A stretch of 64,000 bases of DNA from a virus. Its lineage: Duplodnaviria; Caudoviricetes. How positions within the stretch are numbered: position 1 is the stretch's first letter; each line of letters opens with the position of its first letter. Location of the stretch: positions 24,033 through 88,032 of IMG/VR virus record IMGVR_UViG_3300037424_001256. One strand, given 5' to 3'. The notes beneath the pieces were generated by a model that saw only the letters and a list, made by a program, of their open reading frames with translations, was not told the DNA's origin and did no database searches. Below, one piece after another: positions 1 through 64,000 of the stretch. A program made the translations under genes and the position numbers.

Positions 1-31
1 AGATGATACACATTTAGAATTAGATGAAGTA

Positions 32-232
32 TTGGATTTGATGGTACTTAAAGATGCATTAAATATATTGAACGATAAAGAACTAAGAATACTTAAATTG
101 CGTTATTGTGATGAAATAAGCCAACAAAAAATAGCTGGTATAATTAATATCTCAAGAAGTTATGTGTCTCGTATCGAGAGAAGATCGTTAAGAAAACTAA
201 AAAAATGGTATGATGAAAATGTTCAGGTATAA
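32..232 (+). CDS. Small sigma-70 region-4 (HTH) protein, sporulation-sigma-like
   Basis: LNDKELRILKLRY...SQQKIAGIINISRSYVSRIERR resembles sigma region 4 of SigE/K/F/G. Confidence 0.7.
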   Translation: MDLMVLKDALNILNDKELRILKLRYCDEISQQKIAGIINISRSYVSRIERRSLRKLKKWYDENVQV

Positions 233-364
233 TCAATATGTTTCTACGGATTGTGAGATAAAGGAATATAATAAATGTAGAATATAGAAGAAATATACAT
301 AGTGACATACTATTTATTTTATATTAACATTAGGACAAGTTAATAGAAGGGAGAGCATATACTT

Positions 365-790
365 ATGAGTTCGGTAGAAAACTTTTACGAGGATTTGAAT
401 GAACTCAAGGCACATATTGAGGTTTTAAGGGCTGAATTATTTTCGCTGGAGGCAACGGGAATATCGGCTATGAGATTAGACAAGATTGGTAAAAGTTATA
501 ATATTTCAAAACCAACAGAAATTGATGCCATTAGTTTAATATCTAAGAGAACGGAATTAAATGAGAAGATTATCGTGATGCAACAAAGGGTGGAAATATT
601 AGATAATGCATTAAATGCGTTGACACCATTTGAATACGAGATAATCAATCGTAAAGTGATAAATAATGAACCGTTTTACAGGATATGTGGAGATCTTAAA
701 ATAAGTGAGAGAAACGCTCGAAGAACAAAAGCTAGGGCGTTGATTAAGTTGGAAAGAACCATTAATTTTGAAAATAGGAAATTTTTCTGA
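365..790 (+). CDS. ArpU/RinA-like late transcriptional activator
   Basis: C-terminal 'ALNALTPFEYEII...ICGDLKISERNARR' HTH; lies just upstream of terS. Confidence 0.6.
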   Translation: MSSVENFYEDLNELKAHIEVLRAELFSLEATGISAMRLDKIGKSYNISKPTEIDAISLISKRTELNEKIIVMQQRVEILDNALNALTPFEYEIINRKVINNEPFYRICGDLKISERNARRTKARALIKLERTINFENRKFF

Positions 791-877
791 ATTTGGCAGG
801 GTTTTGGCAGGGTTTTGTCCATTTACAATGTGAAAGAAACATGTTATATTAATGCTGAGACAACCACGAAAAACATA

Positions 878-907
878 CAAAACGGCTTCTTTTGAAGTCG
901 TTTTTTT
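878..907 (+). terminator. Intrinsic terminator
   Basis: AACGGCTTC/GAAGTCGTT stem followed by a T-tract. Confidence 0.6.
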
Positions 908-933
908 ACTTTCATTAAATAGAGGTGATTTAG

Positions 934-1440
934 ATGGCAAGTAGAGGTAGACCGGACATGCTCACCCCAAAGCTTAGGGAGGATCTTCTCAAAATGATTG
1001 TGGCTGGAAATTATATTGAAACTGCAGCGGCTTACGTGGGAATTGCTCAACAAACCTTGCGTGAATGGATGAGGAGAGGGGAAAGGGAGGCGCAAAGATT
1101 ATATTCAGATCCAGATGCAAGACCAATAAAATCAGAGGGAAAATACTTGGAGATATCACAAGCTATCAGACAGGCTCAGGCTGAGTCTGAAGTTAGGGAT
1201 GTTGTTTTGATAGGCAGGGCTGCCCAAGAACAGTGGCAAGCGGCTGCGTGGAGATTGGAGAGAAGATATCCAGATCGTTGGGGTAAGAAGGAACGCCATG
1301 AAGTTACAGGTGCAAATGGTGGACCAGTCCAATTCGAAGAAATACGCGAACGATTACTAAGGAAATTAACAGAAATTAATGTTGAGGAACATAGTAGTAG
1401 GGATGGGAGAAAAATGATCAGTGGAGATAGAGAAGATTGA
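934..1440 (+). CDS. Probable terminase small subunit
   Basis: N-terminal HTH, 'WQAAAWRLERRYPDRWG', 'EVTGANGGPV' tail typical of TerS-like proteins; position at start of packaging module. Confidence 0.6.
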   Translation: MASRGRPDMLTPKLREDLLKMIVAGNYIETAAAYVGIAQQTLREWMRRGEREAQRLYSDPDARPIKSEGKYLEISQAIRQAQAESEVRDVVLIGRAAQEQWQAAAWRLERRYPDRWGKKERHEVTGANGGPVQFEEIRERLLRKLTEINVEEHSSRDGRKMISGDRED

Positions 1441-1909
1441 GCTATCTAAAATAAAACCAGCTAAATATAATCCCCGGAAAGACCTGAAAAAGGGTGATGC
1501 GGAATATGAGAGGATCAAAAAAAGCATAATTGAATTTGGCTTAGTAGATCCACTCATCGTAAATACTGACTTTACCTTGATAGCTGGTCATCAAAGGTTA
1601 AAGATATTGCGAGAACTTCATTTTTCAGAAGTTGATTGCGTAGTATTAAGGCTTACGAAGAAAAAAGAAAAGGCTTTAAACTTAGCCCTTAATAAAATCA
1701 CTGGAAAATGGGATAACGCATTATTAAAAGATCTGCTTCAGGATCTGGATACAGGTTCATTTGATATGGAGTTGACTGGATTCAGCACCATAGAATTAGA
1801 GAACTTACTTACAGTCATTCCAGATATTGAAGAAAATGATGATAAGTTTGACTTCGATAAAAAGGGAAAAGTCAATTGCCCAAGATGCGGTCACGAATTC
1901 GAACTCTAA
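1421..1909 (+). CDS. ParB/Srx N-terminal domain protein with C-terminal Zn ribbon
   Basis: KPAKYNPR...SIIEFGLVDPLIV...IAGHQRL; CPRCGHEF. Confidence 0.8.
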   Translation: MEIEKIELSKIKPAKYNPRKDLKKGDAEYERIKKSIIEFGLVDPLIVNTDFTLIAGHQRLKILRELHFSEVDCVVLRLTKKKEKALNLALNKITGKWDNALLKDLLQDLDTGSFDMELTGFSTIELENLLTVIPDIEENDDKFDFDKKGKVNCPRCGHEFEL

Positions 1910-1929
1910 AAAAATGGGGGAGAATACTT

Positions 1930-2145
1930 TTGAAACCTGAAACAATAGAAAATAATTTCAGTTATCATGCTCCCAAAAAGGGGCAACACGAAAAATATAA
2001 TGCTATTAGGACAAAGGCGAAAGAATTAGCTTATCTACTGGATGAAATGTGTCCAATATGCAGAGAAAAATCAGTGGCCTTTACTAAATTGGAAGAATGC
2101 GTAATGTGGGCAAATTCGTCTATTGCGAGGGAAAAAATAGACTAA
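1930..2145 (+). CDS. Small helical protein resembling the Acb2/Tad1-type hairpin family (candidate nucleotide sponge)
   Basis: TTG start after GGGGAG RBS; 'NNFSYHAP...REKSVAFTKLEECVMWANSSIAR' resembles the Tad1 C-terminal helix motif as I recall it (REnxxAlThvEEalMW). Confidence 0.5.
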   Translation: MKPETIENNFSYHAPKKGQHEKYNAIRTKAKELAYLLDEMCPICREKSVAFTKLEECVMWANSSIAREKID

Positions 2146-2160
2146 ATGTGGGGGAAATAT

Positions 2161-3138
2161 ATGGCTCATGTTTTTCTAGATAAGAATATACTCATATCAG
2201 GTGGTACGGGTACGTTTGGAAGAAATTTTGTAAAATGGCTCCTAGAGAAAGAAAATCCCAAACGAATAATTATATTTTCAAGAGATGAACTAAAGCAACA
2301 TGATATGAGAACAAACGGATACGATGACGAACGTATTCGTTTTTTTATTGGTGATGTAAGGGACAAGGAAAGACTTAGGAGGGCTTTGCATGGAGTAGAT
2401 ATAGTTATCCATGCCGCAGCTTTAAAACAAGTACCAGCATGTGAGTATAATCCTTACGAAGCAGTTAAAACAAATGTAATAGGTACTCAAAATGTCATCG
2501 AATCTTCCATTGATGCGCGAGTAGAACGTGTCATGGCAATATCTACTGATAAAGGATGTATGCCAAGTAACACATATGGAGGAACTAAATTTTTATCAGA
2601 GCGACTTGTTATAAATGGAAATGCTTATGCAAGTAGGACTAAAACAAAATTTAGCTGTATCCGATACGGAAATGTGACTGGTTCGCGTGGTAGCATTGTT
2701 CCCTTGATGATTAAACAAAGGGACGAAGGACAACCGATTACGATCACGGACGTTAGAATGACTAGATTTTGGTTACAGCCTGAGAGGGCTTGCGAAATTG
2801 TGGCTAAGGCAATCGAAGTAATGCATGGTGGAGAAATATTTATTCCCAAGATACCAAGCATTAGAATTCTAGACTTAAAGAGAGCTATTGCCCCGGAGTC
2901 AGAAACTAAATATATAGGAATTCGCGAAGGCGAAAAACTCCACGAATCATTAGTTGGTGAACAAGAAGCGCCACTTACTATTGATACTGGAGATTTTTTT
3001 ATTATTGAGAGTCCTCAGGACTGGTTCCAGAGAGGACGAATCAAAGGAGAACCATTCAGGAAGCAAAGATACGTCAGTGATGAGAATGATGATTTCTTAA
3101 CTATTGATGGAATAAAGAAAAGCATTGGCAGTGCTTAA
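2161..3138 (+). CDS. pseB: UDP-GlcNAc 4,6-dehydratase (inverting), PseB-like
   Basis: GGTGTFG Rossmann motif, FSRDELKQ, HAAALKQVPACEYNP, STDKG, YGGTK, RYGNVTGSRGS. Confidence 0.9.
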   Translation: MAHVFLDKNILISGGTGTFGRNFVKWLLEKENPKRIIIFSRDELKQHDMRTNGYDDERIRFFIGDVRDKERLRRALHGVDIVIHAAALKQVPACEYNPYEAVKTNVIGTQNVIESSIDARVERVMAISTDKGCMPSNTYGGTKFLSERLVINGNAYASRTKTKFSCIRYGNVTGSRGSIVPLMIKQRDEGQPITITDVRMTRFWLQPERACEIVAKAIEVMHGGEIFIPKIPSIRILDLKRAIAPESETKYIGIREGEKLHESLVGEQEAPLTIDTGDFFIIESPQDWFQRGRIKGEPFRKQRYVSDENDDFLTIDGIKKSIGSA

Positions 3139-3158
3139 TTAATTGGGGGAAAAATTAA

Positions 3159-3389
3159 ATGGAAAAAAATTCTATATGCAAAAATATTTCGAAGATATTA
3201 GAAGATTTAAGGCAGATAAATTTTGATTTTCCAGAGTTAGTACCTTTTATTGAAAGCGGAATATTAAATATTCCAATGGCAAAATTAATCAGCAGTAGGA
3301 TGGATCTAAGTTTAAGGGGAAGACTTCTTGATAAATTGAGGAGCGGAAAAGATCCTTATATTATAGATCTTGTTTTGCAAAGAACATGA
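3159..3389 (+). CDS. Hypothetical protein
   Basis: ORF with GGGGGA RBS; array 1 begins right after its stop. Confidence 0.5.
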   Translation: MEKNSICKNISKILEDLRQINFDFPELVPFIESGILNIPMAKLISSRMDLSLRGRLLDKLRSGKDPYIIDLVLQRT

Positions 3390-3392
3390 TTT

Positions 3393-3721
3393 TACTAGCC
3401 AGTTAAATGGATAGAACCCATTGAATAAGAGCGAGCCAAAGGTCAGGATATTATCAAATACGATGAGTAAATCAAAAAATATAGATTGTATCAAATAATT
3501 AGATTGAACCAATATGGTTAGAGTACCATTCCGTAAGAGTGAATCAAAGGATCTAAATGTATCATGTCGCGCGAATGAATCAAAGGTATCGAATTAATCA
3601 GCTTCTTGGAGTGAATCACAATGATGATCTGAACATGTACCCGAATGCGCCAATGCATATGAATAATCAACCCTTTTGAGCGAGCCATTTGCAAGAAAGA
3701 AACAAAAACTAAGAGCGATCA
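3393..3721 (+). repeat. TIGR-like dual-repeat array 1 (about 9 units)
   Basis: Edge repeats GA(G/A/T)(C/T)GA(G/A)(C/T)CA at 3429, 3465, 3502, 3537, 3573, 3609, 3643, 3678, 3713 (34-37 nt period), alternating with degenerate GA...CA loop repeats and ~8-nt variable spacers. Confidence 0.8.
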
Positions 3722-3749
3722 AAAATCAAATTGGAAGAGGTAGGACAAT

Positions 3750-4019
3750 TTGAGATTAGGGCAATTCAATATCCAGAGAAGCGCTATCTTAGAATTACCA
3801 GAGTTGGTCATGGCAATTACTGCTAGGATGATTATTTATCGGGCTGAGATGATGTTCCATAAAGATTGCGTGGAGTACATTGCCATTTCTGATTTATTTG
3901 ATGAGGTAGAGCAAGGGCAATGCCCACCGGAATATATGATAATCGTCGAGACAAACGAGGATGGCACATATGTAATTTCAGCGCAAAAGAAGAGGGATAG
4001 GGTGACACCATTTCAATGA
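3750..4019 (+). CDS. Hypothetical phage protein
   Basis: ORF with RBS, no recognisable motif. Confidence 0.5.
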   Translation: MRLGQFNIQRSAILELPELVMAITARMIIYRAEMMFHKDCVEYIAISDLFDEVEQGQCPPEYMIIVETNEDGTYVISAQKKRDRVTPFQ

Positions 4020-4051
4020 TGAGATGGTTTTTTTAGTTGGGGGGAAAAGCA

Positions 4052-4960
4052 ATGGAATTCCATCCGATATGTGAGATATTCCCAAAAATGAATGACCAAG
4101 AATTCCTAGATTTGATTCAGGATATAGCGGTAAATGGACAGATTGAATCTATCAAAACTTATCAAGGTAAGATTATTGACGGTAGGAATAGGTTCTTAGC
4201 TTGTCAGAGGTTGAATGTAGAACCAGTTTTTAGTGAGTGGGATGGTAGGGGTTCGCTTGTCTCGTATGTGCTGAGCTTGAATCTAATTAGGAGACATTTA
4301 ACGGCAAGTCAGGGAGCAGTAGTTGCAAATAAAATTCTTCCATTCAAGGAAGAAGAAGCGAGAGAGAGACAAAAAACATTGGCAGGAACTAGACCAAATA
4401 CAGATATAGACCTTAGTCAAAAAATTGACGAAGGTATTATTAAGGGAAGAGCAACAGAACAGGTTGCTCAAATGTTTGGAACAAATCGCCAATATGTTAC
4501 CGATGTTAAGAAGATAAGTGAAAATGCTAAGGAACTAATTCCTTTTATTGAAGATGGGACATTAACAGTCCCAGAAGCAAAGATTATTTCAAGAGATGTT
4601 GAGCCAGAACGCAGACAGGAAGTTATCCAAAAGTTCAAAGATATTGATTCAGGTGGGAAAAAGCCCAAAGTTTTGGAGTTGGTCGGAGGTGAAAAGAAGG
4701 AAAAGAAGGTTGAAAAAGTAGATCCAAGAGATCCAGAAATTAAGGAATATGATGAATACATAGATAAATGCGATAAGATTGCAGATGAATTTAGAGAGGT
4801 AATTTATCAATTCGTATTACTTGATGTGGATGATGGAAATTTAAACGCTTGGTCACAATTTTTAGATGCGAAAGATGTGATACAGGCAAACATTGATAAT
4901 ATGGAAATTATTTTATCTAAAGTTCTAAAGATTAAAAAATTTCTGAGGGGGTTAAAATAG
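4052..4960 (+). CDS. ParB-like N-terminal domain protein with HTH
   Basis: FHPICEIFPKM...DIAVNG...IIDGRNRFLAC; NLIRRHLT; VAQMFGTNRQYV. Confidence 0.75.
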   Translation: MEFHPICEIFPKMNDQEFLDLIQDIAVNGQIESIKTYQGKIIDGRNRFLACQRLNVEPVFSEWDGRGSLVSYVLSLNLIRRHLTASQGAVVANKILPFKEEEARERQKTLAGTRPNTDIDLSQKIDEGIIKGRATEQVAQMFGTNRQYVTDVKKISENAKELIPFIEDGTLTVPEAKIISRDVEPERRQEVIQKFKDIDSGGKKPKVLELVGGEKKEKKVEKVDPRDPEIKEYDEYIDKCDKIADEFREVIYQFVLLDVDDGNLNAWSQFLDAKDVIQANIDNMEIILSKVLKIKKFLRGLK

Positions 4961-5419
4961 GTGGCTATACAAAATGTCCGAAGACCAAGAACGGATAAAA
5001 AGGTTAAAGAAAGAATCGAAATCTTAATTAAAGATGGAAAAGCTAGATCAAGGGAAGAATTATACGAAATCATGGAACCATATTATCAGGAAGACCCAGA
5101 GGCATCCAAATACAGAGATTTTAGATGTTGGTGTAATGGTATTTTGGCAAGTTTTAAGGATGAAGATGGAGTAAGATCATGTTTGAATTTTAAAAAAGTA
5201 ACAAAGAAAAAGGGGAAAGTAATTAAAAGTGAATCCAGATGGGTTGATATAGACACAACGAAAGACCTCAAAGCATTAAAGGAAATTGAAAAATCTTTAG
5301 ATAAAAAAAGAGCTGGAATCACGAATACACAAATGAAAGTTAATAAGAGATACAAAAAAGTTCATAAAGACCAACAAAGATTTAATTTTGATAAAGGAAC
5401 GGTTGAGAGTGGAGAGTAA
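4961..5419 (+). CDS. Basic hypothetical protein coupled to the ParB-like gene
   Basis: Starts immediately after the upstream stop; K/R-rich. Confidence 0.55.
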   Translation: MAIQNVRRPRTDKKVKERIEILIKDGKARSREELYEIMEPYYQEDPEASKYRDFRCWCNGILASFKDEDGVRSCLNFKKVTKKKGKVIKSESRWVDIDTTKDLKALKEIEKSLDKKRAGITNTQMKVNKRYKKVHKDQQRFNFDKGTVESGE

Positions 5420-5444
5420 GGATTAAAGAGAGGGTGAGGAACTT

Positions 5445-6533
5445 TTGATTCCCTACGCCAAGCACAAACTGGAAGCTGAGGACATCATTGAAGTCATGAG
5501 AGCATTGCAAGGACCAAGTATAACTCAAGGCACCATGATTGATTGGTTTGAAGATGTTTTCAGGGAAGCAGTAGGAGCCAAATACGCAGTAGCAGTATCA
5601 AGTGGTACCGCAGCACTTCATGCTTCATTGATGGCAATCGGGATTGGTCCCGGTGATGAAGTCATTGTACCATCCATGACATTTGTCGCAACGGCGAACG
5701 TAGTCAAGTATCTTAATGCTACTCCTATATTTGCAGACATTGATCCTGAAACATTATTGGTAGATCCAGAAGATATTGAAAAGAAGATTACAAATAAAAC
5801 CAGAGCTATAATAGTTGTGGATTTTTCTGGTCAACCAGTAGATTATTCTGCTATAAAAGAAATTTGCGAGAGATATCATCTAATCCTGATTGCGGATGCT
5901 TGCCATAGCTTGGGAGCAACTTATAAAGGTGAAAAAGTTGGTAAACTGGCAGATCTTAATTGCTTTAGCTTACATGCTACTAAACTAATAACCAGCGCCG
6001 AAGGTGGAGTAATTACAACGGATGACAAATGTTATTACGATAAAATGAGAGCTTTTCGTAACCATGGGAGAATAGATGGAGACATGATGTTGCTTGGATA
6101 TAATTACCGAATGACTCATCTACAGGCGGCGTTATGTATTAACCAAATCAAGAGAATACCAAATTTAGTTGCAGTAAGGCAAACTATAGCTGAATTTTAC
6201 GATAATCAACTTAAGGAATTAGGAATAAAATCCTTGAAGCAGAAGGTAGATCGGACAAATGCAAGGCATATATATGTGATATTCGCCAAGCATCGCGAAG
6301 CATTAAGGTCAAAGTTAGAGATTTATGGCATTGGTAGTCAAATACATTACAAACCGATTACATTACAGAGCTATTATGATTGTCCCGGATCTACTCCGAG
6401 GGCTGAAGATATATGGAGAAGCATACTAACGATCCCTTTATATCATCACTTAATTGAAGGTGAGCAAAAAACTATAATTAGGGCATTAAAATCGGCAAGT
6501 GAATACGTAGAGAACTATAAAGAAAAGCAATGA
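5445..6533 (+). CDS. pseC: PLP-dependent sugar aminotransferase, PseC-like (DegT/DnrJ family)
   Basis: AVSSGTAALH, TFVATAN, DACHSLG, FSLHATKLITSAEGG, GYNYRMT. Confidence 0.85.
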   Translation: MIPYAKHKLEAEDIIEVMRALQGPSITQGTMIDWFEDVFREAVGAKYAVAVSSGTAALHASLMAIGIGPGDEVIVPSMTFVATANVVKYLNATPIFADIDPETLLVDPEDIEKKITNKTRAIIVVDFSGQPVDYSAIKEICERYHLILIADACHSLGATYKGEKVGKLADLNCFSLHATKLITSAEGGVITTDDKCYYDKMRAFRNHGRIDGDMMLLGYNYRMTHLQAALCINQIKRIPNLVAVRQTIAEFYDNQLKELGIKSLKQKVDRTNARHIYVIFAKHREALRSKLEIYGIGSQIHYKPITLQSYYDCPGSTPRAEDIWRSILTIPLYHHLIEGEQKTIIRALKSASEYVENYKEKQ

Positions 6534-6572
6534 TATAATATTTGCTTTTCTTTATTTTTTGGAGGAAAAGCG

Positions 6573-7136
6573 ATGAGATTAACGGAGGGGCAACAGAAAA
6601 TTGTTGAAGACAACATTAGGCTAGCTGGTTACATGACTCAGAAATGGATTAAAAAAGGTGTACGCAATATCGACCAAGATGAGATATTTTCCCTGTTTTC
6701 CTTTGCGCTCTGCAAGGCAGCAGCTACCTTTGATCCAAATCGGGGAGCTAAATTCGCAACGTATGCTGGACGTTGTATGGAAAACGAACTAAAAATGGAA
6801 TTTAGGAGAAAAGATAGAGGCGGGGGAGAAAATTCAGAGATTACATTTGGGACAGTTATTAAGTCAGATGAAAATGGAGGCGAAGTTGAACTCCATGAAG
6901 TCCTTAGAGATGACTCCTATCTTGAATACGATAGAATTATTGATGTTATGTATGCGAAAGAAGCCCTTATGATCTTGAGTGACAGGGATATGGCAATCCT
7001 CAAGGGTAAATATTTTTTCGAGGAAACACAAAGATCAATTGCAGGAAGACTTAATATTTCTCAATCGTATGTTAGTAGAATTGAAAAGAAGATATTACGT
7101 AGGTTGAGGCAATGGAATAGAGGTAAAGTATCTTGA
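6573..7136 (+). CDS. Sporulation-type RNA polymerase sigma factor
   Basis: Region 2 'ALCKAAATFDPNRGAKFATYAGRCMENE'; region 4 'TQRSIAGRLNISQSYVSRIEKK'. Confidence 0.85.
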   Translation: MRLTEGQQKIVEDNIRLAGYMTQKWIKKGVRNIDQDEIFSLFSFALCKAAATFDPNRGAKFATYAGRCMENELKMEFRRKDRGGGENSEITFGTVIKSDENGGEVELHEVLRDDSYLEYDRIIDVMYAKEALMILSDRDMAILKGKYFFEETQRSIAGRLNISQSYVSRIEKKILRRLRQWNRGKVS

Positions 7137-7154
7137 GTGGTGGGGTAAATTATT

Positions 7155-7664
7155 ATGAGATCAAGCTTAAAGAAGTTTATCATTAGAACTTTAGGATTAC
7201 GAGAAAATATATTTCATCCCCTCGTCCTTATTAATGGTGATCCAGACATAGGGGAAAATGTTTACATAGGAGCTTTGTCTGAAATAAATTCCAAGGGTGC
7301 GAGGGTATCCATTGGTATGAATTCTGATATAGCTTCTTTTGTCAGTATTAATGTTGCTGACAGTCACAAAAGATGTATAGGCATTCAGGATAATATAGAA
7401 CGAAGAGATATCATAATTGGGAATAATGTGTTTATTGGATCTCATTCACTTATTAAAGGTGGTGCTATAATTGGAGATTACTCCGTTATTGCTTCTGGTA
7501 CGATAGTAGATGGAGGAACTATTCCACCATATTCTCTTGTCCATGGGAATCCCATGAAAATAAAGGTAGGTTATTACTTTGAAAAGGTCAATCCCACACA
7601 ACAGACCAACATTAGGAAAAGAGGAGGAGAGGGCATCTATCCGGGCTTTAAGGTCTGGGATTAA
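7155..7664 (+). CDS. Hexapeptide-repeat (left-handed beta-helix) acyltransferase
   Basis: IGENVYIG, IIIGNNVFIGSHSLIKGGAIIGDYSVIASG, GNP. Confidence 0.85.
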   Translation: MRSSLKKFIIRTLGLRENIFHPLVLINGDPDIGENVYIGALSEINSKGARVSIGMNSDIASFVSINVADSHKRCIGIQDNIERRDIIIGNNVFIGSHSLIKGGAIIGDYSVIASGTIVDGGTIPPYSLVHGNPMKIKVGYYFEKVNPTQQTNIRKRGGEGIYPGFKVWD

Positions 7665-8556
7665 TCAGGGAAAAGAAGTTAAAGCTTTCGAAGATGAATT
7701 ATGTGAATATCTGGGATTACCAGAAGATCATGCAGTAATGGTAAGTAGTGGAACGGCAGCTCTTTATTTAGCAGTTAGGCATATAAAAAAGAGAGAAATA
7801 ACTTATCCAATATATAGTTTCCCTAGTGTCAGGAATGCTATCCTAATGGCAAATCGTCAACCAATTGAAACTGAATTGTCAGATCCAAATCAAGATATAT
7901 TTTGCCATATGTTTGGAAATGTAAATACCACATTAACCTACCCAATGAGAAGAGGGAAAATTTTTATTGAAGACGCAACTCAAGCATTGGGAGCTAAAGC
8001 GGGATCAGATTTTATTGGGACACTTGGAACCTATGGAGTATTTTCTTTTGCATCAACAAGGATCATAACTAGTGGTGGACAGGGTGGAGCAGTTGTTTCA
8101 ATGAATAAATCAAGGATAGATGAAATCAGAGATTTACGTGACCTTGATATACGTAATGATACAAAACAGAGATTTAATTTTGGAATGACAGATTTACAAG
8201 CAGCGATAGGGCGTGAGCAATTAAAGAAGATTGATAATTTTCTTGAACGTCGAGAAGAAATATTCCAAAAATATCTCAATGGTGGTCTTGATCTACTAAG
8301 AAATAAAAATGAATATATCACAGATGTCAGATATGGTGCCATTGTAAGGGCGCATAAACCCTTAAAAATGATAACAGATCTAGGAAGGAGGGGAGTAAGG
8401 GCTTTAATTCCAATTGAAGATCTTGAAGTACCGAATGCTAAAATGTTTCACCAATCATATGCTCTAACTAAAAATAGAGTTTCTTTACCTATTTACCCAA
8501 CTTTGACAGATAAATATGTCGATTTGATTATTTCAGTAGCAAGAAAATATATCTAA
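7579..8556 (+). CDS. Second DegT/DnrJ-family aminotransferase (divergent)
   Basis: VSSGTAALYLA, EDATQALG, FSFASTRIITSGGQGG, FNFGMTDLQAAIG; Arg appears where the PLP lysine is usually found. Confidence 0.75.
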   Translation: MKRSIPHNRPTLGKEEERASIRALRSGINQGKEVKAFEDELCEYLGLPEDHAVMVSSGTAALYLAVRHIKKREITYPIYSFPSVRNAILMANRQPIETELSDPNQDIFCHMFGNVNTTLTYPMRRGKIFIEDATQALGAKAGSDFIGTLGTYGVFSFASTRIITSGGQGGAVVSMNKSRIDEIRDLRDLDIRNDTKQRFNFGMTDLQAAIGREQLKKIDNFLERREEIFQKYLNGGLDLLRNKNEYITDVRYGAIVRAHKPLKMITDLGRRGVRALIPIEDLEVPNAKMFHQSYALTKNRVSLPIYPTLTDKYVDLIISVARKYI

Positions 8557-8585
8557 AATGTTATAACTATAGGGGGAAGAGTAAA

Positions 8586-9659
8586 CTGAAGATTATTAGT
8601 AGTCTAAAACAAACTATAAGCATTAATAAGAGCGATATCGGAGATGGATATCCAGTATTTATTGTTGCAGAAGTTGGAGTCACGGCAAATGGCTCACTAG
8701 AAAAAGGTAAATCATTAATTGAAATAGCTAAAAATTCAGGTGCAGATGCCGTAAAGTTTCAAACGATAGATTGTGATGATTTTATGGCAGATAAATCTGT
8801 TCTTTATAAATACGAGACACTAGAAGGATTCAAGGAAGAGAACATGTATGAAATGCTCAAGAAGAACAGATTTACGCAGAGTGAACTTATTGAATTATCT
8901 AGATATGCAAGGAAATTAGGAATTATATTCTACTTATCTGTTGATAGTATTAGGAGTGTTCAATGGGCCGATAATGCAAATTCAGCAACTTATAAAATAG
9001 GCTCTTGGGATTTGCGTAATTATCCCTTGCTTGAAGCAGTAGCTAAAAGTGGAAAATCAATCCAAATTGATTTAGGACCAGTTATTTTAGGCGAAATCGT
9101 GCAGATGCTTGAATTCCTAGAGTTTCATGGAGCGACAGAGATTATGCTTGTTCATTGTAGTCATGCAAGTAAATTGTCTAATCTAAATCTAAAAAGTATT
9201 ACATATCTCAAAGATATGTTTAATGTTCCAGTAGGATACTCCGCAGATACTAGAGAGATAATACCTGATATAACAGCAATATCTTTAGGTGCAAAAATGA
9301 TTGAGAAAAGACTCACCTTAAGTCGTAACGAATTAGGCCACCATCATATTAAGGCTCTTGAGCCAAAAGAATTTATGGATTGGGTGGATATTATTCGAAA
9401 AACTGAAGCGACATTAGGACTTAAGAAATTAATACCTTCCTACGAGGATCTTTCAATCAAAAATCTATATTTCACTAGTATAGCTACTACCAGAGAAATA
9501 GCAGAAGGTGAATTCATAACGAAAGATATGCTTGGTGCAAAAAGACCGGGAACAGGTGTTTCTCCTTTATATATGGATCAAATCATAGGTAAACGTACTA
9601 ATAGATCATTTCAGGAGAATGAAATCATTGCTTGGGATGATTGGGGTAGTTTCAAATGA
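8586..9659 (+). CDS. NeuB/PseI-family nonulosonate synthase 1 (probable CTG start)
   Basis: Frame is open upstream of ATG 8784 and encodes the conserved 'PVFIVAEVG...SGADAVKFQT'; AGGGGG RBS 9 nt before CTG 8586; C-terminal SAF/AFP-like 'KRPGTG'. Confidence 0.85.
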   Translation: MKIISSLKQTISINKSDIGDGYPVFIVAEVGVTANGSLEKGKSLIEIAKNSGADAVKFQTIDCDDFMADKSVLYKYETLEGFKEENMYEMLKKNRFTQSELIELSRYARKLGIIFYLSVDSIRSVQWADNANSATYKIGSWDLRNYPLLEAVAKSGKSIQIDLGPVILGEIVQMLEFLEFHGATEIMLVHCSHASKLSNLNLKSITYLKDMFNVPVGYSADTREIIPDITAISLGAKMIEKRLTLSRNELGHHHIKALEPKEFMDWVDIIRKTEATLGLKKLIPSYEDLSIKNLYFTSIATTREIAEGEFITKDMLGAKRPGTGVSPLYMDQIIGKRTNRSFQENEIIAWDDWGSFK

Positions 9660-10705
9660 AATTAATTGAAATTGATGGAAAATTTATATCAAATAATTCA
9701 ATTTATACTATTGTAGAGTCCGGGATAAACCACAACGGTAGCATACAAACTGCTTACCAAATGATTGAAGTTGCGAAGGAATCTGGAGCAGATGCAATAA
9801 AATTCCAGACATTCAGGGCAGATGAATTTTGCGATAAAGAATCTTATCTATATCCAATTTTCAAAAAGTGTGAAATAAGATCGGATCATTGGCAGTATAT
9901 CAAAGAAAGGTGCGATTTATTTAAAATAACATTTCTCTCAACCCCCCAGAACTTTTCGGACCTTGAAATTTTATTGGGTTGTGGTGTTAAGGCAATTAAA
10001 ATAGGATCTGATGATTTGACCAATGTTTCATTAATCAGGAAATATTCAGAAACTAAATTACCGATAATACTATCTTGCGGTATGGCTGATGAGTCGGAAA
10101 TTAATATTGCAACTGAAACAATTAGGGAGTATGAGAGACACTATCCTTTGATATTAATGCATTGCACGTCATCTTATCCCACGTTTCCCAAAGATGTAAA
10201 CATGAGGAAGTTAATTAGAATGGGAGTAAAGTATCCCGAAATGATACTTGGGTATTCTGACCACACATATGGACATATAGCTAGTGTCCTTGCGGTAGCA
10301 TATGGTGCAAGAGTATTTGAAACACACTTTACGCTGGATAATAACTATATAGGACCAGATCATGAATTTAGTAAAAATCCAAAAGCACTGAAGATATGGG
10401 TCAATTCTATACGTGAAGCTTATGATATGCTTGGTAACAGTGATTTAAGGCCAACTAAGCAAGAAGAAGATATGAGGATTGTTGCGAGAAGAACTATAAC
10501 TGCAATTAAAGATATCAGAAAGGGTGATATCTTCACTGATAAAAATATCGGTATGATGCGTCCTGCTGTTGGCTTACCATCATTGTATCTTCCGGTATTT
10601 TTGAATGCCGAAGCAGGGAGAGATATTGATATAGGGGAAAAATTGCGAAAAGAAGATATTGCATACCAAAAAATGATGAATAATCCAAAGCATTTCTCTG
10701 AGTGA
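9656..10705 (+). CDS. NeuB/PseI/SpsE-family nonulosonate synthase 2
   Basis: ESGINHNG, GADAIKFQTF, KIGSDDL, HCTSSYP, GYSDHT, ETHFTLD, MRPAVG. Confidence 0.9.
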   Translation: MKLIEIDGKFISNNSIYTIVESGINHNGSIQTAYQMIEVAKESGADAIKFQTFRADEFCDKESYLYPIFKKCEIRSDHWQYIKERCDLFKITFLSTPQNFSDLEILLGCGVKAIKIGSDDLTNVSLIRKYSETKLPIILSCGMADESEINIATETIREYERHYPLILMHCTSSYPTFPKDVNMRKLIRMGVKYPEMILGYSDHTYGHIASVLAVAYGARVFETHFTLDNNYIGPDHEFSKNPKALKIWVNSIREAYDMLGNSDLRPTKQEEDMRIVARRTITAIKDIRKGDIFTDKNIGMMRPAVGLPSLYLPVFLNAEAGRDIDIGEKLRKEDIAYQKMMNNPKHFSE

Positions 10706-10721
10706 AAAGAGGGATAAGTTA

Positions 10722-11438
10722 ATGATTCTCGTAGATCATCAAACTTCTTATTTACCATGGCTTGGGTTTTTTCATAGATTATCTTTGGCAGATAAGTATA
10801 TTAATTTTGATCAAGTTCAATACTCACCGCGTAATTGGATAAATCGAAACAGGATTAAGGTTAAGGATAGGTTCCAGTGGCTTACTATACCTATTTTGTC
10901 TTCTGGACATCGAGGTAAAGTCGTTGCTGATATGGAGATAAATAACCAGACAAGATGGCGAGAAAAACATTGGGGAACGATCCAACATGCATATAAAAAA
11001 TCACCATACTTTAATGAATACGCTGGTTTTTTTGAAGATCTTTATAAAATGGAATGGCAATATCTCATAGACATAAATGAATACATGCTTAAGTGGTTCG
11101 TAAAAACATTAGGCATAACGATAGAGTTGGATGATGCTGTAAATTATAAGTTTATAGGATCTAAAAGTGATCTTATTTTAGATATGTGCAAACAGTTGAA
11201 TACGGATATCTATATATTTGGTGGAGAAGGTAAAAATTACGCAGATATTAAATCTTTCGAGAAGGAAAATATTAAAACTTATTTCCAAGAGTATAAGCAT
11301 CCTGAATACAATCAAAGATTCGGTAAATTTATTCCAAATTTGAGTATTATAGATCTGTTATTCAATGAGGGTCCGAAATCACTTGAAATAATAAAAAATG
11401 GTAACGTTACAAAAGAAACTTTAATGGAGATGATTTAA
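10722..11438 (+). CDS. WbqC-like protein
   Basis: HQTSYLPWLGFF, DQVQY...WINRNRI, Y.Q.F..FIPNLSIIDLLFNEGP. Confidence 0.9.
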   Translation: MILVDHQTSYLPWLGFFHRLSLADKYINFDQVQYSPRNWINRNRIKVKDRFQWLTIPILSSGHRGKVVADMEINNQTRWREKHWGTIQHAYKKSPYFNEYAGFFEDLYKMEWQYLIDINEYMLKWFVKTLGITIELDDAVNYKFIGSKSDLILDMCKQLNTDIYIFGGEGKNYADIKSFEKENIKTYFQEYKHPEYNQRFGKFIPNLSIIDLLFNEGPKSLEIIKNGNVTKETLMEMI

Positions 11439-12112
11439 TGTTCTCTGAGGCATGGGAGGGAAGGTTTTCCCAAGGAAAAAGCCATTCATTGTTTCCTTGG
11501 ACGGATTTAATATCTTATATTTCCAAGTATAGAAAAATAGAAAGGGGGGATAAGGTATTAGAACTTGGTCCGGGTGTTGGGGCCAATATCCCATATTTCT
11601 TATCAAGGGGTGCTGAATACTATGCTATTGAGGGTAGTAAAACTGCAGTATCAGAAATTATCAAGAGGTTCCCAGAACTTAAGGATAGGATAGTGGTAGG
11701 AGATTTTACGGAAGCTATTCCGTTTCCAGATAAATTCAAATTGGTAATTGATAGGGGTTCAATTACCCACAATTCTACCGTAGGGATACAAAAAGCATTA
11801 AAGATGGTTCACGATAAACTAGATAATGATGGAAAATATTTCGGAATAGATTGGTTTTCATGGTTTCACGGAGAAAGACCAAGGGGTAAAAATGAAGATG
11901 ATATTTACACCTACTCATTTGAAGATGGGAAACTCGAAGGTCATGGCAAGGTTCATTTCAGCACAAAAAGTCATTTATTTGAAATGTTTATCGATGCAGA
12001 TATCAGAATTGAGGTATTACATCATAAGACTATTCAAGGAAAGCTGATTAGTGATGATCCTGAAAATATTCAAGCAACATGGAATGTAGTGGGTAGAAAA
12101 ATGAAAGCTTGA
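11438..12112 (+). CDS. Class I SAM-dependent methyltransferase
   Basis: VLELGPGVGAN, IEGS, VIDRGSITH. Confidence 0.85.
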   Translation: MFSEAWEGRFSQGKSHSLFPWTDLISYISKYRKIERGDKVLELGPGVGANIPYFLSRGAEYYAIEGSKTAVSEIIKRFPELKDRIVVGDFTEAIPFPDKFKLVIDRGSITHNSTVGIQKALKMVHDKLDNDGKYFGIDWFSWFHGERPRGKNEDDIYTYSFEDGKLEGHGKVHFSTKSHLFEMFIDADIRIEVLHHKTIQGKLISDDPENIQATWNVVGRKMKA

Positions 12113-12122
12113 GGAATTAAAT

Positions 12123-12821
12123 ATGAAATCCATGGCTATTATACCTGCAAGAAGTGGGTCAAAAAGACTTCCCGGCAAAAACCTTTGTAAGATAAATGAC
12201 AAAACTCTTCTTGAGTATGCAATAGAAGCAAGTTTGAGTAGCGCTATTTTCTCGGACATAATTGTAACTAGTAATGATCCAGAACTTCTAGATTTGGTAG
12301 CTACTAAGTTTGGCGATAAAGTTCTCTATCACTTGAGGCCGTCCAGTTTAAGTCAAGACGATAGCATGTTAAAGACTCTATTAAAATATCTTATTGAATT
12401 ATATGAAAATGAATCAAAAAACTTGGACTTGGTTATGGCTTTAATTTTGCCTACTTCTCCATTGCGAACTTCAGAAGATATCAGATCTGCGTCAGCGCTC
12501 ATGAAGAAAAACTTTGAAAATATTAATGGAGTCATGAGTGTTTCAAGATTAAGATATCCTCCACAACACAGTTTATTAGTAGATAAAGATGGGTTTGTTC
12601 AACTTATGCACCCAGAGTATGTGGATATACAGAGTCAAAATTTAGAACCAGCATATATCCATGATGGATCTATCATCATCGTAAAGCCTAAACAGTTTCT
12701 CAAGTATGGGGATTTTTATATGCCGGGAATTATTCCATTTTATATCGACGAAAATAGGGCAATTGATATAAATACAGAGTTTGATTTGAAATTAGCCAGA
12801 TATTTGATGAAGGAGAAGTGA
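12123..12821 (+). CDS. CMP-nonulosonate synthetase (NeuA/PseF-like cytidylyltransferase)
   Basis: AIIPARSGSKRLPGKN, PTSPLR, IDINTEFD. Confidence 0.9.
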   Translation: MKSMAIIPARSGSKRLPGKNLCKINDKTLLEYAIEASLSSAIFSDIIVTSNDPELLDLVATKFGDKVLYHLRPSSLSQDDSMLKTLLKYLIELYENESKNLDLVMALILPTSPLRTSEDIRSASALMKKNFENINGVMSVSRLRYPPQHSLLVDKDGFVQLMHPEYVDIQSQNLEPAYIHDGSIIIVKPKQFLKYGDFYMPGIIPFYIDENRAIDINTEFDLKLARYLMKEK

Positions 12822-12837
12822 AGATGGACGGTGATAC

Positions 12838-13542
12838 ATGACTAAGATTTTGGTGGTTTGCGCTCACCCAGATGATGAAGTTCTCGGATGTGGTGGCATG
12901 TTAGCAAGATTAACTAGGATTGATAAGCAAGAAGTCTTTATTGGGTATCTTAGTTATGGACTTACATCTCGGATTAATACCCCGGAACTTGATGAAGTGG
13001 AAAAGGAAAGAGTCAAGGAAAAAAGTAGAAAAGCTATTGAAGTATTAACAGGTTTACCAAGGCCAATCATTAAAAAGAATCTCAGATTCGCAAATTATCC
13101 AGACAATATGTTTGATAGCGTCCCATTGTTGCAGATTACAAAGGTTATCGAAGGTTGGGTTGATGAAATTAAGCCAGATGTTATATTTACTCATTCCAAT
13201 AAAGATCTAAACATAGATCATAGGATTACGCATGGTGCCGTATTGACAGCTACAAGACCAATTCATGGTGAGCACATAGTCAAAACGATCTATTCTTTTC
13301 AAATTCCCTCAAGCACAGAATGGTCATTTGGTAATTATGGAAAATTTAATCCGAATGTTTTCTTGAATGTAACAGGGTTCCTGCACAACAAACAAGAGGC
13401 TCTAGAATGTTACGATACCGAGGTGAGGGAATTTCCACATCCACGTAACTTATTGGCGATATATTACTCAGCTCATCTAGCTGGTTCTGTAGTAGGAATG
13501 GCTGAAGCTGAAGCGTTTGAGTTAATCAGGGGGTTAATTTAA
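12838..13542 (+). CDS. PIG-L/LmbE-family deacetylase
   Basis: VCAHPDDEVLGCGG, DLNIDHRIT, AEAFELIR. Confidence 0.9.
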   Translation: MTKILVVCAHPDDEVLGCGGMLARLTRIDKQEVFIGYLSYGLTSRINTPELDEVEKERVKEKSRKAIEVLTGLPRPIIKKNLRFANYPDNMFDSVPLLQITKVIEGWVDEIKPDVIFTHSNKDLNIDHRITHGAVLTATRPIHGEHIVKTIYSFQIPSSTEWSFGNYGKFNPNVFLNVTGFLHNKQEALECYDTEVREFPHPRNLLAIYYSAHLAGSVVGMAEAEAFELIRGLI

Positions 13543-13669
13543 TAATTAGTGGGGCGACTCTAGGGATCGTGCTGCTTCCGCACTCACTATTCCGAGTAAC
13601 TAGGGGAGTTGCAGACGCATAAGGGGCGAAGAGCGTCATTGATAAAATAGTTTATAAGGGTGATAAACT

Positions 13670-15020
13670 TTGAAAGATTTAATATCAAACTTAAGTAGGT
13701 TAAGTAAAGAGCAGAAAGCAAAGTTCATAGAAAGCTTGAGCCCTGAAGAACTTATAAACATTGCCTACGATTGGGAGGGGGTGTTCGCTCGTCCCAGCCA
13801 ATTAGAACCAGCCGGGGATTGGACCTATTGGTTGATCCTAGCTGGTCGTGGCTGGGGTTAGCTAACCTATAGGCAAAACTAAAACTGCTGGCGAATGGAT
13901 AAGAAAAAGAATATATACAGGAGAAAGCAGACATCTTGCGTTAATTGCTCCAAGGGCAGCAGATATCCGGGATGTTATGATAGAAGGGCCAAGTGGCTTG
14001 CTTAATTGTTTCGAGCCAAGTCATAGACCAATTTACGAACCTTCAAAGAGAAGAGTAACATTTCATACTGGAGCTACGGCAATAACTTATTCCGGTGATG
14101 AACCAGATCAATTGCGCGGCCCCAATATAGACTCATTTTGGGTCGATGAGTTGGCGGCGTGTAGGTTGCAGAAAGAGATCATGGAAATGCTTGCCTTTTG
14201 CTTGAGAATTGGTTCTAATCCAAGAGGTATAATTACCACAACTCCAAAACCAACAGTCACCGTTAAGGGGTTGGTAAGACAAAAAAATGTAGTAGTAACA
14301 AGAGGTTCAACTTTTGAAAACAGGGATAACTTATCACCTGTTTTTTTTGACTCCATTATTGGAAAGTACGAAAATACGCGTATTGGCAGACAAGAGTTGA
14401 TGGGTGAAATACTGGAAGATAACCCAAAAGCTCTTTGGAAGAGTAGCGAAATAGACCAGCATAGGGTAAGTAAAGCACCTATCTTTAGAAGAATTGTTAT
14501 TGGCGTTGATCCAGCGATTAGCGCAAATAAAAAGTCTGACGAAACAGGAATTGTTGCAGTTGCAAAAGGAGTGGATGATCATTTCTACGTCTTAGATGAT
14601 CATTCTTGCAAGGAAACTCCCTCTAAGTGGGGTAAGGCTATCTGCAATCTATATGATAAATGGGAGGCAGACAAAGTTATTGGAGAGGTTAATCAGGGTG
14701 GAGATATGGTTTCTTATGTCATCAAGAACATTGATCCTTTGATTAACTTCAAATCAGTCCGGGCAACAAGAGGTAAGAAACTTAGAGCTGAGCCTGTAGC
14801 TAGCCTCTACGAATCTGGAAAAGTTCACCATTTAGGAGTATTTCCAGAACTTGAAACACAAATGGTAGAGTGGAATCCAGAGGAAGATACAGGATCTCCC
14901 GATAGAATAGATGCCTTATGTTGGGCAATTTGGGAATTGATGGATCTTAAAAAGAAGGGCATAGGTAAATACAATCCTAGTGGAATAACTGATTTCAAAA
15001 GAGAAAGTCCAAATATGTAG
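13670..15020 (+). CDS. terL: Terminase large subunit interrupted by a 16-nt insertion (13859-13874) in Walker A
   Basis: Part 1 ends LILAGRGWG-TAG; the frame resumes at 13875 as KTKTAGEW, through Walker B 'WVDELAA' and nuclease 'GVDPA...DRIDA'; joined product about 444 aa. Confidence 0.85.
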
Positions 15021-15047
15021 GAAAAATCATAAGAATATTACTGTAAT

Positions 15048-15272
15048 GTGGAGGTGAGAAAAGTGGAACAGTTATTAGAACACTGGAAACAGATGGTTTT
15101 TATAGTTAATCAGGAACAACGAATCGAGAAAGAGTGTCAGTATAATGGCATAGATTTTAATGTTGTTATGCAATTAGCTGATTCGACTCACTGGAGCTTA
15201 CAGAAAACATTTGATTTTTGCCTTCGGAATAAGGAGGCGATGCAAGAATGGCCTTGCCAAAAGATCCTATAA
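15048..15272 (+). CDS. Hypothetical protein
   Basis: ORF between terL and portal. Confidence 0.4.
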   Translation: MEVRKVEQLLEHWKQMVFIVNQEQRIEKECQYNGIDFNVVMQLADSTHWSLQKTFDFCLRNKEAMQEWPCQKIL

Positions 15273-16561
15273 AACCAAATAAGAAAATTAGTCCTCAGAT
15301 AGCTACAAAAGAGCTTGGCAGAACTGGCCTAATAGAATATTCGGGATTTGTTTACGAGGAACAATTAAAGCAATTATCCAGTTATCAGACAAGAATAAGA
15401 ATTTACCGGGAAATGTCTGAGAATGATAGTGTAATTGGTTCCATTTTATTCGTCATTGATATGTTGATTAGGCAAGTATTATGGAGAGTTCAAGCTGGGG
15501 GCTCAAGTGCTGAAGATCAAGAAGCAAAAGAATTTCTAGAGAGTTGTCTGCTGGATATGTCTTCCACTTGGGAAGATACCATTTCTGAAATCATGTCCTT
15601 TCTTGTCTACGGTTATTCTTACCATGAAATAGTTTATAAAAGGAGGATGGGAAATAGTTTAGATCCTACAAAAAATAGTAGATTTAATGATGGTCGAATA
15701 GGTTGGAGAAAATTGCCCATAAGAGCACAAGATACATTATGGCGCTGGAACCTTGATGAACATGGTGGTATTCACGGCATGGTTCAACAAGCTCCACCAG
15801 ATTATAGCCTCAGGGAAATACCTATGGAAAAAGCACTTCTTTTTAGGACTGGAATTCATAAAGGAAATCCTGAAGGTAGATCAATATTAAGAACAAGCTA
15901 TCGTACATGGTATATAAAAAAACGTATTGAAACTTATGAAGCTATCGGCGTGGAGAGAGAATTAGCTGGTTATCCAGTTTGTTATGTTCCGGTAGAGTGG
16001 ACAGATGAGAATGCTACTCCGGGGGAAAAGCAAGCATATCAACAAATGAAAAATTTAGTAACCAATATCAGGAGAGATGAACAAGAGGGAGCGGTACTAC
16101 CTTCTATCTATGATGAGCAAAATAATCAGTTGGTAAAACTTGAACTATTAACTTCTGGTGGTAGGCGTACTTTTGATACCAATCAAATTATTAATAGATT
16201 AGATCAGCGTCTTGCTATGACGGTTATGGCAGATTTTATATTACTTGGTATTTTGCCAAATGGTTCCTATGCACTAAGCGCCGATAAATCAAAATTATTC
16301 AGTATAGCTCTAGGGACATGGCTTGACTCTATAGCAGCTACTTTTAATCGGTATGCTATTCCAAGACTATTTGAATTAAATAATTTTAATGTTGATAAAT
16401 TACCCACGCTGGAACATGGAGACATTCAACATAATGATCTAAAAGAGCTTGGTAATTATATTTCTAAATTAGCTGGTGCTGGAGCGCCACTATTCCCAGA
16501 TAATGAACTCGAAGATTTCTTAAAGAAAACAGCAGGATTACCTGTTACACCTAGAGATTAA
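15248..16561 (+). CDS. Portal protein (DUF935/Mu gp29-like)
   Basis: Size, position after terL; NPEGRSILR, GVERELAGYP, GSYAL motifs. Confidence 0.85.
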   Translation: MALPKDPIKPNKKISPQIATKELGRTGLIEYSGFVYEEQLKQLSSYQTRIRIYREMSENDSVIGSILFVIDMLIRQVLWRVQAGGSSAEDQEAKEFLESCLLDMSSTWEDTISEIMSFLVYGYSYHEIVYKRRMGNSLDPTKNSRFNDGRIGWRKLPIRAQDTLWRWNLDEHGGIHGMVQQAPPDYSLREIPMEKALLFRTGIHKGNPEGRSILRTSYRTWYIKKRIETYEAIGVERELAGYPVCYVPVEWTDENATPGEKQAYQQMKNLVTNIRRDEQEGAVLPSIYDEQNNQLVKLELLTSGGRRTFDTNQIINRLDQRLAMTVMADFILLGILPNGSYALSADKSKLFSIALGTWLDSIAATFNRYAIPRLFELNNFNVDKLPTLEHGDIQHNDLKELGNYISKLAGAGAPLFPDNELEDFLKKTAGLPVTPRD

Positions 16562-16582
16562 TAGCCATGAGGGGGAAATTTC

Positions 16583-16873
16583 ATGGGTTTCAAGGGTTTC
16601 AGTAATACGAAAACGAGAACTATAGCTGAAGCTTACTTTATCATCGAAAACGAAGCTACTATAAGAGCAACAGCATCTGCTTTTGGGGTTAGTAAGAGTA
16701 CGGTCCACCGCGATATAAGGACTCATCTCGAAGATCTCGATCTAGTTCTTTACAATAAAGTGAGAGATATCATTAGCTTAAATTTAGCAGAACGACATAT
16801 CAGGGGTGGTCAGGCTACAAAGCTTAAAAAGTTCAAAGAGTCATCTACTAAAAGTCTTGAGAGGAGATCTTGA
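16583..16873 (+). CDS. spoIIID: SpoIIID-like transcriptional regulator
   Basis: TIRATASAFGVSKSTVHRD...NLAERHIRGGQATK closely matches SpoIIID. Confidence 0.85.
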   Translation: MGFKGFSNTKTRTIAEAYFIIENEATIRATASAFGVSKSTVHRDIRTHLEDLDLVLYNKVRDIISLNLAERHIRGGQATKLKKFKESSTKSLERRS

Positions 16874-17081
16874 CACCTTGAATGGAGGAAATTTAGAATA
16901 TCTAAAGAAAGAACCAATTATACATCCAAGTACCATAAACCTCAAAGCTGTAAGATGTCCGATTTGTAATCATCTACTTGGTTTTGTAGATGGAAGATCA
17001 CAAATTAAATGCCACAAGTGTAAGTACCTACACTTGTCAGATGATACTAGAGTAGCGCCGACTACCAATGCATTGATTTAA
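16806..17081 (+). CDS. Com-like Zn-ribbon protein (start uncertain)
   Basis: VRCPICNHLLG...IKCHKCK. Confidence 0.6.
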   Translation: MVRLQSLKSSKSHLLKVLRGDLDTLNGGNLEYLKKEPIIHPSTINLKAVRCPICNHLLGFVDGRSQIKCHKCKYLHLSDDTRVAPTTNALI

Positions 17082-17117
17082 TAAAGTGCATTTGGTTAGT
17101 CGGCGCTTTTTATTTTT
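17054..17117 (+). terminator. Long hairpin plus T-tract upstream of the protease gene
   Basis: AGCGCCGACTACCAATGCA...TGCATTTGGTTAGTCGGCGCT-TTTT. Confidence 0.6.
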
Positions 17118-17135
17118 GAGAGAGAGGAGAGATGA

Positions 17136-18599
17136 GTGATGCATGTTCAGGAGTATTTAGATGTAGTCTTAGATACTCTCAAAAAATTTATTCCAAAAGA
17201 AACATTTGATAAAATTAATGAAATAGCAGTTCCAGAGGAGATCATAAAGGGAGTGACACCTTTTAGGGATCTCCCACTTGCTGATAGAGAGATGGAGTGG
17301 GATGGATCACAGGCAGATAAAAATATTAGGGAATGGGCCGGGGGCGATGATAAGGAAAATATAAATTGGAGTAAGTATAGCCAAGGGTTCTTATGGGTTG
17401 ATGATGAAAATAAGGAATCTTTTGGTGGATATAAGTTTCCAATTGCTAATGTAATTGAAGGTAAATTAACAGCAATACCGAGAGGAATATTCGCTTCTGC
17501 AGGAGTTCTCAATGGTGCCATGTTAGAGGGAGGAGTATCCCAGATAAATGTTCCAAGTGAAGATATACAAGGTATGAAAAATCACGTTGACCGTTATTAT
17601 GCAAAAATGAGAGAAACTTGGGATGATGATAAATTAGTTAGTCCATTCAAAAAGGAAACAGATATTGTTGAAAAAATAAATGATCGAGTGCGAATGGTGA
17701 AGAGTTCAGGTAAGCCAAATTCTGAAATAGCATTTGTCGGAGCTTCACCGGGAAAGATTGAATACTTAAGAGGTGAAGCGTTTGTTGGACCATGTGGAGA
17801 AACATTCAATGAATCATACATTAAGCCATTAGGATTAAGTCGTGAAGATGTATTTCTAACAAATGCTGTCCCTACGCTATTGATTGATGACTTCGGAAAT
17901 GTCAGGGAGCCAACAGATATTGAGGTCGGGGATTGGCATGGATGGTTGGATGGTGAATTAGAAAGAGCTAATCCAAAAGTAATAGTGGCCTTGGGTCAAA
18001 AGGCAAAAAAAGCCCTTGGAGAAGATGTTGATTTTGTCTTACCACACCCTATGGCAATCCGAAGATTTAGTGATTCTGGTGAAGTAGGTAGAAAACTGAA
18101 ACAGATAAAGCTTAAACTAGACGAAATTAATAAGGGATTGCCAAGTGTAGGTGATGTTCATATAGATTCCACTAATTGGAAAAGACCTAAGAGAAACAAA
18201 TCTAGTATCCAAAAAGATGAAATTATCTATGCCGATATAATCAAGGCCGATATAGAAAAGAAACTTGTATATGGCATAGTTTTAGAGCCGGGAAGTGTCG
18301 ATGCTCAGAATGACACAATAAGCGCAGATGAGATAGAAAGATCTGCACATATGTATTTAAGGGATTCCAGAGTTGTTGGAGAGTCACACAAGGGTAAAGC
18401 TGGAGCAAATGTCGTGGAGAGTTATATTGCTCCTGTAGACTTTACTCTTGGTGGTCAAAACGTGTCTAAGGGAACATGGATAATGGTCGCTAAAATCAAT
18501 GATGAAAAACTTTGGAATGACACGAAAGACAAAAAATTCAATGGTTTTTCGATAGGGGGATTTTCTAGGAGAATCCCAGTAGATAAACCAGTCAGCTAA
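17136..18599 (+). CDS. Multidomain head-maturation protein: N-terminal domain, UDG family-4-like domain, XkdF-like putative prohead protease
   Basis: IAFVGASPG...FVGPCG...DVFLTNAV...PKVIVALG...LPHP (UDG-like); KKLVYGIVLEP...VVESYIAP...GTW...FNGFSIGG (XkdF-like). Confidence 0.75.
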   Translation: MMHVQEYLDVVLDTLKKFIPKETFDKINEIAVPEEIIKGVTPFRDLPLADREMEWDGSQADKNIREWAGGDDKENINWSKYSQGFLWVDDENKESFGGYKFPIANVIEGKLTAIPRGIFASAGVLNGAMLEGGVSQINVPSEDIQGMKNHVDRYYAKMRETWDDDKLVSPFKKETDIVEKINDRVRMVKSSGKPNSEIAFVGASPGKIEYLRGEAFVGPCGETFNESYIKPLGLSREDVFLTNAVPTLLIDDFGNVREPTDIEVGDWHGWLDGELERANPKVIVALGQKAKKALGEDVDFVLPHPMAIRRFSDSGEVGRKLKQIKLKLDEINKGLPSVGDVHIDSTNWKRPKRNKSSIQKDEIIYADIIKADIEKKLVYGIVLEPGSVDAQNDTISADEIERSAHMYLRDSRVVGESHKGKAGANVVESYIAPVDFTLGGQNVSKGTWIMVAKINDEKLWNDTKDKKFNGFSIGGFSRRIPVDKPVS

Positions 18600-18603
18600 G
18601 GGG

Positions 18604-19524
18604 GTGACACAAATTAATATTACTGAACTTAAGGGTTTAAACGTTGAAGAAATATCTTTAGTAGCTAAACCAGCAAACGAAAGGATATTCTTACTTTTAA
18701 AACAAGAAGGAGGGTCCACCTTGGATCAATTGGATGATGTCTTGAAATCACTTGCTGAGCTAGATATTGATCTAGAGAATGCTGAAAGCATCGAAGATAT
18801 CATGAAAAAGATGAAGTTGAGTGAAAAGGCTTCTAAGGCTTGCAAAGGTGCTCTCAAACTAATGTCGGCATATAAGGAAGAAATGCCGAAAAGCTTCATG
18901 GAAAAGCTGATTAGCATGGCTGGTTATGGTGATATGGAAGAAGAAGAAGTGGAAATGCAAAAACCAGCAAAACCAAAAGGAGGAAAAGAAATGCCTAAAA
19001 CAACCCCTGTTGTCGAGGAAAAAAAGAGGATGAAGAAAGAAGACGGGTCATTAGATTTTGATGCCATTCCTGAAGAGTCACGGGAACTTGTTCAGATGCT
19101 TTGGAAAGAACATGAAACCGCAGTTCAAAAGGCTCAAAAACTTGAGACTGACCTTAAAATTGAACGAGATATCAGGGTTACTAAAGAATTCCAAGATAGA
19201 GGGAAGGGATTCCCCAATATCGGTACAGCCGAAGTGGTTGGCGATGTCTTGAGAAAAGCCTTTGACGTTTCCGATGAATACGGAAATCAATTAGAAGTAA
19301 TTCTCAGAGATGCTAATACCAAGATTGAAAAATCGGAACTGTTTATCGAGAAGGGAACCAGTGCAAGAAGTATCGCCGATAGTTCATGGGCTAAGATCGA
19401 AGAACTTGCAAAAAGTATGGTCACTAAGGGTCAGGGTCAGACAATGGCACAAGCCATTGATAGAGTTTTGGCTGAAAATCCTCTACTCTACGAAGAATAC
19501 ACCAAAGAAAGGAGCGGTAAATAA
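18604..19524 (+). CDS. Scaffold protein
   Basis: E/K-rich coiled coil between protease and capsid genes; N-terminal 'VEEISLVAKPAN' motif. Confidence 0.6.
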   Translation: MTQINITELKGLNVEEISLVAKPANERIFLLLKQEGGSTLDQLDDVLKSLAELDIDLENAESIEDIMKKMKLSEKASKACKGALKLMSAYKEEMPKSFMEKLISMAGYGDMEEEEVEMQKPAKPKGGKEMPKTTPVVEEKKRMKKEDGSLDFDAIPEESRELVQMLWKEHETAVQKAQKLETDLKIERDIRVTKEFQDRGKGFPNIGTAEVVGDVLRKAFDVSDEYGNQLEVILRDANTKIEKSELFIEKGTSARSIADSSWAKIEELAKSMVTKGQGQTMAQAIDRVLAENPLLYEEYTKERSGK

Positions 19525-19925
19525 TGGCTTACGATATCAGAAATTTAAGCTTCTCTCTGATTGCATCAAGTAGCTACACAACTAGCCAATATAAAGCTGT
19601 CTTTGCATCAACTGCTACAGCGGATAATTTCGTAATCCTCGGAACTACAGTTGGAAATAGGATTCCTGTTGGAATTCTTCAGAATAATCCCGGCAATGGG
19701 GAATCAGGAGAGATTTGGGTTCCCGGATGTATTTCTAAAATAATTACTGGTGGGATCATTTCTCTTGGGAAAACATTTTATATTAAGGGCAATGGGAGAG
19801 CTTATAGTAGCACTGGCACTAACCCTTCTGCGAGATCTTTCCTTTATGGACCTACCCTTGAAGCTGCGTCAGCATCTTCGGATGTTATTACGGTCAGTTT
19901 TAATACCATAGGGACAACAACCTAA
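19524..19925 (+). CDS. Capsid decoration/cement-like protein, Ser/Thr-rich
   Basis: Position directly before MCP; 'GILQNNP' and 'LEAASASSDVITV' resemble DUF2190-like cement proteins. Confidence 0.55.
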   Translation: MAYDIRNLSFSLIASSSYTTSQYKAVFASTATADNFVILGTTVGNRIPVGILQNNPGNGESGEIWVPGCISKIITGGIISLGKTFYIKGNGRAYSSTGTNPSARSFLYGPTLEAASASSDVITVSFNTIGTTT

Positions 19926-20101
19926 TTAAATTGTTTGTAAAAATTTAAGATTTAGCACGGTCTAGGGCATTGCCCGAAATTACTGAATCCCCCCCAGTAA
20001 GACCGTGCTTTTTGTTTGCCTTTTTAGGGGGTTTTTATTCCACGTGAACATCGTTTTATGTAAATTTAAATTTATGAAAATTGGAATAAATTGAAGAAGG
20101 A

Positions 20102-21085
20102 GTGAGTAATTTGGGAAATCCTACCATATCCGACGTACATGTCGATAGGGCATTGACCAACATTTCCATTGCGTATATCCAAGATACCGAACGCAATTTC
20201 ATTGCTAATAAAGTTTTCCCTATAGTTCCAGTTAATAACAAAAGTGACAAATACTTCATATTTTCGCAAGCAGATTTTTTTAGAAATGAGGCAAAGGTAA
20301 GGGCACCGGGAGCCGAAACTGCTGGTGGAGGTTATAGGCTTAGTACCGATAATTACTCTTGTGATGTACTCGGATACCATGCGGATCTCGACGACCAAAC
20401 AAGAGCAAATGCAGATCAACCATTACAACTTGAGAGATCCCACACCATTTATGTAACACAACAAATTCTGCTTAAACGTGAAGTTGAATGGGTTAGTCAT
20501 TTCTTCACAACTGGCTTATGGACCGGATCTACAACGGGTACAGATCTAGTTGGTGGCGTAGACTTTACTCAATGGGACAATATCGTTAGTACGCCTATTG
20601 AGGATATCACCCAACAAGCTGATAGCATTTCTCGAAAAACTGGATATCGTCCAAATTGTCTGGTTCTTGGCCCAGAAGTATACACTACCCTCAAAAATCA
20701 TCCAGATATTCTTGACCGTGTTAAATATACCCAAAGGGGGATTATCACGGAAGATATCTTAGCGGTACTATTTGATGTTGACCGAGTTCTTGTTCCTAGA
20801 GCTGTACAAAATACAGCAAATGAAAATACTACTGCTTCATATGCATTTATTTATGGGAAAAATGCCTTCCTTGGATACGCAGCACCAGCACCCGGATTGT
20901 ATCAGCCATCGGCTGGTTATATGTTTACTTGGCAGGGTCTATTCGGAGCTGGAGCAGAAGGTGTCCGTATGAAAAACTTCAGAGTAGAAGTAAATGCATC
21001 TAATCGTATTGAGGGAGAAGCTGCTTGGTCAATGAAAGTTGTTGGAGCAGATTTGGGATGCTTCTTCTCATCTGCTATAGCTTAG
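20102..21085 (+). CDS. Major capsid protein
   Basis: HVDRALTNISIAY, VFPIVPV, FRNEAKVRAPG; size and position (start may be TTG 20111). Confidence 0.85.
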   Translation: MSNLGNPTISDVHVDRALTNISIAYIQDTERNFIANKVFPIVPVNNKSDKYFIFSQADFFRNEAKVRAPGAETAGGGYRLSTDNYSCDVLGYHADLDDQTRANADQPLQLERSHTIYVTQQILLKREVEWVSHFFTTGLWTGSTTGTDLVGGVDFTQWDNIVSTPIEDITQQADSISRKTGYRPNCLVLGPEVYTTLKNHPDILDRVKYTQRGIITEDILAVLFDVDRVLVPRAVQNTANENTTASYAFIYGKNAFLGYAAPAPGLYQPSAGYMFTWQGLFGAGAEGVRMKNFRVEVNASNRIEGEAAWSMKVVGADLGCFFSSAIA

Positions 21086-21098
21086 GCATAAATATTAG

Positions 21099-21164
21099 GG
21101 TATGGAATAAAAATGACTCAAAAACTTAGTTGTTGATGAGTCATTTTTTATTCCAATACCATTT
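21099..21164 (+). terminator. Long inverted repeat/terminator after MCP
   Basis: GGTATGGAATAAAAATGACTCA...TGAGTCATTTTTTATTCCAATACC. Confidence 0.65.
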
Positions 21165-21172
21165 CCATTTTT

Positions 21173-21574
21173 ATGGAGGTGAAATCATTAATGGGGTTTG
21201 AAAAAGAACAACGTCCAGCCATGAAGACGTTTGATGAAAGATATAGAATTCAGGCAGTAACAAGTACAGGAACAACAATTCTTGGCTATGGAGTTACTAC
21301 TCTATCGTCTACTAAAGCGGGTACTCTAACATTTATGATAGATCCACCACTCTATGCAGGAGTAGATAAGACTATTATTGCATTACTTCAGTCAGGTTCA
21401 TCTTCATTGTTTAGAGTAATTCCAAATACTACAACTGTAACATTTAGGTCAACCGGAGCAGGAACTAGAGCGTGTGCATTTAGCTCTACTGGAGAATCGG
21501 CTCAATTTATTGCAACATCTGCACTTAGGTACCATTGTGTATCGAATATGGGATCAACTTTTGGATCATCTTAA
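21173..21574 (+). CDS. Ser/Thr-rich putative virion protein (paralog of the C-terminal domain of 21617..22504)
   Basis: Shared DPxxAGxxKTI motif; ends STFGSS. Confidence 0.55.
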   Translation: MEVKSLMGFEKEQRPAMKTFDERYRIQAVTSTGTTILGYGVTTLSSTKAGTLTFMIDPPLYAGVDKTIIALLQSGSSSLFRVIPNTTTVTFRSTGAGTRACAFSSTGESAQFIATSALRYHCVSNMGSTFGSS

Positions 21575-21616
21575 GGGTAAAATTATGAAACAATGAGGAA
21601 AGGAGGAGAATTATAA

Positions 21617-22504
21617 ATGGGCAATGAGTATATAAAAAGACCGATTTTTTCTAATATGTTAAGGAATCTTCCGTCAACTGATAGCTATCTACTTTCAGAT
21701 GGAGATATTATCCTACATTTGCGTTCTACTGCTGGGGTTACAAGTGTAAAGATATTAGATAGCTCAACTAATGTAGTTGCTAGTATTAATTCTGCTGGTG
21801 CTGCCAGTTTCTCAGGTTTAGCTGCTACGAGCGATTTCGATGTAACTGGAAGTTTCTCTGTTAATACAGATGATTTTGTCGTTTCAGTAACATCTGATAT
21901 ATCAATGAAGCCAACTGGTGGAAATTTCAGAATTACGTTAGGTGATGCAGTAGGGGCAAAAAAATTATTTATCAAAGATTCGGCAAATAGTACAGTAGCA
22001 ACAATTGATTCAGATGGCACAGCTACAGTAGTTAAATTAACAGCTAGTAGTGATATTTCTGGTCAATCGGTCAGTGCAACGAGCAATCTTTCTGGTGTTC
22101 ACGTAACAGCAAGCTCTAATTTCGTAGGCACTGGCTTCGTACAAGGTGGTGGTGGTTTTGTTGATAGCTATTTGGCTAAGACAACTGCTACAGTCGGAAC
22201 GGCTATCACAAATAAAGGTTTTACATCATTGGCCCAAGCCAATACAACCCAAGTGACTTGGACGTTGGCAGATCCAACGGCAGCAGGATTTACTAAAACA
22301 ATTTTTGTGCTCAGTCAGACTGGTACTACGGCGAGAACTTTTATATTACCAGCATCAACGAAGACTGTCTTTTCTTCATCTCAAGGATCTACTGGTAGAA
22401 AAATTACGTTCGATGATCCGAGGGAATCAGTTTCGATGGTGAGCGCATCGACAACTACGTGGTTAGTTTACAATAGTCAATTCGCTACATTTGGATCGTC
22501 TTAA
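21617..22504 (+). CDS. Ser/Thr-rich putative virion fibre/decoration protein
   Basis: Internal repeat 'KILDSSTNVVASI / FIKDSANSTVATI'; ends ATFGSS. Confidence 0.55.
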   Translation: MGNEYIKRPIFSNMLRNLPSTDSYLLSDGDIILHLRSTAGVTSVKILDSSTNVVASINSAGAASFSGLAATSDFDVTGSFSVNTDDFVVSVTSDISMKPTGGNFRITLGDAVGAKKLFIKDSANSTVATIDSDGTATVVKLTASSDISGQSVSATSNLSGVHVTASSNFVGTGFVQGGGGFVDSYLAKTTATVGTAITNKGFTSLAQANTTQVTWTLADPTAAGFTKTIFVLSQTGTTARTFILPASTKTVFSSSQGSTGRKITFDDPRESVSMVSASTTTWLVYNSQFATFGSS

Positions 22505-22518
22505 TCACAACCTAATAA

Positions 22519-23481
22519 TTGAAAAAAGAGGAGGACAGGGGCAATCCTTTGGGGGGAGATGCCCACTTATTTATGAATAGAAGCGAGACTATAGACACTA
22601 GCAAGCCCATAGAAATATCTAATGTACCAGTAGAGTCACCGTTAGACTTAGAAAAAGTAACAAAAATAAAGAAAAACATATCAGAATTCAAGAGACATTC
22701 CGACAGTGTTATGATTTTGGGATTTGCGCCTGATAGTTTGAAATGGGCACCACTGGACGCTAGCAACATCGATATATGGGCTCTGAACGAATTATACATG
22801 GATAAACCGAAAATTGCCGTTAGAGCTACTGCTTGGTTTCAGCTTCATGGTTACGAGCCTCCGGTAATCAGAGATCCTAATCAAGTAAAAAGCCTATCAT
22901 TTTTAAAATGCCCCGTTTTAATGTGGAGAAAACATCCAAATATTCCAAATTCTATTGAATATCCATTACGGGAAGTATTAGAAGAATTTGATATATATGG
23001 TGATGATATGGCATTGGATCAACCTGATATCAGACAGAGAGCCTATTTTACTAACTCAATTTCATGGATGATAGCCCTTGCGATCAAGATGGGTTACAAG
23101 GATATTCAGGTTTATGGTGTCAATATGGCACAGGATCAAGAGTTCCAACACCAAAGACCAAGTTGTGAGTTCTTCCTTGGGTGGGCTAGGGGGAAGGGTA
23201 TCAAAATATACAAACCACCAGTCTCAGACTTGTTATTATCTACTTTCTTATACGGATACGATGATGCATCATCGTATATGCAAAAATTGGAAGCAAGAAG
23301 GATAGAATTAATTGAGAGGGTTGAGGGAACTAGGAGACAAAGAATCCAGTTCCAAGAACAAAGCAATCAACAATTGCAAGCAGAACAGAATTTATTGGGT
23401 GCATTGCATGATGTGGAATACATTATGAGACTAGGTAATCCTCTTCAACCGGATAAATTCTCAAAACCTAAAGGGGGATGA
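22519..23481 (+). CDS. Candidate glycosyltransferase, Maf/DUF115- or GT29-like
   Basis: ILGFAP...IWALNE and NSISWMIALAIKMGYKDIQVYGVNM resemble Maf/sialyltransferase-fold motifs. Confidence 0.45.
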   Translation: MKKEEDRGNPLGGDAHLFMNRSETIDTSKPIEISNVPVESPLDLEKVTKIKKNISEFKRHSDSVMILGFAPDSLKWAPLDASNIDIWALNELYMDKPKIAVRATAWFQLHGYEPPVIRDPNQVKSLSFLKCPVLMWRKHPNIPNSIEYPLREVLEEFDIYGDDMALDQPDIRQRAYFTNSISWMIALAIKMGYKDIQVYGVNMAQDQEFQHQRPSCEFFLGWARGKGIKIYKPPVSDLLLSTFLYGYDDASSYMQKLEARRIELIERVEGTRRQRIQFQEQSNQQLQAEQNLLGALHDVEYIMRLGNPLQPDKFSKPKGG

Positions 23482-23490
23482 TCCACTAAC

Positions 23491-23748
23491 ATGAGTAGTG
23501 ATTTATTTTATCTTGTCTTAAGGGATGGATATAGATTCAATGATCTTATCCTTAAGGCTGGATCAATTTATACATCGGAAGATTTTGAAGAAGTTCATGA
23601 ACAAAGAAAGATTGTCCTTGTTCTTGGGAGAATCATTTATCGTGGATCTGAAGAAGATGTAAAAGATAAGAGAAATAAAATTTTCGGAATCACTGATAGC
23701 GGTGAAGATTTAACTAAGAGAGAATATAAAAAGAAAACGACTAAGTAA
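23491..23748 (+). CDS. Hypothetical protein
   Basis: ORF in the head module. Confidence 0.5.
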   Translation: MSSDLFYLVLRDGYRFNDLILKAGSIYTSEDFEEVHEQRKIVLVLGRIIYRGSEEDVKDKRNKIFGITDSGEDLTKREYKKKTTK

Positions 23749-23770
23749 GGTCGTTTTCTTTTTTTGGGAG

Positions 23771-24232
23771 TTGATCCAAAATATGGTCTGGAGCTATGAT
23801 GGAAATCCCGGAGATAACCCCAAGGATGAGGTGCGCTTTCTTCTCGGAGATACTGATTCAGCAGATCAACTCTTGAGTGACGAAGAGATTTATTACTTGC
23901 TCACCTATTGGCCTAATCCTATTGCTTCTGCCGCCATGGGAGCAGAAAGACTTGCCACTCAATTCGCTAGAGATGCATCAACTAAAGCGGTAGGAGACTT
24001 AAAAATTACCCTCACTGAGAAAGGTAGGTCTTTTAGCGCTCAGGCATCGAGACTTTGGATCTTATCAAGACAATATAGAGGAAGACCACAATGTTATGCT
24101 GGTGGAATTTCTAAGGCCGATAGGCAAAACCAACTCAATAATAGTGATAGGGTACCACCTGATTTCTATAGGCATATGAATGACTTACCGGGCACAGGAA
24201 CAGAGTTAGGATCTTCCTTTGGGTCAAGTTAG
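23771..24232 (+). CDS. Head-tail adaptor
   Basis: EVRFLLGDTD...LLSDEEI...AVGDLKI; ends SSFGSS. Confidence 0.7.
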   Translation: MIQNMVWSYDGNPGDNPKDEVRFLLGDTDSADQLLSDEEIYYLLTYWPNPIASAAMGAERLATQFARDASTKAVGDLKITLTEKGRSFSAQASRLWILSRQYRGRPQCYAGGISKADRQNQLNNSDRVPPDFYRHMNDLPGTGTELGSSFGSS

Positions 24233-24245
24233 GGGTTGATTTTAA

Positions 24246-24584
24246 ATGTTTGAAACAGAATTTTTGGAATTTATGCGAGAGACAATAATTGTAAATCGAT
24301 TATCGGGATATACGGACTATGGAACTCCAACTCACTCAACTGCTTCAACTAGCTTTAGTTGTAGGATAGTTAGGGTGCATGAGAGTTTTACAGAAAGTAA
24401 TGGCGCAGAAAGCCTTATTGAGTCTTTTGTATATGTTGCCTCTACTGGAACATTTGATCCCGAAGACAGATTTACGTTTCCAGATGGATCTAATCCAATC
24501 TTGAAAGTTGTAGATTCTTATCCCGACGAAGATGGCCCATGGCACCATAATAGGCTTAAATTTGGCAAGAGAGGTGATCTATAG
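24246..24584 (+). CDS. Head-closure (stopper) protein
   Basis: Gene order; D.YG.P and 'D.FTFPDG' pattern. Confidence 0.55.
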   Translation: MFETEFLEFMRETIIVNRLSGYTDYGTPTHSTASTSFSCRIVRVHESFTESNGAESLIESFVYVASTGTFDPEDRFTFPDGSNPILKVVDSYPDEDGPWHHNRLKFGKRGDL

Positions 24585-24983
24585 TTGGCTAACGAAGGAA
24601 TTGTTATCACTGGACTTACTGAAGCTCTTGCTACGCTTGGGAAACTAGGTGGTGGTTTGCTGTCTGTTATCTCTGAAACTATAGATGAGGAACATGAAAA
24701 GATTATGGTATTAGCAAAAGAACGGACACCCGTGGACACCGGAGCGCTAAGAGCATCTGGTCATGTCATTCCAGCTAAAATTTCTGGCAATATGGTTAAG
24801 AGTGTTGGCGAATTCGGCGGTGAATCAGCACCATATGCATTAATTGTTCACGAAGATCTTACCAAGCATCATCCAATTGGGAGAGCAAAATTTTATGAAT
24901 CAGCTATGCAGGAAAAAACACCAAATGTTGGACCTGCAGTAAGGGATGCTATTTACGATTATTTTAAATCCATATCTATTTAA
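24585..24983 (+). CDS. HK97 gp10-like neck/tail-completion protein
   Basis: TPVDTGALRASG, YALIVHE, KFYESA. Confidence 0.75.
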   Translation: MANEGIVITGLTEALATLGKLGGGLLSVISETIDEEHEKIMVLAKERTPVDTGALRASGHVIPAKISGNMVKSVGEFGGESAPYALIVHEDLTKHHPIGRAKFYESAMQEKTPNVGPAVRDAIYDYFKSISI

Positions 24984-24998
24984 AAGTTGGTGCTTTAA

Positions 24999-25415
24999 AT
25001 GATATTAGATGAAGTTGCTAAGTATCTCCAAACTAGCGGTGTTGGAACAATCGGTACAAATATTTTTAAATCATATGGTACCAATCTCCCTAATACTTCC
25101 CTCTTCATTTACGAAACAGGAGGATTTAGACCGCAAGATACTTTCGGGTCAACATGTCAAGCTGCGTGGGAAAATCCAAACATTCAGATTGTATCAAGGT
25201 CAACAAATTACGTAACTGCAAGAAGGACCGCAGAAAATGCTTATAGGGCTCTTATTAACGTAGTGAATGAAACTTTACAAACATCAAGTTCCGATACGGG
25301 GAGTTTTTATCTCAGAATATTCGCTAATCAATCTCCATTCAGGCTTGGTGTTGATGAAAACGACAGACATCAAATAGCTTGTAATTTCGGGGTGATGAAG
25401 ACATTTTCAACTTAA
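24999..25415 (+). CDS. Tail terminator protein
   Basis: ENPNIQIVSRS, SPFRLGVDENDRH; gene order. Confidence 0.7.
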   Translation: MILDEVAKYLQTSGVGTIGTNIFKSYGTNLPNTSLFIYETGGFRPQDTFGSTCQAAWENPNIQIVSRSTNYVTARRTAENAYRALINVVNETLQTSSSDTGSFYLRIFANQSPFRLGVDENDRHQIACNFGVMKTFST

Positions 25416-25433
25416 GAAAGGAGGGAGGATATA

Positions 25434-26141
25434 TTGACTGGAACTCATGGTAAACATGCCCGGACTTATATTAACGGGTTTGATCTAAGCTCATATCTGA
25501 ATAGTTTTGGTGTAGCACAAACAGCCGATACCGTAGAGACAAGCGCATTTAGTTCCAGTGATAAAACCTACGTAGTTGGCTTAAGGGATGCTACTGTTTC
25601 CGCAGAAGGTTTTTTTGCAGGAAGTACAGTCCAGACTGATTATGTATTTAACCAAGTTCTAGGATCTACTGTTATTTGGTCATACTATCCTGCTGGCCCA
25701 GCACTAAGTAACGCTGGATATGGAGTTAAATCAATTGAAACAGCATACGAAATAACAAGTCCAATTGATGGCGTTGTTTCTATATCTGTTGAGGGTCAGG
25801 CTATCCTTGGTGCAGATAGAATATTATCGCATCATGACCTAATATCTGAATCAACAACCGGGAACGAGACATCTATTGATGCTACAGCTGCCAGTTCAAG
25901 GGGAGCTACGGGCTATTTACAGATAACAGGTATTACAGGTGGAATAACTGCAACTATACGTATTCAAGATTCGTCTGCTGGAAGTACATTCGCCGATCTA
26001 ATTTCATTTACTGCTTCTACAGGAATAACTGCCGAGAGATCCATATCATCAAGTGGGACAATAAAGCGTTTTACTAGGGCAGCGTGGACGCTTTCCGCTG
26101 CTGGAACAGTTACATTTAACGTTGGGATGAAGAGAAAATAA
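25434..26141 (+). CDS. Tail tube protein paralog 1 with C-terminal extension
   Basis: DTVETSAF...YVVGLRDATVSAEG shared with 26161..26574. Confidence 0.65.
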   Translation: MTGTHGKHARTYINGFDLSSYLNSFGVAQTADTVETSAFSSSDKTYVVGLRDATVSAEGFFAGSTVQTDYVFNQVLGSTVIWSYYPAGPALSNAGYGVKSIETAYEITSPIDGVVSISVEGQAILGADRILSHHDLISESTTGNETSIDATAASSRGATGYLQITGITGGITATIRIQDSSAGSTFADLISFTASTGITAERSISSSGTIKRFTRAAWTLSAAGTVTFNVGMKRK

Positions 26142-26160
26142 TTGGAAGGAGTTGTTTTAA

Positions 26161-26574
26161 TTGGCAGTTCATGGCAAGTCAGCTGGATTCTCAATAACAG
26201 ATACTGGCGGAACTCCCAGATTATTGAATTGTTGGATCACAAGTGTTTCGTTTCCAAGAACTAATGATACCGTAGAAGTTTCAAATTTCTGTAGTTCTGC
26301 AAAGGAATATGTTGCGGGACTTAGGGATGCAACTATATCAATTGAAGGTATCTGGGCAACTACACCGGATAAATACCTGAGTGGAATCCTTGGTACTTCT
26401 GCAGCGTTCATTTATTATCCGGGTACTACTGCACCTGTAGCTGGAAAATATGCTAAATATACTGGTACTTGTTTTGAAACCGCATACGAAGTCCCAACTG
26501 CGATTGACGCAGCAGCCACCTTCAGTGCAGAATTCCAAGTAAGCGGTCTGGTCAGCCGTAGTACCTCAGCATAA
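26161..26574 (+). CDS. Tail tube (major tail) protein paralog 2
   Basis: DTVEVSNF...YVAGLRDATISIEG; FSAEFQVSG; precedes the tail chaperone. Confidence 0.7.
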   Translation: MAVHGKSAGFSITDTGGTPRLLNCWITSVSFPRTNDTVEVSNFCSSAKEYVAGLRDATISIEGIWATTPDKYLSGILGTSAAFIYYPGTTAPVAGKYAKYTGTCFETAYEVPTAIDAAATFSAEFQVSGLVSRSTSA

Positions 26575-26604
26575 TTATCAAAAAATTAGTGGGGGGAAAT
26601 ATTT

Positions 26605-26961
26605 ATGACAAAGTCTAAAAGGAGATTATCAACGGATGATATTCTCAAGTCCACCGGACTAATTGAGAAGGAAGTTGAAGTTGAGCAATGGGGTGGATCA
26701 GTAATGATCCGGGAATTCAGTAAAGGTAGGCAACAACAGATTAGGAAAGAAGCAAGCGTTAGCGATGAGATAGACGTTGATAAATTAGAGCTTTTAATGT
26801 TTATTCATGGCGTTATTGATCCTGTTTTTTCTGAACAGGATTATTATGCGCTCAGAGAAAAATCTGCAATGGCAATCGACAAGGTTCTTAAGGAAATTAT
26901 GGCTATATCAGGTCTGGGTGAAAAGGATATTAAAGAAGCTGAGAAAAAATTTCGCACTTGA
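26605..26961 (+). CDS. Tail assembly chaperone
   Basis: EVEVEQWGGSVMIRE; position before TMP. Confidence 0.75.
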   Translation: MTKSKRRLSTDDILKSTGLIEKEVEVEQWGGSVMIREFSKGRQQQIRKEASVSDEIDVDKLELLMFIHGVIDPVFSEQDYYALREKSAMAIDKVLKEIMAISGLGEKDIKEAEKKFRT

Positions 26962-27127
26962 TGGAGATTTTAGATTCCAATTCATATTGGCTAAAGATCT
27001 AGGTAAGACAGTTAATGAAATAAGACAAATGGGAACGGTTGAGTTTTATCAATGGATGGCCTTTTATTCTTATCAAGAAAAAATGAGGAAAGCTGAAGAA
27101 AATAAAGCAAAATCAAAAAGAAGATAA
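26942..27127 (+). CDS. Frameshift extension of the tail assembly chaperone (+1 frame)
   Basis: Overlapping frame F-ALDGDFRFQFILAKDLGKTV...W; shift site AAA AAA TTT CGC at 26944-26955. Confidence 0.65.
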   Translation, partial: RKNFALDGDFRFQFILAKDLGKTVNEIRQMGTVEFYQWMAFYSYQEKMRKAEENKAKSKRR

Positions 27128-27186
27128 ACTCTGTAAGGGCTTATCTTCTTTTGTATTTTCCTTATCCAGATGAGACTGGAGGTGAA

Positions 27187-29982
27187 ATGATGGCAATAAC
27201 TATTGCAGATATTCAGATATTAATTGGGGGAAATACTGCTGGTTTACAGAGTAGCTTGAGTGACGCGGAGCGTCGAATGCTTGTCTTTAGGGCTAATGCT
27301 TTAATTGTTGGGAGTGCGTTGCAACAAAATGTAACAGCACCAATTGTAGCAATGGGAAAAGCTGCCCTCAAGGCTGGAATTGAATTTGATGAATCAATGA
27401 CTAGTATTAAAGCTGTAACTGGGGCTACTTCTGAAGAGATGGAGTTTCTTTCTGATACAGCAAAAGCAATGTCCAAGAATACGATATTCTCATCTAAGGA
27501 AGCTGCTGATGGAATGTTGGAACTTTTAAAGGCTGGTGTTAAAACAAAAGATGTTACCTTTGCCTTAAAGGGAGTCTTGGATTTAGCTGCTGCAGGAGAA
27601 ATAAGTTTATCTGATGCAGCTATTGTGGCAAGTACCTCAATGAATGCATTCAAGAAGGATATGCTGACTACTTCCGATGTAGCGAATATTCTTGCTGGAA
27701 CCGCTAAGGCTTCGACAACAGATGTTCATGGTCTTAGGCTAGGACTGTCACAGGCATCGGCTGTAGCAGCAGGGCTAGGGTTGACGTTCGAAGATACTGC
27801 TACGGCTCTAGGTTTGTTCGCGAACAATGGCCTTAGGGGCTCGGATGCTGGTACATCCTTGAAAACAATGTTATTGAATTTGCAACCAACGACTAAAAAA
27901 CAAAAGGAATTATTTCAAGAATTAGGATTAACTACGGCAGATGGTACTAATGCCTTTTTCGATCAAACTGGTAAAATTAAGAATTTAGCTGGTATTGCTA
28001 GTACGCTTGAGGGCGCTCTTGCAGGAATGACTGATGCACAGAGATTAGCTACCTTGGAAGCATTATTTGGAACAGATGCTATCAGAGCTGGAAATATTAT
28101 TTTTAAAGAGGGAGAAAAAGGAGTAACCGCATTTAAGTTGGCAATTGGAAATGTAACTGCAGAAGAAGTAGCAAAGACGAAGACTGAAGCTCTAGGTGCC
28201 CAGATAAAGATGCTCAAAAATGATATAGAACGTGTTGGAATTTCAGTGACAGAACAATTTGCAACCCCACTTAAGTTTTTAGTGACGGTTATGAAGGATG
28301 TCATTTCATGGTTTGATAAATTAAATCCTAATGTAAAGGGATTTATTGTTATTGTGCTTGGGATTATGGCAGCCGTTGGTCCTATATTAGTAGGGCTAGC
28401 TGGATTATCTGTAGTATTAGCAGCTTTAGTTCCAGTGGCAACTTTTGTTGGAACATCCGTGGCGGGATTAATAGCAGGATTTTTATTAATACCAATAGCG
28501 ATCGCAGCTGTAATAGCCATTGGTATATCTCTATATAAGAATTGGGATCTAATAAAGACAAATGCATCAAGAGATTGGAAAGAAATAACAGATTTAATTT
28601 TGAATTTTTGCTATTCTGTAGACACAGCAATTAATAATTTCATCAAAGCCGTAGTAAAGTATTTCAGTGATGGATGGTCTAGTGTAAAAACTAAAACTTC
28701 TGCATTCATGAGTAGCATCGGTACATTTTTTACTGATGGATGGTCAAGTATAAAGACAATGACATTGACTTTCGTAAATGATGTTGTTTCGGCATTTAAG
28801 GATGGATGGAACAATATGAAGAAATCTGTTTCAGATGGATGGGAAAATATAAAGAATACTATTAAGGAATTTATTCCAAAGATTGATGATATTATTATGG
28901 AATTTTTAATGAAGCTTGCTTATGATTTTGGCTTTGCACTTGGTACAATAGTTAAGTATTTCATAGATTTGCCGGGAAAAATAATTGGTGCAGTAATAAG
29001 CTTAAGGGATAAAGTTATTGGTGGTTGGGAAGAAATTAAGGATTTCGTTATTAATGAAGTCCCCAAAATGATTAATAGCGTTATAACATTCTTTAAGGAA
29101 TTACCGGGGAATGTATCTAATGCAATGCAAGCTGTATGGCAAGCCATATCAGATAAATGGTCAGAAATAAAGGCAAATACCTTAGCGTGGTTAGGAATTA
29201 TATGGCAAGCCATATCAGATAAATGGCGTGATGTAGCTGTAAATACTGATGCATGGTGGGCGAGCATCGTGGAAAGAGTAGGGAATTGGCTTAGGTCATT
29301 GCCCGGAAAGGCAAGTACGTGGTTACAACAAACTTGGCAATCAGTTTCAGATAAATGGCGTGATATAGCCGTAAATACTGATGCATGGTGGGATAGTATC
29401 GTTAATAGAGCTGGTAGTTGGCTTAAAACATTACCGGGAAGAGTGGGTGAATGGTTAGCAAGTTTACCGGGTAAATTTACTGACATATGGGAAGGTATAT
29501 TTAGGTATATATCTGGCTTGTACAACGCCTTTTATAATGTAGCAGCTAATTTAGGTGGAGCATTCTGGGCAGGTTTTAAAAGGGCAATTGGGTATAGCTC
29601 ACCTTCATACATGGAACGTGCATTTATGGCTATGGCAGATCAGGCCAAGACTACTTCCAGAGATATAACAGCACTTATACCTTCTTTCGTTAGAGCTGGT
29701 AAGGGAATTTCAAGTGCTTTCACAACGCCAGAAATGGGAATGATGGGTTCACCAGCATATGGAGGATCTGGAACTGGATCAATGGGTCTTAGTGTTCCAA
29801 TTTCCCCAATGGGAACTTCTCCGGTGACAACGCCAGAAACAAATGAAGGAGAAGGATCATGGGGAGGGTTAAATGTTTCTGTTGGTCAGATGGTTGTCAG
29901 GGAAGAGGTAGATATTTTAAAAGTAGCACAACAGTTATATAGACTACAAAAAGATAGAACTAGGGGAAGGGGGTCGCGCTAA
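27187..29982 (+). CDS. Tape measure protein (TP901-like core)
   Basis: FDESM...GSDAGTSLKTML; Trp-periodic C-terminal repeats, including a DNA-level repeat near 29215/29347. Confidence 0.9.
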   Translation: MMAITIADIQILIGGNTAGLQSSLSDAERRMLVFRANALIVGSALQQNVTAPIVAMGKAALKAGIEFDESMTSIKAVTGATSEEMEFLSDTAKAMSKNTIFSSKEAADGMLELLKAGVKTKDVTFALKGVLDLAAAGEISLSDAAIVASTSMNAFKKDMLTTSDVANILAGTAKASTTDVHGLRLGLSQASAVAAGLGLTFEDTATALGLFANNGLRGSDAGTSLKTMLLNLQPTTKKQKELFQELGLTTADGTNAFFDQTGKIKNLAGIASTLEGALAGMTDAQRLATLEALFGTDAIRAGNIIFKEGEKGVTAFKLAIGNVTAEEVAKTKTEALGAQIKMLKNDIERVGISVTEQFATPLKFLVTVMKDVISWFDKLNPNVKGFIVIVLGIMAAVGPILVGLAGLSVVLAALVPVATFVGTSVAGLIAGFLLIPIAIAAVIAIGISLYKNWDLIKTNASRDWKEITDLILNFCYSVDTAINNFIKAVVKYFSDGWSSVKTKTSAFMSSIGTFFTDGWSSIKTMTLTFVNDVVSAFKDGWNNMKKSVSDGWENIKNTIKEFIPKIDDIIMEFLMKLAYDFGFALGTIVKYFIDLPGKIIGAVISLRDKVIGGWEEIKDFVINEVPKMINSVITFFKELPGNVSNAMQAVWQAISDKWSEIKANTLAWLGIIWQAISDKWRDVAVNTDAWWASIVERVGNWLRSLPGKASTWLQQTWQSVSDKWRDIAVNTDAWWDSIVNRAGSWLKTLPGRVGEWLASLPGKFTDIWEGIFRYISGLYNAFYNVAANLGGAFWAGFKRAIGYSSPSYMERAFMAMADQAKTTSRDITALIPSFVRAGKGISSAFTTPEMGMMGSPAYGGSGTGSMGLSVPISPMGTSPVTTPETNEGEGSWGGLNVSVGQMVVREEVDILKVAQQLYRLQKDRTRGRGSR

Positions 29983-31944
29983 ATGGCAGAATGCTCATTT
30001 ATTTATGGTGGTGTAAGGTCTGAATTCAAGGGAATTATAGTTAATGATATTCGTCGAAGCGTTCTCCCTCCCATTAGTCCTAGAACAATAAATGTTCCAG
30101 ATAGAGATGGTATTTATTTCTTTAAGACAGATTTTAAGGAAAGAATTATTGAGGTGGATATTACCTTAGTGGAAACATCTAAAGAAGCTCTTAGGTCTAG
30201 GATCGAGAATATTAGTATCTATTTAGATCCTAGAAATGGAGTTCAATCCTTGGTTTTCGATGATGAATTAGATAGGACATACTATGCAGTTTTGTCAAAT
30301 GAGACAAATTTTCCTCAATTAAAAGCGTGGGGTAAGACAACGTTAGTATTTCTGGTTCCAGATGGATTTTCATATTCAACTTTACCAGTTATTCAAAATA
30401 TAAACGCAGCTCAAGATGCAATATTTTCACGAAGTTCAGATGCCTATGAATCAGATGGCACATTAGTTGGTCCCAATATTCCAAGATATGAAAGTGGCGT
30501 ATTTGGTACTGCTATTCAAATAGAAGAAGGTACTACGAATATGCTTACTGCTAATCAAAGTAGTATTGAAACAGATACAGTGGGATTTACTGCGACTACT
30601 GGAGCTACAATAGGGCAAGAATTTACCTATGCCCACGTTGGAATAGCTGGACTAGTTATTGTAACGCAAGGTCAAACGGTAGAGGAAGGCGTAGCACTAA
30701 CATTCGTCGCTGCTGCTGCAACAACAACCTATACCTATAGTGTTTATCTAATTGGAAGCGGTAAAGTAAAACTTAATATTGAGGAACAAACAGGAGTTGG
30801 AGTATTTATAACTGATACTGATTCAGCAGAGATAACTCTATCATTTGATGAATTTGTAAGATATTCTCTGACTATAACGACAACTGGGACAACTGGAAGA
30901 TTAGTACCTAAAATATTGACATCGGTTCAAATTTTTGCTCAAGTATATGCTGATGCTTTCCAAGTTGAGGCAAAAGCATACGCAACAAGTTGGCACTTAG
31001 GAGGAGCTTCTAGGGGTGACGAGCTTTTAAAAATAGCTACGAATACTAGGTTATTTGGACAACAAGGCACATTGGATTTCTTCTTCAAGAAAACTGGCAG
31101 AGCTGGTGATTTTGGTGGAATGTTTGATTGGGGAACATTTTCAGCAGGATCTACAAGGGACAGAATTGCAATTATACATGGTGCATCTGTTGGATCAGGA
31201 GAGGATGATATTCAATTTACTATTGTTAATTCATCTCAAACACAGTCAAAAACGATTACTGTTAGCCTTACAACTGATTTAGTAGTTGGAAGAGACTATT
31301 ATTTAGCCGCTAGATGGTATCTTGATGGTTCAGTAAATGGAAAAATGATTTTAACCCTTGCTGATTTAGTGACAAATGAGGAATTTAAGACCATTTCTAG
31401 CGCTACTATAAATCCTCCAACAATGACAGGATTTAGTACAGCATTTCTTGGCAGTTTGAGAAATGGAAATTATTGGTCAAATTGTCGCTACGATAGTTTT
31501 AGAATGTCCATTGTAATACGAAGCTCATCGGATATCACGGATTCATGGGAATTCAGAAGACCATTAATCAAAGATCCAAAATCATCGGTTAAATATTCAT
31601 TTGCAGAAACCTTAGCAGGAACATTGATTACAAATCTTGGTACGGCACCAGCAGATCCTACGATTACATTAACCTTTATTAACCCAACTACAGATCCAAT
31701 CATTACGCAATATAAAGCTGGATCTACAGAGGTTCAGGCATTACAGGTTACAGGATCTTTTTCTTCCGGTGATCAAGTTGTTATCAATTCAGATATAAGA
31801 AAAGTCACATTTAATGGTGCCGTTATTAATAATCAAGTTACTTTAGCTAGTGAATTCCCCGTTTTATCAGGAGATCATTTTTATACTTTTGCACCAACAA
31901 CGACCACCAATATTGACGTAAATTATGTTCCGAGGTGGCTATAG
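29983..31944 (+). CDS. Distal tail protein (Dit) with inserted carbohydrate-binding/LamG-like modules
   Basis: Dit N-terminus (VPDRDG...LVFDDELDRTYYA) and C-terminus (Y.PRWL) flank a ~400-aa insertion. Confidence 0.75.
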   Translation: MAECSFIYGGVRSEFKGIIVNDIRRSVLPPISPRTINVPDRDGIYFFKTDFKERIIEVDITLVETSKEALRSRIENISIYLDPRNGVQSLVFDDELDRTYYAVLSNETNFPQLKAWGKTTLVFLVPDGFSYSTLPVIQNINAAQDAIFSRSSDAYESDGTLVGPNIPRYESGVFGTAIQIEEGTTNMLTANQSSIETDTVGFTATTGATIGQEFTYAHVGIAGLVIVTQGQTVEEGVALTFVAAAATTTYTYSVYLIGSGKVKLNIEEQTGVGVFITDTDSAEITLSFDEFVRYSLTITTTGTTGRLVPKILTSVQIFAQVYADAFQVEAKAYATSWHLGGASRGDELLKIATNTRLFGQQGTLDFFFKKTGRAGDFGGMFDWGTFSAGSTRDRIAIIHGASVGSGEDDIQFTIVNSSQTQSKTITVSLTTDLVVGRDYYLAARWYLDGSVNGKMILTLADLVTNEEFKTISSATINPPTMTGFSTAFLGSLRNGNYWSNCRYDSFRMSIVIRSSSDITDSWEFRRPLIKDPKSSVKYSFAETLAGTLITNLGTAPADPTITLTFINPTTDPIITQYKAGSTEVQALQVTGSFSSGDQVVINSDIRKVTFNGAVINNQVTLASEFPVLSGDHFYTFAPTTTTNIDVNYVPRWL

Positions 31945-33789
31945 ATGCAATTAAAGAAAACATCAAATACGATAGGCATCGACTGTTCTTGCTTTAATGG
32001 TTCTATTACATGGGGGACAGTTGCCACAGATCCAAGAAATATTCAATTTGCCTATCTTCGGTGTTCTATGGGAACCAGTAATTTTGATACAAAATTTGCC
32101 GTTAATGCAAATGGAGCAAGGGCTAATAATATTCTAGTTGGTGCTTATCATTTCATGAGGCCAAATAGTACGATATATGCAACATCGAGAGCTATAACAG
32201 AAGCTAATCATTTTGTGAATAGAATGCAGATTGGTTTAGGAAATGGTGAGTTTGGTGATCTATATCCTGTTGTCGATCTTGAATTTCCAAGTACACCTAA
32301 AATAGCGAATAATCCGGTGGAAGTAAGGTTATTGGTAGACTATTGCCAAACATTTAGAGCACAAGTAGAGCAACTTACAGGTAGAACTGTAATGGTTTAT
32401 GCTGGTATAGATTATATACAAAGCCCTTGGAATAACTTTAATTATCCAACGTCAGCAAATCCTATTTCAGATATGCCATTATGGGCTGCGTATTGGCTGA
32501 GATTACACGTTGGTTCAAGTGCTCCTCCAGATGCTGGAGGCTGGTCCCAGTGGCGTGTTTGGCAGTATTCAGATACAGGAGTAGTGACTGGAATAACAAC
32601 AGCGACGGACTTAAATTTTGGTCCAGATAACCTTAGGTTTTTGCAGGATAATAGTCTAGAATCTAAGGGTTTAGCACCCGTAACTCAACTTTATGTATTG
32701 AATTCAAATCGACAACTACAGGTAGTTCTGAGTAATGATAGTTCTGCATGTCCGTTCTATAACCCTATCCATATGGAACAAATAAACCAAGAAAACAAAC
32801 TTACATTTAGTGTTCCTGCAAGTCATCCAGACGCAAGTGATATCATTGAGGGTAATTTAGTATTTTTCAGAGACTTTGATGACCCTGCTCAAATTCAGCT
32901 ATTTGAAGTTTTAAGAATTGAAGAAAGTCATCTTGGAAATTTATACAAAGATGTAGTGTGTCAGCATAAAGTTTTTGAATTGGTAGATGATTGGATTGAT
33001 GCATTAACTCTTACAGGAGTTGGTTGTTCCTCAGCTCTTAACTCCATATTATCTGGAACAAAATGGATTGTTGGTACAGTAGAACCTACTGGAACTCAGA
33101 CATTCGTATTTTCAAGAATAACCGTCATGGAAGCCTTAAGGGAAATAGTTCAAGCATTTAATGCAGAATGGAGATTCAGAGTACAATTTGTTGGTGCAGA
33201 TGTAACAACTCAATTTGTCGATATTTTAGACCAAAGAGGCGAAGACCGAGGGAAACGCTTTGAGTATAGTCGAGATATGAAAAGTGTCAAACGAACGATT
33301 GATAATTCAAAACTAGTAACAAAATCATTCGGTTACGGAAATTCTATAACCTTTTCAACGGTTCTATGGACGACATTAGGGGGAGATCCAGCAGATAAGC
33401 CAGTTGGACAGTTATATGTTGAGGACGTTGATGCTACAAGCACTTGGGGTAGGTATAGGGGATCTACCAACGTTATCCCAATTGAGTCAGAATTTACTTC
33501 AAATACTACTTCTCCATCGAATTTATTACAAGAAACATGGGATTATATTCAGGCTAATAACGTTCCGTGGGTAGCTTATGAGATTGATATTGCTGATTTG
33601 GAGATCATTGCAGGAAGTGCATCCCAGAAAGTTAGATTGGGAGATACCGTAAAAGTCATTGATAATTTATTTGAACCAGTTTTGAGATCTTCTGCAAGGA
33701 TTTTAGAGATTGATAGATATCTCAGTGAACCAGAAAAGACCCAAGTTGTTATTAGTCAGATACCGCCAATTATTATAGCTGATACCTAA
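31945..33789 (+). CDS. Tail-associated lysin: N-terminal GH25 muramidase fused to a Tal/baseplate-hub domain
   Basis: GIDCS...VGAYHF...VVDLE...WQYS (GH25); ENKLTFSVP...QLFEV...DQRGEDRGKRFEYSRDM...VRLGDTVKVID (Tal). Confidence 0.8.
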   Translation: MQLKKTSNTIGIDCSCFNGSITWGTVATDPRNIQFAYLRCSMGTSNFDTKFAVNANGARANNILVGAYHFMRPNSTIYATSRAITEANHFVNRMQIGLGNGEFGDLYPVVDLEFPSTPKIANNPVEVRLLVDYCQTFRAQVEQLTGRTVMVYAGIDYIQSPWNNFNYPTSANPISDMPLWAAYWLRLHVGSSAPPDAGGWSQWRVWQYSDTGVVTGITTATDLNFGPDNLRFLQDNSLESKGLAPVTQLYVLNSNRQLQVVLSNDSSACPFYNPIHMEQINQENKLTFSVPASHPDASDIIEGNLVFFRDFDDPAQIQLFEVLRIEESHLGNLYKDVVCQHKVFELVDDWIDALTLTGVGCSSALNSILSGTKWIVGTVEPTGTQTFVFSRITVMEALREIVQAFNAEWRFRVQFVGADVTTQFVDILDQRGEDRGKRFEYSRDMKSVKRTIDNSKLVTKSFGYGNSITFSTVLWTTLGGDPADKPVGQLYVEDVDATSTWGRYRGSTNVIPIESEFTSNTTSPSNLLQETWDYIQANNVPWVAYEIDIADLEIIAGSASQKVRLGDTVKVIDNLFEPVLRSSARILEIDRYLSEPEKTQVVISQIPPIIIADT

Positions 33790-33812
33790 AGGAATCGAGG
33801 TGCGATAATCAA

Positions 33813-35057
33813 GTGGTAGCTTTTATTCCCCCACAAAATCACAGGAATGCTTCAGAATCTATTTATAATGGTCAATTGCTACGAGATGCATCCAAAAAGG
33901 GTCCACAATATTCAATATTTGGAGACACTATAACTGGATCAAAATATGATGAAGTTACAGTTTCTTTCCAAGTAGGAATTTCGTCATACGACACAATTAG
34001 TGCTGTTACTGGAGGTGGTGCCGTAACAAGTGTTGTGCCACAAGCAAAAATAGCTAGTGGTCTTGCCGTTGCTGGTACTGCCCAATTACAATCTTTGCAA
34101 TCAGTAAGATATAGAGCTGGAAGAGAAGGATATGCATTCTTTACTTGTGAATTTACAACCCAAGCTGGAGGATTATTAGGAATAGCTGATTCAAACCAAC
34201 AGATGGGCCTGTTTGATGACCAAAATGGGATATATCTAGGATTTACTGGCATTAATTTCTGTATAGCAATTAGAAAAGAAGGCGTAGATACCGTTGTTAC
34301 TCAAGCTAATTTCAATAGGGACAAATTAGATGGTACGGGAATGAGTGGCATTACTGCAGACTTCTCTAAAAATAATGTTTTTAAAGTTTCATTTGGATAT
34401 TTAGGAGCCGCGACGATAGTTTATGAAATTTTAAGATCCGATGGTGTGTGGGTACCTTTTCACGTAGTTGAGTATCCCGGCAGTTCGATAAATACACACA
34501 TTTCTAACCCTGTTGTACCAGTTACTTGTAGAGTTGAAAAAACTGCAGGAGCAACAAATATTACCATGATGACATCTAGTTGGAGCGCAGGTACCATAGT
34601 TGGCAATTCTCAACTTCAGATTTCCAACCGTGGATTTGCATTCACTAATACTAAATCTATATCTGCCAATCTACGCACAAGCATATTTACCTTGAGAAAT
34701 TCTACTGTATTTGGAGGACTAGCAAATAGGATTCCGTTTCAACCAATATTTATATCAGTTTCAGCAGATGGAACAAAGAATGTCGATATTCAAGTTTTAA
34801 AAAATGCAACAATTAACGGAACTAGCTTCCATACAATTGACGCCAATAATAGTGTCGTGAGTTATGATATCTTAGCTACTAGCGTAAGTGGTGGAACTTT
34901 GGCTTTACCAATTAAATTAGGTAAAACTGGTAGTCAAAGTCTTGATATGGCTGATTACATCATGCTGTCCTTACCGGGTGAAACACTTTCGTTCACGGCA
35001 TTTTCATCTGGAGCTAGTTCGATAGGTATCGGATGTAGATGGTTGGATAAGTTCTAG
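33813..35057 (+). CDS. Putative baseplate/fibre protein
   Basis: Beta-rich, S/T/G-rich; follows Tal. Confidence 0.5.
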   Translation: MVAFIPPQNHRNASESIYNGQLLRDASKKGPQYSIFGDTITGSKYDEVTVSFQVGISSYDTISAVTGGGAVTSVVPQAKIASGLAVAGTAQLQSLQSVRYRAGREGYAFFTCEFTTQAGGLLGIADSNQQMGLFDDQNGIYLGFTGINFCIAIRKEGVDTVVTQANFNRDKLDGTGMSGITADFSKNNVFKVSFGYLGAATIVYEILRSDGVWVPFHVVEYPGSSINTHISNPVVPVTCRVEKTAGATNITMMTSSWSAGTIVGNSQLQISNRGFAFTNTKSISANLRTSIFTLRNSTVFGGLANRIPFQPIFISVSADGTKNVDIQVLKNATINGTSFHTIDANNSVVSYDILATSVSGGTLALPIKLGKTGSQSLDMADYIMLSLPGETLSFTAFSSGASSIGIGCRWLDKF

Positions 35058-35087
35058 GACATTATATTAGAAAGGTGGGTTTTTGTA

Positions 35088-35468
35088 ATGACGTTTATAC
35101 CACCAGCACCAGCAAATCATCGCAATAGTGCAGTTTTAGTAGCATCAACTAGTTTAGTTGTAAATGTTGGAAATGATGCATGGGGACCTACATCTGTAAT
35201 AGGTAGAATAACGCTAGGTTCAACATTTTTAACCGAGCTAAAAGTTGGTACATCTGCATTACCAAATAGACACACATTGAAGGTATTGAACGATTCGTCA
35301 TTTCTTTTCTATGTTAAAAATACAACGACATTACCAACCAGCGATGGTGTTCTAGTCAATTCGGGAGTAGCTGCGGAAATCACTTTGAACCCCTCTCAAA
35401 GTGTGAAATTTTATGGTATAACATTTGCTGGTACGGCTGATATTAAAATTATTGAGATAAGCAACTAA
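35088..35468 (+). CDS. Putative tail accessory protein
   Basis: N-terminus (FIPP...NHRN) shared with 33813..35057. Confidence 0.45.
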   Translation: MTFIPPAPANHRNSAVLVASTSLVVNVGNDAWGPTSVIGRITLGSTFLTELKVGTSALPNRHTLKVLNDSSFLFYVKNTTTLPTSDGVLVNSGVAAEITLNPSQSVKFYGITFAGTADIKIIEISN

Positions 35469-35488
35469 GGTGAAGGGAGGTATTAAAT

Positions 35489-35989
35489 GTGACATCACCA
35501 TCGTTAAGTCTAGTTCCATTTAGGGATACTCCTTATAGTTTGCAGTTTGCTTTTGCTGGCGTAATGTTTTCGGTTTCAAGTGCCGTGCTATTGGGTTCAG
35601 GAATTTATAATCACTGTTTTGTGACCCAAGGTAAATCAGTCCATATAATAGCTAGATCTTACCAAACCAATTCCACTAATTTAACAGTTGATTGGATTGA
35701 AAATGGAGTAGACATTGCTGGATCATCTGGACCTAGTCAATTTTTATATAATGTGAACCGTGTATTATCAGATACGACTAATACTGCATCATTGTTTAGC
35801 TCTCCAACGACATCTGCTAGTAGTGGGGTTTCAATTGAAACTATTGGTCTTGTCCCGGCTGATAAATGGGTACAGACAGCACCTGAATTCATACTAGAAA
35901 ATAATAAAATGTATTTAATTCAAGCTAACAATCATAATAGTACGGGTTATTTTGTGATAAATTTGACATGGTATGAATCCGGTAACTAA
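35489..35989 (+). CDS. Putative tail protein, paralog A
   Basis: Shares PFRxTxYxLQF and C-terminal WYESGN with 36007..36489. Confidence 0.5.
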   Translation: MTSPSLSLVPFRDTPYSLQFAFAGVMFSVSSAVLLGSGIYNHCFVTQGKSVHIIARSYQTNSTNLTVDWIENGVDIAGSSGPSQFLYNVNRVLSDTTNTASLFSSPTTSASSGVSIETIGLVPADKWVQTAPEFILENNKMYLIQANNHNSTGYFVINLTWYESGN

Positions 35990-36006
35990 GGGAAGGTGAT
36001 TATAAA

Positions 36007-36489
36007 TTGAGTATTGAATTACAGCCTTTCAGACAGACTGATTATGCATTACAGTTTGATTTCGTTGGAAATTTTTATTCATGGCAATATCAATTAATGT
36101 CATCAGGTGGAACTTCACATGATTTGAAATTTGCGACTAGTGATAATTTTGTCCATATAACCTCTAGGGAAATACAGACTAATAGTTCGGCAATATCTAT
36201 CAATATCTACGAAGGTGCAACATTTGGGATAGGCTCATCTTCTTCAAAAATTTATAATTTGAATAGGGGTATCAATAACCCTAATACAATGAAAATTATC
36301 ACAAATTCAACACATGTATTACCCGGAAATACATTGGAAGCATTTACGTTAATTGCGAATGACAGGTGGAAGCAACAGAGTCCAGAATTAATTCTTAAGA
36401 CCAACACCTTGTATTGGATGGAAATATTAAATTCTGGTTTAAATGCATTCGTTAATTTCAATTATGTCTGGTATGAATCTGGTAATTAA
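36007..36489 (+). CDS. Putative tail protein, paralog B
   Basis: Tandem paralog ending WYESGN. Confidence 0.5.
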   Translation: MSIELQPFRQTDYALQFDFVGNFYSWQYQLMSSGGTSHDLKFATSDNFVHITSREIQTNSSAISINIYEGATFGIGSSSSKIYNLNRGINNPNTMKIITNSTHVLPGNTLEAFTLIANDRWKQQSPELILKTNTLYWMEILNSGLNAFVNFNYVWYESGN

Positions 36490-36512
36490 CTTTTGAAAGG
36501 AGTTTTAATATT

Positions 36513-37366
36513 ATGGCAAATATGGTCTATGATTATGCAAAGAAATTTTTAGTTGCTTCATCTAGTACTCCAGCAAAACACATCGATCTACTTGGTAATA
36601 CTATCAAGGTTGCATTAGTGGGAAGTACCTATATTCAAGCATCTAGTCATTTCCTTTTTAAGAGAGGAACAGGAGCAGCAGCAAGTATCACTCCTTCATG
36701 TTGTGAGCTAAATGGAACTGGATACGCAGAAGGTATTGGAGCTAGTACAGGTCGTAAAACTTTAGCTTCTAAGGTATTGACTCAAGAATCTGCAAATACT
36801 AGGGTCATCTTCGATGCAGCGGATATAACTTGGACAGCAATCAACGCTGGAACGGCAGGAAAGTTGATCGTTATTCGTGAGGGTGGGCGGGGGACTACTA
36901 CGAGCGACACTGGTACAGTTTTGATTTGTACAATTGATAGCGGATTTCCAGTTGTTACAAATGGTAAATTGTGGAAACAAACTGCCGTCTAAGGTGGAAA
37001 CAGCTTAGATTATTAGCGCGAAATTAAGCGGGAAAGTCCTCCATTTTTTAGGATAACCCGAACCGAAGGCGTGTGAAAGCACTAAATCATGGTAACATGA
37101 TTGATAGCGAGAGCTAGTCAGGGGCAACGCATAGGAGCTGCGGCTTTAAGCCAATAACGCTCCCAAGAGTTCGCGCCACGAAAGCAACAGAGCTTTCCTA
37201 AATGGGGTTGTAACCATTTAGCCTAACGTTATGTCGAGGGTGAAAAGGTATGCTGGACTATACCAATGGTAAAGGTATAGAAGTTAGGATAAAAAGCCTA
37301 ACGATAACAAGATCGGGTGATCTCACTATTTCATGGTCAACAGCGGGTATAATAGATTTGACATAA
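36513..37366 (+). CDS. Tail-module structural protein split by a group I intron (exons 36513-36965 and 37316-37366; 167 aa spliced)
   Basis: Splicing gives ...FPVVTNG/GDLTISWSTAGIIDLT*, restoring the TNGGDxTIxW motif. Confidence 0.8.
36966..37315 (+). mobile_element. Group I intron, 350 nt, no internal ORF
   Basis: 5' exon ends in U, intron ends in G; P1 AUGGU/GCCGU with G-U at the splice site; P4-like GCGGGAAA, Q-like CCCGAACCGAAG, P7 GCATA/TATGC in GGGCAACGCATAG...GAAAAGGTATGCTGGAC. Confidence 0.85.
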
Positions 37367-37424
37367 CAGCAAGTATACCATAATGTTGTGAAATGTGTTA
37401 TAATTGAGGTGGAGGTGTTTCATC

Positions 37425-38321
37425 ATGGAAATACAAAATCCACCTCAAAAATTATTCCGAGGATGGAAACAGGATTTAGCAGATCAAATTCAGGGGATTT
37501 ATGATCAGGGATTTTCAACAGGAGAGGTAGCTAAAAAATTAGATATTAACAAATTAAGAGTTAAGCATTATTTATCAATTATGGGTTATGAATTTTCAAT
37601 GTCGGAAGGATGTAAGAGAAGAACAAAATCAGTATTCAATGATGTTGAACTAAGTAAAGAAGTTTTAGAAATTATTGAGGGTAATTTATTAGGTGATGGT
37701 TCATTGACTCTCCAGAAAAACACTAGCAAACCTCATCTAGTTCCTAGGTCAGCAGTTTATTCTCATGCGACAAAATCATTAGCTCAGATTGAATGGCTCA
37801 AGAAATTATTGGTTGATAATGGTTTACCTGTTAGGGATTATGTTCATCTAAAAAAAGCTCACCAAGAAATATATAAAAATGGCCCAAATGCTGGCACTAT
37901 TGCCAATTATAGTGATAGATATGATTTTAAAAGTGTTTCTCAGCCATCCATAAAGATATTGAGAGAAAAATGGTATAAACCTCATAAGATTGTACCAACA
38001 GATTTAAAATTAACTCCATTAACGCTCCTGCATTGGTATTTAGGAGATGGAACTTTATGTAGAAATAAAAAACCTGTATCTTATTCAGTAAAACTTTATA
38101 CCTATTCATTCACTTATGATGAAGTTTTTTATCTGAAGAAAAGATTATTATTTGATCTGGATTTAGAATCAACAGTATTAAAGAGGCACATGACTGATGG
38201 CCAATATTATATCGCTATACCAAGTATTAATGACAAAAATATTTCACATTTCTTCTCCCTAATCGGCCCATGCCCACCGGAACTCATCACCGACTACGGA
38301 CACAAATGGCCCAACACATAG
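37425..38321 (+). CDS. Free-standing double-motif LAGLIDADG homing endonuclease
   Basis: IEGNLLGDGSL and LHWYLGDGTL motifs; GGAGGTG RBS; extended -10 TGTTATAAT at 37396-37404. Confidence 0.85.
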   Translation: MEIQNPPQKLFRGWKQDLADQIQGIYDQGFSTGEVAKKLDINKLRVKHYLSIMGYEFSMSEGCKRRTKSVFNDVELSKEVLEIIEGNLLGDGSLTLQKNTSKPHLVPRSAVYSHATKSLAQIEWLKKLLVDNGLPVRDYVHLKKAHQEIYKNGPNAGTIANYSDRYDFKSVSQPSIKILREKWYKPHKIVPTDLKLTPLTLLHWYLGDGTLCRNKKPVSYSVKLYTYSFTYDEVFYLKKRLLFDLDLESTVLKRHMTDGQYYIAIPSINDKNISHFFSLIGPCPPELITDYGHKWPNT

Positions 38322-38346
38322 AAAAGAAACGAGGTTAATCCTCGTC

Positions 38347-38691
38347 TCAAGCTAACATCTTATAGGCAAACTTGGCTACTTCCTTTACTTTTTGGGCTTC
38401 TCCAAACAACTTGGAGACATCATGTTTGATGGCATCGTGTTCAGATTTGTTTATTTCGCTGACGAATTCTAATGACCTGAGTATTCTTGTATTTTCATCT
38501 ACCTGAGATTTTAGGATTTCAATATCTTGCTTCATGATACCGACATCTGATTTTAGAGTGCTAACATCTAGCTTGAGAGAAATGACATCCGATTTCAGAC
38601 TACTGACATCCGACTTAAGGGAACTGACATCCAACTTTATCTCCCGAATTTCCTTGAGTATTTCTTTGAGTAAATTTTCTATCATAACCAC
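38347..38691 (-). CDS. Heptad-repeat coiled-coil protein
   Basis: Tandem (S/T)LK(S/L)DV heptads encoded by 21-nt repeats. Confidence 0.6.
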   Translation of the reverse strand: MVMIENLLKEILKEIREIKLDVSSLKSDVSSLKSDVISLKLDVSTLKSDVGIMKQDIEILKSQVDENTRILRSLEFVSEINKSEHDAIKHDVSKLFGEAQKVKEVAKFAYKMLA

Positions 38692-38755
38692 CTCAAGTAT
38701 AATTGTACAAGTTCTACGCGAAACGTCAACCTGAATAATTATCCAACTTCAAACT

Positions 38756-39217
38756 ATGTACACTCCGTACTCTCCGTGCTATAATTATTGTATGGAGGTG
38801 TATGGAATGTTAAGTGCAACAGAAGTAAGGGCTAATTTTGGTCAGTTTATTGACGATGTAGTTCGGATCAAGCCACAAATTGTTAAACGCAATCGAGATA
38901 CCATTATTGCTTTTTCCCAAGCTTATCTGAAAGATGCTCTATCTATCTATGAATTAACTTTCGAGTATGAACAAGATGAAGATGGTATTTACGCTGGAAG
39001 CATCGAACAGATTCCTGATATAGTGGCAGATGGAGCTACTTTGGATGAATTACGCAATGAACTAGCTCATCACCTTATAGAATATGCCAAAGATTATTAT
39101 GATGATTTTGATCGTTACTACAATGCTTCCAATCGTCGATCACATGCTAATTATATGTTGCGAGTTTTATTGGAAGATGAAGATATCCAATCTGTAGCGA
39201 GTATGCTACATGCCTAG
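38756..39217 (+). CDS. Antitoxin (Phd-like N-terminus, HicB-like C-terminus)
   Basis: SATEVRANFGQFIDDV; EQDEDG.YAGSIEQIPDIVADGATLDE; overlaps a HicA-like gene. Confidence 0.65.
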   Translation: MYTPYSPCYNYCMEVYGMLSATEVRANFGQFIDDVVRIKPQIVKRNRDTIIAFSQAYLKDALSIYELTFEYEQDEDGIYAGSIEQIPDIVADGATLDELRNELAHHLIEYAKDYYDDFDRYYNASNRRSHANYMLRVLLEDEDIQSVASMLHA

Positions 39218-39425
39218 TTGGAGTGATTTGGAAAAATATTTGAAAAGACATGGATGGAAGTTAGTTCGACAAAATGGCAGGGATAAGATTTATGAAAAAG
39301 TCATATCAAATGAATTGACTATCAGAACTAGCGTATCTAAATCTAGCGGTGAAATTAGGAAGAATCTATTCAGTAAAATATTAAAGCAACAACTTGGAAT
39401 AACCAAAGAGGAATTTAATGCATAA
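39210..39425 (+). CDS. HicA-like toxin
   Basis: LEKYLKRHGWKLVRQNG...ILKQQLGITKEEF. Confidence 0.7.
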   Translation: MPSWSDLEKYLKRHGWKLVRQNGRDKIYEKVISNELTIRTSVSKSSGEIRKNLFSKILKQQLGITKEEFNA

Positions 39426-39428
39426 CCT

Positions 39429-39456
39429 AAAACCTGAGCTAAAAACTCAGGTTTTT
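39429..39456 (+). terminator. Bidirectional intrinsic terminator
   Basis: AAAACCTGAG/CTCAGGTTTT. Confidence 0.7.
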
Positions 39457-39488
39457 CTTATTATCTTCTGTAGAAAGGATTAAATGCT

Positions 39489-39836
39489 ATGCCAACTTAT
39501 TTTACCAAATCAACTATTGTGTATGAATCTAGTGCACCATGGAACGACACTTTAAACGCTTTAGATTCAGCAGGACTAGGATGGAATATCCACCTAGCTT
39601 GTAGTCGGTGTTCTACATGTGCTTGTGACTTTTGTTATACAGAAGACCCTAACCCAAGTATGCTTCCGCAATACTGGATGGTTATCTCAGGTAATATTTT
39701 TAATTCTAGCTTTGACGCTCAAGTATATTGCGACCAAGTATCTTTAATAATTCAAATGGATGTTAAGCAATTTAAGAATCTTAATGCAGATGGATTAAGT
39801 TGTTCTCCATTTATTCCGGGGTTATTGACTAGCTAG
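39489..39836 (+). CDS. Hypothetical Cys-rich protein
   Basis: CSRCSTCACDFC. Confidence 0.45.
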   Translation: MPTYFTKSTIVYESSAPWNDTLNALDSAGLGWNIHLACSRCSTCACDFCYTEDPNPSMLPQYWMVISGNIFNSSFDAQVYCDQVSLIIQMDVKQFKNLNADGLSCSPFIPGLLTS

Positions 39837-39877
39837 TGATAAATATCATACTTAATACTGAGGAAAGGAGGTAAAAA

Positions 39878-41314
39878 ATGGCAACAATTAATCCAACTCC
39901 TGCGGTATTGAGAATGTTTACTATTCCTGCACCACCATTTCAGTTTCAACTTTTAAATTTTAATGGTACGAGCACAAACTGGGCTAACGCTCCAAATAAT
40001 GTAGCACAAAGACCGAGTACTACATGGACGGCAGAAGCTAGGGTTAAATTAAATTCTACATTACCAAATCAACCAGCTGCTGATGTAGCTATAGTTAACC
40101 TCCTTACATCTTCAAGGGGTTATGGTATAGGATTTAATAAAGCAACAACTTCTTATCGGGTATCTGTCTATCTTAGTCCTACTTATAGAACCGTATCATT
40201 TAATGTGAGTTATTTTGATGCAAATACAGTTCATCATCTTGCAGGAACTTTCGATGGTCGATTTGTAAGAAGCTATGTCGATGGCTATCTTCGTGGTACC
40301 TTTGATCTTGGTACTTCAGGTATAATTTCTTATGTTGGTAATGGAAATCTAAATATTGGCGCTCAAGGTATTGGAACTCTTGATCCAGCCTCATTATTTA
40401 TAGATGCAAGAATAGATGATGTAAGAATATGGAATGCAACAAGAACGCAAAATGAAATATGTAAATTTATGTTCGAAGAAGTCGATGTAAGTTCAACTGG
40501 GTTAGTTGGTTATTACAAATGTAATGAAGCAACTGGTACAACGCTCACTGATTCATCCGCAACAGCAAATAATGGTACACTTAATGCTGGATTGAGAGAA
40601 TTATTAGTATACAGGCCACTTAAAAGGAATGTACAGTATAAGGCAAAATCACCAACTATAACTAAAAACTTAACAAAAAGTGTAACTGCAAGCACGATAA
40701 ATATTACTGCAAATGCAATTTCTGCTGATATGGTGATTCATTTAACTACAGCAGTAGCCAATTTCTCTGCCAATAATCCTACTATAATTACAACTATATT
40801 TACAACTCCTAATATCATTACATTCACGGCAAATAGCGCAACCCTTATCGTTGGAGCAGTAACAATACAGGCAACTCCAGCAATAGTTAATTTTACAGCC
40901 AATTCTATTAGTGTAGATTTTACAGTCTACCCAACGGCATCAACTGTTAATTTTGTAGTGTCATCTCCTACTATAAGATTGATGCAATATGCGACTCCAT
41001 GTATTATTACGTTATCTAATCCACCCCCAACGTCTCAATTTGTTATTCACCCTACACCAGCAATCGTTACATTTAATGCAAATGGGATAACTTCAAATAT
41101 CATTGTTAATCCAACAGCCGTCCCAATAAATTTTAGCGCCAACAATATAGCTATAGTATTTGGTGGTCTGACTATTAATCCAACAGCAACAAGTGCCCAT
41201 TTTCAAGCTAAAATGCCCATAGTTTCAAATAATTTATTCACTGGCATAAGAATTCATTTTGTCGTGAAAATATTCGACGTTATTAATTATCAAGTTATTA
41301 TTGAGAACACTTAA
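39878..41314 (+). CDS. LamG-domain receptor-binding/fibre protein with T/P/A repeats
   Basis: HHLAGTFDG...IDDVRIWN...LVGYY.CNE; C-terminal repeats 'TPAiVnFtAN'. Confidence 0.75.
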   Translation: MATINPTPAVLRMFTIPAPPFQFQLLNFNGTSTNWANAPNNVAQRPSTTWTAEARVKLNSTLPNQPAADVAIVNLLTSSRGYGIGFNKATTSYRVSVYLSPTYRTVSFNVSYFDANTVHHLAGTFDGRFVRSYVDGYLRGTFDLGTSGIISYVGNGNLNIGAQGIGTLDPASLFIDARIDDVRIWNATRTQNEICKFMFEEVDVSSTGLVGYYKCNEATGTTLTDSSATANNGTLNAGLRELLVYRPLKRNVQYKAKSPTITKNLTKSVTASTINITANAISADMVIHLTTAVANFSANNPTIITTIFTTPNIITFTANSATLIVGAVTIQATPAIVNFTANSISVDFTVYPTASTVNFVVSSPTIRLMQYATPCIITLSNPPPTSQFVIHPTPAIVTFNANGITSNIIVNPTAVPINFSANNIAIVFGGLTINPTATSAHFQAKMPIVSNNLFTGIRIHFVVKIFDVINYQVIIENT

Positions 41315-41326
41315 AGATGGGAGGAA

Positions 41327-41635
41327 GTGATTGAAATTAAAGTTGGAGATATTGGAACGCAACTAATCTTTACCATTACGGACCCATCTGATACAGTTAT
41401 AAATTTAGTAACAGCCACATCTCCTACGTTATGCATATTTAACGGTCAAACAAAAACTAGTCATGTTATGAGTATTATTAGCTCATCAGCAGGACAAGTT
41501 TCCTATACTATTGTTAGTGGGGACTTACCTACGACTGGAGTTTATAAATTTGAGGTTCATATTGGATTTATAGGGGGAAGCGTTTTCACTTCGAGTAGGA
41601 CATTTGATATAGTGCAACCTACTCTATGCCCATAA
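41327..41635 (+). CDS. BppU N-terminal-like baseplate protein
   Basis: GDIGTQLIFTI...GQVSY...GVYKFEV. Confidence 0.6.
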   Translation: MIEIKVGDIGTQLIFTITDPSDTVINLVTATSPTLCIFNGQTKTSHVMSIISSSAGQVSYTIVSGDLPTTGVYKFEVHIGFIGGSVFTSSRTFDIVQPTLCP

Positions 41636-41639
41636 GGAT

Positions 41640-41933
41640 GTGATTACTTTGGAGACATTAATGAATGCCACTGATTGGCAAATGATCACTTTCTTTGTTC
41701 CAATTATTGTGGCTCTTACGGAGGTTATTAAGAGATTCGGCGTGGACAAAAAGTACTACCCAGTTCTAAATATTATTTTTGGAATTTTAGTAGCATATTT
41801 TTTTATACCTAGTGGAAAAGGCAATGTACCAGTCTCTATATTGATTGGCATAATTATTGGGTTATCAGCAAGTGGATTATACTCTTCTGGAAAATCAACG
41901 ATTGAAGTGGTCAGAAATGGAAATGGTAACTAA
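41640..41933 (+). CDS. Holin
   Basis: Three hydrophobic segments; 'IIIGLSASGLYSSGK'. Confidence 0.85.
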   Translation: MITLETLMNATDWQMITFFVPIIVALTEVIKRFGVDKKYYPVLNIIFGILVAYFFIPSGKGNVPVSILIGIIIGLSASGLYSSGKSTIEVVRNGNGN

Positions 41934-42006
41934 CCGGAATAATAAGTAGGATGAAATTTATTTAAGCCAAGGGAAACTTTTTATAGTTCTCTTGGCTTAA
42001 TTTTAT

Positions 42007-42750
42007 CTACTGCCTTAGCTCTTGTAAACTAACATCATAAGCATATATCATATGTTTCTCTATCCAATCAAGATAATTCATTCCACTGGATCTAGCTATT
42101 TCCCTTGCATATTTTTTAGCAAGTACCTTTCCTTCTATCCAACCACCAAGCGTCATGTCTTCTGGGATATCACCCATAATGAACTCATTACCATTTTTAA
42201 AGTTAAAAACGCAAGCCTCTTGTTTTATCGAAAAATCAACCACGCAGTTATTAACCGTGATAAAAGCATGAAGACCGGATTGAATTTTCATGTTGTCGAA
42301 TATGCTCATAATTCCGTGAGTAGGATGAGAATAGAATCCTTGAACTAATCCTAATCTTTTTTCCGGTATAATCCTACTTTCCATAAGTAGACAATAGTGT
42401 AGAACCGAAAGATAAATACATAATCCACCCTTTTTATCCCATTCCTTGATTTCATTTCTGGGCCATTCTTCTATTTCATTCCATTTATAATTAAGCATTT
42501 TTTCAGTCAAGAAAGATAAGTATAAACAAAAGGCAACGAATTGAGCATTATTCAAGATTTTTTCTTCTATATTTTTGCTCTCGAAATACACTGGATCGTT
42601 TTCAAGATAAGGGAATGACGAATACCATCTTTCAGAATATGTCTTAGCTACAAAATTAGCTATGCTCTCATCGCTCAAATCATTTGATAAGGTACAATCA
42701 TGCTCGTTTAATATTTCCTCTAAATCAATCACAATCATCAATCCTTTCAA
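42007..42750 (-). CDS. Hypothetical protein (reverse-strand accessory gene)
   Basis: 247-aa ORF; GGLC...H...HA motifs suggest a transglutaminase/papain-like fold, not confirmed. Confidence 0.55.
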   Translation of the reverse strand: MKGLMIVIDLEEILNEHDCTLSNDLSDESIANFVAKTYSERWYSSFPYLENDPVYFESKNIEEKILNNAQFVAFCLYLSFLTEKMLNYKWNEIEEWPRNEIKEWDKKGGLCIYLSVLHYCLLMESRIIPEKRLGLVQGFYSHPTHGIMSIFDNMKIQSGLHAFITVNNCVVDFSIKQEACVFNFKNGNEFIMGDIPEDMTLGGWIEGKVLAKKYAREIARSSGMNYLDWIEKHMIYAYDVSLQELRQ

Positions 42751-43102
42751 AAGCTAATATCTTATCATCATCAAACCCAGCTCCCTCAAGTAGTCGGTAT
42801 TGGCCTATGATAGATTCACCAAACTGTTTTCGAATGGAATGTAGACAAAATGTTCTAGCGTGTCTACTCTTGCCATCACCAACCATTGATAGTTTCACGC
42901 CCCTACTCATTAACTTTAAGTAGAATCTTTTTTTATCCTGAGAAAACCCAACATTTATCCTAGCATCTTCCTTATCATCTTCAGATAATTCCTTGAATAA
43001 TCTCAGTACGATATAGCCCGGTAAATATCCTATTCTTTTTCTAAGATTTACAACATCTAAATGCTTGGCCCATGTAATTAATTCTTTAGTATACGGCTCC
43101 AT
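42725..43102 (-). CDS. Hypothetical protein
   Basis: GAGGTG RBS; overlaps the downstream ORF. Confidence 0.55.
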   Translation of the reverse strand: MEPYTKELITWAKHLDVVNLRKRIGYLPGYIVLRLFKELSEDDKEDARINVGFSQDKKRFYLKLMSRGVKLSMVGDGKSRHARTFCLHSIRKQFGESIIGQYRLLEGAGFDDDKILAFERIDDCD

Positions 43103-43900
43103 TAATTCACCTCAAAAATATTTTTTACTAGCCGTAATATTTCATAATTTTTTCCACAAAATAGAAGGATAAATCTTCTTTAAATTTTTCAGAAATTTTG
43201 TGGAAAAAATTATAGTATAATTACCTAAGATTTTTCCAGTAATTTTTCTATAAAAAATTGGTGAAATTACTACCAATTTCTAATTATTTTATGGTTGATA
43301 TTATTCGGTTCAATGATGAAAATTTATTCAAGTTCATAGGTTCGTAACAGATGATATTAAGATCACATTTTTAGGTCTAAATATTACAGTGAAATTAATT
43401 AATATTATTGTGTTTTGGGCACTAAGCTCCAGCTAATTTTTCGTTTAGTTCTGCCATTACCTTATACAGTGATTCGTAATCTATTTTGTCATCATGAGAT
43501 ATCCAGACTCGTGTTTTTCCGTTGTCAAATGTTTTATAAAGAGTGCAATTTTCACAAGGAGATTCGAGTTTCTTTTCTTCTTTTTTAATTCTCTTGATTT
43601 CTTTCTTCATTTTTAACAAAACTCCTTTTAATAAAATAAAAAATCTAGACAAAAAGCCTAGAAATATCTAAAAAATTGCCAGAATTATTTAGTAATCACT
43701 CTCTGAACCAAAAAATTGCCAGATTTTTTAGGAAAACAATTCTCCACTACCTTATTGTATGATGCTGGAAAATATTCATATATACTACATAATACTAATT
43801 ATCTTCCAATCAGATAGACAGCTCCCAGATAAGTTATTATTATCTAATGTAGTACTTTTTTACCAATTAATTAAGCGATATTACCATAAATTAGGGTAAA
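43100..43900. repeat. AT-rich region with AAAATTGCCAGA boxes (43672, 43712)
   Basis: Same 12-mer occurs at 56268, 56334 and 56365. Confidence 0.65.
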
Positions 43901-44040
43901 ATTATTATTCCTTCTATATAGGTCAGTGAAGCAATCCCTGCATTAATCATATCATATTTGAGCCTTTATATGGTTGACATTGTATACGTATCTATGCTAT
44001 TATTATTTCAATAGCACACAACAAAGGGGAGGCACAAAAC

Positions 44041-44268
44041 ATGAACAGATTCGAAGTTGGCAAAGAATATTCCTGTAGGTCAGTATGTGATTATGATTGC
44101 CAGTGGACTTTTATGGTAGTTAAGAGAACGGAGCAAACTGTTACCATCAAACGCAAGGGGACGCTGAATGACAAGCCAACGCGTCACAAAATAACTCTTG
44201 GTTTTGATGGAGAATGTATTCATCCACTAGGGAATTATTCGATGGCACCAGTACTAAGAGCATCATAA
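44041..44268 (+). CDS. Hypothetical early protein
   Basis: Own promoter and RBS. Confidence 0.55.
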   Translation: MNRFEVGKEYSCRSVCDYDCQWTFMVVKRTEQTVTIKRKGTLNDKPTRHKITLGFDGECIHPLGNYSMAPVLRAS

Positions 44269-44323
44269 AATTGTTGACAATGCAAACTGTTTTTGTTATA
44301 CTATCTTTAACGGAGGGGAGAAC

Positions 44324-44608
44324 ATGGACAGGGAAACATTAAGGAATTTATTTCTAAGTAAAGTAGAAAAAGAAGATGTGGAAAATGGTTGTTGGATATG
44401 GAAAGGACCAAAGACTACATGGGGAGGATACTTGACGCTGAAAGATGGCGATAAGCTGGCTCATCGTATTTCTTACGAACTCTTTATAGGCGATTTAAAG
44501 AAGGGCTCAGTATATAAGACATGCAAGAATTTAATGTGCGTCAACCCAGCGCACTTATGGCAGAAGGATATAAAGCCAAAAGCAATTAAAGGAGTAAAGA
44601 ATGGATAG
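44324..44608 (+). CDS. HNH endonuclease-like protein (short)
   Basis: CWIWKG...AHRISYELF...CVNPAHL. Confidence 0.75.
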   Translation: MDRETLRNLFLSKVEKEDVENGCWIWKGPKTTWGGYLTLKDGDKLAHRISYELFIGDLKKGSVYKTCKNLMCVNPAHLWQKDIKPKAIKGVKNG

Positions 44609-44783
44609 TCAAAAAGGCTTGCGAATGTTTATTATTGAACAATTTTCAAAAATCAATGCGAGAATCGATGCACTACAAAATGAGATTGACGAGATAAGAT
44701 CAAAACAATCAATCGAATTAATGGAAAAATCTACTCTAGATGGATTATTTATAGTAGTTGACAAAGAAAACAAACTAAAGTAG
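44601..44783 (+). CDS. Hypothetical protein
   Basis: Coupled ORF. Confidence 0.4.
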   Translation: MDSQKGLRMFIIEQFSKINARIDALQNEIDEIRSKQSIELMEKSTLDGLFIVVDKENKLK

Positions 44784-44827
44784 TATTGTATACAAGAGCA
44801 ACAATAAAACAAAAGGGGAGAAATAAT

Positions 44828-45043
44828 ATGGCAGATTTTCCAGAACTCTTAGGAAGTATAGAATTCGCTAGAGAACTTGGATTTGATAGAAGAAAATTTT
44901 CAGTATATTTAGGAAGGGATAAGTTCCCTGCTCCAGTAACAAAGGTAGGAAATAGATCTTTCTGGACAAGAGAACAAGTCACGGAATATATGTCAGACCA
45001 AAGAAAAGCTATGGCTGAAAAGGCAATGAGCGCCAAGGCTTAA
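44828..45043 (+). CDS. AlpA/excisionase-like HTH protein
   Basis: ELLGSIEFARELG...FPAPV...WTREQV. Confidence 0.65.
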   Translation: MADFPELLGSIEFARELGFDRRKFSVYLGRDKFPAPVTKVGNRSFWTREQVTEYMSDQRKAMAEKAMSAKA

Positions 45044-45096
45044 AATAATAGATACCATGATTTCGACATGGTATCTTAATTTTTTAAGGAGATAAA

Positions 45097-45717
45097 ATGA
45101 GGAAGATAGATGTCGATTATGAAGTAGTTTATAAGCTGTATGTACTGGAAGGATACTCCTTGAGGGAGTTGTGTGTAAAGCTAGGATTAAATAAGATCGT
45201 ACTACAGAGGGCTTTAAAGGAATTCGGAATTACGATTCGGCAACATTCAGAGCAAAAGCAAAATGAACAATATAGAATCAGGAATTTTTGGAAATATGTA
45301 GTGAAATCAAATTCATGTTGGTCATGGCTAGGCCCTAAAAATAGGAGAGGTTATGGAATGATTGGTAGCAGTCTCCTAAGCGCATTTAGAACGTCATCTC
45401 ATCGTTTCTCTTATGAGTTGCATAAAGGAAAAATACCGGACGGTTTATTCGTTTGCCATAAATGCGATAATCCTGAATGTACGAATCCAGATCATTTATT
45501 TTTAGGTACACCACTGGATAATATGCAGGATAAGATTAAGAAAGGACGACAAAAAGTAGCTGGATGTTGTGTTTCTAAATTAACTGAACAGGATGTTATT
45601 GATATTAGGAAAGATACCACTTCAACTTATTCCCAATTAGCGGAAAAATATGGTCATAAATCAATAGGTGGTATAAGTGCAATAAAAAATGGTAAAAGTT
45701 GGAAACACGTTAAATAA
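45097..45717 (+). CDS. HNH homing endonuclease
   Basis: CWSWLG...SHRFSYELH...VCHKCDNPECTNPDHLFLGT..DNMQD. Confidence 0.9.
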   Translation: MRKIDVDYEVVYKLYVLEGYSLRELCVKLGLNKIVLQRALKEFGITIRQHSEQKQNEQYRIRNFWKYVVKSNSCWSWLGPKNRRGYGMIGSSLLSAFRTSSHRFSYELHKGKIPDGLFVCHKCDNPECTNPDHLFLGTPLDNMQDKIKKGRQKVAGCCVSKLTEQDVIDIRKDTTSTYSQLAEKYGHKSIGGISAIKNGKSWKHVK

Positions 45718-45834
45718 ATAAAAAGTTATATTTTTTTAAAACAATGGTTGACAAAGCCAACAATATGAAGTAATATAAGTACATGGAGCGAGACAAACTT
45801 AAAAAGTAAAAATAAAAAACAGGGGGAAAATAAA

Positions 45835-46683
45835 ATGACACAAACTAGAATGGGTGGAGCAGGAATCATCACAATGGACAGACCTATGGACAATGACCAG
45901 CTTTATAGAATAGCACCAAGTATCTTTGCACAAGAGAAACATGAATCTAGATCTGCTCGGTACACTTATATTCCTACAATCGAAGTCATAGAGGGCCTGA
46001 GAAACGAAGGATTTTTCCCATTCGCTGCAGGACAAGGAAGAAGTAGAATCGAAGGCAAGACTGAATTTACAAAGCATCTAATGAGATTCCGCAAAATAGA
46101 TGAAATCGCAAAAACTGAATCGAATGAGATTGTTTTAATTAATTCACACGATGGAACGAGTAGCTATAGAATGGTATCTGGAATTATACGCCACATTTGC
46201 TCTAACGGAATGATTACCGGTGATATCGTGGAAGATGTCAGAGTTCTGCATAAAGGAAATATAGTTGACAATGTTATAAATGGCGCTTATCGCATAGTCA
46301 AAGAGTTCGAACTAGCGAACAATAGCATGGAGAGAATGAAGCAGATAACGATGAGTGTAAAAGAACAGGAGATATTCGCTAAGGCATCACTGGCATTGAA
46401 ATATGATAAGGATGAAGTAGTAGAGGCACAATGGCGCGAAAGTAGCGCACCAATACTTCCAGCTCAATTACTAGCAGTAAAGCGTCAAGAAGATAGGAGT
46501 TCAGACTTATGGACCAAGTTTAACGTGGTACAAGAGAACCTAATACGCGGTGGACAGCATGGACGTTCCGCAAGTGGAAGAAGGGCAACGACAAGACCGA
46601 CGAATGGTATAGACGCTAATATAAAGCTGAACAAGGCTCTTTGGATCTTAGCAGACGAAATGGCAAAGATAAAATCAGCTTAA
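45835..46683 (+). CDS. DUF932-family protein
   Basis: APSIFA...SRSARYTYIPT...KHLMRFR...LINSHDGTSSY. Confidence 0.85.
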   Translation: MTQTRMGGAGIITMDRPMDNDQLYRIAPSIFAQEKHESRSARYTYIPTIEVIEGLRNEGFFPFAAGQGRSRIEGKTEFTKHLMRFRKIDEIAKTESNEIVLINSHDGTSSYRMVSGIIRHICSNGMITGDIVEDVRVLHKGNIVDNVINGAYRIVKEFELANNSMERMKQITMSVKEQEIFAKASLALKYDKDEVVEAQWRESSAPILPAQLLAVKRQEDRSSDLWTKFNVVQENLIRGGQHGRSASGRRATTRPTNGIDANIKLNKALWILADEMAKIKSA

Positions 46684-46694
46684 TGAAAACTTAA

Positions 46695-46725
46695 AAGAAG
46701 GGAAGTCAAGCCAGCTTCCCTTCTT
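46695..46725 (+). terminator. Intrinsic terminator
   Basis: AAGAAGGGAAG/CTTCCCTTCTT. Confidence 0.6.
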
Positions 46726-46973
46726 AATACCAATTAATACCTGTATACAAAGACAACGCTAATCGGTTATGCTTAGTTCATAAGGACAAGCGCACAAGGA
46801 GGAAATACAGTGGGATTTAGAGAATGGAGAATTGAAAATAACTATTATCCTTATCAGTTAATGAGGGAAAACATGATCGTTCGTGGTCATTCTGAGGAAG
46901 CTATAGATATTGTTTGGGAGGATATAAAAAACGAATATACTGATTATTGCGATGAAAAAGAAATTGAGGAGGA

Positions 46974-49900
46974 TTGGAACGAATGAGAAACTTTAGCCTA
47001 CTTGAAAGTATTCTTGATGGAATTAACTTTGATGATCTTATTGATACAGTCCAGTGTAACGTACAGGAAATAAACGAAGAAGCAGTATACATGGAGTTCA
47101 ATAAAATCTTATCAATCAGATTACAAGATGCTAACAACACACTTAAGGCCAACATGCAGGGAATACTGGAAGAGCTGGAGAAGCATAGAAAGCATAGTGA
47201 GAGGGGATGAATTCATCCCATTTTCCTTAGATTGGTAGTTGACAATGTAGACACATTTAGTATATACTAAGGTCATGGAAGAGATACAAACAAAGGAGGA
47301 AAACACAAATGACTGAACTAAAAATTTTAGCTGAAAAGCTGGAAGAACTAGAAGCTGATTTAGTAACAATAGAGGAATCTGCTGAATATGAATATGATTT
47401 TTTGCAGGATAAAAGCTTTAGATTCTCGTATGATCGGGATGTAATGATTAGGAGAGAGATGAGTAAGTATAAGCATGTAGCAGATGGTATTTTGGGGGAG
47501 ATAGAAGATCTCAAACAGGAAATATTGACGATAATGCCAGATTACTTCAACTTCAATTAATGAATGGAGGAAAATAAGAATGGAAGTTCTATATACAGAT
47601 AAAAACAACGGGAGGAAATATAGTCTCGTAAAAATTAATGATTGGTTAGTAATGCTCAAGGATATTGAAACAAAGATAATAGTAAATGTAACCAAAGGTG
47701 ATTTCAGATATAATTATGAAAAAATAGGAGGAAAATAAAATGGATGATTTATACTATTTGATTGAGGGAACAAAATCAGAAGAATTCTATGGTGAGTATG
47801 AGTGGTCACAATTGGACGAAGAACTATTACAAGAGGATATCAATCGTAATGATAAAAACTAATTATCCTAAAAAGGTTGACAATGTATACGCAATAGTAT
47901 AAAATAAAGGTAAGAGCAAGAGAGGTACGGAAAAACTTCGCGCCTCTCGGATAAAATTGGAGGAATATAAAAATGAAAACTTTAAAACTTGGTGACAAAC
48001 ACGAAATAAAAAAAGGAGATTACGTTAAAACGCCAAGATTCCTGACAGTAAGAATTGAGGAAGTATTCGAAAACATGGAGGATGCATGGGAGCAAGACTA
48101 TAAAGAAACTACTCATTATAAGGATGATGGAGACTATGAAATTTTGGGGAAACATATTGGAACTAACAGAATGATTTTTGGAGCTATAAAGAAGGAGAGC
48201 GCGAAATGAAAACATTGAAACTTGGTACTAAAATGATTGAAATCAAAATTGAAAAGCCAAAAATGATTCGCTTCATAGATTCAAATTATAACCATTTGTT
48301 CGATTTGCCAGATGGAGGAAAGGTTAGGACTATTTATCCAGATAGGGAGGAAGTCATTAGGACCTGCAAGTATATAGATGAAACGCATTTTAGAGATCAT
48401 GCTGGAATCTATCACATATGCCAGTTTGCCGAATTGATGGAGAAGTTAGGATGTAGAATCGAGGCGATTGAAAATGCTTAGGGTGATAATTAAGAACGTG
48501 GGACAAGACGCTTATATAACTGAGATAGACGATAGTTTGAAGGCTATGCAAGCTATCGTAGGAGGCCACATAGAGGTCGTTCCAGTAGGTAGCGGAATGA
48601 CTATGGTATGCAATGAGGAAGGTAAGATTTTTGGTCTACATCCAAACTTCGCCACGGACTCAGATGTAATAGTTGGTAACGTTTTCTTCGCTAGACTGGA
48701 TGCTGAAAGTGATGGAGAATTCAAGAATATTACACAACAGGATTTCGATATACTAGTGGATTACTTGAAGAACAGAGCAGGATTTGTTTTTAATGATTAC
48801 GACAACCAAGATGAAGAAGTTTAAGTATTGTAGTTGACAATGACTACATTCCTATGATATAATAAGAATGTAGTCAAGCATTGAAAAAAACAAAGGAGCT
48901 GGGCCAAATTGAAAGGATATGATACAGAATTAGCGTCAAATTTACTAAATGATTACAACAAAAAAATGGAGGAATTAGATATCATGGAAACAATTCGCTT
49001 ACAAGGCATCGGCAAGGTAAGGGCAATTCCAGCGAGTGATCTTAAAGTAGGAATGAGAACAGTCTGGAATTTTGGGGGAATTGAAGTCATTAAGAGTCTG
49101 ACACTATCTAAGACAGGAAAGACCATTCAAGCGGTTGTGGATTGTAATGGGAAGGATTATAACCGGAAGCTATTAGGAACACGCTTGGTGGGCATTGAGG
49201 TCTAAGAGCAAAAGAGTAAAAGAATAAAAGAGCAAAGGAGCAAAAGAATAAATGCTGAACACTTTAGTGTATACGGATGGAGGAAATAACTGCCACGGAA
49301 CTAAGGAACTTTCAAAAGATGCCATACTTGAAATAAAAAGACGTGAAAAAAGTACAGGTTCAAAAGGCTATATGGTTGGTCATCGTTACTGGAATAATGA
49401 AAAAGAGCGGGTAATTGTTTTCTTCAGGGAAATACCAGAAGATATACAGCTCGAAGAATTTAAGAGAAGAAGAAATGGATTTATGGGTGCTAAGTGGAAC
49501 CTGCTTTAACTTACAAGGTGATGGCATCTAGGTACACGCTAGGCAAGGATTTGGGCCAGTCGATCACGGAAGTCTATATTAAGGAATTAGGTTGGTGTCG
49601 GTATTCGTGGGAAACTACAGCAATTTTAGTAAATGGAAAATGGTTAAAAGAGTGGGAAGATTTATGGATAAGATAATTTACCAGAAATAGACACTAAAAA
49701 AACGACAATATTATCACTTGACGATATTATTATCTATATTATATACTTGTACAAGGAGTTAAATATTAGGAGGAATAAGCTTGAAGGGTATTGAGGATTT
49801 CATTGATTCTATTGTAAAAGGCATTATTGATAACGATATGGAGAAAAAAAAGATAGGTTCCATATCTCAAGAATTATGTGTCAAGTTTAAGAAAATGATT

Positions 49901-64000: not shown

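Follow-up and report, generated by a model that had tools for sequence, protein, structure and literature searches.

A stop-first gap in the Walker A motif of a phage large terminase gene as a candidate site of natural translational hopping

We analyzed a 64,000-nt window, comprising bases 24033-88032 of an 88,032-bp IMG/VR virus record of sediment origin; the source virus genome has a CheckV completeness of 100% and a low GC content (36.6%). Within this window, the large terminase gene (terL) lies on the plus strand as two coding segments in different frames. The 5' segment (13670..13858) begins at a TTG start codon, with an RBS-like AAGGGTGAT upstream, and comprises 63 codons ending in ...WLILAGRGWG; with its stop codon, it forms an ORF (13670-13861; 63 aa, frame 2) that terminates as LILAGRGWG*. 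The 3' segment (13875..15020) resumes at AAA (KTKTAGEW...), with its last sense codon ending at 15017 and its stop codon at 15018-20; its open frame extends back to 13866, and translation of it gives GKTKTAGEW... from 13872 onward. An undecoded gap of 13 nt (13859..13871; 16 nt if the landing codon is included) separates the two segments, and the order along the gene is TGG (13853-55), GGT (13856-58), TAG (13859-61), CTAACCTATA (13862-71), GGC (13872-74), and AAA ACT (13875-80). The GGT, which encodes the final Gly of GRGWG, is the proposed take-off codon (13856..13858), and the TAG stop (13859..13861) follows it directly; the GGC, the proposed Gly landing codon (13872..13874), lies 16 nt downstream of the GGT, the intervening stretch being 13 nt. 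An initial annotation made from the letters of the window had described just this arrangement, with an in-frame UAG after the GGT and a GGC that completes GRGWG-KT, and the window sequence confirms it.

The downstream segment contains Terminase_6N (PF03237; 3.4e-19) and Terminase_6C (PF17289; 1.2e-17), that is, the N-terminal ATPase and the C-terminal RNaseH-like nuclease domains of a Terminase_6-type TerL, and a Mu-type portal gene lies downstream. No second terL was found in the phage genome, making the gene single-copy. The first ATG in the downstream segment is at 13977, 35 codons past GKT. No nuclease domains were found in the ORFs neighbouring terL, and the nearest LAGLIDADG ORF is at 37404-38321. 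The phage genome contains a LAGLIDADG ORF beside a structured intron-like insert within a structural gene. In a distant blastn search of 13600-15100 against GenBank phages, no match was obtained. Likewise, no Rfam family passed the gathering thresholds in the whole window, and a search of 13500-14100 returned only SCARNA7, by chance (E 0.029, far under the gathering score).

The insert carries one stop codon per frame, namely TAG at 13859-61, TAA at 13863-65 (in the resume frame), and TAG at 13870-72 (in the third frame). Since a stop stands in every frame, a simple frameshift or readthrough cannot yield a full-length TerL here. The only frame-preserving landing triplets in the gap are CCT, ATA, and GGC (13866-74), and GGC is the sole Gly triplet in the resume frame after the TAA; landing on it restores the exact Walker A consensus of the family, AGRGWGKT. 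A small hairpin (GGGTT-AGCT-AACCT; 13855..13868) spans the take-off and stop codons, with an exact core palindrome, GGTTAGCTAACC (13856-67), that occurs nowhere else in the 88-kb genome. The hairpin, with a 5-bp stem and an AGCU loop, appears in the centroid fold only and not in the MFE fold; folding of the 55-nt context is no better than that of shuffles (z 0.16), and the window contains 17 palindromes of 12 nt versus ∼21 in shuffles. While the hairpin pointed out in the initial annotation is therefore present, it does not by itself rise above chance.

The insert is genuine and is not an assembly slip. A public-run lookup for this stretch identified one DNA run that holds the sequence, X1, which is a sediment metagenome and probably the source sample of the phage record; the lookup returned no RNA run. 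A Logan contig from X1 (3338 bp, depth 9.3) showed 0 differences and 0 gaps relative to 13600-14200. This comparison is with an independent assembly, possibly of the same sample, and is made at the contig level, where a minority insert-free form could escape; the contig shows the insert-bearing form only, and its identity to the window rules out an assembler slip. Thus the 16 nt, for which read mapping had been called for, are carried exactly by the Logan contig, with contigs standing in for reads. Further, the gap is precisely where two more X1 contigs part from the window. One of them, at depth 31, has a 5-nt gap, TAGGT; the other, at depth 5, continues TGGTAAGACC..., that is, GGT-TAGTGGT-AAG, with a 7-nt gap followed by KTKTASQW.

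The 14 TerL proteins closest to that of the window (61-76% identity) comprise seven full-length calls (434-454 aa) and seven truncated ones (346-393 aa, including the window's own). In the DNA behind the truncated calls, each break falls directly after the same Gly codon. The position of this codon is identical in all of the interrupted relatives, and a TAG, TAA, or TGA stands directly 3' of it. The gaps of these relatives comprise (i) TAGGT, 5 nt, between a GGT take-off codon and a resume AAG or AAA (L013-15, L021-23, and L025); (ii) TAGTGGT, 7 nt, between GGT and AAG (the X1 Logan contig described above); (iii) TAACCAAACCAACGC, 15 nt and in frame, which starts with TAA, between GGC and AAA (L016); (iv) TGAACCCAAAATAAGGA, 17 nt, which starts with TGA, between GGT and AAA (L057); and (v) a 31-nt gap between GGG and AAA, with TGA first, a GAAA-capped stem of 7-9 bp, and the end ...TATTAGC (L056). 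Carriers of the 5-nt gap occur in several samples and include genomes of 81.9 kb and 83.5 kb, the latter having terminal repeats and a rating of 100% complete. L056 and L057 each have, in addition, a stop in the resume frame a short way ahead of the resume codon; in L057, this stop is a TAA that immediately precedes the landing GGA. The N-terminal part of L056 is 92% identical to that of the window; the 3' thirteen gap bases of the two are alike at 8/13 positions, which indicates that these gaps are homologous, whereas the hairpin-forming 5' part differs. In the fold of L056, a clear 9-bp stem capped by the GAAA tetraloop begins at the stop codon (z -3.5).

Moreover, related terL gaps are present in other samples and studies, and two N-terminal ORFs from two further samples (P0122 and P0123) end exactly at GRGWG; in P0123, the next called ORF is 520 nt away. 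The uninterrupted relatives (L062-L065 and L002-L012) have a gapless GRG[WFYA]GK[TS], and more distant relatives (42-53% identity) have an uninterrupted GRG[WFA]GK[TS]. In one of the uninterrupted genes, L003, K and T of this P-loop are separated by an intein-like LAGLIDADG insert of ∼354 aa, located 3 nt downstream of the gap site. The search among relatives that the initial annotation had suggested thus showed the same nucleotide position to be broken in several of them, with gap lengths that differ and a stop first in each. Two contig scans of representative prokaryote genomes found no interrupted prophage terL, the 14 matches in the second scan being due to chance, and these prokaryote-genome scans yielded no named host or cultivable example of the gap. 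A scan of viral contigs with a TAA pattern gave 28 matches, all of them by chance.

Pattern scans also identified more distant TerLs with one extra base, GGN-T-AAR (L058-L061 and L113). Here, the junction is preceded by GGA AGG GGG TGG, which contains a Shine-Dalgarno-like AGGGGG that ends 6 nt before the stop. The AGG GGG was present in 4/4 unbiased 1-nt cases versus 0/11 uninterrupted relatives (Fisher 7e-4), and its spacing, which is that of prfB, marks the junction independently as a recoding site. A AGGGGGTGGGGNTAA scan added L113 as the only further TerL case among the matches listed. In viral contigs, a Phe-type scan (ILAGRGFG followed by a stop) gave 0 matches, and the Trp-type pattern was found at six loci; taken as raw match counts, these numbers hint at a contribution of UGG GGN or of the GWG peptide.

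To place the interruptions in a phylogenetic context, we built a maximum-likelihood tree on the C-terminal TerL parts, in which genes with and without the interruption are intermingled. L062, which is uninterrupted, is the sister of the window (support 100/99), L016 groups with the uninterrupted L064, and the 5-nt sequences form one clade beside a split gene (P0014). This arrangement implies either that gaps arose more than once at a single nucleotide position or that they were precisely lost several times. Both flanks are under purifying selection in the interrupted lineages overall (omega 0.02-0.10 at dS 0.4-0.8), in agreement with the initial impression that they are intact. Specifically, comparison of the N-terminal parts of the window and L056 gave a dN of 0.015 and a dS of 0.79 (omega 0.02); in the 5-nt clade, the N- and C-terminal parts showed an omega of 0.03-0.10 at a dS of 0.4-0.66, with TAGGT unchanged; and the C-terminal part of the window showed an omega of 0.07-0.08 against L062 and L016. 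No further frame-breaking lesions were found in any terL copy checked. The P-loop is intact in 113 of the 120 best homologues, and the xGRxxGK[ST] spacing is the same in each of these 113; TerL products with extra residues at this site are therefore unlikely to work. Taken together, the selection, the lack of any other lesion, the single terL, and the invariant spacing argue for the production of a protein with an exact GRGWG-KT junction.

The phage uses the standard code, with TAA, TGA, and TAG ending 41, 17, and 12 of the long ORFs, respectively. No suppressor or special tRNA was found in G000 or in G001 (the 83.5-kb relative), and phage tRNAs are absent. An alternative genetic code was considered and rejected, because all three stops end ordinary genes and because reassignment of a stop cannot mend a change of frame. 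A tblastn comparison of G000 with G001 in both directions, which is blind to gaps common to both genomes, found no other short frame-breaking insert.

How a TerL with this junction could arise was then weighed against other accounts of the locus. That the gap is a sequencing or assembly artefact, as the initial annotation had allowed, is exceedingly improbable: while the record derives from a single metagenome assembly, and the only run with the sequence may be its source sample, the independent Logan assembly is identical, a non-repetitive 16-nt insert is atypical of errors, and kindred gaps occur in other samples and studies. Nearly as hard to sustain is a simple +1 or -1 frameshift, or a readthrough, that makes a TerL with a few extra P-loop residues. 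On paper, a -1 shift in the 5-nt form would give GWG-LG-KT, a +1 shift in the 7-nt form would give GWG-SG-KT, and the 15-nt gap could be read through; however, stops block the target frame in the window, L056, and L057, and an extra residue at the junction was seen in 0/113 intact homologues. A split TerL, in which the 63-aa N-terminal piece and an internally started C-terminal piece assemble into an ATPase, would accord with the two ORFs called by gene finders and with the ATA (window) or ATT (L056) just upstream of the resume codon. Yet the break would then sit inside the P-loop, between G and K; a C-terminal piece that keeps GKT has no conserved start or RBS, the first ATG being at 13977, and L016, L013, and L057 have no start at the equivalent place, which makes this arrangement very unlikely. 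Decay of the gene, with this phage and its interrupted relatives being defective, is only slightly less so. It is suggested by the stops in all three frames and by the wholly metagenomic nature of the data, but the breaks of no fewer than five lineages all fall on one nucleotide position, both parts have remained at an omega of 0.02-0.10 after a dS of 0.4-0.8 with no second lesion, and the 5-nt form is found in a 100%-complete 83.5-kb genome and at depth 31 in X1. The defective phage raised as an alternative in the initial annotation accordingly finds little room.

The rival that retains most weight, although it is itself unlikely, is removal of the gap by non-translational means, either by RNA excision or editing or through an insert-free DNA subpopulation. 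Such removal would fit, indirectly, the wide variation of the gap sequences among close relatives, and the non-Gly landing triplets of two relatives would not matter if the gap were excised; moreover, elsewhere in the genome a LAGLIDADG gene accompanies a structured, intron-like insert. Against it stand (i) gaps of 1, 5, and 7 nt, which are far below any known intron or bulge-helix-bulge substrate; (ii) the stop right after the Gly codon, which occurs in three kinds and is needed by a translational mechanism only; (iii) the Rfam search of 13500-14100, which gave no match beyond chance; and (iv) the Logan contig, which carries the insert-bearing form alone. Archaeal bulge-helix-bulge splicing was considered in its own right and rejected, because the palindrome is perfect and has no bulges and because gaps of 5 and 7 nt are too short.

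From the anatomy of the locus, the reality and recurrence of the gaps, and the selection on their flanks, we infer that production of TerL probably depends on a programmed translational hop, initiated at the stop codon, by which GRGWG-KT is restored. The bypass proposed in the initial annotation gains support from the recurrence of stop-first gaps at one position, the flank selection, the P-loop spacing, and the single terL. In the proposed mechanism, the ribosome would decode GRGWG and then pause, its A site holding UAG and its peptidyl-tRNA-Gly paired to GGU (13856-58). After dissociation of the anticodon, the mRNA would slide by 16 nt, a movement that the small hairpin, the G-rich UGGGGU stretch, or the GWG nascent peptide may assist. 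The tRNA would re-pair on GGC (13872-74), decoding would restart at AAA, and the predicted product would be a TerL with the canonical Walker A motif AGRGWGKT. By wobble rules, one tRNA-Gly(GCC) reads both GGU and GGC. The efficiency of such a hop would probably be low, which would be tolerable for a catalytic packaging enzyme.

Every gap opens with an in-frame stop right after the Gly codon, and TAG, TAA, and TGA all occur. Were the first triplet free of constraint, this pattern would be very improbable, given that a stop would come first with a chance of 3/64 in each independent event and that the three stops together call for no fewer than three events. Take-off during translation would require just such a slowly decoded codon in the A site, which RNA excision could do without. 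The landing triplets before the resume Lys are more varied: the window has GGC, the 5-nt form and the 7-nt form both have GGT, L057 has GGA, L056 has AGC, and L016 has CGC. Re-pairing of a Gly-tRNA at a Gly codon thus fits four of the six gap types and fails in two (L056 and L016). The matched Gly take-off and landing codons emphasized in the initial annotation hence hold for the window (GGT/GGC) but not for L056 (GGG/AGC) or L016 (GGC/CGC). It follows from these two cases that an anticodon re-pairing like that of gene 60 is not the whole story or that the two copies are impaired: either minimal pairing works, or resumption is set in some other way, or L056 and L016 are impaired copies.

A broader reading, which we put forward tentatively, is that the P-loop Gly-Lys junction could be a natural, labile recoding site at which stop-stalled ribosomes shift or hop by 1-31 nt. 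Some lineages might then land on AGC or CGC, triplets that are unable to pair conventionally with a Gly tRNA, and the interrupted genes could perhaps be regarded as a natural stop-hop family that is separate from gene 60 and obeys looser landing rules. The same reading might also accommodate the quick turnover of gaps between close relatives, with short inserts possibly shielding the P-loop DNA from homing endonucleases.

With regard to a possible role, the initial annotation had proposed that the hop gates packaging, which is pure inference. A low-efficiency hop might limit the dosage or the timing of TerL, or the short insert might destroy a homing-endonuclease target in DNA that is conserved across phages. 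The intein-like element of L003 and the LAGLIDADG ORF in this genome indicate that such elements circulate in this group. No nuclease gene flanks terL here, however. The gaps may reveal a phage strategy, be it a limit on TerL dosage or resistance to homing endonucleases. Irrespective of their role, the clade provides a natural series, graded at a single site of an essential, easily assayed gene, with gaps of 1, 5, 7, 15, 16, 17, and 31 nt that also vary in their stop codon (three kinds), in the presence or absence of hairpins, and in having matched or unmatched landing triplets. This series makes the slide distance of bacterial ribosomes testable, together with the determinants of take-off and of landing. 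Further, gene callers split or truncate such terL genes (346-393-aa calls), and judgements of completeness or of a 'defective phage' may thereby be misled.

To our knowledge, programmed bypassing has been proven only for T4 gene 60, for its homologues, and for the byps of yeast mitochondria. Comparison of the window with these and other recoding systems showed likenesses to several of them. T4 gene 60 has a 50-nt programmed bypass, the features of which are summarized in Fig. 1 of bioRxiv 10.1101/2024.12.09.627546. The window and gene 60 are alike in (i) take-off by peptidyl-tRNA-Gly (proposed here), (ii) an adjacent 3' stop, (iii) a Gly codon for landing (likewise proposed here), and (iv) resumption in another frame. 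The small hairpin over the take-off and stop codons of the window, seen in the centroid fold only (z 0.16), may correspond to the tetraloop-capped A-site stem-loop at the gene 60 take-off site. They differ in hop length (50 nt in gene 60 versus 16 nt here), in their take-off and landing codons (GGA/GGA versus GGU/GGC), and in the gene product (a topoisomerase versus a terminase). In place of the KKYK...SSS nascent signal of gene 60, the upstream peptide of the window reads ...DWTYWLILAGRGWG; in place of the GAG located 6 nt 5' of the gene 60 landing site, CCTATA precedes GGC. The 5' and 3' stem-loops of gene 60 have no counterpart detected in the window, and no MobA-type homing endonuclease cassette lies near its terL.

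Stop-hops have been engineered in E. coli, where their efficiency is low (Weiss et al. 1987, as cited in PMC5009743 and PMC10732093), and a natural in-frame stop-hop was not known to a 2016 review (PMC5009743). The 5-nt relatives (GGT TA GGT) have the exact +5 geometry of these synthetic stop-hops, whereas the proposed hop of the window is longer. The 1-nt TerLs resemble the prfB +1 frameshift site in having AGGGGG 6 nt 5' of the stop (spacing per PMC10732093) and a Gly codon in the P site. In contrast, the window has CGT GGC at the place of this element, and its +1 frame is blocked by the TAA at 13863-65. In Magnusiomyces mitochondria, essential genes carry byps, non-coding inserts of short length that translation passes over (Lang et al. 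2014, as cited in PMC10732093 and PMC5009743); the window gap, too, is a short non-coding insert in an essential gene. However, byps are numerous per genome, whereas this phage has no other such insert relative to G001 and its palindrome is unique, and the comparison with G001 thus speaks against a genome-wide, byp-like proliferation.

The closest parallel is the Streptomyces phage phiHau3, whose large terminase gene has two frame-breaking inserts of 10 nt each (Smith et al. 2013; PMC10732093); this is the terminase bypass that the initial annotation had mentioned, and it sits at the equivalent GWG-K junction. Its first insert lies directly after ...KGWG (the end of g6) and before KD (the start of g7), and the prophage StrepC.1 and an S. 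catenulae prophage carry a 7-nt insert at the site of this first gap (PMC10732093). The phiHau3 gaps open with the rare Leu codon UUA, which is tied to the bldA biology of Streptomyces, and in E. coli a faint full-length product was obtained from a cassette in which UAA had been substituted, with a junction peptide, GWG-(N)DPLL, found by MS (PMC10732093). The KGWG nascent peptide may matter, according to the 2016 review (PMC5009743). With this partial experimental support, the phiHau3 terminase bypass stands as a candidate. In both phiHau3 and the window, a short, frame-breaking gap lies inside terL, after GWG and before the P-loop Lys; its first triplet is slow to decode; and the flanks are contiguous in insert-free relatives (here, L062-L065 and L002-L012). 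The likeness is one of gap position and logic. The two phages differ in the first gap triplet (the rare sense codon UUA in phiHau3 versus a true TAG stop in the window), in the number of gaps (two versus one), and in their hosts and GC content; furthermore, gap lengths of 1-31 nt coexist in the clade of the window, unlike in phiHau3. Our literature search found no stop-started gaps described in terminase P-loops beyond phiHau3. Judged by its sequence features, the terL gap in the window may thus represent a variant of a known, very rare form of recoding, distinguished by true stops, a low-GC genome, and many gap lengths.

Contigs assembled from run X1, the sediment metagenome that is probably the source sample, overlap window positions 13818-13865 and place at least three related phages with differing gaps at the terL P-loop in this one run. 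The window's own 16-nt form was recovered at a depth of 9, the 5-nt form at a depth of 31, and a 7-nt form, which reads GGT/TAGTGGT/AAG (the gap being TAGTGGT), at a depth of 5.

A related TerL (L003:697-2001) carries an intein-like insert of ∼354 aa between the K and the T of GRGYGKT, 3 nt downstream of the position of the window's gap. This insert starts with Met instead of Cys or Ser, contains two LAGLIDADG motifs and ends in THN, followed by T. On the P0123 contig (ENA ERZ1758400), the N-terminal terL ORF ends at GRGWG, with 520 nt separating it from the start of the next called ORF; a larger insert, either an intron or another element, may be present here at the same P-loop position.

A further interruption lies in the structural region, where the gene at 36513-37365 contains an insert of ∼305-342 nt near its 3' end (36969-37311). 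This insert is missing in the relative G001 upon genome comparison, is flanked on both sides by the 9-nt direct repeat AATGGTAAA, and the final ∼17 codons of the gene (SGDLTISWSTAGIIDLT) continue beyond it. It folds much better than its shuffled counterparts (z -4.2), with many GNRA loops, and a search against Rfam returned no match even at an E value of 1. Directly after the interrupted gene is an ORF (37404-38321) with a LAGLIDADG_2 domain match (3.2e-16). The insert and this ORF probably constitute a self-splicing intron with a homing endonuclease.

Before the window, at G000:C1:14456-14822 of the whole genome record, a 136-aa ORF of G001 aligns with the minus strand in two separate frames, with 50 nt between the matches, which may reflect a frameshift or indel-rich divergence. 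Within the window, a SpoIIID-family regulator (16583-16873; 2.1e-27) resides directly behind the portal gene, as it does in relatives, and points weakly to a host in the Bacillota. In the head-morphogenesis region, the 487-aa ORF at 17136-18599 is an unusual fusion: it contains both a domain of the uracil-DNA-glycosylase superfamily (8.3e-19) and a phage serine protease domain of the XkdF type (5.8e-29).

Five more distant TerLs (L058, L059, L060, L061, and L113) contain a single added base behind the same P-loop Gly codon, namely the last Gly of GRGWG (GGN T AAR), and in all of them the extra base is preceded by GGA AGG GGG TGG. Their P-loops are candidate programmed +1 frameshift sites, because AGGGGG ends 6 nt before the stop, as does the Shine-Dalgarno-like element in prfB, the RF2 gene with a programmed +1 frameshift.
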